Assembly (NCBI RefSeq): GCF_030028105.1
Contig: NC_092384.1
Coordinates: 34,913,553 to 34,977,552, forward strand
Direction of reading: 5' to 3'
From: Mobula birostris
Taxonomy: Eukaryota
DNA: 64,000 bases
Below the pieces are notes generated by a model that was not told where the DNA came from, made no database searches, and saw only the letters and a program-made list of their open reading frames with translations. This document shows positions 1 to 64,000 of this stretch, piece after piece. How positions within the stretch are numbered: the first letter of the stretch is position 1; the number at the start of each line of letters is the position of its first letter. A program made the position numbers and the translations under genes.

Positions 1-645
1 TTATTTATTTAGCAAGGCTGAGAAGTTGCAAGAGAGGTGGGAAGAGAAGATGATTTCTCAGTTTGAACAGTATTTCATGTATTTGAGTACTTGAAGCTTA
101 TATGGAGATTGATAGCTTGAGTCATTAAATGACGTTCATGTACTTGAATAAAACTTTGGTACAACCTATACACTAGCTTGGTTTACCCTATGCTGTCTAA
201 GAGAAATATTGAGAATGAAAAACTAAAACTAAAAATGTTTGCTTGTGAAAATTTTAATTTCTATATCATTGCAATACTAGCTGTCATCAATAATTATAAA
301 TGATATTGTTCTCTCTCTGGTGAATGGATCTTAGACATTCCTATCAGCATCCTCAGTAGAAGATGCTGTTTAATGAATCTCCAAATAAAGTCACAGTTTC
401 TCATTCAGTCAAGCTCTCAGTGTTTTGTACCACAGCTGTGTAACAATTAAATGAATGGAGCTGCTGATGTGGGCATTTTGTGGCAATACTAATATTTTAA
501 GTATTACCTGCCTGTGCTTCTTGATAAAAGAAATGCACTATAATGATTCTGCATATTGTGATTTATTTTAATTAAATAATTACTAATAGGATTTCAACTA
601 TTACAATAAATAATATGGATTCAGTGAGTGAGGTGGCAAAAATTA

Positions 646-1332
646 AACAATTAGACTTTTTAAATTAATACAGTACCTTTTAAAGTCATAAAACAGAACT
701 AAGCAACATTGGAACAGAATTTGAAGATGTCTTGAGCAAATAATTAATGTTTTGGACAATTCTGAATAATAGAAACATAGAGTCATAGAGAAGGGCAGCA
801 CAGAAACAAACTCTTCGGCCCATCTAGTCTGTGGTGAACAATTTATCTGTCTAATTCCATTGACCTGCACCCAGACCATCGCCCTCCATACCTCTCTCAT
901 CCATGTACCTATCCAAATTTCTCTTTAATGTCAACATCCACCATTTGTACTGGCTGCTCGTTCCCAGTTGGAGTCTCACCCAACCTCAGTGGAAAAAGCC
1001 TGTCTGCATTTACCCTATCTATACCCCTCGTAATTTTGTAATTTTGTATACCTTTATCCAATCTCCCCCCAATCTTCTATCTTCTAGGCAATAAAGTCCT
1101 AACCCAATCCTTTCCCAATAACTCAGAGCCTCAATTCCAGCAATATACTTGTAAATTTTCCCTGTACTCTTTCAATCTCATTTACATCCTTCCTGTAGGT
1201 AGGTGACCAACGCTGCATGCAATACTCCAAATTAGGCCTCACCAGCATCTTATACAATTACAACAATTAAACTTCTTAAATTAATATTATTTTAAAGTTA
1301 TAAAACAGAACTGAGTAACATTGGAGCAGAAT
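646..1332 (+). repeat. Imperfect ~72-75 bp direct repeat (646-720 and 1262-1332) bracketing a CR1 fragment
   Basis: aacaattagactttttaaattaatacagtaccttttaaagtcataaaacagaactaagcaacattggaacagaat vs aacaattaaacttcttaaattaatattattttaaagttataaaacagaactgagtaacattggagcagaat. Confidence 0.8.
770..1258 (-). mobile_element. CR1 LINE 3' fragment, decayed
   Basis: atagaaacatagagtcatagag tail, cttcggcccatctagtc 3'UTR motif, and RT C-terminal remnant (gaccaacgctgcatgcaatactcc = reverse complement of LEYC.Q.WSP). Confidence 0.8.
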
Positions 1333-1910
1333 AATTTGCTTAATTGGTTGGAAACAAAGAAAGATGATTCCAATGTTCACGACCACAATGATGTTTTACT
1401 TTATTTTAAGTATGGTTTATTACATGATCATAAATTTATGAATTTGGGATGAGCAGTGCCATATTTTTGACATATTGAAGCATTTCAAGCTCAAAAATAG
1501 CACCTGTGATGTGTATATGTGTGTATACCTACAAAGTGAATTACATTGACCACTACAACAGAAATTGTGGTAGTAAATAATGGCAGGTGATGTATGGAAC
1601 AAGTAGATTGTGACAACATTCAATGTGCAATGCTGATTGGATCCTAGTTGGTTTATTTTATATCTCAATGCTCTAGATAGTATCTGTACTTAATCTCCAG
1701 TTTAGAAGCAAGAAACACTCCCTACCAATACAAGTCAAGAAGATCATCAATTATTTGCAGATTGGTGACTGACTGATTTCTTCTATTTGTAGCTTCAGCT
1801 TTAAAAGGCATTTGGTGTTTTCTACTAGTCAACCTGCAGTGCTGTGCCAAATTCTGAAATACCTTCAAGGATCTTCAAAACACACTTATTATCAAAGAAA
1901 GTTTAAATTA

Positions 1911-2024
1911 AGCAACACACATAAAAATGCTGGTGAATGCAGCAGGCCAGCAGCATCTATAGGAAGAGGTACAGTCGACGTTTCGGCCCGAGACCCTTCC
2001 TCAGGACTAACTGAAAGAAGAGAT
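1911..2024 (-). mobile_element. Penelope-like element (PLE) terminal fragment with 13-bp TSD
   Basis: acacacataaaaatgctggtgaatgcagcaggccagcagcatctatagg...; flanked by aaagtttaaatta at 1898-1910 and 2025-2037. Confidence 0.75.
1972..2009 (-). ncRNA. Minimal type-I hammerhead ribozyme motif (PLE-type)
   Basis: Minus strand: UAGUC-CUGAGGA-AGGGUCUCGGGCC-GAAA-CGUC-GACUG; helix I UAGUC/GACUG, CUGANGA and GAAA core boxes, GUC cleavage triplet, palindromic ACGU in place of helix III. Confidence 0.65.
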
Positions 2025-4079
2025 AAAGTTTAAATTATACAACTTGAAATTTGTCTGCTTATAGGCAACCACAAAGCAAGAAAATCAAATAACCTGGTTT
2101 AAAAAAAGACCAAAATCACTGTGCAGAGAAAGAGAGAGAAAAAAAACACACATCATGCAAACATTAGAAGCAAGCCAATAGCATCTCGAACCAGACTGAG
2201 ACCCAGGTCAGCTCCTGGAACAGCCGGAGTAGGCCCAAGCCAAGCCTTGGTCCCCAGCTTTCACATCAGCAGGGCAGGAATGCACAACAGCTGGCTCAGT
2301 TCACAGCCTTGGCGCCATGGAGAAAAGAATGAACATTCGCGGGAGAGTGAGCGAAAATCAGCCCGACCCTTGCCTTCATACTCAAACCTTGGGCTTCCAC
2401 TCCATTTAGGCTGGTGTTTAAACTACCCAATCAACAAATAGCGCTAAGTTCTAGGACCTTACCAAATCGACTCAGCACTTGGCGCGATTCAGCCTTGCAC
2501 CTGAATTAGGCGGACAGGCATCAAAACTCTTCTGCATTGACTTCTCTCCAAATCGTTCCTCGATCTCCGGTAACGATATGATCTCCATCTGTGACCTTGG
2601 CAGCTCAAACATGAATACGTTGCGCCTTGGAATGCCTCAGCGCTCCAGCTCACCCTTGGAACCAGCCTCGCCTCTGCCTGTCTCCTCACTATCGGTGGCG
2701 ATAGTTCACCACAATTTGCTTCATATTATAAGTAATGGTTTAAGTCGATTCTCTTGCCTTATGACTTACCAGTAAGCTGTCGCACATCTCTGGTGGTGCC
2801 ATCTTATACCTCTTCATGACTTCAAAGCTTCTGCACCCAGACATGGATGTATGTGGTTGTTCTGCCTTGGAATAAGGCATGGTTGGGTAACTGAGAGAGA
2901 ACCCATAAAGCAGAACAACCTGCTGGAAGTATAGGCATAAGGAGATGGAGAAGGACACTAAACAAGTGCTACATCTGCCCAAGGCGTTTGTCTTCCCAGT
3001 TCAACTATGCAATATTAACAGTATATAAGGAAAAAAGGAGACTGCAAATGCTTCAATTGGAAAAGCTCTGGAAATACTCAGTGGGTTAAGCAGAATCTGT
3101 GGAGGCAAATCGTTTATGTCAATGTTTTGGTTTGAGATCTGAGAGGAAAGAGGAGATATGGTTCAAGTTCAACTTCATTATCAGGGCCATGAATGGGTAC
3201 AAAAGACATGAATATTTGCTGTTTGCAGCAACAGCATAGTACATTACATGCAAGACATACATAAATTATTTAAACTTAAATTAAATGATACCTAACTTGC
3301 ACAACAAAATAAACAGTATTATTAGCAAAAGTACTTAAGGATACTTGTGCTTTCACTCATGCTAAAATAATGTGGATAAATTTATAAGACCAACCAGGAC
3401 TAAGTTCATTTTCCAACAAAAGCAGATGTCAACAAAGCAAAGCAAAGCATAATTTTGCTACTCATGGACTATTTGCTTCCTGTTCATTTTGATGGCTTTT
3501 GAAGCAAGACTTTATTAACTAAGCTAATTTATTGATCATATAAAGAAGAGGCCAGTATCAATGACTAGTTATATAAACGTAGATCTGGGTGGTTTAAAAG
3601 CAAATTCTGCATGTTGTAGGTACAATAATTTATGGCTGAGGTGGGTGCTGTTAATGACTTTATAAATTGTTCTGCTTGGCAAATAATGAGGAATAGCAGA
3701 GTTGGAGAGAGAAAGAATGGCTCCAGCTTGTCCTGGAACCCCAAGACATGGGTTCCTTGGTTAAGAGAGACACCGTATCAGGAGTCAGCATCACACTGTT
3801 GGCGTAGGGTCTTGCTGTAACCTTACGGAGCATCCCTAAGTGGGAGGCAATAGATGTTCTTTCATCTAAAGAGGGAGCTATTCATCTACCCCTGACTAAT
3901 ATTGTCCCTCCCTTTCACTCAAGCCGACAGCTGATCCAAGTTGTTCTTCAGTAGACAGCCATTCACACTACTTGTGGACATGTACCACATACAGTATGCA
4001 ATTTGATGACTTTTTGAGCATAGCATAGGCAATTATCTCTTACACTTTTTCCTAATATTAAAATAGCTTAGACACATAC

Positions 4080-5016
4080 TGTTGTATATTTAATATTTCA
4101 GTAATGTTTGAGAAATAATGTAAATATGTTGTCTGATTAAACATTCTTTGTTGTTTACATAATTCATATAAGTTATGTGTAAAAGTACATGAACTACATC
4201 ATAAGTGTGTCCCTCAATGAATTAAAGAACAAAATCGCCACATTTTATCCTTGGGTTAGTGTTATTCTTTTGATTAGTTTTGGATTTACAAGACATAACA
4301 GTGGCAACAAGAAAGCTTTAAAATGAACCCAAAATGACTACCTACCTGTTGAATTGCAATATGTTCTGTCTTTACAAGGGTGAAGAGAAAGAATTTTGAG
4401 TAAAATTAAAGCACAGCAAGTTTTTTTTTTCTTCGAAAGTGTTGTGAGACGCTTAAGTTTAAAGGGCAGAAAATCCATAAACAGTTAGCACTGGGTGATA
4501 ATAATAATAAATAATTAAAGAAAGTGAAAATAGCTGACTACATTGAAAAGGTAGATGCATTCAATTGCACAAAAGATAATTGGCTGATGCATACTGAATG
4601 AATTGAGCAGTATTTGGAAGGAAATACAATAGCCATTGAGAAACAAGTGTCAGTTTTGCTGTGTGTAATAGGTGGAAGAGTTTACAGTTTGCTTAGAAGT
4701 TTAACTGCTCCAACCACACCAGCTGAAAAGAGCTTTGCATATATAATGAAAGTAAAGCAGGAAAATTTTGAAGTAAATTCATTGTTGATTACAGAATATT
4801 AGGTTTCATAAACAGAATCAAAAGGAAAGGAAGTCCATTTCTCGCTTACATGACTGAATTGAACAGATTGTCTGAGCATTGTAAGTTCAAGGATAAGCTT
4901 AATGATGCACTAAGAGGTCATTCAGTTTGTGGAATGTTACAAGAAAGCATTCAAAAATGGCTCCTAACTGAAGCACAACTCACATTTAAAAGAGAAGTTG
5001 AATTCACTGTATCAAT
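4080..5016 (+). mobile_element. Truncated Gypsy-type LTR retrotransposon: LTR (4080-4300), PBS-like gtggcaacaag, decayed gag
   Basis: LTR TGTTGT...CATAACA; gag remnants in ORFs 4614-4802 (YSLLRSLTAPTTPAEKSFA) and 4850-5035 (ELNRLSEHCKF...LRGHSVCG...IQKWLLTE); same family as 17885-21371. Confidence 0.8.
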
Positions 5017-6019
5017 ACTTTTCTGGTGCACATAAGTGATCCAATACGAATACATCCTTAAGAATTCTCTCCAGTAGCTTCCCTACTACTGACATGAGGC
5101 TCAACAGTGTAAAATTTCTAGATTATCCCTGCTTCCCTTCTTGAATAATGGGACAAAATTAGCTACTCATCAGTCCTCCAGGACTTCACCTGTGGCTAGA
5201 GCGACCGCAAAGATACTGATCAAGGCCACAGCATTCTCATCGCCTGCCTCTCTCAATAACATGCAGTATGTCCCATCAGGCCCTGGGGACTTGTCCATCT
5301 TAATGCTCATTAAGAGACCCAACACTGCCTCCTTCATTACCACAAAAATGCCCTGGCATATTTATATGGTCAGTGCTAATCTTCCTATCCTCCTCATCCT
5401 TCTCCTTGGTAAATACTGATTTAAAGTGCTCATCCAAGCAAATGTTCCTCCCTTGAGTGGTCCTACCCTCTCCCAAGTTATCCTCTTGCTCTTCATGAAT
5501 ATGTAGAATGCTTTGGGATTCTCTTTTAATCCTTATTGTCAAGGACTTTTTATGGCTCCTCCTGGCTTTCCTAATTCCCTTCTTGAGTTCTTTTCTTATG
5601 ATCCTCAAGGGCTCTGTTTGATTCTAGCTTCCCAAGCTTTAGATTCTTTCCCTTTTTCTTCTTGACCAAATTCCCCTACTCTCTCAACATCCGAAGTTCT
5701 CTTACCTTGTTATCCTTGTCCTTCCTTTTTACTAAACCGTATTGTACCTATGCTGTACTCTGTGCAGCAGGTCTTTAAACACCCTCCACATATCAGATGT
5801 GGATTTGCACAAAAACAGCTGCTCTACAATTAACTCTCCCTAGTTCCTATCTAATGCTCTTGTATTTTGAAATGCCCTTATTTAATACTCTTACTTAAGG
5901 TCCATGCTTATCCTTATCCATGATATAGATATAGCTATGATATCTTTTAACTTAAGGATTTGTGGTCACTGTTCCCTAACTGCTCACCCACTGAAAGTTT
6001 GGTCACCTGGCCAGACACA

Positions 6020-6713
6020 TGTAAGGGGGTTTTGTCTTTTATGTTACTGCAGAGGCCAAATAAAATGGCTTCTTTGTTATGTTATAATCGGGAATGCTTT
6101 TTTGTTATGCTAAACGCTGAGAAAGCTTTGCGCTAGCAGCTTGCTGTGGGTTAAGGGGTGATAAGAGGATGTTATGAACCAATTGGGATAGTTGTTACGA
6201 CTTTGGTGTATCTGGAAGATTTGTATGCGTGGGGTTTTGAGGCTGAAGGTGGGAGAGAGAGACAGAGGATGGAGCAGGTGCTGTGAGTCCGCTAACAGGG
6301 TCAGACCCCGAAGAGGGCGTTCAGCGAGGAGACGGAGACAGACTCGTGTGGAGCGTCTGGTCGACCACCGTTGTTTGTCCCAGGCAGCCGGTCGAGGCGG
6401 TCTGAGGGGTCGCAGGGTGAAGAAGAAGGGCCCTGAGCTCCAACTTTTTTGTGCACGAAGAGATTGAACTTTGATAAGTGTGGCACCTTTTATTTTCCTT
6501 TTATATTTTATTCTCTATTAATCATGTAGTTCCAGTAATATCTATAAACTGTAAATCACTTAATTGTGTCTGGTGTATTGTCTGTTATTTGGGCGGGGTG
6601 GGATACCTCACACAGCATCCACACAAACTAATTACCCAGTTTGGCGGGACCAAGGGCTGTTTCCCTGGACGACAGTGAGCCAAGCGACCCTGAGGCTGGC
6701 CATGGGGGCTACA
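6020..6713. mobile_element. Solo LTR, 694 bp
   Basis: Ends TGTA...TACA; 4-bp TSD CACA (6016-6019 and 6714-6717); interrupts CR1 sequence. Confidence 0.8.
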
Positions 6714-7081
6714 CACATTAGCTAACGCCAGGTTCAGTACAGCCCTCTTCTTGTTGAACTATCTATATATTGATTTAAGAAACCCTCTTGGATGCACTTA
6801 ACAAATTCTGCCACATCTAAACCTCTTGCACTAAGAAGGTCCCTGTTGTCATGGGGGATTACAACAAACAGGTCCCTGTTTGTTGTAATCTCCCACGACT
6901 ACAACCCTATTGTTTTTACATCTTTCCTTAACCTGCCTGCATATTTTTTCCTCAACGTCCCTGTGTCTATTGGGAAGGTCTGCAGTACAATCCCATCAGA
7001 GTGATTACACTCTTCCTATTTTTGATTTCGACCAATATAGACTTATTGGAGAAGTCCGCCATTATTTCTCTATGTCTCCCC

Positions 7082-7617
7082 TGGGGGTGCATGGGGTGTC
7101 AGGAAGGGTAACACCTCTTGTGGGGGAACATGTCGCTTCTTTTTCAAGGCGGTTAGTCCACCTTTGGTCCCCACCTAGCACTCAGCTCTCCCTGTGGCTC
7201 CCCGTAGCTGTTTGCATGCGACAGCGGCCACACCGTGGGCAATGACTTCGACAAGCTGGCTAAACCAGGTAAGGGTAGCTGACAGGTCTCAAACCCTCGG
7301 TGAGATAGGGAGTTGTCTATCCCTGCATGTGAAGACAGACTCCGGCGAATTGAGCGGACGAGACCAATGGAAGATCCAACAGTCAAGAAGGCTGTCTCTG
7401 CAAGTGTCGTGGAAAGTGTAGAGCAAGACAAGACACAGAAGATGTCCTGGTCATCCACTGCACTCCGTCTTGCCACTGGATCTGAATGGGAATTGGGAAG
7501 AGAGAGTGAGGCAGACGCTGTGCAACTCCCCGTCACTTAAATCCAAATGACGCGCTAGTCTCGACACCATCATAATGGTGTTGAGGTCCTCAGCAACGAC
7601 GATGGACAAACACAAAA
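7082..7617 (+). mobile_element. Non-autonomous retroposon, probably RTE-derived, with 10-bp TSD
   Basis: TSD atgtctcccc at 7072-7081 and 7618-7627; ends in gatggacaaacacaaaa, like the RTE end near 16050 (gatggatgtgcacacac). Confidence 0.65.
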
Positions 7618-8141
7618 ATGTCTCCCCGAGTGCAACTGTGATATTGTCCCTGATTAGTAGTTCAGTTCTCTCCATCCCATTCCCTCTTTTACCTCCCTCT
7701 CTATCTTTTCTAAAATATCAAAACCCTGGGACGTTAAGCACCCATTCCTGTCCCTCTCTCAACCAAATCTCTATAATCATCACAACATCATATTTTCATG
7801 TACTGATCCATGCTCTAAGATTTTCACCTTTATCCATAATACTCTAGCATTAAAATACACACATTTCAAGCTATCTTTTACTTTGCTCCTGACTGTTTTA
7901 CTGGCCCAGACATCTACCTTCTTTTCCATCCCTCTACTTTCTGACCTGATGCTCTGGTTCCCATTCCCCTGCCAGGTTAGTTGAAACCCTCCTGAGTAGC
8001 ACTAGTGAATCTGCTGACTAGGAGATTGGTTCTTCTCCAGTTCAGGTGCAACCCATCCTTCTTGTATGGGTCATCCCTGTCCCAGGAGAGGTTCCAATGA
8101 TCCAAGTACCTGAAACCCTGCCTCCTGCACCAATTCCTCAG

Positions 8142-8450
8142 TCACTCAATCATGTGTACTGTCATCCTGTTCTTACCCTGACTACATGTGGCACCAGGAG
8201 TAATCCAGAGATCTGAGGTTCTGGCCTTCAGCCTGTTGTTTAACTCCCTATACTCTCTGTGCAGGACCTTTTCCCTTTTTCCACCTATGTCATTGGTGCC
8301 AATGTGCACCATGACTTCTGGCTGCTCACCCTCCCCCTTGAGAATTTTCTGCAGCCACTCTGAGTCATCCGGGACCCTAGCACCTGGGAGGCAGCATGCC
8401 ATTCTGGTCTCTCCTCTGCACATCCCTCTAACTATCAAGTCTCCTTTCAC
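8142..8450 (-). pseudogene. CR1 ORF1 SGNH/GDSL-esterase remnant
   Basis: GDLIVRG...CCLPGARV...EGEQPEVMVHIGTNDIG matches the CR1 ORF1 esterase blocks (GDS..., G.ND). Confidence 0.85.
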
Positions 8451-8659
8451 TATCTGTCTGCTTGACTTTACCCTTCCCTGCTGGACTTCACAGCCAACTA
8501 TAGTGCCACTGGCCTGGCTGCTGCCACTAAGCTCTGATAGGTCATTCCCACCCCTCCCCAGTAGTACCCCAAAGGGTATACTTATTGCTGAGGGGAATGG
8601 CCACAGAGGAACCCCACATTGACAGTTTGCTTCCCTTGCTTCTCCTGGTGGTCACCCAG

Positions 8660-9320
8660 GGAGGAGAAGATGGCGGCGTGACGCAGCGCACGCGGCCTCT
8701 CCAGTGAAATGATATCGTATTTGTTAAATAAGTACCACGCACAAACCTGATTTGATGGAGACGGACGTGAGAAGCACGGAGGAACATCTGGAGAAACTTC
8801 TGAAATGCCTGGTTCACTGCCGCTGCTACTGTGCGATTGAGAATCTCCGGAGGGAAGGCCCGAAATCCTCGGCTTTGCCTGTTGCTGGCGGCCAGGGCTG
8901 GGGTCGAAGCGCTCAGCAAAGATGGTGCTCAGTGCTCGGTGTCAGAGGGCTGGTCGGAGACTCGAAGTTTTCAGATGGACTGAGAGTCGGACTGTGGTCG
9001 GGTGCTTCCAGGATGCTGCATCGGCAAGTTTGCGGCGCTGGAAGCTCATGGCAGGGAGAGTTTTCTTCCTTCTACTGTCTGCGTGAGATGTTGGGACTTT
9101 CGAGAGACTTTGAGACTTTTTTACTGTGCCCATGGTCTGTTCTTCTATCAAATTACAGTATTGCTTGCACTGTTGTAACTATATGCTATAATTATGTGGT
9201 TTTTGTCAGTTTTTCAGTCTTGGTCTGTCTTGTGTTTCTGTGATATCACACTGGAGGAACGTTGTATCATTTCTTAATGCATGCATTACTAAATGACAAT
9301 AAAAATGTCCTCATAATCTA
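8660..9320 (+). mobile_element. SINE-like non-autonomous retroposon with CpG-rich head and Rex1-type tail
   Basis: gaagatggcggcg head; tail aatgacaataaaa...taatctaat resembles the Rex1 tail at 54260-54295; interrupts CR1 ORF1. Confidence 0.6.
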
Positions 9321-12300
9321 ATTATCTATATGAAGCCTGCACTTTGATTATGACCACCTCAGTAAAAGTTTCATCTATGAGGTTTTCAGACTCCTGGATG
9401 GTGCTGAGTAAATCCAGCTCTCCACCTCCAGTTCCTTTTCTTGGTCAGTCAGGAGTTGAAGTTGGGGGCAGTTTTCGCAGATGTAATTACCAGGGAGACG
9501 GTTAGGTACTCTAAAATCCCACATCTTACAGGAGGAGCTTTCTACTGCCTTAAATATGATCCTGCCAACATTGAATTAAGAACTAAAGATTTACATACAG
9601 CAAATAAAAAGCTTACCTGTTCTTTGCCGTGCTTCTCTCTGAAACCATTGGGTTTCCCATTGGTTCTGCTTCAGATTGTCCAGGTTCAGTACAAAGCATG
9701 CTTCAACATTCAGAACTTGCCACTGTTTATGGCTTACTATTCCGCATAGTTCATTTATCTGTAGATATTGAACTCTGATATCAGTGCAGTTCTCATTTGA
9801 AATGGCATCTGCATCAACCACACCTCCAATATTAATCATTTATGACCTTCACTTCCAAAAAAAATAAGATTACCTCTATCTAATCCAAAAACAATCGGAA
9901 ATGCTAGGTTCCTATATAAGTTGGTAAATTATAATGATTTAGTTTTGTGTGTAAAACATCATGATTTTGATTCCCTAGATCGGTCTTATTTAAAAGTAAA
10001 CAAAGTGATGTACTAAGTCTCTTTCCGTTCATCCATAAACTGCCTGTAAATTGTCATGCTACTCAAATATTTAGTTTTTGTATAAAGCCATGAGGATAAT
10101 CCTTCATACTCAAGATATTAGTCAGTTATTTGGAGTGAAAACAACCCAGAGAGTTTAATAATCCAGGCCTGCTGAGAGGATTTGCAAGTGTCTTGAATTA
10201 TGCCTGGAACGATATGGGAGGTCATGCAGATGGGTAATGTTGAAAATTATAGCATGCCTGAATGTCTAACAATGTCAATCAAATCTAAACCTTTTTCATA
10301 AATAGCCGTCTATATATGAACAAGAAAGGGCATCAGAATATTACATTTTTCCTGTGAAAAGACATCTTTGGAAGTTACTTTGTTGCTTGCAATATGAGCC
10401 TTCTTGTATATAGGATATTATTTAGTTTGAAATACAAAATTTCCTTCAGTTTAACTTCCTATCTGCTGCTATATTATCATATTTCTCTTTTCTGTGATGG
10501 ATGTGTTCTAGGCCTGAGGTTGATTTACTTTTCCATGGCCCTTAAGTTGGCTCCTAACTCATCTTCCTGTGATAAACTGCAGTTAAGTAGTACCTACTCA
10601 TTTAGTCTCAACCTAATTAAATGTGGTTAACCACAACGGCATTTACAGCCTGACTGGTATCAAATTCACCACCTTCAGCACTTGGATGTTTACTTCACAC
10701 CTGTTTAATATCCACTATCGCAACTCAACAACTGTTCACTTGAAACCAAGAGATGCCTATCTTGCTGGCTATTGTTAGAGACCCTTGCCACATACATCAA
10801 CTGTCCACTAAAACTGTGCATCAGAGAAAAGCTACAGTTTGCTTTAACCATAAAAATTTAACCCATGCTGAATTTACCATTCTAATTTAGTATTTTGCTG
10901 CAAGGTACGGGCAAACAAACCTTAGTCATTGAAACTAATTTTTGCCCTTTCATATCAATTAGAAAGTGATGAGGAAATATTTGGATCTTGATTGATTGTT
11001 TATAATTCATTAGGTTTTGTTTATTATTTTTGAGGAGGGCGGTTTTTCATAAAATCAATGATGTGATCACATTATCAGTGAAGCAAGAAAAGGAATCATT
11101 TAGCTGTAGTCACATCCCTCTGAGCTTCATGACTGCCCTTCGAATTGAAAACTGGCATCAGCTGCATACGCAGAGTTATGGAATGACTCATGCTGAGTTC
11201 TTTATTGGTAAGGGCTTTAGCACACAGACAATGAATGTCTGCTGCAAATGTGCACAGCGGGAAGATTGTAGGGTAACTTGATGTGTTGATTTGATGCTGT
11301 GCTACCACTTTGAGCTCATAGCTACAATTAATGAGTGGCCACCAGGAGTAGGAAGGATCCACACCTGTGGTATCTAAATGGAATATAATACCCTAACTTC
11401 ATTGTGGCTGTTGGTGAAATCTATAAACATTTGACATTTTCTATAATTGTTGCAAGTTGAAGTACTTTGCTAGGCGAATGGTGATAAGTGCTTGAAGACT
11501 TTTTGATGACTTCAGAGGTTCTATCTATTTACTTGGCTGAGATTTTAGGCTTCTCCATTGATTGTTCCTGGATAACATGCAAAGGAAAAGTTTAAATGAT
11601 GAGATTTTGGAGAGGGAAGGAGAGAATGTATAAGCATGTGTCTCATACCAGATATTCTCTCTGTCAGGGCTTTCACATATGTAGAAAGTATAAATGGGCC
11701 TTTGTTGACGAAAATTCCTTAAGGAAACCATTTACTTTGATGGTGCACTGACCCCATTTTCACCATGCACCAGTTCAGATGGGCAAGTTGGACACATGGG
11801 TTTTCAATAATGCATTGTAGTTAATGTGTAAACAAAACTCCCGACATTCTTTCCACTATTTACAATTGATGGAATGGTTTCTCTGTGCCTTAATGTATGC
11901 AATGCCTTTAACTTAAAATCCTCAGTATTTTCCAAGACAAAAGAAGTTCCATTTTGGCATTGTTTATGCCATCCTAGACATTTATTCCCTTCACCACTGG
12001 AGCACCATGACTGTGGTGTGTGTCACTGACTAAACACCTAGATTACTTTGACACCTTCTAAGCTGACAGCCCTTTCCTTCCAGAAGGGTAATATAATCAA
12101 GTGCCTTGGGAAATTACCACTCACAATTCATGAGTCACAAATCATCCTGATGTGGAAATGCATTATAATTTCTTCATCATCATTCAGTCTGAATCTTGGA
12201 ATTCCCTACCCAACTGTGGGAGTAGTTTCAACTTGTGGTTTGTAACTGTTCAAACTGAGGGCTTCGCTAATCATTCAAGGCTAGTTGGGGACGAGCAAGA

Positions 12301-12547
12301 AGAGGTGCACTTGCCTGTGATGCTCAAATCTTGCCTGTGAAGTAAAATAGAAGACATATAGTAGGGGCAGTAGGAGTCTGCTTCATTAGATGTAGCACCT
12401 CTGCTTAGCTAAATGCAGCTGCAGTATTTGAGAAGTCACTGATGGTATATTAGTCAGCACGAAGGAGTAGAGAATGAGATGATATATGGACAAGCCTTCA
12501 ACACTGATCATCACTGCACACGTTTAATTGTCACAGCTGATCACAAT

Positions 12548-13100
12548 GTTAAGAACATAAAAATAGAAATAGGAGGAGGCTATTTGTCCTTTTGGACACA
12601 CTCCACCTCTCAATAATATCAGCACTGATGGAGTGGTCAACATCATTTTCCTGCACTAACCCCATGCCCATAATATCCAAAAGTCTATTGGTCCCTGTCT
12701 TGCATATATCTAGCATCCTTATTTTGTATCTATTGTCAAGGCCTGTTAGAAATCAATGTGCTTCCAGGAGATCACTTCTCACTATCCTTGGATCTTGAGA
12801 GCAGAAGCACAAGTTGCTTAATCTCTTCCCATTAAACAACTGCCCACCCCAGGAATCAACCTGGTGAGCTTTGGAATGGTCTCTGTGTTGCAAATATATC
12901 CTTCTATCAGTAGAGTGACCACATCTGTATATGCACCAGAAACAGTACTAGCAATGCTCGATACAACAACTGAATGGCATCTTTACTCTTATACCACTAT
13001 CATTTTAATTTCTCGCTTAACCTCTGCATTAACTTACAGTGATGCCCTTTGAATATGAATGCCTTTCAATTCTTGCGATTTAATAATATTCTGGTGTTCT
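12548..13100 (-). mobile_element. Old CR1 3' fragment
   Basis: taagaacataaaaatagaaataggaggaggc tail and degenerate 3' region. Confidence 0.5.
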
Positions 13101-13784
13101 ACTTAAACTTTGTGGCCAATTTATTAGCTACCTCTTGTACCTAATAATGTGGAAACTGAGTATATGTTCATGGTCTTCTGCTGCTGTAGTCCATCCCCTT
13201 CTAGGCTCGATATGCTGTGTATTCACAGATACTCTTCTGCACACCACTGTTAGACTAATGGTTATTTGAATTACTGTTGTCTTCCTATCAGCTTGAGTGT
13301 GTCTCGACATTCTTCGCTGACCTCTCTCATTAAGGCAGCATTTTCACCCACAGAACAGCTGCCATTGGATGCATGGTTTTGTTTTTTCACACCATTCTTT
13401 TTAAACTCTACAGACTGTTGTGCATGGAAGTCCCAGGAGATTAGCAGTTTCTGAGATAATCAAACCACCCCGTTTGGCACCAACAATCATTCCACGGTCA
13501 AAGTCAATTAGATCACATTTCTCCCCCATTCTCATGTTTAGGCTAATCAACAACTAAACCTCTTAACTGTGTCTGCATGCTTTTATACATTGAGTTGCTG
13601 CCATGCGATTGGCTGATTAGCTATTTAGAAGATTACGGCGAGGTTTGGTTGCCTTGGCAGATTCATCACCATGGTCAAACAGTTTCATGACGGGATGTCA
13701 GCCCATGAGTTCGATGATGGTGACTGTTCTGTTGCTTTCTCAGTCACAAATGGGGTCAAGCAGTGATGTGTGCTGGTGAGCACA

Positions 13785-14294
13785 GAACGTAGAACATAGA
13801 AGTCTACAGCACATTACAGGCCCTTTGCCCACAATGCTGTGCCAACCATGTAACCTACTCTAAAAACTGCCTAGGGTCTCCCTACTGCATAGCCCTCGAT
13901 TTTGGTAAGCTCCATATACCTATCTAAGAGTCTCCTAAAAGACCCTATCGTATCCTTCGCTGGCAGTGCATTCCACACACCCACCACTCTTTGTGTGAAA
14001 AACTTACCTCTGACATCCCCCCTGTACCTACTTCCAAGCACCTTAAAACTATGCCCCCTCATGTTAGCCCTGAGAAAAAGCCTCTGGCTACACCCATGAT
14101 CAATGCCTCTCATCATCTTATACACCTCTATCAGGTCACTCTCAACCACTGTCACTCCAAGGAGAAAAGGTCAAGTTCACTCAACCTATTCTCAGAAGAC
14201 ATGCTTTCCAATCCAGACAACAGCCTTGTAAATCTCCTCTGCACTCTCTCTATAGTATCCACATCCTTCCTGTAGTGAGGTGACCAGAACTGAA
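13785..14294 (-). mobile_element. CR1 3' fragment nested in RTE
   Basis: ORF 13871-14155 (DLIEVYKMMRG...FFTQRVVGVWNALP); tagaacatagaa tail. Confidence 0.9.
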
Positions 14295-14340
14295 TCCACC
14301 TACTTCAGCATGATGTTCAGTGCGTTGACTGAAGCACTCT

Positions 14341-14463
14341 GGGGCAGCGACCCTGGAATCCACGACAAATACAGGTGAATGGCAAGCTGTTCAACACACG
14401 CAGGGGCAGCGATCCGGTTAACACGACAAATACAGGTGAATGGCAAGCTGATCAACACACGCA
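14341..14463 (+). repeat. ~62-bp tandem duplication inside RTE
   Basis: ggggcagcga...cacgacaaatacaggtgaatggcaagctg.tcaacacacgca occurs twice (14341-14402, 14403-14463). Confidence 0.9.
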
Positions 14464-15246
14464 GGCTTCAAAACTTTACTAAGGTCAAAGAGACGATGCT
14501 GAGAGATGTCCTATTCGCTGACGAATATAAGCTCTGAGTTCGACATGCAGGACACCTTTGACAAATTTTCCACTGCATGTGACAATATCAGTCTCACCAT
14601 CAGTACCACGAAGGTGGAGGTCATGCACAAAGCAGCCCCAGATCAACCCGATGTGGAGCCATCCATCTCGGTTAACAGACAGCAACTCCAGACAGTCCAC
14701 AAGTTCACATACCTCGGCAGGACCCTCTCAAGAGCAGTTTACATTGGCGATGAGGCCAGCTGCAGGATCACCAAGACTAGTGCTAATTTTGGGAGACTAC
14801 GTGACACTGTCTAGGGGAAAAGGCATACTACTCTGAAGACCAAGCTGAATATCTACCGTGCTGTCATCCTACCCACCTTCCTCTACGCATGTGGACTGTG
14901 TACATGAAACATAACCTAGACTGAACCATTTTCACTTGTCATGCCTACGAAAGATCATGAAAATCAATTGCAAGACAGAATTCCTGTCAAGGAGGTGCTG
15001 TCTGCAGCAGACATGCCCACCACCCACACATTGCTGACAAAACATCAAATCTGATGGGCAAGCCATGTTGTCAGGATATCAGGCAATCGTATCCCCAAGC
15101 AGTTGTTCTTCAGGGAAGTACCTTCGTGGTGGTCAGCAAAAACAAGTCAAGGACCAGCTCAAGACTTCACTTAAGGCCCTCGAGATCAATCACACTTCTT
15201 GGGAACATGTCGCCTTCTCAATAAAGGTGTCACCAAAGCTGAAAAG

Positions 15247-15835
15247 GTTGTCAAGCTGAGGAGTGGTAGTAGGGACAAGCTCCCACTACCTAAAAGTGCT
15301 CCTCATGGCATGCGCCTCAAATAGCCTCTGACAACCAAGTCCAACTCCTGGCCTTCTCGTGTGGCTTAGCCTCTAAGCCCAGCGGAACTGTTTCTACTGA
15401 CAGGAGAAGGGGTGAAGGCGGGTCCTGGTGCCTTAAAACCAGTGCTTCGGGTAGATGGAGCTCATCAGCCTGGGAAGGCAGTCCATCTAAGAGAGGGAAA
15501 ACTCTGATTTCAAACCTCTGCTGCCTTGTGGCCATACCCACTTATGGGAAAGGGTTCAGGAGTAAACCCTGAGGACAAATCCAGAGCTGAAGTCCCTAAG
15601 GTAGTCCAACGTTGTCTTCAGCCTCACTCTGGCAACTCCTGTGACGTCACTGGTGCCAAGCTGTATCAGCTCTTGCCCTTCCCTTGGACAGCATTGGTGG
15701 CGTGGAGAGTGGAGACTTGCTGCTTGGGCAACTGCCGGTCTTCCATACAACCTTGCCCAGGCCTGTGCCCTGGACAGACTGAAGCAAGTCTTTCCAGGCA
15801 CAGATCCGTGGTCTTGCGAAACTAACAGTTGCCAT
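15247..15835 (+). mobile_element. Non-autonomous retroposon (RTE 5'UTR-like) with 14-bp TSD
   Basis: TSD ccaaagctgaaaag at 15233-15246 and 15836-15849; RTE reading frame resumes afterwards. Confidence 0.7.
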
Positions 15836-17961
15836 CCAAAGCTGAAAAGAATTGCAATGCTGAAACAAAAAGGAAACGACAACAGTGGAAAGAATGAGCA
15901 GCAGACACCTCGACCACAGAACCTTCACGCACTTGCCCCATGTGTGGGAGGTACTTCCTGGCATGGACTGGACTCATCCATCACCTCCGGACACACAAAT
16001 AACAAACACACCTGCTCAGGGATGTCAGTGGTTCTCATCGCTCGCGATGGATGTGCACACACTTTTGAATTAATGAGCAAGCGTACAGGCGTACCTAATA
16101 AAGTGGCCACTGAATGTATTCTGCAAAGTGGAAGTCTGCTTGCCCAGATAAAGTGTTCAATACTTTGAAATGTCAAATACAGTAAGCACAAGCTTTCGTT
16201 CTTTGACCTCCATGCATCTGAAGTGTTAATACATGAAGGAACTGGAAATGTGCAGTGGTCAAATATCATATCCCTGGACAGAACTTCTGTAATTTTTGGG
16301 AAAGAGTGAACGGCTGCTCTGTCTGAGGTCAGCCTTCACCATTTTTCTGATACTTGCCTTGCTCTTATTTAAAGGGGACTTGCCTCAACCAAGCTGACAC
16401 TGGGAACTTGACTCAGTGGGTGCATTTAAAGTGGTTTACATATTTGGCTCCCACTTTGAGACCCCTGACCCTGTCTTACTGGGCACCTCCCACTTCTTCA
16501 GTAACACTCTACTCCACCAGCTAGTTGGCCCACTCAGCCACCGAGGACCCTTCCCAAAAATCTGACTAATAGTCAGAAGATCACACTTCTACTGCCATTC
16601 TAAACTGGCCATTGATTGTACCCTCCTCAATGACTAATTGCCTGGTGCAAATACTGAATGTAATGCCTGACTGCTCTTCATGCCTTTAACCAGTTATTGC
16701 TTTCCATGAACAATTGAACCTGCCCTCATGCTCTTTGCATCTAACTATAGGGTTACCAACGGCAATCTAATCTCAACCTTCCCGCCCAACCCCCAAACAC
16801 ATGGCTGAAATCCAGTTCAAAACCTGACCCCTCTGTGCCAGTCGGTCAATTCTGAATCTCCACCCTTGGGTCCCTTATTCCCCATTTTAGACAGAATTCC
16901 CCACTGTTACCTGAAGTTACCTGTAATGGTGGAGGCCACAATTCAGGAGTGCTTGATTCACTTGTTCGGAAATTCCCACCTATTCAAATGATATCTTCTG
17001 GTGCATACTGTTGCTCAGAGTGCTCGTAAGATGTAAAATACGACTGAAATAGTCTGTTGTCTTCTGGTGATGTAATTTATTAAATTGTTGATTGTCTCTT
17101 TAACCTGCTGGTATTGAAAAAATGACTGGTTCCCAACACAGTTTTGAAGATCCTCAGAGTTAATTTTGGGATTTCAACTGGATGTAAGCATCAAAAACTG
17201 ATTATATGGAAATTTAAAATAACAAACAGTCATGAAAACCATGAAAAATAAACACCAATAATGAGTTCATAAATCAAAGTACTTTTGACAGGGAAGCTTT
17301 AAACAGTCTATCACTCGTACTTGATTACAGAAAGAGAGTATTAAAGATGTACTTTAAGTACATGGATTAGCAAAGCTTTACTAGATCAGGTCCTTGCCTC
17401 AACTTCTTTAACTTGAATTATTTTGTTCAGCTGCCTATCTAAATTCCTTTGACAGGGTAAATTAAGGATAATATTAAATCAAAGGAAGAAGCTTATAAAG
17501 TTGTCAAAAATAGCACTGAGCATGAAGGTGGAGAGTAATTTAGTATTCAGCATAGGAAGACCAAGGAATTGGTAAAGAAGAGCAGGACAGAATGAAAGTG
17601 AACTGCAAGAAATATAAAAATAGACAATAGCAGCAACTATTGGTATATGAGGAGGAAAAGATTAATGTAGTTCCCTCATAGACAGAGATAGTGGAAATGT
17701 TAATGGGGAGTAAAGAAATGGCATATGGAAATGCTCTATATCAACAGCTGTGTGACTCAGTGTAGCTCCGAAGCATCTACAAATTTGCTGATGACCCCAT
17801 TGTAGTTGGCATAATCGTGGATAGTGACAAGGAGATAGGTTAGCTATTTGAGTGGTGTCCTGTCAGCAAATTTGAGCCCAATGTTGTTATGTTTTGTAAC
17901 TTCAAAACTTTAAAATAGTACAAAGGAAAACAAGAGAACCAAGAGACGCAAGTCTAACTTC

Positions 17962-19024
17962 TTGCATCTAACCTTTTCAGAATGGCAGGCAGTGACTAGT
18001 GGGGTACCGCAAGGCTCAGTGCTGGGACCCCAGTTGTTTACAGTATATATTAATGACTTAGATGACAGAATTAAATGCAGCATCTCCAAGTTTGCGAATG
18101 ACAGGAAGCTAGGTGGCAGTGTTAGCTGTGAGGAGAATGGTAAGAGGATGCAGGGTGACTTGGATAGGTTAGGTGAGTGGGCAAATTCATGGCAGATGCA
18201 ATTTAATGTGGATAAATGTGAGGTTATCCACTTTGGTGGCAAGAACAGGAAAACAGATTATTATCTGAATGGTGGCCAATTAGAAAAAGGGGAGGTGCAA
18301 CGAGACCTGGGTGTCACTGTACATCAGTCATTGAAAGTGGGCATGCAGGTACAGCAGGCGGTGAAAAAAGCGAATGGTATGCTGGCATTCATAGCAAGAG
18401 GATTCGAGTACAGGAGCAGGGAGATACTACTGCAGTTGTACAAGGCCTTGGTGAGACCACACCTAGAGTATTGTGTGCAGTTTTGGTCCCCTAATCTGAG
18501 GAAAGACATTCTTGCCATAGAGGGAGTACAAAGAAGATTCACCAGATTGATTGCTGGGATGGCAGGACTTTCATATGATGAAAGACTGGATCGGCTAGGC
18601 TTATACTCACTGGAATTTAGAAGATTCAGGGGGGATCTTATTGAAACGTATAAAATTCTAAAGGGATTGGACAGGCTAGATGCAGGAAGATTGTTCCCAA
18701 TGTTGGGGAAGTCCAGAATGAGGGATCACAGTTTGAGGATAAAGGGGAAGCCTTTTAGGACCGAGATTAGGAAGAACTTTCTTCACACAGAGAGTGGTGA
18801 ATCTGTGGAATTCTCTGCCACAGGAAACAGTTGAGGCCAGTACATTGGCTATATTTAAGAGGGGGTTAGATATGGCCCTTGTGGCTAAAGGGATCAAGGG
18901 GTATGGAGAGAAGGCAGGTACAGGGTTCTGAGTTGGATGATCAGCCATAATCATACTGAATGGCAGTGCAGGCTCGAAGGGCCGAATGGCCTACTCCTGC
19001 ACCTATTTTCTATGTTTCTATGTT
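17962..19024 (+). mobile_element. Young 5'-truncated CR1 inserted into the 3' LTR; 290-aa RT C-terminal ORF (17962-18834)
   Basis: SGVPQGSVLGP...SKFAND (FADD mutated)...RPHLEYCVQFWSP; 3' tail tctatgtttctatgt. Confidence 0.95.
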
Positions 19025-19189
19025 TCATCTTTTACTTTAAGCGAGATGATCACATATCACGTGTTAGCATCATGACATATGCAGTTCACGTATTTGTACA
19101 TATAACCAATAATAAATTATTTAAAAGAACAAGAATGCTTAATCAACTGATATATACCCAAATATTACTGAAATATTAAATACACAACA

Positions 19190-19735
19190 CTCTTTTCTTC
19201 TCATTCCTTGTTCTTCTAATTTGTGCAGCTTGATTTTGGGAAGGTGCATTTAGTTCACTGGCGTATTCTCTTATTAATCCATCTATGGCTCCCGTTATGA
19301 TTTGATCTCTCCTCTTGGTTTCCTCATCCACAACATCATCTGAAGAATCCTCTGTCTCCATTGACTCCTTTATTTTTGGCTTTTCATTCATCCAGCAGGG
19401 CTTTTGACTCTGCATTTACTTTTTCAAACAGCTTTTTGTCTCCCACTTGAAGTTCATGCAATAATCTTAATGCATGCAGAGTAGATTCTGGTTCTTTATA
19501 CTCACAAAAGCTGAATGCTTGCAACTTTCCTGAAGTTCCTTGAACTCTCTTCCAGCTTAAAATCAAGCCACATTTCATAAGTAACTGCTTGATTAATATA
19601 TCAGAAGCTTTCTCAGATATGTTGCCTACAAAATCTGTTGTAGTTGGAGCACTGCTTTGATCACTTTCATGATCCCTCTGGGCAGCATGGTCCAATGTGC
19701 TTTCCAGCCAGAGGCAAAGAGGTTGGCACCAACAC
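19190..19735 (-). pseudogene. RBM25: Processed (intronless) fragment of RNA-binding motif protein 25, covering the RRM and flanks
   Basis: VLVPT..GKHIG / PTTTDFVGNISEKASDILIKQLLMKCGLILSWKRVQGTSGKLQAFSFCEYKEPESTLHALRLLHELQVGDKKL...LDE* / DEETKRRDQIITGAIDGLIREYASELNAPSQ closely match RBM25 as I recall it; W to TGA stop at 19384-19386 plus frameshifts. Confidence 0.93.
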
Positions 19736-19799
19736 CTGTTTGCCTTCTGTTGGCCTTCTGTTGGGATACAATTCATGGCATACAACATGGAGACATTAT

Positions 19800-21000
19800 G
19801 GCATCATCCTTTCTTAATTCACTTTCAGATGACTTTATTGCAGAGGACGTGGATGGAACTCCCATCAAGTTGTAGTTGTCTCAGCCAATCGCACCCCCAA
19901 AACCGTAGTCATCCTGTTTTTTATAAGCTCAATGTGGGTTTTTGGTTGCTGTATGTCACTGTTACAAATGTCATTCCCACAGAAATGATCTTTTCTCCCG
20001 TATAAGTTCTTAGTTAGATATCTGTAGGCTTCAGATATTTGATATCCTTTGAAATGTTTTCAAACTCATTTTATAGAATGACTGAAACAGCCAAGCCTGT
20101 GTCCAATTTCACTTTAATTAATTTGCTGTTCACTTCTGGTGAAAGCAAAACTACTTGTCTCTTGTTAGCTTTCACATTGTAAATCTCAAGCTACCCAGTC
20201 CTGTATCACTCTCATAATTATCAGATTTTTCATGAACAGTATGCAGATTAGTGCTCTTTATGAAACTGCAACTTGACGTTTTACCTTTTACTCTTCCCTG
20301 TACTCTCCATTTATTTTTGTTTGCCCAACATATTCTTTGTATGTATCCTACTTTGCTGCATTTTCTACGAGTTTCACCTTTAAATCTGCATTGACCTAGC
20401 GTATATGTCCCCCTGCCACAATTTGTTTGGCCGGACCAGTTTCTGTTTAAACATTGCGATTTTGTTCAGGCTCACTTTCATTCCTGACTGCAGTTCAATT
20501 CTGTCTCTGGTTGCTGTTTCCATTGATACAGCTATTTCAATGGGTTTTTAAATGTTCTGCTTCACTTATGGGCCATTTTTGAATGTATTCTTGTGAGATT
20601 CCACAAACTAAACAATTTCTCCCTGTGTCATTAAGCCCATTACTGAACTGACAATGGTCAAACGATCTCTTCAATTCAGCCACGTATGCTGAAATGGATT
20701 CCCCTTCCTTTCAGTTCCACTTATGAAACCTAAAGCATTCTGCAATCAATAATGGTTTCAGAATTACTGTCATGACGTCAGCAAAGCTCATTTTGACAGG
20801 TTTGGTTGGAGCAGTTAAATGTCAGAAATAACTGTATACCTTTAAACCCAATGCACTCAGCAACACTGTTACCTGTTTCTCATTGGCTATTCTGTTTGCT
20901 TCAAAATACTGTGTGATTTATATATATATATATATTATACATGAGCCAGTTAACCCTTGAGCAAATGAATGCATCTATCTTTCCATTGTAGCCTGCCACT
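19800..21000 (-). pseudogene. gag and aspartic protease remnants of the LTR element
   Basis: AGYNGKIDAF N-terminus (ORF 20901-21125); FRFHKWN..GESISAYVAELKRS; CRFKGE..KCSKVG zinc-knuckle remnant; LIKVKLDTGLAVSVI protease motif at ~20078-20135. Confidence 0.8.
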
Positions 21001-21520
21001 TCTGCTCCTTTTTTAATGATTTTTATCAATCGGTACTCACTATTTATGAACCCATGAATTCTTCTGCTTGCTGCCTTTTTTTTAAACTCAATTGTGTCTT
21101 CCCCTCTAAAGAACACGTGCTGCACTGCTATTTTTAACTAGAATGTTTCGCTGTGTTTCCACATATAGATAGTCGGCTTTGGTTCATTTTAAAAATACTT
21201 TGATATCACTGTTATGTTCTGCAGCTCCAAAACATTAAACGAATTCAATGAAAAACAACAGAGCTGAGAATGTGAGTCTAACTTCATTTATTTACTCTTA
21301 GCGAAGCGTGCACATACAAACGTATATATACAAGATTACTTGAATATTACTGAAATAATAAATACACAACAAATGTCAGCGAAACCAAAGATCTGATGGT
21401 GGGCTTTAGGAAAAGCTAGTTAGGCAAAAAAGACGCATGTCCTCATTGAAGAATGTGTGGTCGAGGAAATAAGTGGCTTTAAATTAATACTTCCATACTG
21501 CTAACACAAGATGCAACCAT

Positions 21521-22848
21521 GAATCAGAATCAGATTTATTATCACCGGCATGTGACGTGAATTTCGTTAAATTAGCAGTATCAGTTCAATGCAATACATA
21601 ATCTAGCAGAGAGAGAAAAAACTAATGATAATAAATAAAATAAAACATAATAATAAATAAACAAGTAAATCAATTACGTATATTGAATAGATTTTTTTTA
21701 CAAGTGCAAAAACAGAAATACTGTATATTAAAAAAAGTGAGGTAGTGTCCAAAGTTTCAATATCCATTTCGGTATTGGATGGCAGAGGGGAAAAAGCTGT
21801 TCTTGAATTGCTGAGTGTGTGCCTTCAGGCTTCTGTACCTCCTATCTGATGGTAACAGTGAGAAAAGGGCATGCCCTGGGAGCTGGAGATCCTTAATAAT
21901 GGATGCTGCCTTTCTGAGACACCACTCCCTAAAGATGTCCTGGGTACTTTGTGGGCTAGTGCCCAAGATGGTGTTGACTAGAGTTACAACCTTCCTCAGT
22001 TTCTTTCGGTCCTGTGCAGTAGCACCTCCATACCAGACAGTGATGCAGCCTGTCAGAATACTCTCCACAGTACAACCATAGAAGTTTTTGAGTGTATTTG
22101 TTGACATGCCAAATCTCTTCAAACTCCTAATAAAGTATAGCCACTGTCTTGCCTTTCTTATGACTTCATCAATACGTTGGAACCAGGTTAGATCCTCAGA
22201 GACCGAGGAAATTGAAGCTGCTCACTCTCTCCACTCTGATCCCTCTATGAGGATTGGTATGTGTTCCTTCATTTTACCCTTCCTGAAGTCCACAATCAGC
22301 TCTTTCGTCTTACTGACGTTGAGTGCCAGGTTGTTGCTGTGGCACCATTCCACTAGTTGGCATATCTCACTCCTGTACGCCCTCTCCTCACAACCTGAGA
22401 TTCTACCAACAATGGTTGTATCAACAGCAAATTTGTAGATGGTATTTGAGCTGTGCCTAGCCACACAGTCATGTGTATACAGAGATTAGAGCAGTGAGCT
22501 AAGCACACACCCCTGAGGTGCGCCAGTGTTGATCATCAGCGAGGAGGATATATTATCACCAATTCGCAGAGACTGTGGTCTTCCGGTTAGGAAGTCGAGG
22601 ATCCAATTGCAGAGGGAGGTACAGAGGCCCAAGTTCTGCAACTTCTCAATTAGGATTGTGGGAATGATGGGATTAAAGGCTGAACTATAGTCAATGAACA
22701 GCATCCTGATGTAGGTGTTTGTGTTGTCTAGGTGGTCTAAAGCCGTGTGGAGAGCCACTGAGATTGTGTCTGCCTTTAACCAATTGTGGTGATAGGCCAA
22801 CTGCAATGGGTCCAGGTCCTTGCTAAGGCAGGAGTTCAGTCTAGTCAC
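21521..22848 (-). mobile_element. Rex1/Babar LINE, 5'-truncated
   Basis: ORFs 22486-22848 ([10 protein letters not shown]...GAPQGCVLS), 22222-22464 (KFAVDTT...LNVSKTKELIVDFRK), 21757-22122 (SFFPSAI); (gaatca)n tail. Confidence 0.9.
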
Positions 22849-22869
22849 AATTAAACCTGAACTTGAAAC

Positions 22870-22990
22870 GTAGAAAACCTACAGCACAATACAGGCCCTT
22901 CGGCCCACAAAGTTGTGCCGAACATGTCCCTACCTTAGCAATTACTAGGCTTACCCATAGCCCTCTATTTTTCTAAGCTCCATGTACCTA
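22870..22990 (-). mobile_element. Short CR1 3' end
   Basis: tagaaaacctacagcacaatacaggcccttcggcccac, similar to 13800-13920. Confidence 0.8.
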
Positions 22991-24954
22991 TGAAACGGCA
23001 GGTAAATTGAAAGCACTTTGTGCTTGAGTTCGTAGAAGGAATGTTGGAGAACCAATGATCTAGATAGAATAAGGAACTGAATGAAATTAATATGAGTAAA
23101 AAAAAACAAAGTGCAAAAAGTTAGTGGCTCTGACAAATAATTTCTTAATTACATTTGAGTTTGTTGGAGTAGAGGTAGTTGTACACTACCAGGATGAACT
23201 TGTGAGCTTCTTGAACCTCAAAGCTTGAATGTCCTTCTCTTTTTTGATATTCTCTTGACATCAAAGATAATTTATTCCCCCACAAGTTCTGTTGATCTTC
23301 AGCTGGTTAGTAAATCCTATGCCATATCTACAAATTGCCACTGCGGGACAGTCATGCATTGGGTGGCTGAATGAGATTTTGCTCTTTTGGCTCCTTTGGC
23401 TCTTGGCATTAAATGCCCAAGATCAGAACTCCAAATTATTCTCGCAGTAGTACAGTATGTACAATGACTTTCACAGTAATTGTGGATAGGGAGCGCTTCT
23501 TGTATAAGATTAGCATTTGTGTCCCTATTAAAAGCGATGCTTAAATAAAAAGTTATTTTCACTATACTATGTCATGTTTTCAGGTCTATTTTTTGTTACA
23601 AGTGCCCAGATAACTGTGAATGACTGTTACCAGTTGTCAACCCTAACCCAATACAACATTAGAAGAAGTAGTGAAGAGCACAAAGAAATCCAATCCTTGT
23701 TTTTGAAATACTATGTTGGCAGCAATCGTCTAATCTCTTCTGCATTGACATGGGCTTTGGTGCAATTCAAGTGAATGCTGAGAGTTTAATTTATAATATG
23801 TAGTGTTCAGTGAATCTGGCCTTACTACCCTTTTCTACACAGTCAAGGGGGAATAATGACCATACCTGGAAGTTGACACTCACTAGCAGCCCATTTTAAC
23901 CACTGATCTGCCTCCAAATGAATATTACAAAGAGAACATTGCTGACGAAAATCCAGTAAATACACAGTACCGTCTAGGTTAAAATACTTACATTTATACA
24001 CAGATTTATTAATGGAGTTATTTAACAGCTTATATCATGTAAAATATGAAGTATGATAATTTAAATGCTTCTAAATTGAAAATCATTAGCTTTTGGGAGA
24101 AACAAAATAGATTTTAGGCTTGAATGGACACATTTTTCAAGGAGTGAGTTAACAAAGGACCCGAAGGGTTGGCTCTAGTCCAGCTGAACATCACTGAACC
24201 TGAAAATAAATTTGAGAGCTGAAAGTCAAGCAGAATCCAATTGCTGAACTTTCTCTGAAGGTATTGTTAATGAAAAGTATAAAGTGCTTTTAATGATAAC
24301 CTTGAAGCCAGTGCCTAGTTTACCTGGCTCTTTTCACCACATCCTGAGAAAGGTGATATAACTAATCATACAGATGAACCCGTGAATGTTTCAACACCAT
24401 GAGTTGTGAGCTGTTTGCACTATGTTCTTGTTTCTCATCTGATTATGGCCAATCACAAATACTCTACAGTGGCTGATTGCTATTAAAAAATTTGTAATTT
24501 TGGAAGTACTTAACTTGTCAATACAATCACATTGTTGGTTACAATGATGGAAATGTGCATTTGTTGCAGATGAAAGATCATTTTATCCCAGTTTATTAAT
24601 GCATTTGGGCTCCTGGAACAACCAAAGAATGGAACTTGTTGACAGAATTCCAGTGCATTTACAGTGCAGACTTTAGTGAATGCTTTTTAATTATAAAGAA
24701 TATTCTCGCCACTGAGAAACGATATCCAGTCAGTTTGTATGGTCCGTATATTACGTTGTCGATTTTATTTAATTTCTTGACATCCTGGCGGAAAGTTACT
24801 CGTAAGTAATTATAGCAGAACCAAGACTGAATTTTTAGCCTTTGTGTCTCAAATGAGATAAATGAGAGAAGCAACAGTAAGAGAACATTCTGAAATTATT
24901 CAGCCGGTCAGACTGCATCTGTGGAGAGGAAATATAATGCACAGCTTCTGGTAG

Positions 24955-27900
24955 AGTCAAAGAATAATACAGCACAAAAACAGGCTCTTCGGTCTAATTG
25001 GTCCATGCTAATAACAACCCCAGCTAGTCCCAGTTAGCTGTGTTTGGTCCATAATCCTCTAAGCCCCATCCTCCATGTATTTAGCCAATTGCTCTTAATA
25101 TTAACCTGGAAGCCAGTGCCCAGTTTACCTGGCTCTTTTCACAGCATCCTGAGAAATGTGAGAAAACTAATCATAGACCATTTCCTCTGACAGCTCATTC
25201 CATGTACTCACTCCCTCTGTGTGAAGAAGTTACCTCTCAGAACTCTTAAATCTCTCTCCTCTTACCTTGTGCCATCTTGTTTTGGACTCTCCAACCCTGG
25301 GGAAAAGCCAATTTGCTGTACCCCTCATGATTTTATAAATTTCAGTGAGATCACCTTCCAAGGCCAACCTCTCACAAAGCTGTTGTCCAGGCAGCATCCT
25401 CGCCCCTCTCAAGCTTGACATGGTCTTTCCTACAAAGGGGTGATCCATACTGTACACAGCACCTCAAGTGTAGCCTCAGTAATGACTTGTATAACTGTAG
25501 GCATAATGTCCCTACTCCTAAACTTAGTGCCCTGATTGATGAAGGCCAGTATGCTAAACACCTTCTTCTCCACCCTATCTGATAGTGTGGCTACTTTCAG
25601 CGAACTGGGCACCTGTACTCCCAGGTCCCTTTGTTCCATAGTACTTGTCATTGCCTTGCCATTCACTGTATAAGTCCTTCCCTGCTTTCATTGTCCAAAA
25701 TGCCTCACCTCATACTTACCTAAGTTGAAATCCACTTGCCGTGCTTCAGCTTCTTAATACTGAGCCGATTCTGAATCCACATGGCTGGCTGCCCCTGAAT
25801 CTTATGCAACGTAACCTACCAGATCATCCTAGATCTTGTCAAAGCCTTATTAAAATCCATATAGACAACACTCACTGTCCTACCTTCATCTACGTCCCTA
25901 GTTACTTCTTCGTCAATCTCTGCCATGATCTCTGATATACAAAACCATGCTGACTGTTCCAGATCAGGTCTCTACCAAGTGATGGTAGGTCTTACCCTTC
26001 TAAAATTCTCTCCAGTAATTGCATTCCAGTAACTGAAGTAAGGCTCACCGGCCTGTAGTTCCCTAACCTGTTCTGCTATCCTTCTTGAACAGTGGAACAA
26101 CGTCATCCACCCTCCAGCCTTCTTGAACATCAAATATCTCTACAAATGCCTCTGCAATTTCTTTCCTGTCCTCCCATAAGGTCCAGAATGCATTTGGTCA
26201 GCCCAGATGGACTTAACCACCTTAATGTGTGTAAAGGCTGCAAATACCACCATCTCTTCTTAGTCATCCTTTTACTGTTAATGTACTGTATAGCTGAAGA
26301 ACCTCATGGGATTAACTTTAATCCTGCCTGCCAAATCCATCTCATGCCCCTTTTTATCCTACCTGATTTCCCTGTTAAACCCGCTGTTAAACTTTTTATA
26401 TTTGTCAAGGAATACATTAGTACCCAGATGCCTACATACAGTGCGCCATTTCTTCTTTTTCCTTACCGAGCCCTGATATCTTCCCTGTCTTTCACCCTAA
26501 CAGGAGCATTCTGTCCGTGGACTCCTGTTGTGACCCCTTTGAAAGCCTTCCACCTTGCTAATTGTTTCTTTGCCTTTAAATGGTGTCAGTCAGTTGACCC
26601 CAGTTATGGCCCTCAAAGTTAGCCCTGCTCTCGTTCAGGGTTTCACCATATGGTCCTGTTCTGTCTTTTTTCAAAAACTATTTTAAAACTTACAGAATTG
26701 TGGTCACTGGACCCAAAGCACTCTCTGACTACCCCTTCAGTTACTTGACCTGCTTCGTTCCCTCAATGGAGGTCTAGTATTGCCCTTTCACAAGTAGTTT
26801 CCCCTATGTACTACATGAGGAAACTTGGACACATCACATCAATTCCAATCCAATGAGGCTCTTTGCATTTAGATGGCCAAGTCAAAACTGGGAAAATTTA
26901 AATCTCCCACTAGCAATTATCTGCTATTTCCACAACTATGAGTCGTTTCTCAACACATCTGCTCCTCAAGCTCTCTATCTAGGGTGGGGGGTGGGGTGGT
27001 AATGTAGCCCTGCTTTGTACCCAAATGGCCACATTACATGTTCACTCAATAATATTGTTTCTTAGCACTGCTGTTATGTCCTTCCATATTGAAAAGACAA
27101 CCCCCACTCCACTCTTATCTGTTCTCTGTTGCACCTAAAGCATCAGAGCACTGTGCTGTTAGTCCTGCTATTCTCTCAGCCATATTTCTGTTATGGCCAG
27201 AATATTCCCTTGAAGCAATCCACACCCTCAGTTTTCCCTGTAAGCACTGAAGCATTGAATTAAAATGCACCCATTTTGATGCATCTCAACATATAGTGAA
27301 ATAGATGCAATTTAAAGCAGCGATCCTATCTGCATTTTGACTGTAAACATGGCTACCCTGATTGCTACGCTAACACTCTTTGGTTGCTAAATGTATTTGT
27401 CTTCTAGGTGACTTTATTCTCTTGAGACCCGCCATGCTGCCAGTCTCCTTTAACCCTTTCCGAGTGGCCTAAGCAAATGTTCCTGCTCGGATATTGGTCC
27501 CCCTCTAGATCAAGCACAACTCATCCCCCTTGTACAGGTCGTTTCTACCAAAGAAGAGATCCTAATGATCCAAGAACTTGACTTACTAGCACGTAACACT
27601 AGGAGTAATATGGATATCATTACCCATTGGCATACATTTCAATTTCTTATCTTACTCCATATACTCATCCCGAAGGATCTCATACCTTGTTGTATGTATG
27701 TCACTTATACTCTGTGTACAATGTCCTCTGGCTGTTTATTCTCCCCTTTCAAGTTCAAGTTTAATGGTTATTCAACCATACACATAAATACAGCCAAATA
27801 AAACAGTTTTTCTCTGGGGCAAAGATGCAAAACACATTGCCAACACTCACACACAGCACACAACACAAATAATTATGATAGCAGAAACGCATACAGTTAA

Positions 27901-28290
27901 GGAAAAAATAACAAGACTCTAAGTGACATGGTCTGGAGATTGATGGTGCATGGATGTAGTTCTGGAGCCACATTTCTGCAAGAAAAAAGATGCAGCAGTT
28001 TATCATCATGTGCTGGTGTAGCCTATTGAGAAGTTTCTGTAGTTGTTCAGAGGCGTCTTGATCCTGGCATCCAGGAGGCAACACACCATCTTGGTGTCTC
28101 TGCTGCAGCCATGGAATCCTCTTGTCTGTCTCCCTCACTATCAGGTCTCCCATCACTATCACTCCATCTAACTGCAAACGTGTCCCTCTGAGCATCAAAA
28201 CCAGTATCGGTGTCAGAAACCTTACTACTGCTCTTAGCCCCTGAATGGACATCCCCTTCAACAGTATCCAAAGACATATACAGTACCTGG
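24955..28290 (-). mobile_element. Long decayed CR1 (3' end to ORF1), with a Rex1-type tail fragment at ~27750-28020
   Basis: ORFs 25230-25666 (QRDLGVQV, GDLTEIYKIMRG) and 27761-28261 (VMGDLIVRETD, ORF1 esterase). Confidence 0.75.
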
Positions 28291-31200
28291 TTGTGCTAAG
28301 TTGTTGCAGCTTTAGGCAGGGATCTCAAATTTTGTGAATGTTATCGCATTGTGTTACTCCAAGTTTTCCTAATAATGGCTGAACATTTGGGAAGCAAGTC
28401 AGTCCCGTTAATTTGATCTAGAATAGTTTTCCTCAAAAGCAAGGAAGCTTATATTTGCTGTCTTGTGATAATCCAGTCACAAATAGGTACTTAATGCAAG
28501 GAACAGCAAATGCCAATTTTGCTTTCATTTCTCTGTGGTATACCCTGAGCTCACCTTTTTCTATCTCCTTTGTAATTGTAAAATGATTACTAATTGCAAA
28601 GGGCTTTGTTGTAATGGAACTCCCAGACCCATACATGACCGGTTTATAAAAGTGAAAGAAGATAAATCAGCTGAAAATTTAAACAAAGATCTGGCAAAAC
28701 AAGTCTCAAGACATTTAAGTATGATAGTAGGGTCACGTGATTAGCAGAAGTAAATATTTTCTATTCTTGTTAAAATGCTGGAATATGACAATATTACTCC
28801 TTTGAAATATGGTTAGTCTCCTGTCCCTAATCTGTACCAGTACCACTTGAGATCTTGCATTTCATCAAAATGCTTAAAGCTAAAAAGGTAGTTGTAGTAT
28901 GCTCCACTTCTCTATTGCTATTCTTTGTTGTAATACTGATGAATAACAGCTCTTGTTCCTTCGCACAAAGAATATGATCACAGAGGCCCTCAAGATGCCT
29001 GAGGTCACTTGCATCTAACAGAATAGAGAAAAGAAGAATTCATTAAAGTGCTGATAATATTGGCATCATTTTACATTGACCTTCCTGTGTTCCACTGTGA
29101 GGCAAAGCTAATGAAATCTATACATGAGCTTGCCAGATATGTCTGTTATCTTTTCTTATTTTACTTCGGATTATTGCACTAGATTCTCGTGCATGACAGC
29201 ACATATTTCATGGATTCAATACTATTTTATTTCTGAGGTTCCATTTGCTGGAGAAAAAAATGTTAAAATCAAATACAAATTAGGTTATGCTTAAACTACT
29301 GCTAAGCCCTGCACACATACCAAGGTTTATATTACAGTGCAGATTTATAATGCATATATTCTGATGAGGCTACATTTAATTGCTTTTATTAAATGGCTTA
29401 AAGGTGAGTAATATTTTTTATCAAAATATCAGCATCAATAATTCTTTGACTGAATGGAGAAGTGAATGTAAAACTAGTTCCTGCTAAGCAACAGATAGAG
29501 GGATTTCCAGTCAAGTTAATTGTTCTGTTACCATTATTGACAGAATTTTAGGCAAACAGCATGCTGAGCTGGAGCCCAGTTATTGTTTTATGTTAGGTAA
29601 CATTTAATTAGCTTTGGAAATTACTTGTGGCTGAAACACTGATAGTGTGTCTTATCTTTGAATGGTTTATTCATTGCTATATATGAGCATGCACACTTTG
29701 AAATATTCCTATGAGGACCTGGCATTAGAATCATATACTTAATGTAGATTTAATTAACTTGATTTGATGAGTTGGGACACTAGGACTGACTGATGCCAGA
29801 TCTATTGGTGATTGTGCAAGTCCTTTAATTTGCCTGAATATAAGAAAAATTTGCAATTTCCACTAAGAGCCTAATCACTTCAAACAAGCAGACATAAAAT
29901 GCCAGATGACATGTTGTGATTACATCTCCTGCTGGTGTATGGTACATTAAGCCATAAATGCAATTTAATATAACCTTATTGTTTTTACCACTTACCTTGA
30001 ATAACAAATTGCATTTAATTTGTCTTTTGCTTCTACTCTCAATATTTGTCCATTAAATAGATGGAAAATGTTTACATTCTGTTTTTAAAAAAATGTGTAA
30101 CAGTATGACATTGTTCTCTGTAATTGACACATCTCATCCTGAGTGCTTGGCTCCCACTGGAGAAATTAAGGACTTTAATAGTAATTCATGAGGTACATGA
30201 TGGACATTCTAAATTGGCTTGGAGGTAGTGTTAATGTAAATATCCAGTTCATACTGGAAATAACTTGATTTATGGAAAACGTCATCCAGTGAAATAAACC
30301 TTATTAAAATGCATTTTATATGACAATTATTCAAGACATCAATCAATATCATATGACAGCTTTTTAAATTGATGTCTAAAAATTACATATTTTCCCCAGC
30401 AGTATTCCCTATAGTGCTTATTGCTATTATTGTGTAATATATTCATAACATTAAATGCCACAACAACATTTTGTAGTGGGTAATTTTCTATATTAACAAT
30501 AGGAAAAAAATGTAATTAATACTTTCAAAATACTTTTATGCTACTGTTCTACTTTTTCGAGCAAGTTACAAATTGGAAACAAGGTATTTGTCATGTCTTC
30601 CACAGCATCTTTTGAAAGTGATGGATTAACTTCGATGTTCTCTGTTCCATTTATGCTGATGCTAGTCTTCATATTCAGTGCAGCAACCACCAGAAGGATT
30701 AAACAATCCTAACAGAGATCTCCAGCTGCTTTGTCTAATCTGTCAATATTTTTAAAAATAACTTAATGGATATTGATCAGGTATAGGTGAGAGTTTTGTG
30801 TCTTCCAACCAAGATCTGTGCTTGAGTTTATGAGCAATATTTATCAGGGTGTTGCTTTCATTACAGGATAAAGGCTGCCTCTGCTTGAGAGGGAAACATC
30901 ACAATGGTGATATTAATAAAGAAATACAAAGCAATGAGCAAAGAGGCTCAAGGATGCAGATTTTCAGGAGCTTCTCCCTGTATAGTGAATTAAGATGGGA
31001 TAAATTAACAATTGTGCTCACTAAAGGGAAAGGACTTTCAATATTTCCAAAAAATGAGTGATGAAATTTGAGAATTCTGTGGAGAAGAACAATGGTATTG
31101 ATAGGGAAAAGAATGGAAAATGGAATACGCAAGAAAAATAAAAGAAATAAAAGCAGCAATTGGCACTTGACTGCTCTCTATTCAGAAGGTTCTTATCTCT

Positions 31201-31361
31201 TCTTTTACCTCAGCCCCACATCACATAAAGCTAAATATTTGAAAGCCTTTTGGTCTCTGCCTTAAAAATATTCAGCATTTGAGCCTCCATGGTTTACTTG
31301 GATAGTGAATTGCAAAGTTACACTATTTTCTGGATGAAGAAATTTCTGCTTTTCTCCTACA

Positions 31362-34022
31362 AGTTGGTGGGGTGGTTAAGAAGGTGTATGGTGTTTTGGC
31401 CTTCATCACTCAGGGGACTCAGTTCAAGAACTGTGAGGTAATGTTGCAACTGTATAAAACTATCAACAACCCACATTTAGAATATTGTGTTCAGTTCTGT
31501 TCTCCTCATGATAGGAAGTATATAGAAACTTTAGAGAGAGTTCAGAGGAGACTTACTTGGATGCTCTCTAGATTAGACAACATGCTATATGAGGAAAGGT
31601 TGAGTAAGCTGGGGCTTTTCTTTTTGGAATGACAGAGGACGAGAGGTAACTTGATAGAGAAGTATAAGTATGAGAGGCATAAACAGAGTTAGAAGGGCAG
31701 CATTGGCCATTATCAGAGAATGTGCATCTAAGGTGTGTGGAGGAAAGTTTAGGAGAGATGTCAGAAGTGTTTTTTTTTACATGTGTGAATCTAGAATGGT
31801 CAGATGGGCGTGGTGATAGAGGCTAACACAATAAGGACATTTAAGAGACTCTTAGACAGGAACAGGGATAAACTTACCTAAGAGCCGGAAGAGGCTTCTT
31901 CAGTGTCACCATAGCAGTCTAGTCCAAGTTACTGTGGATTAACCCCCTGCACTAAAAGGACACGAAGAACTTGCTAAAAGATTGGATGGATATCAACGAT
32001 TGATGGAGAGAGCACTTTCAACAAAATCTTAACCGCGACAGCGCTGCTGAACCGAAGGTTACTAACCATATCCTCCAGGGATCTGTGAGAGGAGACATGA
32101 GGGAAACTCTGAGAATAAAGGGGATTCATGATGCCTGAAAACCAACCGAGCCACTGGTCCTGACGGGATCCCAGCAGAGAGCCTCAGGGAAGATCATTCA
32201 GATCTCCTGCAGCACATCCTCAGGAAAGGAGGACCAGATCTCCTGCAGCACAGAAAGTCTGGGAAAGAGAACAATTTCCCAAGCTCAGGGATTCTCTAAA
32301 AGTGACCATATTCAAGAATGGAGATGAGGTATATTGTGGCAAATACAGAGGCATCTCCCTCCTGTCAACAACAGGCAAAGTGTTTGCATGATTCCTTGTC
32401 AATCAACTTCTTCGCTATCTGAGGAAGAAATCCCTGAGTCACTGTGTGGTTTCTACTCATCCAGAGGTACCACAGACATGATCTTCACAGCACACCAATT
32501 ACAGGAAAAGTGCTGTGAGCAAAGGCAACCTTTGTCCTTAGCTTTCATAGATTTGACAAATGTATTTGATGCAGAAGATCCCAATCTCTCTGGCGTACAC
32601 AATCAAGGCATGACTGCCTGGACAAGTACTTACGAATACTGAGGTTATTATATGATGGCACAGTACTCAGCAACAGTGGAGCTCAATTAGAACCCTTCAT
32701 TGTCAAGACAAGGGTCAAACAGGGCTGCATCATTACACACAACCTTTATGCCATCTTTATTGCTGCCATCCTTCAACTCTTTGGCCAAGACTTGCCCCAG
32801 GGAATCCAAATCCTGTATAGAATTGACTTTTCTACCTCAACTAGTTCAAGGCCAAGAATAAGGTCAGCACCATCATTATCATGGAGTTTCGGTATGTGGA
32901 TGACAATGCCATCACAGTGCACTCTGAAGAAGACCTCCAATATATCCTGAATGCCTTTGCCAAGGCATATTGAAACCTGAGTCGTCTCTTGAATATAAAC
33001 AAGACACAGGTCCTATATCAGCCATAGCCCAACCAGCCATTTGTCCAGCCTTCCATAAAAGTTGATAATATCGTCCTTGAAAATGTAAACCATTTCCCTA
33101 CCTTGGCAGCATTCCCTTCTCAAAAGCAGATATCGACTCAGAAATGAATCACTGCCTGAGTAGTGTGAGTAGACCCTAAGCAAGATTAAGGAAAAGACTC
33201 TTTGAAGATCACAGCCAACAAGGTCCAACCAAACCTTTTAGTCTATAGAACAGTTGTCCTTTCTACGTTACTGTATGCAGCTGAATCATGGACCACACAG
33301 TCTAGGCTCCTGAAAGCCCTGGAACAGTACCACCAAATATTCTTATGAAAGACTCTAAGGATCAGCTGAAAAGACAGGTGCACTAACATCAGCATACTGG
33401 AGGAGGCCAACATGAACAGCTTCTTCACCGTGACAAAGTAATGCCAATTCTGATGGATAGGTCATGTTAGCCTGATGCTTAACTCTCGTCACCACAAACA
33501 GATCCTTTACTCCCAGCTGAAAGGAGGTCGGTGAGCCACTGGTGGGCAAAGGACATGCTTCAAAGATAACATCAAACTAGCCTGAAGAAATCAAATATTA
33601 CACCTAAAGGCTGAGAAGACATTGCACTCAATCGATACACCAGGAGGAAATCTGTTCAAGAGGACGGTGCACTACATGAGAATGACCTCTGTTGTGCTGC
33701 AGAGAACAAGCGTAAGCTGTGAAAGGCAAGACTGAACACCCAAAAGACCCAACCATTAACCACAGCTACCACTTACTCTTACCCACGCTACACCAGAAGA
33801 TGTGGATCCCAAATTTACCTTTACAGCCACCTGAGGACCCACCAATGGACTACCGCTTAGGAAAACATCAAACTTGACTCAGGTGACATTGATGTAAGAA
33901 GATTGAAGGGTTATGAGCTGTGTAGGAGGAAAAGTTCGACTGATCATGGAAAAGGTTTATAGAGGTCAGCACAATGTAATGACTGAAGAGCCAGTACTGA
34001 GTTGTACTGTTCTATGTTCTGT
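31362..34022 (+). mobile_element. CR1 3' region, split by an RTE insertion
   Basis: ORF 31372-31632 (PHLEYCVQFCSP...ERVQRR); 3'UTR resumes at ~33891 and ends gttctatgttct. Confidence 0.8.
31870..33890 (+). mobile_element. RTE LINE, decayed
   Basis: YRGISLLS..GKVFA; ORF 32334-32642 (PESLCGF...RGTTDMIFTAHQLQEKCCEQ...AFIDLT); GVKQGC; YVDD. Confidence 0.85.
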
Positions 34023-34329
34023 GTCATGGAAGCTTGTTATATAGAGATGGTTACCTCTGTTTCAAGACACCCCTACCTGGGAACATCAATCCCACATCTT
34101 CCCTGTTATGCCTTTAGAAATTTTGTATGTTTCACTGAATACGTCATATTCTCAATGGAGTAAATGCCTGCTTAATCTCCTCCTTGCAAAATGAGCCCAC
34201 CATCCCAGAAATCAGCTTGATGAATCTTTGCTCAACTTAGTCTGATCCTATTCTATCCTTCTTTAGGTAGGTAGACAGAATGGCATAGCTTAGAATTGTT
34301 CCCTTCATCATTCTATATGCACTATAAGC

Positions 34330-34366
<37 letters not shown>

Positions 34367-34370
34367 GTAT
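34330..34370. repeat. (TA)n(TATG)n microsatellite
   Basis: tatatatatatatatatatatatatgtatgtatgtatgtat. Confidence 0.95.
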
Positions 34371-35728
34371 TTGTGTGACTGTATGTTTACTGATATCTTA
34401 TATTTGCTATATGTGCCTTGTTGGTCTGTGTTTTATACCTGGGCCCTGGAGGAATGCTGTTTCGTTTGATTGTATTCATAGGTATTAATACACGGTTGAA
34501 TAATAATTGAACTTGAACTTGATATAATTGGAATAACTCTACTCATGTACTCAAAATTCTCTTGCAGTAAAAGCCAACAAATCCTTTGAATTCATGATTG
34601 CTTTCTCAACCTGCATGTTAAATTTTAATGATTCTTGTTCAAGCACCCTTAGGTCCCATTGAAAACCAAAGCCTTTCAATATTTTATCATTAAATAGAAA
34701 GTATGTGATTTTTTTTTTCTAACCATGTAGATCATGTCATATTTTCCAGATTATATTTCTATCTACCTTTCACCAATCCTATTTAAATTACATTAAAGTA
34801 TCTATTTATCTTCCCTACAGTTCATACTCTTTCTTTGTAAACTTGGATATTTGTTCCCCTCACTCAAGTCATTGATCTAGACTGTGCATAACTGAGAGCC
34901 CAGACCAATCTTGCAGCACCTCTCTAGTCACAACCTTCTAAATTAAAATAATCCGTTTATTCATCTTTCTTTGTCTGTTTATCAATCTTTAATTCAAGGC
35001 AAAATGCTACCCCTAATTCCCTACACTCTAATGTTGCTGCATGGTAGCTTATCATTATAAGCTAGCAAATAACACAAAAATATAGGAGCACACACAAAAT
35101 GCTGGAGGAACTCAGCAGGGCAGGCAGCATCGATTGAAAAGAGTAAATATAGGTTTGCTTAATATTCAAGAAGGATATAACCCCTTCCAACCTTTTATGC
35201 ACAAGGTTAAAAGAAAACATTCTACTGTAGTGGTGTGCTGCACACAGCGCTAGAATATCGACACGTAGTCGGTGAGTTGGAGTTGTGATAAAAGAGATTT
35301 ATTCAAACTTCGCCATCTCCTTTAAAGCCTTCCCGTTCCCGCCCTCCCTGGGCGGGACTGCTGTGGGGAATGAATATTTGCAGACCCTTCCCGCGCACGG
35401 GATTTTCTGCCTTCTGGTGAAGATAGCCTGGCGCCCTTTTTGGGGCTGGTCTCTCTGCCGGCACGCGCCAGATCGTGTGTGCTAGAAAGTGGGTCGCCAC
35501 ATAACCCACCCCGCCCCCAGAACCGGTGATACATCCCCCAGTGTCCACAGACTGGATCGGCCTCTGTTTGAGTGGTCTGCCCCTACACCGCGGTGCCTGA
35601 GCCTGGACCGGCTGCGCCAAGTCCACATTGGCTGGTTTGAGTCGGTCCACCGTGAAAACCTCCTCTCTACCCCCAATGTCCAGCACGAACGTGGACCCGT
35701 TGTTCCTGATCACCTTAAACGGCCCTTC

Positions 35729-38560
35729 TTAGGGCCGCTGTAGTGGTGCCTGGTGTCCGCCCCGTCGTACAAAAAGAAACTTACAGTTCTGCAGGTCTTT
35801 GGGTACGCAGGTCGGGCTCTGTCCGTGCTGTGAAGTGGGTATGGGGGCCAGGTTACCGAGCCTCTCCCGTAGTCTGTCCAGGACTGCTGTGGGTTCCTCC
35901 TCTTGCCCCCTTGGAGCCGGTATGAACTCTCCTGGGACTACCAGGGGTGCGCCGTACACCAACTTGGCCAACGAGGTGTGCAGATCATCCTTGGGCGCCG
36001 TGCGGTTTCCAAGCAGGACCCAAGGAAGTTCGTCCACCCAGTTAGGTCCTTCCAGGCAGGCCATGCGAGCCGATTTCATGTGACGGTGGAAACGCTCCAC
36101 TAGTCCGTTCGACTGTGGGTGGTAGGCAGTTGTGTGGTGTAGCTGTGATTCTAAAAGGCTGGCCATAGCTGACCACAGGCTGGAGGTGAACTGGGCACCT
36201 CTGTCAGAGGTAATGTGGGCTGGTACCCTGAAGCGTGCTACCCAGGTTGCGATCAGTGCTCGGGCGCAGGATTCGGAGGTGGTGTCGGTGAGCGGGACTG
36301 CCTCTGACCATCTGGTGAACCGGTCTATCATAGTTAGAAGGTACCGTGCTCCTTCTGACACTGGCAGGGGCCCCACGATATCCACATGAATGTGGGCGAA
36401 CCTCCGGCGGGTGGGTTCAAACTGCTGCGTCGGAGCCTTGGTGTGCCGCTGCACCTTGGCCGTTTGGCACTGCATGCGCGTTTTGGCCCATTCACTGATC
36501 TGTTTATGAAGTCCATGCCACACGAACCTGTTGGTGACCAGCCAGACGGTTGTCCTGATGGAGGGGTGTGCTAAGTTGTGAATGGACTTGAAAACTCGCT
36601 GCCGCCAGATTGTTGGGACGACGGGGTGGGGTTGGCCGGTAGCTACATCATACAGTAGGGTCCTCTCACCTGGGCCTACGGGGAGGTCTTGGAGCTGCAA
36701 ACCGGAGACAGTAGTCCTGTAACTGGGGATCTCAGCGTCTGCCTGCTGTGCCTCTGCCAGCGCTGCATAGTCCACCCCCTGGGACAGGGTCTGTATGGTA
36801 GATCTGGATAGTGCGTCCGCCACGATGTTGTCCTTTCCAGAGACAGGCCGGATGTCCATCGTGTACTCGGAGATGTAGGACAGATGTCGCTGCTGGCGGG
36901 ACGACCAGGGGTCGGACACCTTAGTGAACACAAAGGTAAGTGGTTTGTGGTCTGTAAACGCAGTGAAGGGCCTACCTTCTAAGAAGTATCTGAAATGCCG
37001 GATTGCCAGGTATAGTGCAAATAGCTCCCAGTTGAAAGCACTGTATTTGAGTTCGGGTGGTCGTAGGTGTTTGCTGAAGAACGCCAGGGGTTGCCAGCGA
37101 CCCTCGATGCGTTGCTCCAGCACTCCACTGACTGCTGTGTTGGATGCATCCACCGTGAGGGCAGTAGGAACGTCCGATCTGGGGTGCACTAGCATCCAAG
37201 GTTTCTTTGGTTTTAACGAAAGCAGCCGCAGCCTCTTTGTCCCAGGTAATGTCCTTCCTTTACCCGACATCAGGGTGAACAGGGGGCGCATGATTCAGGC
37301 TGCTGAGGGGAGGAAACGGTGGTAGAAGTTCACCATACCCACGAATTCCTGCAGGCCTTTAGTTGTGTTGGGTCGGGGGAAGTGGCGGACCGTGTCTACC
37401 TTGGCCGGCAAAGGGGTTGCCCCGTCTCTAGTAATCCTGTGGCCCAGGACAGTCGATAGTGTCGAGTCTGAACTGGCATTTGGCCGGGTTGATTGTAAGG
37501 CCAAATTCGCTCAGTCGGGTGTAGACTTGACGGAGGTGGGACAGATGGTCCTGACGACTACTGCTGGCTATGAGGATGTCGTCCAAATAGATGAATGCAA
37601 AGTCCAGGTTGCATCCCACTGCGTCCATTAGCCGCTGGAAAGTTTGTGCGGCATTCTTTAGGCCAAATGGCATTCGGAGGAATTCAAAAAGTCCGAACAG
37701 GGTGATGAGTGCTATTTTGGGGATGTCATCTGGATATACCGGGATTTGATGGTATCCCTGGACTTGGTCTACCTTGGAAAAGATTCTTGCGCCATGTAGG
37801 TTTGCTGCAGTCTTGAATGTGCGGCACAGGGTAGTGGTCTGGTGTTGTAGCCTCGTTCAGCCTGCGGTAGTCGCCACATGGTCTCCAGCCCTCCGTTGCC
37901 TTGGGCACCATGTGTAGGGGGGAGGCCCATGGGCTGTCGGACTGTCGTATGATCCCCAATTCCTCCATCTTCTTGAACTCCTCCTTCACCAGTCGGAGCT
38001 TGTCCGGGGGGAGCCTTCGAGCACGGGCATGGAGGGGTGGTCCCTGGGTCAGGATGTGATGCTGTACTCCATGTCTGGGCATGGCTGCTGTGAACTGCTG
38101 TGTCAGAACTGATGGGAAAACTGCCAGGACCCTGGTGAATTCGTCGTCGGATAGCGTGATGGAGTCCAGGTGTGGGGCTGGCAACTTGGCTTCACTCAGG
38201 GAGAACGTTTGAAAAGTCTTGGCGTGGACTAGTTGCTTCCCTTGCAGGTCGACCAGCAGGCTGTGGACTCGCAGAAAATCCGCCCCCAGGAGTGGTTGGG
38301 CCACGGCGGCCAGTGTGAAGTCCCACGTGAACCGGCTAGAGCTGAACTGTAGCCGCACCGTGCGGATGCTGTAGGTTCGTATTGTGCTGCCATTTGCGGC
38401 CCTCAGGGTGGGTCCCGGTTCTCTGTTGTGGGTGTCGTAACTCGTTGGAGGTAAGATGCTGATCTCCGCTCCGGTGTCGACCAAAAAACGGTGTCCTGAC
38501 TGCTTGTCCCAGACGTACAGGAGGCTGTCCTGATGGCCAGCCACCGTAGCCATCAGTGGC
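35729..38560 (-). pseudogene. Gypsy pol (protease, RT, RNase H, integrase), frameshifted
   Basis: FLVDTGAEISILP; SPWASPLHMVPK, RPCGDYRRLN; MPFGLKNAAQTFQR, YLDD; VDAS, YSAF..EL, FTDHKPL; HHCC-type region, HVDIVGPL, SDRG.QF, AYHPQSNGLVERFH. Confidence 0.95.
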
Positions 38561-39257
38561 GGCTGGCCCTGGCATTTCCTGGGAATTGCAGGGTTGTCTG
38601 CAATGGCGGGCCTCTGTGCCCCACTGCTGGTGGTAGAAGCACCATTGTTTGTTGGGCTCCTCACTCCCGTCACCGGGTTTTGTAGGCTCTGCTGCCGGGC
38701 CTGGTCTGGTCTGCCGTTGAGCTCGCGGCTTGGTGATCTGTGCGACGGACGCCCCTCTCTCCTTCTTGGCGTTCCACAGCACATCTGCTCGGGCCGTCAC
38801 CTCCCAGGGGATCGCTGAAATCTGCGTCGGACAGCAGCAGGCATATGTCCTCGGGCAGTTACTCTAGGAACGCCTGCTCAAACATGAGGCAGGGTTTGTA
38901 TCCTTCAGCCAGGGCCAGCATTTCATTCATTAATGCCAACGGTGGCCTGTCTTCCAAACCATCCAGGTGCAGTAAGCGGGCAGCTCGTTCACGCCGTGAG
39001 AGTCCGAAAGTCCTTATGAGCAGGGCTTTGAATGCTGTGTATTTGCCGTCCTCCGGGGGCGACTGTATAAACTCCTCAACTTGTGCAACTGTCTCCTGGT
39101 CGAGTGAGCTCAGCATGTAGTAGTAGCGAGTGGACTCCAAGGTTATCTGCCGAATGTGGAATGGTGCTTCTGCTTGTTCGAACCATAAGCGGGGTCGCAG
39201 CGTCCAGAAGCTTGGTAGTTTTAATGAAACTGCGTGAACAGATGCGGCATTGGTCAT
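38560..39257 (-). pseudogene. Gypsy gag, broken by a stop
   Basis: MTNAASVHAVSLKLPSFW...WFEQAEA.F...; WCFYHQQWG..ARHCRQPC cysteine/histidine motif. Confidence 0.85.
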
Positions 39258-39281
39258 CTGTGTTTCAAATATTGTTTGGAC

Positions 39282-39295
39282 CGTCGGGGTCACCA
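39282..39295 (-). promoter_or_regulatory. Primer-binding site complementary to tRNA-Trp
   Basis: TGGTGACCCCGACG, 2 nt inside the 5' LTR boundary; matches the first 14 nt of the canonical tRNA-Trp PBS TGGTGACCCCGACGTGAT. Confidence 0.85.
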
Positions 39296-39602
39296 ATTGT
39301 AGCGGTGTGCTACACACAGCGCTAGAATAACGACATGTAGTCGGTGAGTTGGAGTTGAGATAAAAGAGATTTATTCAAACTTCGCGGCCTCCTTTAAAGC
39401 CTTCCCATTTTCCCCCCTCCCTGGGTGAGACTGCTGTGGGGAATGAATATTCGCAGACCCTTCCCACGCGCTGGATTTTCCCCCTGCTGGTGAAGATAGC
39501 CTGGCGCCCTTTTTGGGGCCGGCCTCTCTGCCGGCGCGCGCCGGTTTGTGTGTGCTAGAAAGTGGGTCACCACACTACCATCTTTTCCTACTATATATCC
39601 TA

Positions 39603-41660
39603 AAACCATAAGACCATAATATATAGGAACAGAATTAGGCCTTTTAGCCCACGAAGTCTGCTCTACCATTTTAACATGGCTGATCCAATTTTCCTGTCAA
39701 CACCAATCTCCCGCCTTCTCCAGAAATTCCCTCATGCCCTGATCAATCAAGATCTATCAACCTCTGCCTTAAATGTACATAAATACTTGGCTTCCGCAGC
39801 TGCCTGTGGCAAAGAATTCCTTGGATTCACCATTCTCTGGCAAAATAAATTTTTCCTCATCTCTAGTGTAAAAGGACATCCCTCTATTCTGAGGCTGTGT
39901 CATCTGGTCTTAGACTCTCCCACTATAGGAAACAGCCTTTCCTTAACCACCCTATCAAGGCCTTTCACCATTTGATAGGTTCCAATTAGGTCACCTTTCA
40001 TTCTTCTGAAATCCAGTGAATTCAGGCCCAGAGCCATCAAATGCTCTTCATATCAGAAGATATTTAATCCTGGCATTATTTTCGTGAACCTTCTTTGGAC
40101 CCTCTCCAGTTTCAGCACATCTAAGGGGTCCAAAACTGCTCACGTTACTCCAAGTGAGGCCTCACTAGTGCTTTATAGTCTCAACATTGCATCCTTGCTT
40201 TTATATTCTTGTCCTCTTGAAATGAATGCTAACATTGCAATTGCCTTCATTACCACAGATTCCACCTTCAAATTAGCCTTTAGGAAACCTGCACAAGGAC
40301 CCCCAAATCCCTTTGTGCCTCATATTTTTGTATTTTCTCTCCATTTAGAAAATAGTCAATCCTTTTATTTCGTCTACCATAGTGCATGACCATACACTTC
40401 CTGCCACTGTATTCCATCTGCAACTTTATTGCCCATTTTCCTAATCTGTCTAAGCCCTTCTGTAGCCTCTCTGCTTTCTCAAAACTACCTGCCCATCTAC
40501 CGATCTTCATATCATTTGCAAACTTTGCAATAAAGCCATCAATTCCATCATCCAAATCATTGACACCTAACGTAAAAGACATTGGTCGGAACACAGACCC
40601 CTGTGGATCACCATTAGTCACTGGCAACCAACCAGAAAAGACTCCCTTTATTCTCACTCTTTGCTGCCTGCCAATCAGCCCCTGCTTTATCCATGCTGGA
40701 ATCTTTCCTGTAATACCATGGGCTCATAGCCTGTTAGGCAGCTTCATGTGTGGCATCTTATCAAAGGCTTTCTGAAAATCCAAGAACACAACATCAATTG
40801 ATTCTCCTTTGTCTATCCTGCTCCTTATTTCTTCAAAGAATTCCAACATATTCTTCTGGCAAGATTTTCCCTTGAGGAAACCATGCTGATGACAGCCTAT
40901 TTTATCATGTGCCTGCAAATACCCCAAAACCATACCCTTAACAATTTACTCCAACATCTTCCCAACCACTGAGGTTAGACTAACTGACCTATAATTTCCT
41001 TTCTTCTGCTTCTCTCCCTTCCAAAAGAGTGGAGTGATATCTGCAATTTTCAAGTCCTCCAAACCATTCCAGAATCTAGTAATTCTTGAAAGATCATTAC
41101 TAATGCCTCTAAAATCTCTTCAGAGCCCTGAGGTTTACACCATCTAGTTCACAAGAGCCTTCTCTCTAGTGATGGTAACTTCTCACATTTCATGACCCCT
41201 GACACCTGGCACTTCCACTATACTGTTAGCGCCTTCCACAGTGAAGACTGATGCAAAATACTTACTCAGCCTGTCCACCATTTCCTTCTCCTCCATTACT
41301 ACCTCTCCAGCATTATTTTCCAGTGGTCCGATATCCACTCGTGCCTCTTTTTTACACTTTATGTATCTGAAGAAAGTTTTGATATCCTCTTTAATATTAT
41401 TGGCTAGCTTACTTTCATATTCCATCTTTACCTTCTTATTGACCTTTTTAGTTGCCTTCTGTTGGTATTTTAAAACTTTCCAATTTTCTATCTTCCCACT
41501 AATTTTTGCTATATTATATGTCCTCTCTTTGGTTTTTATCTTGGCTTTGACTCATTAGCCTTGCTAGCCATGGTTATGTCATCTTGCCTTTAGAATATTT
41601 CTTCCTGTTTGGGAAGTACAGTATGTACTCTAGGCTGTGCCTTCAAAATTGCTTCCAAAT
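39603..41660 (-). mobile_element. CR1 LINE ORF2 region
   Basis: ORFs 41183-41425, 40724-40933 (QHGFLKGKSC...LDFQKAFDK), 40280-40657 (PQGSV...AKFANDMK); accataagaccataa tail. Confidence 0.92.
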
Positions 41661-42086
41661 TTTGTACATTTTACCGCAAATAGCAAGTAATGAGCGCCAC
41701 AGGCCTGCTTTGAACAACTCGCCTGCAGGTACATTTAATACAGCCGCAGGGACTGCAGACACAAACATTACACTGGTCATCATTCCACATGTCATACAAT
41801 TTTGAATATAATCGTATGCATGTTATGAGCACAAGATGGTCTGCACTATATCTACACTAGCAATGGTCTCACGGCTGCCATAAAGAGGCTATATTTTTAA
41901 TGTGTCCTGGATTGATGCCTGGTATATAATTAGGCTCATTTATAATGAAAATAGAAGTCTATACAGAAATTTAACAACATTCCCTCAGGAATTGTTGTTC
42001 ACCTATTGGCTGGCAACTGACAGAATCAGGCTTAATATCACTGGCATATGTCATAAAATTTGGTGTTTTGTGGCTGCAATACAGCG

Positions 42087-42829
42087 CGAACCAGTCGGCC
42101 ATCAGTTACCTTGTTGCCCTGTCAAGTTAAGTATCTGTTCTCCCTTGTTTTGTGGCCCCCTCAAGGCTTGTTATTTTGCAGTTTATTAGTAAAATACCAT
42201 TTACTGCTAAATTGTCTCTGCTGCTCTGCTTTTGGGTTAAGCATCCTCCACATCTCCTGACAGGATGAGTGAACCAGCGATTGACCCAACAGGATTTGCT
42301 TGCCTCAGGGAAGTCGCCCATTGACAGGAGCATATTATACCGAAGTAGTAGGAAAACATTAACTGCTCTCAACCAATTCTCTGTATCAATACAGCAACCC
42401 CATGCAGTCAACCTCCTCCATCAGAACCCCAGATTCTGGAGCCTTTTGATGGATCCCCAATCCAATGCTGCAGCTTTCTGTCCTAGTCCTTGTCTGGTGG
42501 CCACCCATAGGACGGGGGAGGGATCCTATCAGGCCTGCACAGACAGGGACCTCACAGTTTCCACCTAGCTAACAGGAACAGCCTGTGATGCGTTTCCAAC
42601 TCAGCACCTGCAGCCTATTTAAACCCAACTCTCATCCACATTCCTTGCTCGCTCATACGAACCAGTCTTCAGTAACCTTACTACCCTGTCATGTTAAGTA
42701 TTTGTTCTCTCTTGTTTTGTTGGCCTGTCCACGGCTTGTTATTTTGCAGTTTGTCAGCAAAATACCGCTTACTGCTAAATCATCTCCACTGCTCTGCTTT
42801 GGGTCAAGCCTCCTCTACTTTTCCTGACA
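42087..42829 (+). mobile_element. Internally deleted (TRIM-like) Gypsy derivative: truncated LTR 42087-42262, ~265-bp interior, LTR 42527-42829
   Basis: Two diverged copies of ...gttaagtat.tgttct...cttgttttg...tactgctaaat...ctctgcttt.ggt.aagc.tcctc...cctgaca; purine tract gacgggggaggg before the second LTR; t(a/g)tcagg...cctgaca termini. Confidence 0.65.
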
Positions 42830-43561
42830 ACAGGAGGACTCTGACAGTTAATCATTGCAGAGGAATTCACTTGCTCCATCTTCGGTGGTTAATTATTTCT
42901 GCTCTAGTTTATCCTTCATCCCATGCACAATTCTCCTGTCAGTCTCCTGTTTTGTGCATTTATTCTCAGCTACCATGTAACTCTGGTTGGACTTTTGACA
43001 TAGAGATTGATTCATATGCTTGCATTCCTGGTAATAAAATACAGATATTACTTTCTCTTGAGCAAATCCATAGCCCCATGTTGAACTTTGCTTGGGCAAT
43101 GTGTGGAATGTGTTCCAAATTCATCATGACCAATATTGCATTTCTAATGAAATACATCTATTCCCTAACGTTTCTACTGGGGCCATTCTTGTTGAAGCCC
43201 TGGTAAAGACAGTAATGTAAAGCATAAGTCCATCTTATTCCAATTTCTGGTGCTTCTAAATTAGTTTTTCTATAAGTCATCCTCTGGTGAATATTTTGGG
43301 TTAGATTACCAGGAGAAATCGCAAATGGCGTCAATTCAGGAAAGGAGTGCTAAGAAGCGATGAAAAAGATTAAGGAAAGCAAAAGATAACAAAACACTGC
43401 ACTTTCTATACTGATATAAAATCTTATTTGGTTTCCTCGGGGGAAAACTTGCTTTGGATATCTGTTTATCTCTTCTCTGGCCCAAATGTAACTCAAACAG
43501 GGCATAGAAATATACATATTTTACAGCTAACACATAGGTGGTTTGTAAATCATGTTTTTCA

Positions 43562-43821
43562 TCCGGCTTGTGGCGTAGTGGCATCAGCGCCGGACTTTGG
43601 GACGAAAGGACCCGAGTTCAAATCCAGCCGGCTCCCCTGCATGCTTTCCATCCGTGCTGGGTTACGAGCTGGTGATCTCTTTGGAAACTCACCTGGCAGA
43701 AGGCAATGGCAAACCACTGCTGTAACTTGCCTCGTTCGTGGTTCCCCACTACGCCAGAGAGGCGTGGAGGGAAATTGTCCACTAACCGGAGAAACTCTGG
43801 ATGCGACGTACCTTTCCTTTT
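43562..43821 (+). mobile_element. tRNA-derived SINE with RTE-type body
   Basis: A box TGGCGTAGTGG, B box GAGTTCAAATCC, gaaggcaatggcaaaccact (RTE/Bov-A-like motif), cctttccttt tail. Confidence 0.8.
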
Positions 43822-43839
43822 ATTCAGATGCACAGGAGT

Positions 43840-44350
43840 ATAAGACAGCAGAGTTGCAGAGATACATGGACTCTGCACAATACATCACAGGCACGTCCTG
43901 CTCCACCACAAGCAGTATCCACAGCAGGCATTGCCTCAGAAAGGCAACACTTCTACGTCAAAGATCCCCACCATCCAAGCCATGCCATCTTTTCACAGCT
44001 ATCACTGGGCAGGAGGTACAGAAGCATGAAGTCCCGCATCACCATGTTCAAGAACAGCTACTTCCCCATCAACCATTTGTTCCTTGAATCAACGGACACA
44101 ATGCTAATCACTGCAGTTTAGCAACACTATGAACATTTCGTACTAAAATGGACTTTGTTTATTCAGCTTAACTTTGTCTTCTTGAGGAAAAAAATACATA
44201 TATAATTCGTGTTTAAGGACTGTTTTTCTTGTGGATGCAGGCTTAATGATGCTACCTGCCTCTGATGCTGCCTCAGGTTTAAGTTTTTCTTTGCATATGT
44301 TCATGCATATACTTGTGCTTATGACAATGAACTCAACTCTGACTTTGACA
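43840..44350 (+). mobile_element. Rex1/Babar 3' fragment
   Basis: KDPHHPSHAIFSQLSLGRRYRSMKSRITMFKNSYFP in ORF 43801-44121. Confidence 0.8.
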
Positions 44351-46269
44351 TTACCTGTCTATGAACATAAGAATTTACTGAGCCCCTCCATCTACATCAG
44401 TTTCTATTATTTGGAAATCTTCTGTAATTTATTTATTCAGCCATCCCAATAGCTATAGCTTATACAAATAGATGAACTAAGAGCAATTGTAGGCCATTGG
44501 TGCTCTTAAGCCTGATCTGACATTCAAAAAGATCACAGTTGATCAGCTGGTAACCTCATCTCTGCTCTGTCATTTAACCAAGCAAATTACTGCCCCTCGT
44601 TAACCGAGTATTTTTCTAACTCTGCCATGAAAGTATTCAAGGAGTTTATTTTTACCGCCGTTTGAAGAAAGTTCCTAGGACACATACCCCTCCGTGAGAA
44701 AGAAAATTGCCATATTTTTTCACTTATAGGAACGCATTTATTTTTAAAAGAGTAATCCCAACTTTTAGATTCTCCCACAAGAATAAATATTTTTACAACC
44801 TGTCAAATTTCATTTGTTAACATACCTGTAACGTACCATGGGACTTTTCCCCTGTGTTGATACTATATTGAAACAAGTTGTGTTTATGCATTTCAGAAGT
44901 ACAAATTTAATCAGAATAGCATGAAACATGTTACTTTCTTCCTTTCATTTTTAAGGCACTGTATACTCCATCATGAATAAAGTTCAGCATTTATTAAATC
45001 CTTGCAAAAAGGAAAGCCATCAATTTTACAGTATATAACCAAATAGAACGTAATCAAGCTCATACTTTCTGACTTGAGGACAAATCAATTAATTACATTT
45101 CTATCAGCATTACATGTTCTAATTGATCAGTGCAGTCATGGTTTGATATCTCTGTTCATGCCTGCTTTTTTTTTGGCAGATCATAATAGACCATATCCTA
45201 AATTAAAATTGATATGTAAGAAGTGAAGCAAAGGCTTCTTGAGCACAATTAACACCAAATGCAGGTCATTACTCAATACTATATGGGCACATTGAATCCA
45301 AACCATAGGTTGTCAACAAGTATGACTTGGGCTGGTTAGGAAGTTCAGCTATTTATATTAAACTCTATCTTGCGGTCTGGTAATATATTTAAGGATGATC
45401 ATTTGACTAGGAGAATATGGAGAAATAAATCAATTATGATTGATTTCTTGAAATGGTGCAGAGATGACCAGGCTACTTCTTGGATTATGTATAACAAAAC
45501 CATTTTGCTTATCCGTTCTGAGAGTGCCACTTTTAACATAATTGTGGCAGTACAGCTAATTAGATATTACATAGCAGTACCAGCAATGGGATTTTTATAA
45601 TGTGAGTAAATGAATCATTTATAAAATAAGATTAAAAATCAGCTTTCCCTAACTGCTGCAGTGGTTTCAAAATGATGCTTAGGGTCATGCTAATTAAAAG
45701 TCTCTTTCAATGATCCACCTCACTTCCTCATATCATTGGGAGAAACCTTGGATACAATTTTCAAATAGTTATCTTTCCTTGATCTTTATAAATATAAAAA
45801 AGGTTTACTTTAGAAATGAATAAGACTTTTATCTCATGATTTTCATAGACAAACTTACAATTTATATTCAGAAAGCAAAATACTGCACCCACTGAAGACT
45901 GGAAATAAGAACAAACTCCTGGAAACACTGCAAGTGAAGCAGCAGCTGAAGGGAGAATAACAGAGCAAACTTTTCAAATCCGTATCTTTTCTTCAAAGGA
46001 TTTCTTTCCGGTTACCATACTGAACTATTGTCTCTGTTCTTCCCTGCATAGATTCAGTCCAGTTACTGACTGTGGATTTTGCATTTGGGTTTCATCTGGG
46101 TCCTTGAATTTCCTCCCATATCTCTGAGATGTACAGTTTGATCACCTATTTGGCCACTGTATTCTATCTCTAGTGTGTAGATGAGTGGTGAAATCTTGGG
46201 GGTTGTTGATGGAAATGCTGGGAGAATAACATAAGATGACTGTTTATGAGTGGTTGATTGTCAACATAA

Positions 46270-47352
46270 AGTTCAAAGTTCAAAGTAGTTCAAAGTAAAA
46301 TTTATTATCAGAATACATACATGTCACCACATACAACCCTGAGATTCTTTTTTCTGTGGACATACTTAGCAAATCTATAGAAGAGTAACTGTAAACTGTA
46401 AACAAACTGTGCAAATGCAGATATAAATAAATAGCAATACATAACAAGCATGAAATAACAATATAACAGAGCCCTTAAATGAACGTAGTTATTTCCTTTT
46501 GTTCAAGAGCCTGATGGTTGAGGGGTAGTAACAGTTCTTGAGCCTGGTGGTGTGAGTCCTGAGGCACCTGTCCCTTCTACCTGATTGCAGCAGCAAGGAA
46601 AAAACATGTCCTGGGTGGTGGGCATCTTTGATGATAGATGCTGCTTTTCTATGGTAACGTTTCATGTAGATGTGTTCAATGACTGTGTTGTACTGGGCCT
46701 AATCCACTATCTTTTGTAGAATTTTCCACTCAAAGGCACTGGTGTTCCCATACCGGCCATAATGCAGCCAGTCAGCACACTTTCCACCACACGTCTATAG
46801 AAGTTTGCCAAGGTTTTCTATGACATTCTGAACATTGGCAAATTCCTAAGGAAGTAGAGGTGTTGTCTTCACAATTATATTTATATGATGTGTCCAGGAC
46901 AGGTCCTCTGAGCTTGTGACACACATGAATTTAAAGTTACTAACACCCAACCTCTGATCCTCTGATAATTACTGGCTCATGGACCTCCGATTTCCTTCTC
47001 TTGAAGTCTACAATCAGTTCCTTTGTTTAAATTACTTTGAGTGAGAGGTTATTGTTATTACACCACTCAGCCAAATTTTCAATCTCCCTCCTGTATGTTG
47101 ATTCGTCACCCCCTTTGACACAGCCCACGACAGTGGTGTCATCAGCAAACTTGTATATGGTGTTGGAGCTGTACTTAGCCCCACAGTCACAGGTGTAAAG
47201 CGAGTAGAGGAGGGGGCTAAGTACACATCTCTGTTGTGCTCCTATGCTGATGGAGATTGTGGAGGGGAATCTGGGGTCTACAAGTGAGGAAATCCAGGAT
47301 CCTATTGCAAAATGGGGTATTGAGGCCCAAATCATGGAGTTTACTGATTAGT
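46270..47352 (-). mobile_element. Rex1/Babar LINE fragment
   Basis: ORF 47027-47335 ([12 protein letters not shown]...YKFADDTTVVG...EWCNNNNLSL); (aagttca)n tail. Confidence 0.88.
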
Positions 47353-50300
47353 TCATGTGCTGGATGCACTGTATCCATATTGTACATCTCTAACAAGCTG
47401 AGAAATCGGATTGCATTCCTGCAGCTTTTTAGGAGTTGTATCATTCAGTTTGGATTTTTTTTTCTGGAATAGATTGTGCCAGTGATCACTTCCAGATGAA
47501 ATTGCATCAGATGTGAAATTGGTCCAGGAGTTTCCATACATTATTCTCATTGTATACCAACCTTTTCCCAGTGACAAGCAGATAACAAATGATGTGTTTA
47601 TTTGCATGGTGTTCATTTCCACCAGTACTGATGAACATTGTGATGCAGTTTTCTGTAAAACCATAAGTACAACGTTTATTTATTCTTGTTATTAGATGAG
47701 ACATTTTTCTATCCTTTAAAATCTTCAGAATTGACTGCAAACATTCAGAAATATTCCAAAGCTCACACAGCGTACAAAGAGCAAGAGTTAACTACTGACA
47801 TAGTTATCTAGCGAGAATATTTATGGTGGTTGGGGACCCTGGGCCAGGAGGCAATGATAGGCCAATTGCAAAAGAGCCTACTTCTGCAGTCATCGTATCC
47901 CACCTGGGCTCTTCAGAGGACCAGCGTATTTATGTGTCTGTGCCACGCGGTCATTCTTGTTTGTAATGAGGCCATTAGCGACAATAGGAAATTGCCCATT
48001 AATGACAATGCTCCATTATTAATCTCTCAGTTTCAGGATATTGTCAATCAACAGAAGAACTTTCTTGTGGTATATAATCTGTCACCAGGAAATCCATGTT
48101 TCCTTCATTCTGGGAGAGACCACATTGCCAGATGTTACCAATGATTTGTACAGCTTGAAGAGAGGAAAAAGGCCTATCTTCCCATTCTCCAGTTAATTAG
48201 GACAGTGTACTCTGCAGCCACAGAAGCAGAAGGCAGTATATTGATACTAGGATGGTGGTGAACTATGCAGTAGGTCCCATGAAGATGAGATACCATTTTC
48301 TGAATCAGTTCAAGAATGAGAAAGCCATTTGGCCTGGAAGCAGGCCTTTTGGACATCCAAATCCACACTGACCACTTGCCACTCATCTTTATTAATCCTA
48401 TTTTCCTCCACTTGGCCCCAAACCATCCGTGCCTCAGTGATTGAAGAACTTGTGGTAGATGCTGCTTAAAGGTTATCAGCACTTCTGTTTCCACAACTAT
48501 CTCTGGCTGTACACTCCAGTTAGTCATCACTTGCTGAGTGACAAATGTCCATTTCAGGCCCCCTCTGAATTTCTTGATGGCTGATAATTATTTTACAGCC
48601 CTGAGTTTGTGAAATACTTACTTGTCACCTCAGAAATGTCACTTCCATTTTATCACATTCAGGTGCATTTAACGGAAATAGTTCTGGGTGTATCACTTTT
48701 CAGGAAGACCGGTGAATGGGTTTTACCTACATGACAACTTTGCTATTAATATTTATTAAAATTGTGGGAACAATTCCAAAGTCTTTGAAACCAGAGTTAC
48801 TTACCTGTCATGCTGATTTGTGAATCGTTAACAGTCCAACCACAGTAATACAATGAATAGGGCAGATAGTTAACTCTAAATAACACATGTTATTTTGTGG
48901 CCTACTACTTCCTCAGTTAGTGTCTGTCATTTGTCTCTGTCTCGGCTTGGATAACTTGTCCTGCATCCCCTTCAGCTTGCAACTTGCAAGTGTATTTTAA
49001 AGTCTTGTTTTTCCTACAGCCATACATGTTATAAAACGTAGTTGATTTGTAAGTGTGAAGGCAGAAATCCTGCCATTAGAGTGCAGCCCCCCAACCTCTT
49101 TAATGTCAGTTCTGCTACCAGCACAGAAATCTGATGATCAATAATTTTCCCTTAATAATTGATGCATGCAGCAAGACAGATCAGTGAAAAGCACATAAGA
49201 GATTAAAAGCCAACAGAAGGTATTTATATATTTACCTTCAAGCATTTTAGAATGCTACCAAGACTCTGTTCCCAATATAGTTCTCTATATTGTGTGCAAG
49301 GGTGGTTTATAGAATGAAGGAATACTTCACATCATGGAGCATGTCTTCAAATGTCTTTATCTGATATGATTAACTTTATTGATTTCATGCAGTCAACAAA
49401 TCATATTTCATCTACCATCTTTGCTATTTTGTTATTTTTATATTTTTGTTTTTGGGTATTTTGGTTTTGAGCCCAATAGATATGGACTTTAGAAATGGGT
49501 AAATTCTACAGGAGAAGCATCCATCAAATCCTATAAATGTTGTATATGTCCAGTCTGCTTCATTTTTTCAAAGCTTCTAAAGTTAACCTTTAATGGAAAT
49601 GCAAAAGAGGGCCTTTGGAAATTTGGGAGGTCTTGCTGTGATGATGTTGTTAAGGTCTAACTGCAACTTTAACCTGAGTCCTGCCTGGGAAAGCCAGTGT
49701 GACCTTTCAGTCAGTCCATCACCACAGAAAATGGAATTAGGACCACCAGGAATTTATTAACATTTGGGTAACTCAGTGCCCTCAAGCCCCCATAAGCAAA
49801 GTTAACATTTTGTTATCCTTATCAAATCACACTTTCCTTTTCCCCCAAAATCCCCTCCTGTCAAGCTGGGACTTACTCTCCCTTCTTTTTTTAAATTTAT
49901 TTTTTGCTCAGCATAACAAAACTTTCAATTTACAGATACATTTACATTTCTTCCCTCACAGATATCAGCTATCGGAACACTTCTATCAAAATATAGACAT
50001 CACCCCAACATCCTGTACAAAAGCACTTATTAGTATAGCAGACAGGTTTACATCTACATACTGCAGAAAAGGTTGCCATGTTTTATGAAAACTATTTGTT
50101 TTTGAGTGTACCATACATGTCAAAAAGTCCAAAGGAATGTACTCCATGATTAAATTACGCCAACCAAAAAGTCCAGGTGCCTTATCAGATATCCAACAAA
50201 GTAAAATGTTCTTCCTCGCACAAAAAGTCAGGGTGTTAAAAAGATTTTTCTGATGTGCCTTAATAATACGACTGCTGGGTAAGCCTAAGGGAAAAGACAC

Positions 50301-53031
50301 TGGGTCCAGTTCAAGCTCCATCTTCAGAATCTTTTCTATTTCACCCAAAATATCACTCCAGTATGCCTGAGTCTTGGGACAAGTCTAAAAACAGCAGGTG
50401 AAGGTTCCAGTATTTACTCTACATTTAGAACACATTGGTGAAACCCCCGTCTTAAATTTCAAGAGACAATTTGGGATCAGATGGGCTCTATGCAGAATTT
50501 TGAGTTGCAGTGCTTTAGTTCTATTAAAAACTGAATTTTTCTTTGCATTATCACAGATGTTTTCCCATGTTTCAGCTGTAATTTCTACTCCCAGCTCTTC
50601 CTCCCAGACCTTTCCCAGCTGTTCAGCCTCTCCACAAGAACATTCCCTCAGGATGCTGTAAAAAGTACTGATGGAGACTTCACACTTCGAACAAAACACC
50701 CTCTTTTCTATGTCAGAACTATAGAAATCAGTTAACAATGATGTTTATTTCTGTCTCTTATCTGAAAGAAACGAAAAAGATCTTTGTTGGGTATGTTAAA
50801 TTTCTGTACTATTTGACTAAGGGACATCCAAATCCATAGAAATCCAAATTTTAAATCCAGAATCCATTATGTCAGGCTACAAATCTGGACTGCCGGTTAT
50901 TGGAGTGAAGGGTAATAGTTTTGCTGCATTGCCCTCAATTTGTCGCACCACCCTCCAAGCCCTGACTGTATTAATTGTTATTGAATTGTGACAATATTCC
51001 TCAACTAGTTTCATCTTATTGAGGAAAAACAAATTAATAAGAGGGCATTTTGCTTGTGAAGCTTCAATGTCTAGCCAAATTGAGGAGGGGTCCCTGCAAA
51101 CTCAGTCAACCACATAAGATAAGAAGGAACTTAACTGATATTTTTTGATGTCTGGAAAATCCAGACCCCCTAGATTACTGGGAAGCTGTAACTTAGATAT
51201 TTTAATACAGGGTCTTTTTTGGTCCAGATGAAAGAAACAACCTAGCCACTTATTTTTTTTTAGTATTTGTTGGGTGAAAATGATTGGAATGATTCATATT
51301 GGGTAGAGCAGACGAGGAAGAATGTTCATTTTGAGCAAGGATATTTGGCCAAACCAAGAAATGGGAAGAGTGCTCCATCGCTCAAGATCCTCTTTGATTT
51401 TGTCAAATAACTGTGTAAACGCTTTGAACAATTGATCAAATGTAGGTGTGGTAAATATGCCTAAGTAAACAAAACCTGTCTGCGACCATTTAAAGGGGTA
51501 AACACCCTGAATGTCAGGTACCTGCTTCAGATTCACCAGAGGCATAGCCTCTGATTTAGTAAAGTTGATCTTATAACCTGAAAAGGCGCTAAATGAATTG
51601 ATGCATTGTATAAGGTGGTGCACTGATATAGCAGGGTTTGATAAAAAAAAATAGAACATCATCCGCATACAATTTAATTTTATGTGACTTTAGTCCTATG
51701 TCTGGAGCAGATATTTTGGGGTCTTGCGGAATAGCCACAACCAATGCCTCGATCACTTGTGTGAAAAGTAGTGGTGATAAAGGGCAGCCCTGCCGGCTGC
51801 CTCTCAGAATACTAAAATTATCTGACCTAATACCATTAGTGAGAATTGCAGCCAAAGGGTCATGATAAAGAACCTTCACCCACTAATAAAACTATTGCCC
51901 AAACCAAATCGTTCTAAAGTGAAAAAAACGTATGGTCATTCGACACGATCAAAGGCCTTTTCTGCATTAAGGAAACCACCAAGCCATCCACTGCCTGTTG
52001 CTGATATGCCTGAATCACATTAAGTAATCTTCTGATATTGTCAGATGATCTACGGCCTTTTACAAAACCTGTTTGATCCTCTTTTATGATAAAAGGTAAC
52101 ACAGTTTCTAATCGCAATGCTAGAGTTTTAGATAAGATTTTAAAGTCAACATTTAACAATGAAATAGGCTTGTAGGAGGCACAATCTTCAGGGCTCTTGC
52201 TTTTCTTAAGAGTTAGGGAGATATTAGCTTCTCTCAATGATGGTGGGAGGAGACCACAATTAAATGCACGATTGAACATGTTTAGCATAGACCCTGATAA
52301 TAACCCTGTGAACTCTTTATAGAATTCACTAGTGAGTCCATCAGGACCAGGGGCCTTCCCACTTTGGAGCTGTCTCACAGCTTCCTGTATCTCATGTACA
52401 GTATAGATAACGGAGCATTGAGGAGGGACTCTTGTTCAGAAGAAATGCCTAGGAGATCTAAATTCCTGAAAAAGGACTCCATTCTAGATTGTCCATCATT
52501 ACATTGCTTAGATTGATACAATTTAGAATAAAAATTCTTAACCACAACTTTAATCATTTTAGAATTACTAGTGAGGGCTGCTGTCCCATCCCTGATTGAA
52601 GCAATAGTCTGAGAGGCATTTTTCTTTCTGGCTAAATAAGCCAAATACCTACCTGGTTTCTCAATGATTAAACAATCGTTGTTTAGCAAATGTCAATTTT
52701 CTTTTGGCTGCTTGTGTAAGTAAAGAGTTTAGTGTACAGCGTAAGGCAGTGATATTCTGTAACTTGGCTACAGAAGGCTTATTGATGTAATCCTTTTCAG
52801 CTGCCGCAAGCCTTGCTTCCACTAGGCGCTGCTGTTCTGCAGCTTGTCGCTTCTTACTAGCAGAGTAGGAGATAATTAATCCCCTTGCATAGGCCTTAGC
52901 GGTTTCCCAGAGCATCGATAGACTACTAGCTGATTTGGAATTAACAGATAGGAAAGTTTTGAATTTGGAAGTAAAGTAGTCTATAAATTTATTATCTTTT
53001 AAAATAAAAGGATTCAGCCTCCAATGTCTAG

Positions 53032-54291
53032 CCCCATCAATTTGCCTATCGCACCAAGAGGTCAACAGAGGACACCATCTCCACGGCACTTCACTCTGCC
53101 CTGACCCACCTGGACAGCCCCAACTCTTACGTCACAATGCTGTTCATTGACTTTAGTTTGGCATTCAATACTGCGATCCCCTCCAAGCTGATCGCCAGAC
53201 TTCGCCAGCTTGGTATCAGCTCATCCCTCTGCAATTGGACCTTGGACTTTCTGACTAACAGAACCCAATCAGTTAAGTTAGACAACCTCTCCTCCTCCAC
53301 TCTCACCCTGAACATTAGTATGCCTCAAGGCCGTGAGCTGAGCCCTCTCCTGTACTCCCTTTTCACCTATCACTGCGTTCCTGTACATGGTTCTAACTCC
53401 ATAATCAAGTTTGCAGACGTCACCGAGGTGGTTGACCTGATCAGAGGGGATGACGAGACGGCCTACAGGGACGAGGTCCAGCACCTGGCCGCGTCGTGTG
53501 CAGACAACAACCTGGCTGTTAACACCCAGAAGACCAAGGAGACCATTGTGGACTTCAGGCATGCTAGGAGCCACATTCACATCCCCATCTACATCAACGG
53601 AGCTGTAGTGGAGCGTGTATCAAGCTTCAAACTCCTTGGTGTCCACATTTCCGAGGATCTCACCTGGTTCCTGAACTCCTCCATCCTGATCAAAAAGGTG
53701 CAACGGCGCCTTTATTCCCTGCGGAGCATCAAGAAAGCTCACAAAGTCCCAGAATACTGACGGACTTTTACCTCTGTACCACTGAGAGCATACTCACCAA
53801 CTGCATCTCAGTGTGGTATGGCAATTGTCCTGTATCGGACCGCAAAGCACTCCAGCGTGTGGGAAAAACTGCCCAGTGGATTATATGCACCCAATTGACC
53901 ACCATTGAGAATATCTACCAAAAGCGCTGCCTGGGCAGGGCAAAAAGCATTATCAAGGATGCATCTCACCCTAAGCACGGACTTTTTACTCTCCTCCCAT
54001 CCAGTAGGCGCTACAGGAGTCTCCGTTCCCACACCAACAGGCACAGGAAGAGCTTCTTCCCTGAGGCTGTGACCCTGCTGAACCTCACATCACAGCACTA
54101 AGAAGTATTGCATCCATATTGTACTGTCTCAGTACCTTTATATTTGTGTGATGTAGCACATACATTTTATTCACAGTTATTTTGTAAATAACACTATTCT
54201 TTGCATTTCTGGTCAGAAGTTAACTGTATTTCATTGGCTTTGTATCTGTACTCGGCACAATGACAATAAAGTTTAATCTAATCTAATATAA
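53032..54291 (+). mobile_element. Rex1/Babar LINE nested in L1 ORF2
   Basis: ORFs 53137-53760 ([11 protein letters not shown]...IKFADVT) and 53811-54101; (aatct)n tail; short TSD tctag (53027-53031 and 54292-54296). Confidence 0.92.
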
Positions 54292-54912
54292 TCTAGATCA
54301 TGCTGAATTATCTTTGGGCTTAATACTTAAATATACTGCTGCATTGTCAGAAATAGTGACTTTTCCAATTGTGCAGGATACAACTAAATCTAGGAGCGAT
54401 TTGGGGGTTAGAAAAAAGTCTATTCTGGTGTAACACTTGTGTGGATTAGAAAAAAGTATGAAGTCTTTGTCTGAGGTATGTAACAATCTCTAGACATCCA
54501 CAAGTCCTAGTTCTCCACATAAGCCCTTTGTTTGGACTGTGAGGAGAGCAATGGGGGACCACTAGGCACTCTGTGCATCAGTGGGTCCATGACACAATTA
54601 AAATCCCCACCTACAATAATGTTTTGTATTGAAAAGCTTGTGAGTTTGGAAAAAGCATCTATTAGGAATTTGAGAGGATGAGCTGGAGGGCAGTAAGCAT
54701 TGAGAATACCATATTCCTCTCCATATATTGAAGTCTTAACAACCACAAATCTCCCATACTTATCCTTAATGTAGTCTAATAACTTAAAAGGTAGGTTCTT
54801 CCTAACTAAAATGGCCACCCCCCTACTCCTGGTATTAAAAAATGAAAAATAGACTTGATCAAATCCACTCTGTTGCAGTCTTAGATGTTCTTTATCATTT
54901 AAATGTGTCTCT

Positions 54913-54995
54913 GAAGGTTTTGAAAAGAATAATGAGGCACCTCATGGTTTATAGGACTGAAACAAAATAGCTGTAGTTCCTAAATCTTTATTAAA
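54913..54995. other. 83-bp insertion of unknown origin with 12-bp TSD inside the L1 endonuclease
   Basis: aaatgtgtctct at 54901-54912 and 54996-55007; removal restores LLQETHLNDKEHL. Confidence 0.8.
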
Positions 54996-55565
54996 AAATG
55001 TGTCTCTTGCAATAAGACTATGTCCACCCTTTCCTTTTTCAGGTTTAGCGGGATTTTCCTTCTCTTGATTGGTGAATGACTCCCCTTAATGTTTCAAGTG
55101 CACAATTTTAATATATTACTGGTCATAACCCTTTATAACAATTATTTGACTCCGGAGGAGAAGAAACCCGACTTAAGATCAGCTGTATAGCAATAAGTGA
55201 ATAAAAAAAATACAAAAAAAAACAAAGCGCCAACAGTGCTGAGCAAGAGGACTTACCCCACACTTAAAGGGGATATCTGAACCTTCTAGCACCCCATATT
55301 CTGCCCCACTGCCAATATGGCATTTAACATCGTCAGAAATAAAAACGACATAATTTATCAATCCACCAATTTGTTACCGTCATGTTTAAGCTCCTTCAGG
55401 CTGGAGCAGCACTGCTAATTTAAACAAATAATGAAACTACATTAATCAAAACAAATATGCTACCCATCCTATAGATATCTTGCCGTCAAGTAATGAAAAG
55501 GTAAAATAAAGCGACCATCGAGCATGTTATCGCCCATAACTAGGGCAACACAATACGTACATTCT

Positions 55566-56448
55566 TTAGCCCAACGTGTCTACAAAAGTTTTAGCTTTGC
55601 CAGGAGAATCAAATATCTTCGTGGTCCCGTTGTAGGTGATTTTCAGGGCCGCTGGGTACAGCATAAAGTACTGGATTCCGGATTCCCTCAGCCACTTCTT
55701 TACCTGGTCAAATTCCTTGTGCTTCCGAATAACGGCTGCTGAAAAAATCTTGAAAAAACATAAGCCTGGATCCCTCATATTTAAAAGCCTGGGCATCAGT
55801 CCCACAGTGTCTTGAAGCCTCCATCACTCTTTGCTTATCACCGAAATGATGGAACTGCACGAGGATAGGTCAATTGTGTTTGTCTAGGCCCGTTTTTGGA
55901 GCCAGCATACGACGAGCTCTTTCCACGTTAATGCATCCAGCCTTGGTTTCCAAATCAAGGAAACTAGGCAGCCAGCCCTCAAAAAACTTTGCTGGCTGGC
56001 TGCCTTCTGTACCTTCAGGTAGACTGATAATCTGTATATTCTTCCTCCTACCTCTGTTCTCAAGGTCATCGATATGGTCAGACAGGCTTTGAACTTGCTT
56101 TTCCAGCGCCCGGATGCAGCTCTGGGCTTGATCAGCTACAGTCTCTACCACGGAGACTCGGCTCTTGGCTTCGGTTGTTCTTGTATCAAGATTTTTAAGC
56201 TTCAATGTGTGGTTCCGGAATGTTAGAGAGAGTGGACCCAGCTTCTCATCCATCATTTTGGATACGTTCTCCGTAACTTCCTGAATTACTTGACAAAAAG
56301 CAGGGTCCAATGTGATAGCATAGCTAGCAGTAGCTAGCTCCTCAGCCCCTGGAGAGCGCTCTGTGTGGTCCATCTTGGCTGCTATTTTAGTACTTTTTGA
56401 TGGCATGGTGTTGAAGCAGCTCAAAAAGAAGTACTCATCAATGGTCAT
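55566..56448 (-). pseudogene. L1 ORF1 (coiled coil, RRM, CTD), fragmented
   Basis: DDLENRGRRKNIQIISLPEGTEG, VERARR, YFMLYPAALKI. Confidence 0.9.
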
Positions 56449-57789
56449 GTCATTAAATCCGACACTTGGGCATTTTTTAAAAAAGTTGAAACGGATAGGT
56501 TTATATGCGAAATTATCAGTGTTGCGGTGCTGAGCTCAGCAAAGCAGACTTTTCACTGCGCCGCCATCTTGAAAAAACCCCTACTCTCCCTTCTTAACTT
56601 CTGACCACAGACTCCCTCGTCTCTCTCCCGTTATAAGGAGGCATTCTCTCCTTCAGAGACTGATCAGCGTTTTTGTTGCTGTTTCTGGTCGTGTTACACG
56701 TAAGACAGGGAGTATCATTTCGATGGCTATAACTTTGTTATTCTGATGAACCTTTTCTAGTTGAACAGCAGACTGTGAGTATTGGGTTTGCAGAATAGTG
56801 ATTGAGTGAGGTTTTATTTATGATTACAAATATCTGGTAGGAGTCCTGATTGTTGGTAGCTGAGTTATGTTGGTGTGATGCATCAGCAGATTTTCCTGTA
56901 AAGTTTTGCACTTGCAGCCTTTCTGTTTTGCTTCTGTCCATGGTCTCCTGTTAAGGGTCAATGCAAGATTTGTTTATATAAATAGATAGATTAATTATTT
57001 GAACAGGAATCAGAAATGTACAGACGATATCAATAGAAGGTACAGGTTCACGAATGTACAATCAATGAACAAACAATCTTTAAAAACTCACTAAGTGCTT
57101 TTGACTGTTCGGAGTCTGTATTTTATATTTCTCCATGATAAATAGCACAGAACAGTCACTCAAAGGAATGTACTGCATCAGTTCCCATAACGCATTTCAC
57201 CCAAGTTTTCAATTTCACCTATCAAAGCGCTTTCCATGGGCGCATCTATTTCATAAATCAAGCAATGTGCTGATTAGATTTCAAGGACTGCCGCAGAGGA
57301 GTGTATTCTGCTAAGTAGTTAGCATAGTGTCCAAAGTAATTTCATAAAAATGCATCATTTCTGAATGGGAATCATCAGGGAGCTTAGGTCACAGAGATAT
57401 GAGATCATATAGAACTACACAGAATATTTTCTCCTTTTGAAAAGAACAAAACTACAGCTTTCCTGAGTGGATGATGGAAAAGGTACTCTCAAAATGCTTA
57501 ACTAGTATTTAGACAAGCAATTGAATTGCTAAGGCAGAGATGGCTGTGGACCCATTCCTGGAGTACACTGTAGATTAATAATTGATGCTTGAGATGGCTA
57601 TGATGTTTCTGTGCATATGGTTCTAACTCTGCAGAGGAAAATATCTTCGGAAAATCCAAGTAGAAATTCAGAGCAAACTTCTTTATCCGGAGTGGTGAGA
57701 TCTTAGGGCACTCGGCTACTGGTTAGAATGTGGGTGTCAAATAAATGCAATAGTAACAATGTAATAGAGGGTTATACTGATAGAGATTG

Positions 57790-58440
57790 ACAACAGAACC
57801 TAGCTCAGGTCTTTGGCCCATGATGTTCTGCCGACCTTTTAGCATTTCCAAGATCACTCTAACCCTTCCCTCCCGCATAACCCTCCATTTCATCTAAGAG
57901 TCTCTTAAATGTCCCTAATGTATTTGCCTCTACCACCACCCCCAGCAGTGTGTTCCATGCACTCACCACTCATTGTGTAAAAAAGACTGCCTCTGACACC
58001 CCCCCCCCGTACTTTCCTCCAATAACCTTAAAAGTGTATCCTCTGGTATTAGCCATTGATACCCTGGGGAAAAGGCAGTAGCTGTCCACTCTATTTATCA
58101 TCGTCTACACCTCTATCAAATCGCATCTCATTCTCCTTCGCTCCAAAGAAAAAACCCCTAGGTTGCTCAAGCTTTCCTCATTAGGCAAGTTCTCTAATTT
58201 AGGTAGTATCCTGGTAAATCTTCTCTGCACTCTGTCTCTCTAAAGCTTCCATAACATTCCTATAATGAGGTGATCAGAACTGAATGCCATACTCTAAGTG
58301 TATCGTAACCATAGTTTTATTAAGCTGCAACATTACCTCATGGCTCTTGAACTGAATCCCCCAACTAATGAATGCTAAAACACACATGCTTTCTTAACCA
58401 CTCTACCAACTTGTGCACAACTTTCAGTGATCTACAGATG
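57790..58440 (-). mobile_element. CR1 3' fragment
   Basis: ggtctttggcccatgatgtt 3'UTR and ccagcagtgtgttccatgcactcaccact (reverse complement of RVVSAWNTL). Confidence 0.8.
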
Positions 58441-59284
58441 TGTTAGATGAGGAAGAATGATAGTGGACTATAAGTGCTAGGGTTGGGCTGAATGGCCTCA
58501 ATCTGGAGTCTTTTTTACGTAATTAAAGTAAAAATAAAGCACAAAAGATGGGAATGAAGAGATACTCAGCAAATCTGGCCACATCTGTGGAAAGAGAAAG
58601 AAAGATAACATTTCGACTGAAGTCCTTTTATCAGAACTGGGAGAGTGATAAACCCCAATAGGTATATGATTTTTCATTTTCATTTTTGATTATATTTTGC
58701 ACATAGTGTGCACATAACTGTGATGTTAAATGAGACTGGACCAATCTCTATATTAATATATTAATATTTCTTTATAGAACAAGATATTAATACTTCTATA
58801 TAGCACAGTAATTGACTAAATTAATAATGAAGTGAGATTGAACAGATTTGTGTGTGTTGCTGGGTCTACTTTCCCTTAGGTTTGGAGGTATGAGAGGAGA
58901 TCTCATTGAAAGGTCTGCAATTCTTTTGAGACATGGTGGGATACATTCAGGGATGATATTTACCTTGAGCAACACACACAACTTGACCTGAAATGTTGAT
59001 TGCTTATTTCCTTCCATAGATACTGCAGGACCTGTTGAGTTCTCAAGCATCTTATATGCCTTGGCCAAGTTTTCCAACATCTGCAGAACCTCTTGTGCCT
59101 GTGATGTTTCTCATAGCCTGGGTGTTAGAACTAGGATGACTAATATTAAGTGTTTGCCCACTCAGCAGAGAGAGTAGAATTAATAATAAGCCAGTTTGGA
59201 TTGCTCGTAAAAGAGAGAGGCCAAAACAATCAATACAAATAGGCAAAATAGATTACATTTACTACAACAACTGGACCAGTAAAA

Positions 59285-60350
59285 CAAGTTTAAAGTTCAA
59301 AGTAACTTTATTATCAAAATACATATGTGTCAAAATGAGATTCATTTTCTTGTAGGTATCCTCAATAAATCCAATAGAATCAATGAAGGATCACACTACC
59401 AGGGTGGACAACTAGCGTGCGAAAGTCAACAAACTGTTGAAATACAAAAAGTAAGAAAGAAAAAAAATAATAACCATGATAATTATGTGTCATATGACGT
59501 GGACGAACAATTGTCTTAGAATAATGATTGTTCTTGGTACGTTTTTCTACAGAAGTTGTTTGCCATTGCCTTCTGCTGGGCAGTGTTTTTTTCCAGATGG
59601 GTGATCCCAGCCATTACCAATACTCTTCATATGACCATAAGATATAGGAGCAGAATTAGGCTATTTGGCCCATCGAATCTGCTCCACTATTTCATCATGG
59701 CTGATCCATTTTCCCTCTCAGATCCAATTTCATGCCTTCTCCCCAGTTTCATGTCTTGACCAATCAAGAATCTATCAACAGCTCCTTTAAATATAAATAA
59801 AACTTGGCCTCCATATTTGTAGCAACAAATTCCACAGATTCACCGCTCTCTGGCTAAAGAAATTCCTCCTCAACTCCACTCAAGCAGGACACCCCTATTC
59901 TGAGACGGTGGCTTCTGGTCTTAGACTCTCCCATCATGGAAAACATCCTCTCCACATCCACTCTATCAAGGCCTTTCACCATTCGATAGGTTTCAATTAG
60001 GGTGCCCATCATTCTTCTGAATTCTGGTGAATACAGGCCTAGAGCCATCAAGCACTCTTCATGTGATTGTCTGCCTGGTGTCAGTGATCACATAAAGAGG
60101 ACTTGTGAAATGCACTAGCTGCTCATACATGCATCACCTGCTCCCATGGCTGCAAGTGACCCTGATCGGGGGGGCTAAGCAGATGCTACATCTTGCCCAA
60201 GGGTGAACTGCAGGTTAGTGGAGGGAAGGAGAGCCTTACACCTCCTTTGGTAGAGACATAATTCCACCCTGCCTCCCACAATAATAATAATAATAAATAA
60301 TCAATAAATATTGAGAACATGGGATGGAGTCATTAAAAGTGAGTCCATAT
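59285..60350 (-). mobile_element. Nested cluster: Rex1 tail containing a SINE-like element containing a CR1 3' end (59632-60063)
   Basis: aagttcaaagtaactttattatc Rex1 tail resumes at ~60280; gtttgccattgccttc SINE body; ORF 59854-60051 (LGLYSPEFRRM.G.LIETYRM). Confidence 0.65.
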
Positions 60351-62556
60351 GTAACAATACAGTTACTCTAACCCTTGACAGAGTGACAAGAAAGTTTTAT
60401 GCACATAGGGTAGTGCTTCTTCGGAATCCTTAGCCCAAGCCAGTTGTGGAAGCTGATTACTGTGTGTATAGAAGACAGAAATCATTAGACTTTTGAATAC
60501 TAAGGAAATCAAGGGATGTGCAGTTAGTGCAGAAAGGTAATACTGGAATATAAGATCAGCCAGGAACCTATTGAATGATGGAATAGCTTAGAGGTACTGA
60601 ATGATCTAATCGTCCTCCTATTTCTTGTGTTCTTATCTTCTAAAACTTGAGCGTGATCCATAGCCATTTAAATGAGGGGAAACTATTTTTCAACAACTAC
60701 TGTATGTATAAATCAATATTCCAGTCTGACAGTCATCGTGCTGATGCATTCTGTCCGAAAAACGTAATACCCTGAGTTTATATATTTCGATGTTAACAAC
60801 CCACATTTTATTTGTACCATCTGTGTACTTCTGACGTGCCATTTCAAGAGCAGATTATTTATCTGTTGTTGCTGTTAACCACTGGGTTCATTGAAACATT
60901 GTGGATGACCAACTTTCTATTCTGAAGTGTTTGCTTCTATTCAAGTCTTAAATTAAACAGGGTTGAAACTATGCCACAGTAAGTAGGAACGGCTTTTTCC
61001 ATAATAATAATATGCTTGAGCACCATGAGCAAAATCACATGAGAGCTATGCCAACAGAATCCTAATAACATCTTTTGACAATGAGATTCAGTCCACAAAG
61101 CAGCCATTGTTGTACGTCTTTCAACCCTATAAAGCACTAAACTGACCTCACCCAGTTTTTAACCAATAACTACACATGCACGATAAACATTAAAATCGAT
61201 GCTTTTGCAAACCTCACCATGGTTTCAGTTTATCTGTTTTGCTTCTATCGAAGTTGAAATAACAACTCAACTCATTTTTGAAGCTTTCATTTAAATTATG
61301 CAGCAGACCCAGGTAACAAGAATTGCTGTTTTTTTTGCCTCAATAAATGAATGAAAGTGTTTTATGCTATGTAATTTGAAATGTTCTTCAATTATTTGCT
61401 ATTGAAATTCTACAAACTGTGTTTCTTCTGGTAGGGCAGATTTGTTCAATGTTAATTATTCTGGCAGATTTGCAGTGTTCTTTGAACAGAATATTGGAGG
61501 TAGAGTTTCTTTAAAATGAGGGAAAAAAGTCTGTAGGCGATAATCTTGTTCCAGCTGGATCCCTTCCTCTGGCCTCTCACCAGCTTTGAATCTTTCAATT
61601 ACAAACTGCTGGTATGACAACAGCCATGTCAATTTCTCTTTTTGCTTACTGCACACTACCATCCTTGAAAAGGAGCACCCAATTGTTGTTAACACAAGAG
61701 ATTCTGTAGATGCTGGAAATATTGAGCGACACACACAATATGATGGAAATCCCTCAATTTTCTTTGATCCCTACTTCACTGCTTGTTAAATCTGTTGGCA
61801 GAGCTGATCAGTGGGATCAGGATAGATTGATTTCCTTACTTGGCAAACCAACCTTTAACTTGCAAAGATTGAACAGCAACCATACAACATCTCTAACCTC
61901 ACATCTGTATCATACCACCGTCAATCATCGAGCCATCATTTCCCAACTTGTCAGTGACCTTCTTGCTGATAGAAATCTTCCATATCTGGCCTCATTGTAT
62001 CCCTACAACCCACTCTGTATCCTTCCCATGAACTGCAAATGGGACAGTTCTGAGAGACTCATCGTTTTAGCTCGTGCTGGGCTCATGGAATTTATTTGTT
62101 CTTGTTTCTCCTCGATCTTGATACTCTTTTGGTTCCTTTACATGGTCATCCAGCATCCATTCTTGCCTTACAGCATCGCCACTGGAGCTGAGTATCATGT
62201 CCATTTTCTGTTATGATTATAGAAATTGTCACGTTGATTTCTCACTTATTTTCTCTTTCTTTACATATGAAGATTTTATTAAATCATGCACAACAGTGAA
62301 ACATATGTTTTTCAAAGGTTGTTGCAAGTGACTTGCGGTTTACCTCGCCAATCAGAATTTGCTCCTCTAAGTTATAGCCATACTAAAATAACATGATATC
62401 ATCACATTTAATTAACTATCTGTTCTTTTATATTTATACCATTATGTGACCTCTTCTTTCCTGGGTGGTATAAAAAACACTAACAATCAACAATATCACA
62501 TATCGTTCTCATCTTTCAAAACAGTCATTCTTAAACTTGGATCTGAGAATCCTTCA

Positions 62557-62745
62557 TGAACAAGAGAAAATCTACAAATACTGTAAATCTGAACAACACA
62601 CACAAAACGCTAGAGGAACCCAGCAGGCCAGGCAGCATCAATGGAAAAGAGTAGAGTTGACGTTTCGGGCTGAAACGTTGACTGTACTTTTTTCCATAGA
62701 TGTTGCCTGGCCTGCTGAGTTCCTCCTGCATTTTGTTTGTGTTAC
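62557..62745. mobile_element. PLE-derived fold-back (palindromic) insertion with 15-bp TSD
   Basis: Arms ~62595-62665 and ~62672-62743 are reverse complements centred on gtttcgggctgaaac; TSD tctga(g/a)aatccttca at 62542-62556 and 62746-62760. Confidence 0.85.
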
Positions 62746-62799
62746 TCTGAAAATCCTTCAGGGAGTTTGTTGAGTTTTAATAAATTGAGATAATTTAGT

Positions 62800-64000
62800 T
62801 AAGTGGCAGACAAAGTGAATAGATATTTTGCCTCAGTCTTCACTGTGGAAGACCAAGTTTGAGAATGTCAGTGGGCAGAAGTGAACTGCCACTGCAAAGA
62901 AGAAGGTGCTTGGGAAGCTGAAAGGTCTGAAGTTAGATTAGTCACCTGGACCAGATGGACTGCACCACAGGGTTCTGAATGAGGTAGCTGAAGAGATTGT
63001 GGAAGAATTAGTAATGATCTTTCAAGATTCACTATATTCTGGAATGGACACAACACACAAAATGCTAGAGGAACTCAGCAGACCAGGCAGCATCTAGGAA
63101 AAGAGTACAATCGATGTTTGTGATTGGATTACTACTCTGCGAAGTCTCTTCCAGGGATGCCTACCCTGAAGAAGTTTAAATCTTCCCTTCGATGGGAGTT
63201 CAGTGAAACCCTCTCTCACTGCTCCCCTGCTGTGGTCCTGGCTGCTCTCTGACTCTTTGACCATGCACTTACTCAGACCCACTACTACAGTCCTGCTGAA
63301 GGGTTTCGGCCTGAAACGTCGAGTGCAGATTTTCCCTTGTTTGAGGTTCTGGAGTGGTTGCGGAGGACTGGAAAATCGCAAATGTCACTCCACTCTTTAG
63401 GAAGAGAGGGAGCCAAAAGACAGGAAATAATAGGACAGTTAGCCTGACTTTAGCGGTTGGCAAAATGTTAGAGTCCATTATTAAGGTTGAGGATTTGGGG
63501 TGCTTGGACGCACATTTTAAAATAGGCCAAAGTCAGCATAGTTTTCTAAAAGGGAAATCTTGCCTGACAAATCTGTTGGAATTCCTTGAGAAAATAGCAG
63601 ATAGGATAGACAGAGGAGAGTCAGTATATGTTGCTTATTTATACTTTCAGAACACTTTAGTCAAGGTGCCACATATGAGGCTGCGAAACAAGATTCGGGC
63701 CAATGATATTACGGAAAGATACCAGCATGAGTAGACAATTGGCTGATTAGCAGAAAGTAAAGACTGGGAATAAAGGGGGCTTTTCTGGTTGGCTTCCAGT
63801 GGCTAGTGATGTTCCACAGGGACTGGTGTTGGATCTGCTACTTTTCACTTTCGATGTTTTGAGTGACAGAATTGATGACTGAGTGGCCAAGCCTGTGGAT
63901 GATACAAAGATTGGTGGACGGGCATAAAGTGTTGATGAAGCAGAATGTCTGCAGATGGACTTAAGGAGAATGAGTAATGAATGGGGAAATGGAACACAGT
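62800..64000 (+). mobile_element. CR1 ORF2 fragment, running off the window
   Basis: SPGPDGLH, ORF 63354-63734 (EDWKIANVTPLFRK...VSLT...QHSFLKGKSCLTNLLEF), VPQG.VL. Confidence 0.92.
63048..63346. mobile_element. PLE fragment with inverted termini, inserted in CR1, 11-bp TSD
   Basis: TSD ttctgga(a/g)tgg at 63037-63047 and 63347-63357; degenerate hammerhead cagtc-ctgctga-agggtttcggcct-gaaa-cgtc at 63288-63325. Confidence 0.75.

Follow-up and report, generated by a model that had tools for sequence, protein, structure and literature searches.

The window, i.e., the whole stretch of 64,000 nucleotides of Mobula birostris DNA that was analysed, contains on its minus strand a Ty3/Gypsy LTR element that keeps gag and protease and is flanked by a 5-bp target-site duplication (TSD) (Table 1). 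It falls in the K02A2.6-like group and may belong to the Mag-like clade. A preliminary description of this DNA had reported gag, protease and the TSD AATGT on both sides; the sequence agrees, and residues 27-390 of a full-length Gypsy Gag-Pol protein (P0125) match gag and protease at 20908-19843 (tblastn E 1e-41). Pfam searches of the decayed gag and protease fragments matched neither. The further claim that an interrupted frame, of a putative Rex1 LINE, rejoins over the TSD is also correct, as the LINE reverse transcriptase frame around the element, on the plus strand, reads on across it.

The 3' end is more complex than was thought. The ends given for the 3' LTR (19189-17885) stand, but only 246 bp is LTR, and the remainder is a CR1-type LINE piece of ~1.06 kb (17962-19020) with 92-93% identity to copies elsewhere. 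The K2P distance between the 5' and 3' LTRs is 0.25 (162 columns). A putative primer-binding site and a polypurine tract are visible in sister copies; in the window copy the former is degenerate and the latter mostly deleted. The host-derived cargo does adjoin the 3' LTR directly, as described, but it does so because ~320 bp that sister copies retain, comprising the integrase tail and the polypurine tract, is gone from this copy. The contact is thus a secondary deletion, and the original capture rejoined the integrase tail. The window copy is old and broken.

Table 1. Features of the element and its RBM25 cargo in the window.
Feature	Positions	Strand	Remarks
TSD AATGT, 5' side of element	21372..21376	.	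From sequence
5' LTR, 162 bp, TG...CA ends	21210..21371	-	Internal deletion relative to ~245-bp family LTR
Degenerate primer-binding-site position	21197..21209	-	TGG-type motif at equivalent spot in sister copies
gag, start approximate, disrupted by stops and frameshifts	20205..21000	-	tblastn with full-length Gypsy Gag-Pol P0125/P0143
Aspartic protease (DTG motif) and protease-RT spacer	19804..20190	-	Reaches sister-family RT start
5' switch point at RBM25 exon 3 end: final 10 nt (9 kept in this copy)	19795..19803	-	Includes 7-nt pol-start microhomology
RBM25 48-nt cassette exon X and 11-nt duplication	19736..19794	-	Host exon G000:C1:154450900-154450947
RBM25 exon 4	19576..19735	-	Host G000:C1:154454372-154454542
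RBM25 exon 5	19518..19575	-	Host G000:C1:154456280-154456337
RRM domain match, across exons 4-6	19429..19632	-	Pfam PF00076, E 1.1e-7
RBM25 exon 6, interrupted by a stop codon (19384-19386)	19357..19517	-	Host G000:C1:154458281-154458441
RBM25 exon 7 to ~19223, then purine-rich exon 9/10 remnants	19194..19356	-	Remnants from the family's nested deletions
3' LTR, first part	19021..19189	-	Integrase tail and most of polypurine tract absent before it
CR1-type LINE piece inside 3' LTR	17962..19020	+	Younger, foreign to element; RVT_1 E 1.5e-9
3' LTR, last part, CA end	17885..17961	-	
TSD AATGT, 3' side of element	17880..17884	.	From sequence

The cargo is spliced RBM25 sequence (19803-19194, minus strand). 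What had been taken for an unassigned linker of ~60 bp is 9 nt of exon 3 and a 48-nt cassette exon with an 11-nt duplication, so that the cargo measures 610 bp and not ~546 bp; the presence of the whole RRM (PF00076) in the sense of gag had been recognised correctly. The peptide of the cassette exon also occurs in proteins P0001 and P0122. Disruption by a stop and frameshifts, likewise proposed, is found as one stop, deletions of 1, 11 and 8 nt and the duplication of 11 nt. The window cargo has no poly(A) or TSD of its own and its end falls inside the coding sequence, which, as had been suggested, argues against LINE-mediated retroposition. Longer cargo, to residue ~300, was confirmed in other copies.

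The parent RBM25 gene lies on a different contig from the window and has multiple exons with canonical GT-AG boundaries. The proposed loss of introns is therefore real: the parent segment is not a single exon, and four whole introns (3424, 1737, 1943 and 4797 nt) are missing from the window cargo. We located this gene with the RBM25 C-terminus as query. With a full-length RBM25 query, matches to element copies drowned out the parent gene, and the matches of a PWI family search were SRRM1-like and PRPF3-like exons, not RBM25.

A sister family carries pol in place of the cargo: the 15-mer upstream of the junction, followed by pol, has 381 exact matches. Its pol has Pfam matches to reverse transcriptase (RT), RNase H and integrase in the order PR-RT-RNaseH-IN; the best PDB match is Ty3 Gag-Pol, and the nearest proteins are named K02A2.6-like. 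The commonest letter differs between sister and cargo copies at 3 of 1,427 gag-protease columns. From junction to tail, the uninterrupted sister copies L118 and L109 have 2,479 and 2,517 nt, respectively, that are absent from cargo copies; ~2.5 kb of pol has been exchanged for ~1.07 kb of RBM25 mRNA, from the end of exon 3 to the start of exon 10. Internal ORFs are therefore replaced rather than interrupted in cargo copies, and the lack of pol marks the window copy as a non-autonomous derivative. The full capture ends ~28 nt inside exon 10 and is followed by the integrase tail. Comparison of the present-day host gene with decayed sister copies reveals exact microhomology of 7 nt (TGCCACA) at the 5' switch and 9 nt (GAGAAGAAA) at the 3' switch, the latter a purine-rich site. 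Microhomology at both points supports template switching by reverse transcriptase, the mechanism originally put forward. In copy L017, the integrase resumes ~250 nt earlier, as expected of a recombinant with a pol-bearing RNA. What looked like a 550-nt integrase deletion common to the sister copies turned out to be extra sequence inserted in the copy used as reference (L115).

The hybrid is abundant. The 23-mer spanning the protease-RBM25 junction has 558 matches in the genome, a lower bound on copy number, and its reversed control has none, so neither chance nor misassembly accounts for it. The copy number is likely 1,200-2,900, and the hybrid makes up about a third of the whole element family. 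Copies are spread over many contigs with differing flanks, and cargo begins at one common mRNA base in 71 of 100 loci. At 17 loci both ends could be called; here the two TSDs match at five of five positions in 2 loci, four of five in 6 and three of five in 3, and all are different. The preliminary description had named further copies with identical junctions but different TSDs as proof of an amplified non-autonomous family, and this is what the matches provide. Its concern about misassembly is also answered, because the junction occurs at hundreds of loci and is present in the reads of another organism as well: there, one contig spans the edge between 5' LTR and flank and another the protease-cargo junction. 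Given an identical junction at more than 550 places, one captured message was likely multiplied by enzyme-carrying relatives.

Copies are ~10% diverged and star-like, and deletion classes are separated by just 2 columns, both CpG. A FastTree of 97 of the 109 gag-protease rows is star-like too, and is uninformative, being distorted by non-homologous flanks. A protein search for annotated proteins spanning the junction gave 11 candidates, none at E<=0.01. The suggestion of a general gene-transducing family is not supported, as none of 30 members sampled by their 3' tail carries other cargo. Six of these 30 are cargo-free deletion derivatives that were amplified too, and cargo is therefore not required for success.

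A Gag-PR-RRM fusion had also been envisaged. The 5' fusion is indeed in frame (modal distance 183 nt), and one natural copy (L197) has an open frame of 333 aa that starts in the protease spacer and continues through the RRM, but the usefulness of such a protein is not supported, since a selection signal is absent. Upstream of the protease spacer, modal-distance tests gave gag-to-protease distances spread evenly over phases, and 221 nt versus 222 nt, so a column test was used there instead; across 1,250 nt of gag-protease it flagged a single column of stop type, and this column is badly aligned. In a screen of ~100 of the more than 1,000 copies, N:S is 1.03 of the neutral expectation (86 copies), and the frame is open across mRNA positions 190-609 in 6 of the 86. 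There was no significant synonymous excess among open copies; the best P (0.003) belongs to a copy with a stop and a frameshift. The cargo copies decay neutrally, and no selection is seen on the RRM. They are 82-90% identical to host exons (mean divergence 13%). The host's divergence at synonymous positions, 16 of 166 sites, is the same as that of the copies (~10%); capture and burst were therefore nearly simultaneous, and unchanged amino acids need no selection. Where exon 7 ends, three seeming amino-acid differences are explained by a change on the host side and by a shared deletion; they are not substitutions in the element.

Nested deletions have shortened the cargo and given rise to amplifying deletion subfamilies. 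Exons X-6 are retained in 54-58 of 59 junction-selected copies, and exons 8 and 9 in 8 and 5 of these, respectively. The tail phase is as in the longest copies in 19 of 31 short-class copies. Both this phase retention and the keeping of exons X-6 while 8-9 were mostly lost count against the view of the cargo as a passenger.

We consider it highly probable that pol was swapped for RBM25 mRNA by template switching and that the product was then multiplied in trans by the sister family. Host RBM25 mRNA would have been co-packaged with element RNA, and the reverse transcriptase would have switched template twice, onto and off the spliced message. This is the likely route by which RT, RNase H and almost the entire integrase came to be replaced by an RBM25 piece in frame with gag-protease, in a capture that was longer than the window's and rejoined the integrase tail rather than the LTR. 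The pol-bearing family then likely mobilised the hybrid to more than 550, and probably 1,200-2,900, sites. Its success would be due to LTRs, primer-binding site, gag-protease and polypurine tract being kept on a shorter RNA, with the RBM25 piece as a passenger. It is important to note that passenger status is a default assumption and not a result; because the burst is star-like, selection on cargo in the source elements could leave no trace.

The captured RRM might instead have been useful, e.g., if, once released from a Gag-protease-RRM polyprotein, it helped the hybrid RNA to be exported or packaged or made it more stable; this would explain why the hybrid makes up a third of the family. We regard this as unlikely. 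The in-frame 5' fusion, the open frame in L197 and the single, poorly aligned stop-type column fit this explanation, as do the position of the cargo in the former place of RT, the keeping of RRM exons with loss of RE-rich ones, and the fact that, comparing commonest letters with the host and excluding CpG decay and a shared deletion, no amino-acid change is assignable to the element lineage. However, an in-frame join has a one-in-three chance of arising, purine-rich RE repeats are readily deleted via microhomology, and near-simultaneous capture and burst explain the lack of change without selection. Moreover, cargo-free derivatives were amplified as well, and constraint is seen in no copy, with so few open in frame. 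It is correspondingly improbable that the hybrid RNA replicated better thanks to an RRM released from the in-frame fusion, and that gene capture thereby turned the element into a parasite of its own helper, a germline counterpart of an oncogene-transducing defective retrovirus.

A two-step origin, in which a LINE placed a 5'-truncated processed RBM25 pseudogene in pol and microhomology deletions later removed its 3' end, its poly(A) and the remaining pol, is quite improbable. LINEs are abundant in this DNA, the family readily deletes at the same purine-rich 3' site, and 5' microhomology is also known to accompany LINE truncation. However, none of 100 copies goes further than ~30 nt into exon 10, none of them carries poly(A), a TSD around the cargo or RT-RH-IN beside cargo at the common junction, and two events are required where one is enough. 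Finally, the cargo could give, or have given, rise to small RNAs that target RBM25 mRNA, either as an anti-silencing capture or co-opted as in Plutella Pxyfem, which we consider very unlikely. The cargo is in sense orientation, and RBM25 is a splicing factor that is not known as a piRNA-pathway gene. There are precedents in Drosophila telomeric elements (PMC13534243) and Pxyfem (PMC9674220), and the copies' identity to host exons would suit this role, but the former report describes almost no targeting at ~79-82% identity. Nothing was found in favour of an assembly artefact or segmental duplication; its probability is negligible, and it is refuted by the many contigs, the different TSDs and flanks, and the second organism's bridging contigs.

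Non-autonomous LTR elements that keep gag, lack RT and integrase and need a helper include TR-GAG of plants, and the RBM25 hybrid resembles them in all these respects. Defective retroviruses that transduce oncogenes encode gag-onc fusions; the hybrid shares the in-frame gag-host fusion, but has no env and shows neither an infectious phase nor a benefit from its host cargo. The mechanism of LTR-mediated retrocopying has already been published (Tan et al. 2016, PMC5131818). As in the retrocopies described in that paper, partial spliced mRNA replaces internal ORFs, with microsimilarity at both switches (median 6 bp in their set); both LTRs are present, the insert lacks poly(A) and a TSD and is in sense with an in-frame tendency, and secondary retroposition from a single switch event and a recurrent switch-back site are seen. 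The six species listed there do not include a cartilaginous fish. The scale is much larger: the same source describes two Drosophila retrocopies inserted at more than a single site (18 sites for 9 retrocopies), whereas copies of the RBM25 hybrid number no fewer than 558 and probably 1,200-2,900, make up roughly a third of its family and include nested amplifying deletion classes.

Maize Bs1, as summarised in that text (PMC5131818), is likewise an LTR element with spliced host fragments and switch points common to all copies. However, it has 1-5 copies and three parent genes, whereas the hybrid has one parent and hundreds of times more copies and, unlike Bs1, is decaying in all copies sampled. 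Pxyfem (PMC9674220) is also a multicopy template-switch retrocopy beside LTR-element sequence, but its 11 copies form two tandem clusters, both W-linked, and have a silencing function, whereas the hybrid is dispersed and shows no function. Host gene fragments are also carried by whole families of Drosophila telomeric elements (PMC13534243), but these are non-LTR elements with 140-235-bp fragments of piRNA genes, not spliced cDNA in place of pol. Family-wide cargo is similarly described for a fungal hAT element (10.1101/550798), with histone H3 in hundreds of dead copies, but by genomic capture in a DNA transposon and not by replacement of pol with spliced cDNA.

One template-switch capture can thus found a vertebrate repeat family of more than 1,000 copies, where the animal cases of Tan et al. 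have one to few. This single family also preserves, in a form that can be dated, the capture itself, dependence on a helper, recombination with that helper and the stepwise loss of cargo. RBM25 annotation and read mapping will be confounded in these genomes. Many shared insertions are usable as markers among related species, and an old RBM25 splice form with the cassette exon is fossilised in the element.

Read along the minus strand, the element at 17885-21371 starts with a 5' LTR, continues through gag, protease and sequence resembling RBM25, and closes with a 3' LTR. With full-length proteins as queries, residues 27-390 of the Gypsy Gag-Pol protein P0125 match positions 20908-19843 (E 1e-41), and the rest of P0125 has no match elsewhere in the element. 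The preliminary description reported a 5-bp TSD and an interrupted frame rejoining across it; indeed, AATGT is present on both sides, and a plus-strand LINE RT frame continues past it. Its assignment of the cargo to RBM25, including the RRM, also holds: the best protein relatives are RBM25, the top one being a shark protein at 79%, and the RRM family is matched within the cargo. The direct contact that it described between cargo and 3' LTR is seen in this copy, but is secondary, because the copy has lost ~320 bp of integrase tail and PPT. Further damage to the cargo comes from a stop, a duplication and three deletions.

Coordinates of the window copy and of the RBM25 cassette exon in the parent gene
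Feature	Position	Strand	Details
5' LTR	21371-21210	minus	162 bp; window sequence
3' LTR, split	19189 (start) to 17885 (end)	minus	246 bp; window sequence
CR1-type LINE piece splitting the 3' LTR	17962-19020		younger; within window
RBM25 cargo	19803-19194	minus	83% identity
RRM family match	19632-19429		E 1.1e-7
RBM25 cassette exon	G000:C1:154450900-154450947		48 nt; in-frame; between exons 3 and 4

A search with the RBM25 C-terminus gives a single parent locus (contig G000:C1, 154.44-154.49 Mb), where ten exons further upstream are bounded by canonical AG/GT sites and together read as an open RBM25 frame. The window cargo joins the last bases of exon 3, the cassette exon and exons 4-7 without introns. 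The proposed intron loss is thereby confirmed against a multi-exon parent: introns of 3424, 1737, 1943 and 4797 nt are absent from the cargo, as are the 5838 nt that separate the cassette exon from exon 3. What had been left as an unassigned linker is in fact this cassette exon. Its peptide is identical in the shark protein P0001, is flanked by exon 3 and exon 4 sequence in protein P0122, and is missing from the bony-vertebrate proteins examined (P0002, P0005, P0007, P0017 and P0032). Together with the best protein relative, this shared exon suggests that the host is a cartilaginous fish. A tandem acceptor ahead of exon 4 is open in shark and contains a stop in the M. birostris genome. Two LTRs of the cargo-bearing family are also present on the opposite strand, 36-64 kb ahead of where the RBM25 coding sequence begins (G000:C1:154378701-154378934 and 154406317-154406577), probably by chance, given the size of the family.

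Relatives that retain pol indicate where the cargo was exchanged. The upstream 15-mer of the cargo copies, when followed by a pol-type motif instead, has 381 exact matches, and these pol-type loci match RT, RNase H and integrase, arranged as in Gypsy elements. The commonest letter differs between cargo and pol-type copies (80 and 29 rows) at only 3 of 1,427 gag-protease columns, and they therefore form one family. At the 5' switch, TGCCACA is common to the pol start and the exon 3 end; at the 3' switch, GAGAAGAAA is common to the integrase tail and the exon 10 start. Between these points, uninterrupted sister copies (L109, L118) have ~2.5 kb, and the longest cargo copies (L035, L036, L043) have ~1.07 kb of mRNA, from exon 3 to exon 10. 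It was also suggested that family members be screened for other cargo. Among the first 30 of 291 loci chosen by their 3' tail alone, none carries any: 10 have RBM25, 14 have integrase and 6 have an internal deletion onto the same purine-rich site. A cargo-free subfamily (L169, L172, L178, L180, L183, L186, L111, L124) shares a deletion that begins in the integrase zinc-finger region and ends at this site, which is, on this evidence, a hot spot for switching back. One cargo copy, L017, returns to integrase ~250 nt earlier than the others, and would likely be a recombinant with a co-packaged pol-bearing RNA.

In the 4.0-Gb genome, the cargo DNA query gave 2,889 first-look candidates; of the 40 that were scored, 39 are other loci, at 82-85% identity. 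With one mismatch allowed, a 23-mer spanning the 5' junction is present 558 times (control: 0), and a stricter gapped pattern 154 times. These patterns occur in 14/40 and 5/40 loci picked independently of them, which scales to ~1,600 and ~1,200 cargo copies, both floors because those 40 loci were top scorers. The same mRNA base starts the cargo in 71 of 100 loci (one a duplicate), which argues for one capture. As anticipated, copies sharing the junction have different TSDs: 40 loci were fetched at 7 kb, and in the 17 with both ends called all TSDs differ (matches of 5/5 in 2 loci, 4/5 in 6, 3/5 in 3 and 1/5 in 2, with 4 lacking a call at the TG start). LTR-LTR K2P distances are 0.15-0.33 (median 0.23) in 12 cargo loci, 0.25 in the window copy, and 0.19 and 0.22 in two sister loci; 94 cargo copies diverge on average by 10% from each column's commonest letter. 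Capture of a host mRNA by an LTR element and amplification of the chimera are both very probable.

The cargo subsequently shrank in steps. Of the 84 copies that could be anchored in exon 7, 64 share one deletion that removes everything between late exon 7 and the beginning of exon 9 (15 others resemble the host and 5 are unclear), and additional shared deletions define short, medium and long classes (63/99 copies measurable), the window copy being short. Since breakpoints are common to unrelated loci, the deletion derivatives must themselves have been copied.

The 5' junction is in frame, with a modal 183 nt between anchors and 31/64 copies in phase. Two natural copies keep the frame through it: L003 (285 aa) and L197 (G000:C1:42352000-42357000; 333 aa, running from protease spacer through RRM to tail). 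The junction phase has one stop-type column, badly aligned, within 1,250 nt upstream; the other phases have 38 and 48 over the whole alignment. Judging from these sequence features, the source element likely coded for a Gag-protease-RBM25(RRM) product whose frame does not match that of the integrase tail, where it ends.

It might then seem that the captured RRM was useful to the element, and there are weak hints of this: of 59 copies selected by the junction, 54-58 retain exons X (the cassette exon) to 6, 8 retain exon 8 and 5 retain exon 9; the tail phase is preserved in 19 of 31 copies of the short class. However, all this is accounted for equally well by purine-rich repeats and by a chance of 1 in 3. 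Moreover, N:S counted copy by copy amounts to 1.03 of what neutrality predicts in the 86 of 103 copies that span the RRM (1.2 by a cruder site count), and none of the 6 of these 86 that are open in frame has a significant synonymous excess; L197 has 27 non-synonymous and 16 synonymous differences (P 0.08, not significant). We regard usefulness as improbable. Between the host and the commonest cargo letters, 16 codon columns differ synonymously and 8 differ otherwise; the latter resolve as 5 CpG-decay artefacts, 2 columns of the shared deletion and 1 host-side change, where the shark protein carries the element's residue. Because synonymous divergence to the host (9.6%) equals copy divergence, and just 2 columns, each of them CpG, separate the deletion classes, the capture, the deletions and the burst came in too quick a succession for selection to be recorded.

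Words of the window copy are present in 20 sequencing runs of 11 studies, and reads of four runs were compared, including those of organisms B, C and H. These three also cover unique flank and so behave as DNA (the library kind of X9 and X17 is unrecorded). In organism B, the 5' LTR-flank edge is spanned by a contig of single-copy depth (record 24) and the protease-cargo junction by a second contig (record 22); therefore, the insertion is shared with B, the only one of the three in which the window insertion itself is bridged. In all three organisms, several distinct contigs span joins between RBM25 exons (records 14, 15, 19, 28). Flanks differ from the window at 19/293 letters in C and 31/401 in H, which is below the copy age, and so the burst likely predates the splits from both.

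LTR-mediated mRNA capture is described by Tan et al. 2016 (PMC5131818) for fly, mosquito, zebrafish, chicken and mammals, where secondary retroposition reached a few sites. The RBM25 family probably shares this mechanism, but its copy scale is unusual: Bs1 has 1-5 copies (as cited there) and Pxyfem 11 (PMC9674220). Whole families with a captured gene are known among the telomeric non-LTR elements of Drosophila (PMC13534243); another example is a fungal hAT transposon, which has H3 in hundreds of copies (10.1101/550798). In the open-access literature searched, there is no report of RBM25 inside an LTR element. RBM25 is absent from the main text and three supplementary files of the VGP Phase I preprint, whose retrocopy filter discards candidates overlapping repeats by at least 40%. 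The observation is real and well supported; the mechanism is already known, and the scale is unusual.

The window contains other repeats. A second member of the same LTR family (LTR, PBS, gag; 70-74% identical) lies at 4080-5016 on the plus strand, truncated by a LINE. A different Gypsy pol, with RT, RNase H and integrase, is more remotely related (22-38% to the P0125-type proteins); it lies at 35828-38502 on the minus strand, flanked by direct repeats (35226-35506 and 39298-39579) that are 85-90% alike, and is likely another LTR element. Finally, an inverted repeat at 62588-62750 has 79-nt arms, 5 nt apart and 82% complementary, which look like a SINE-like repeat occurring four times in the window.
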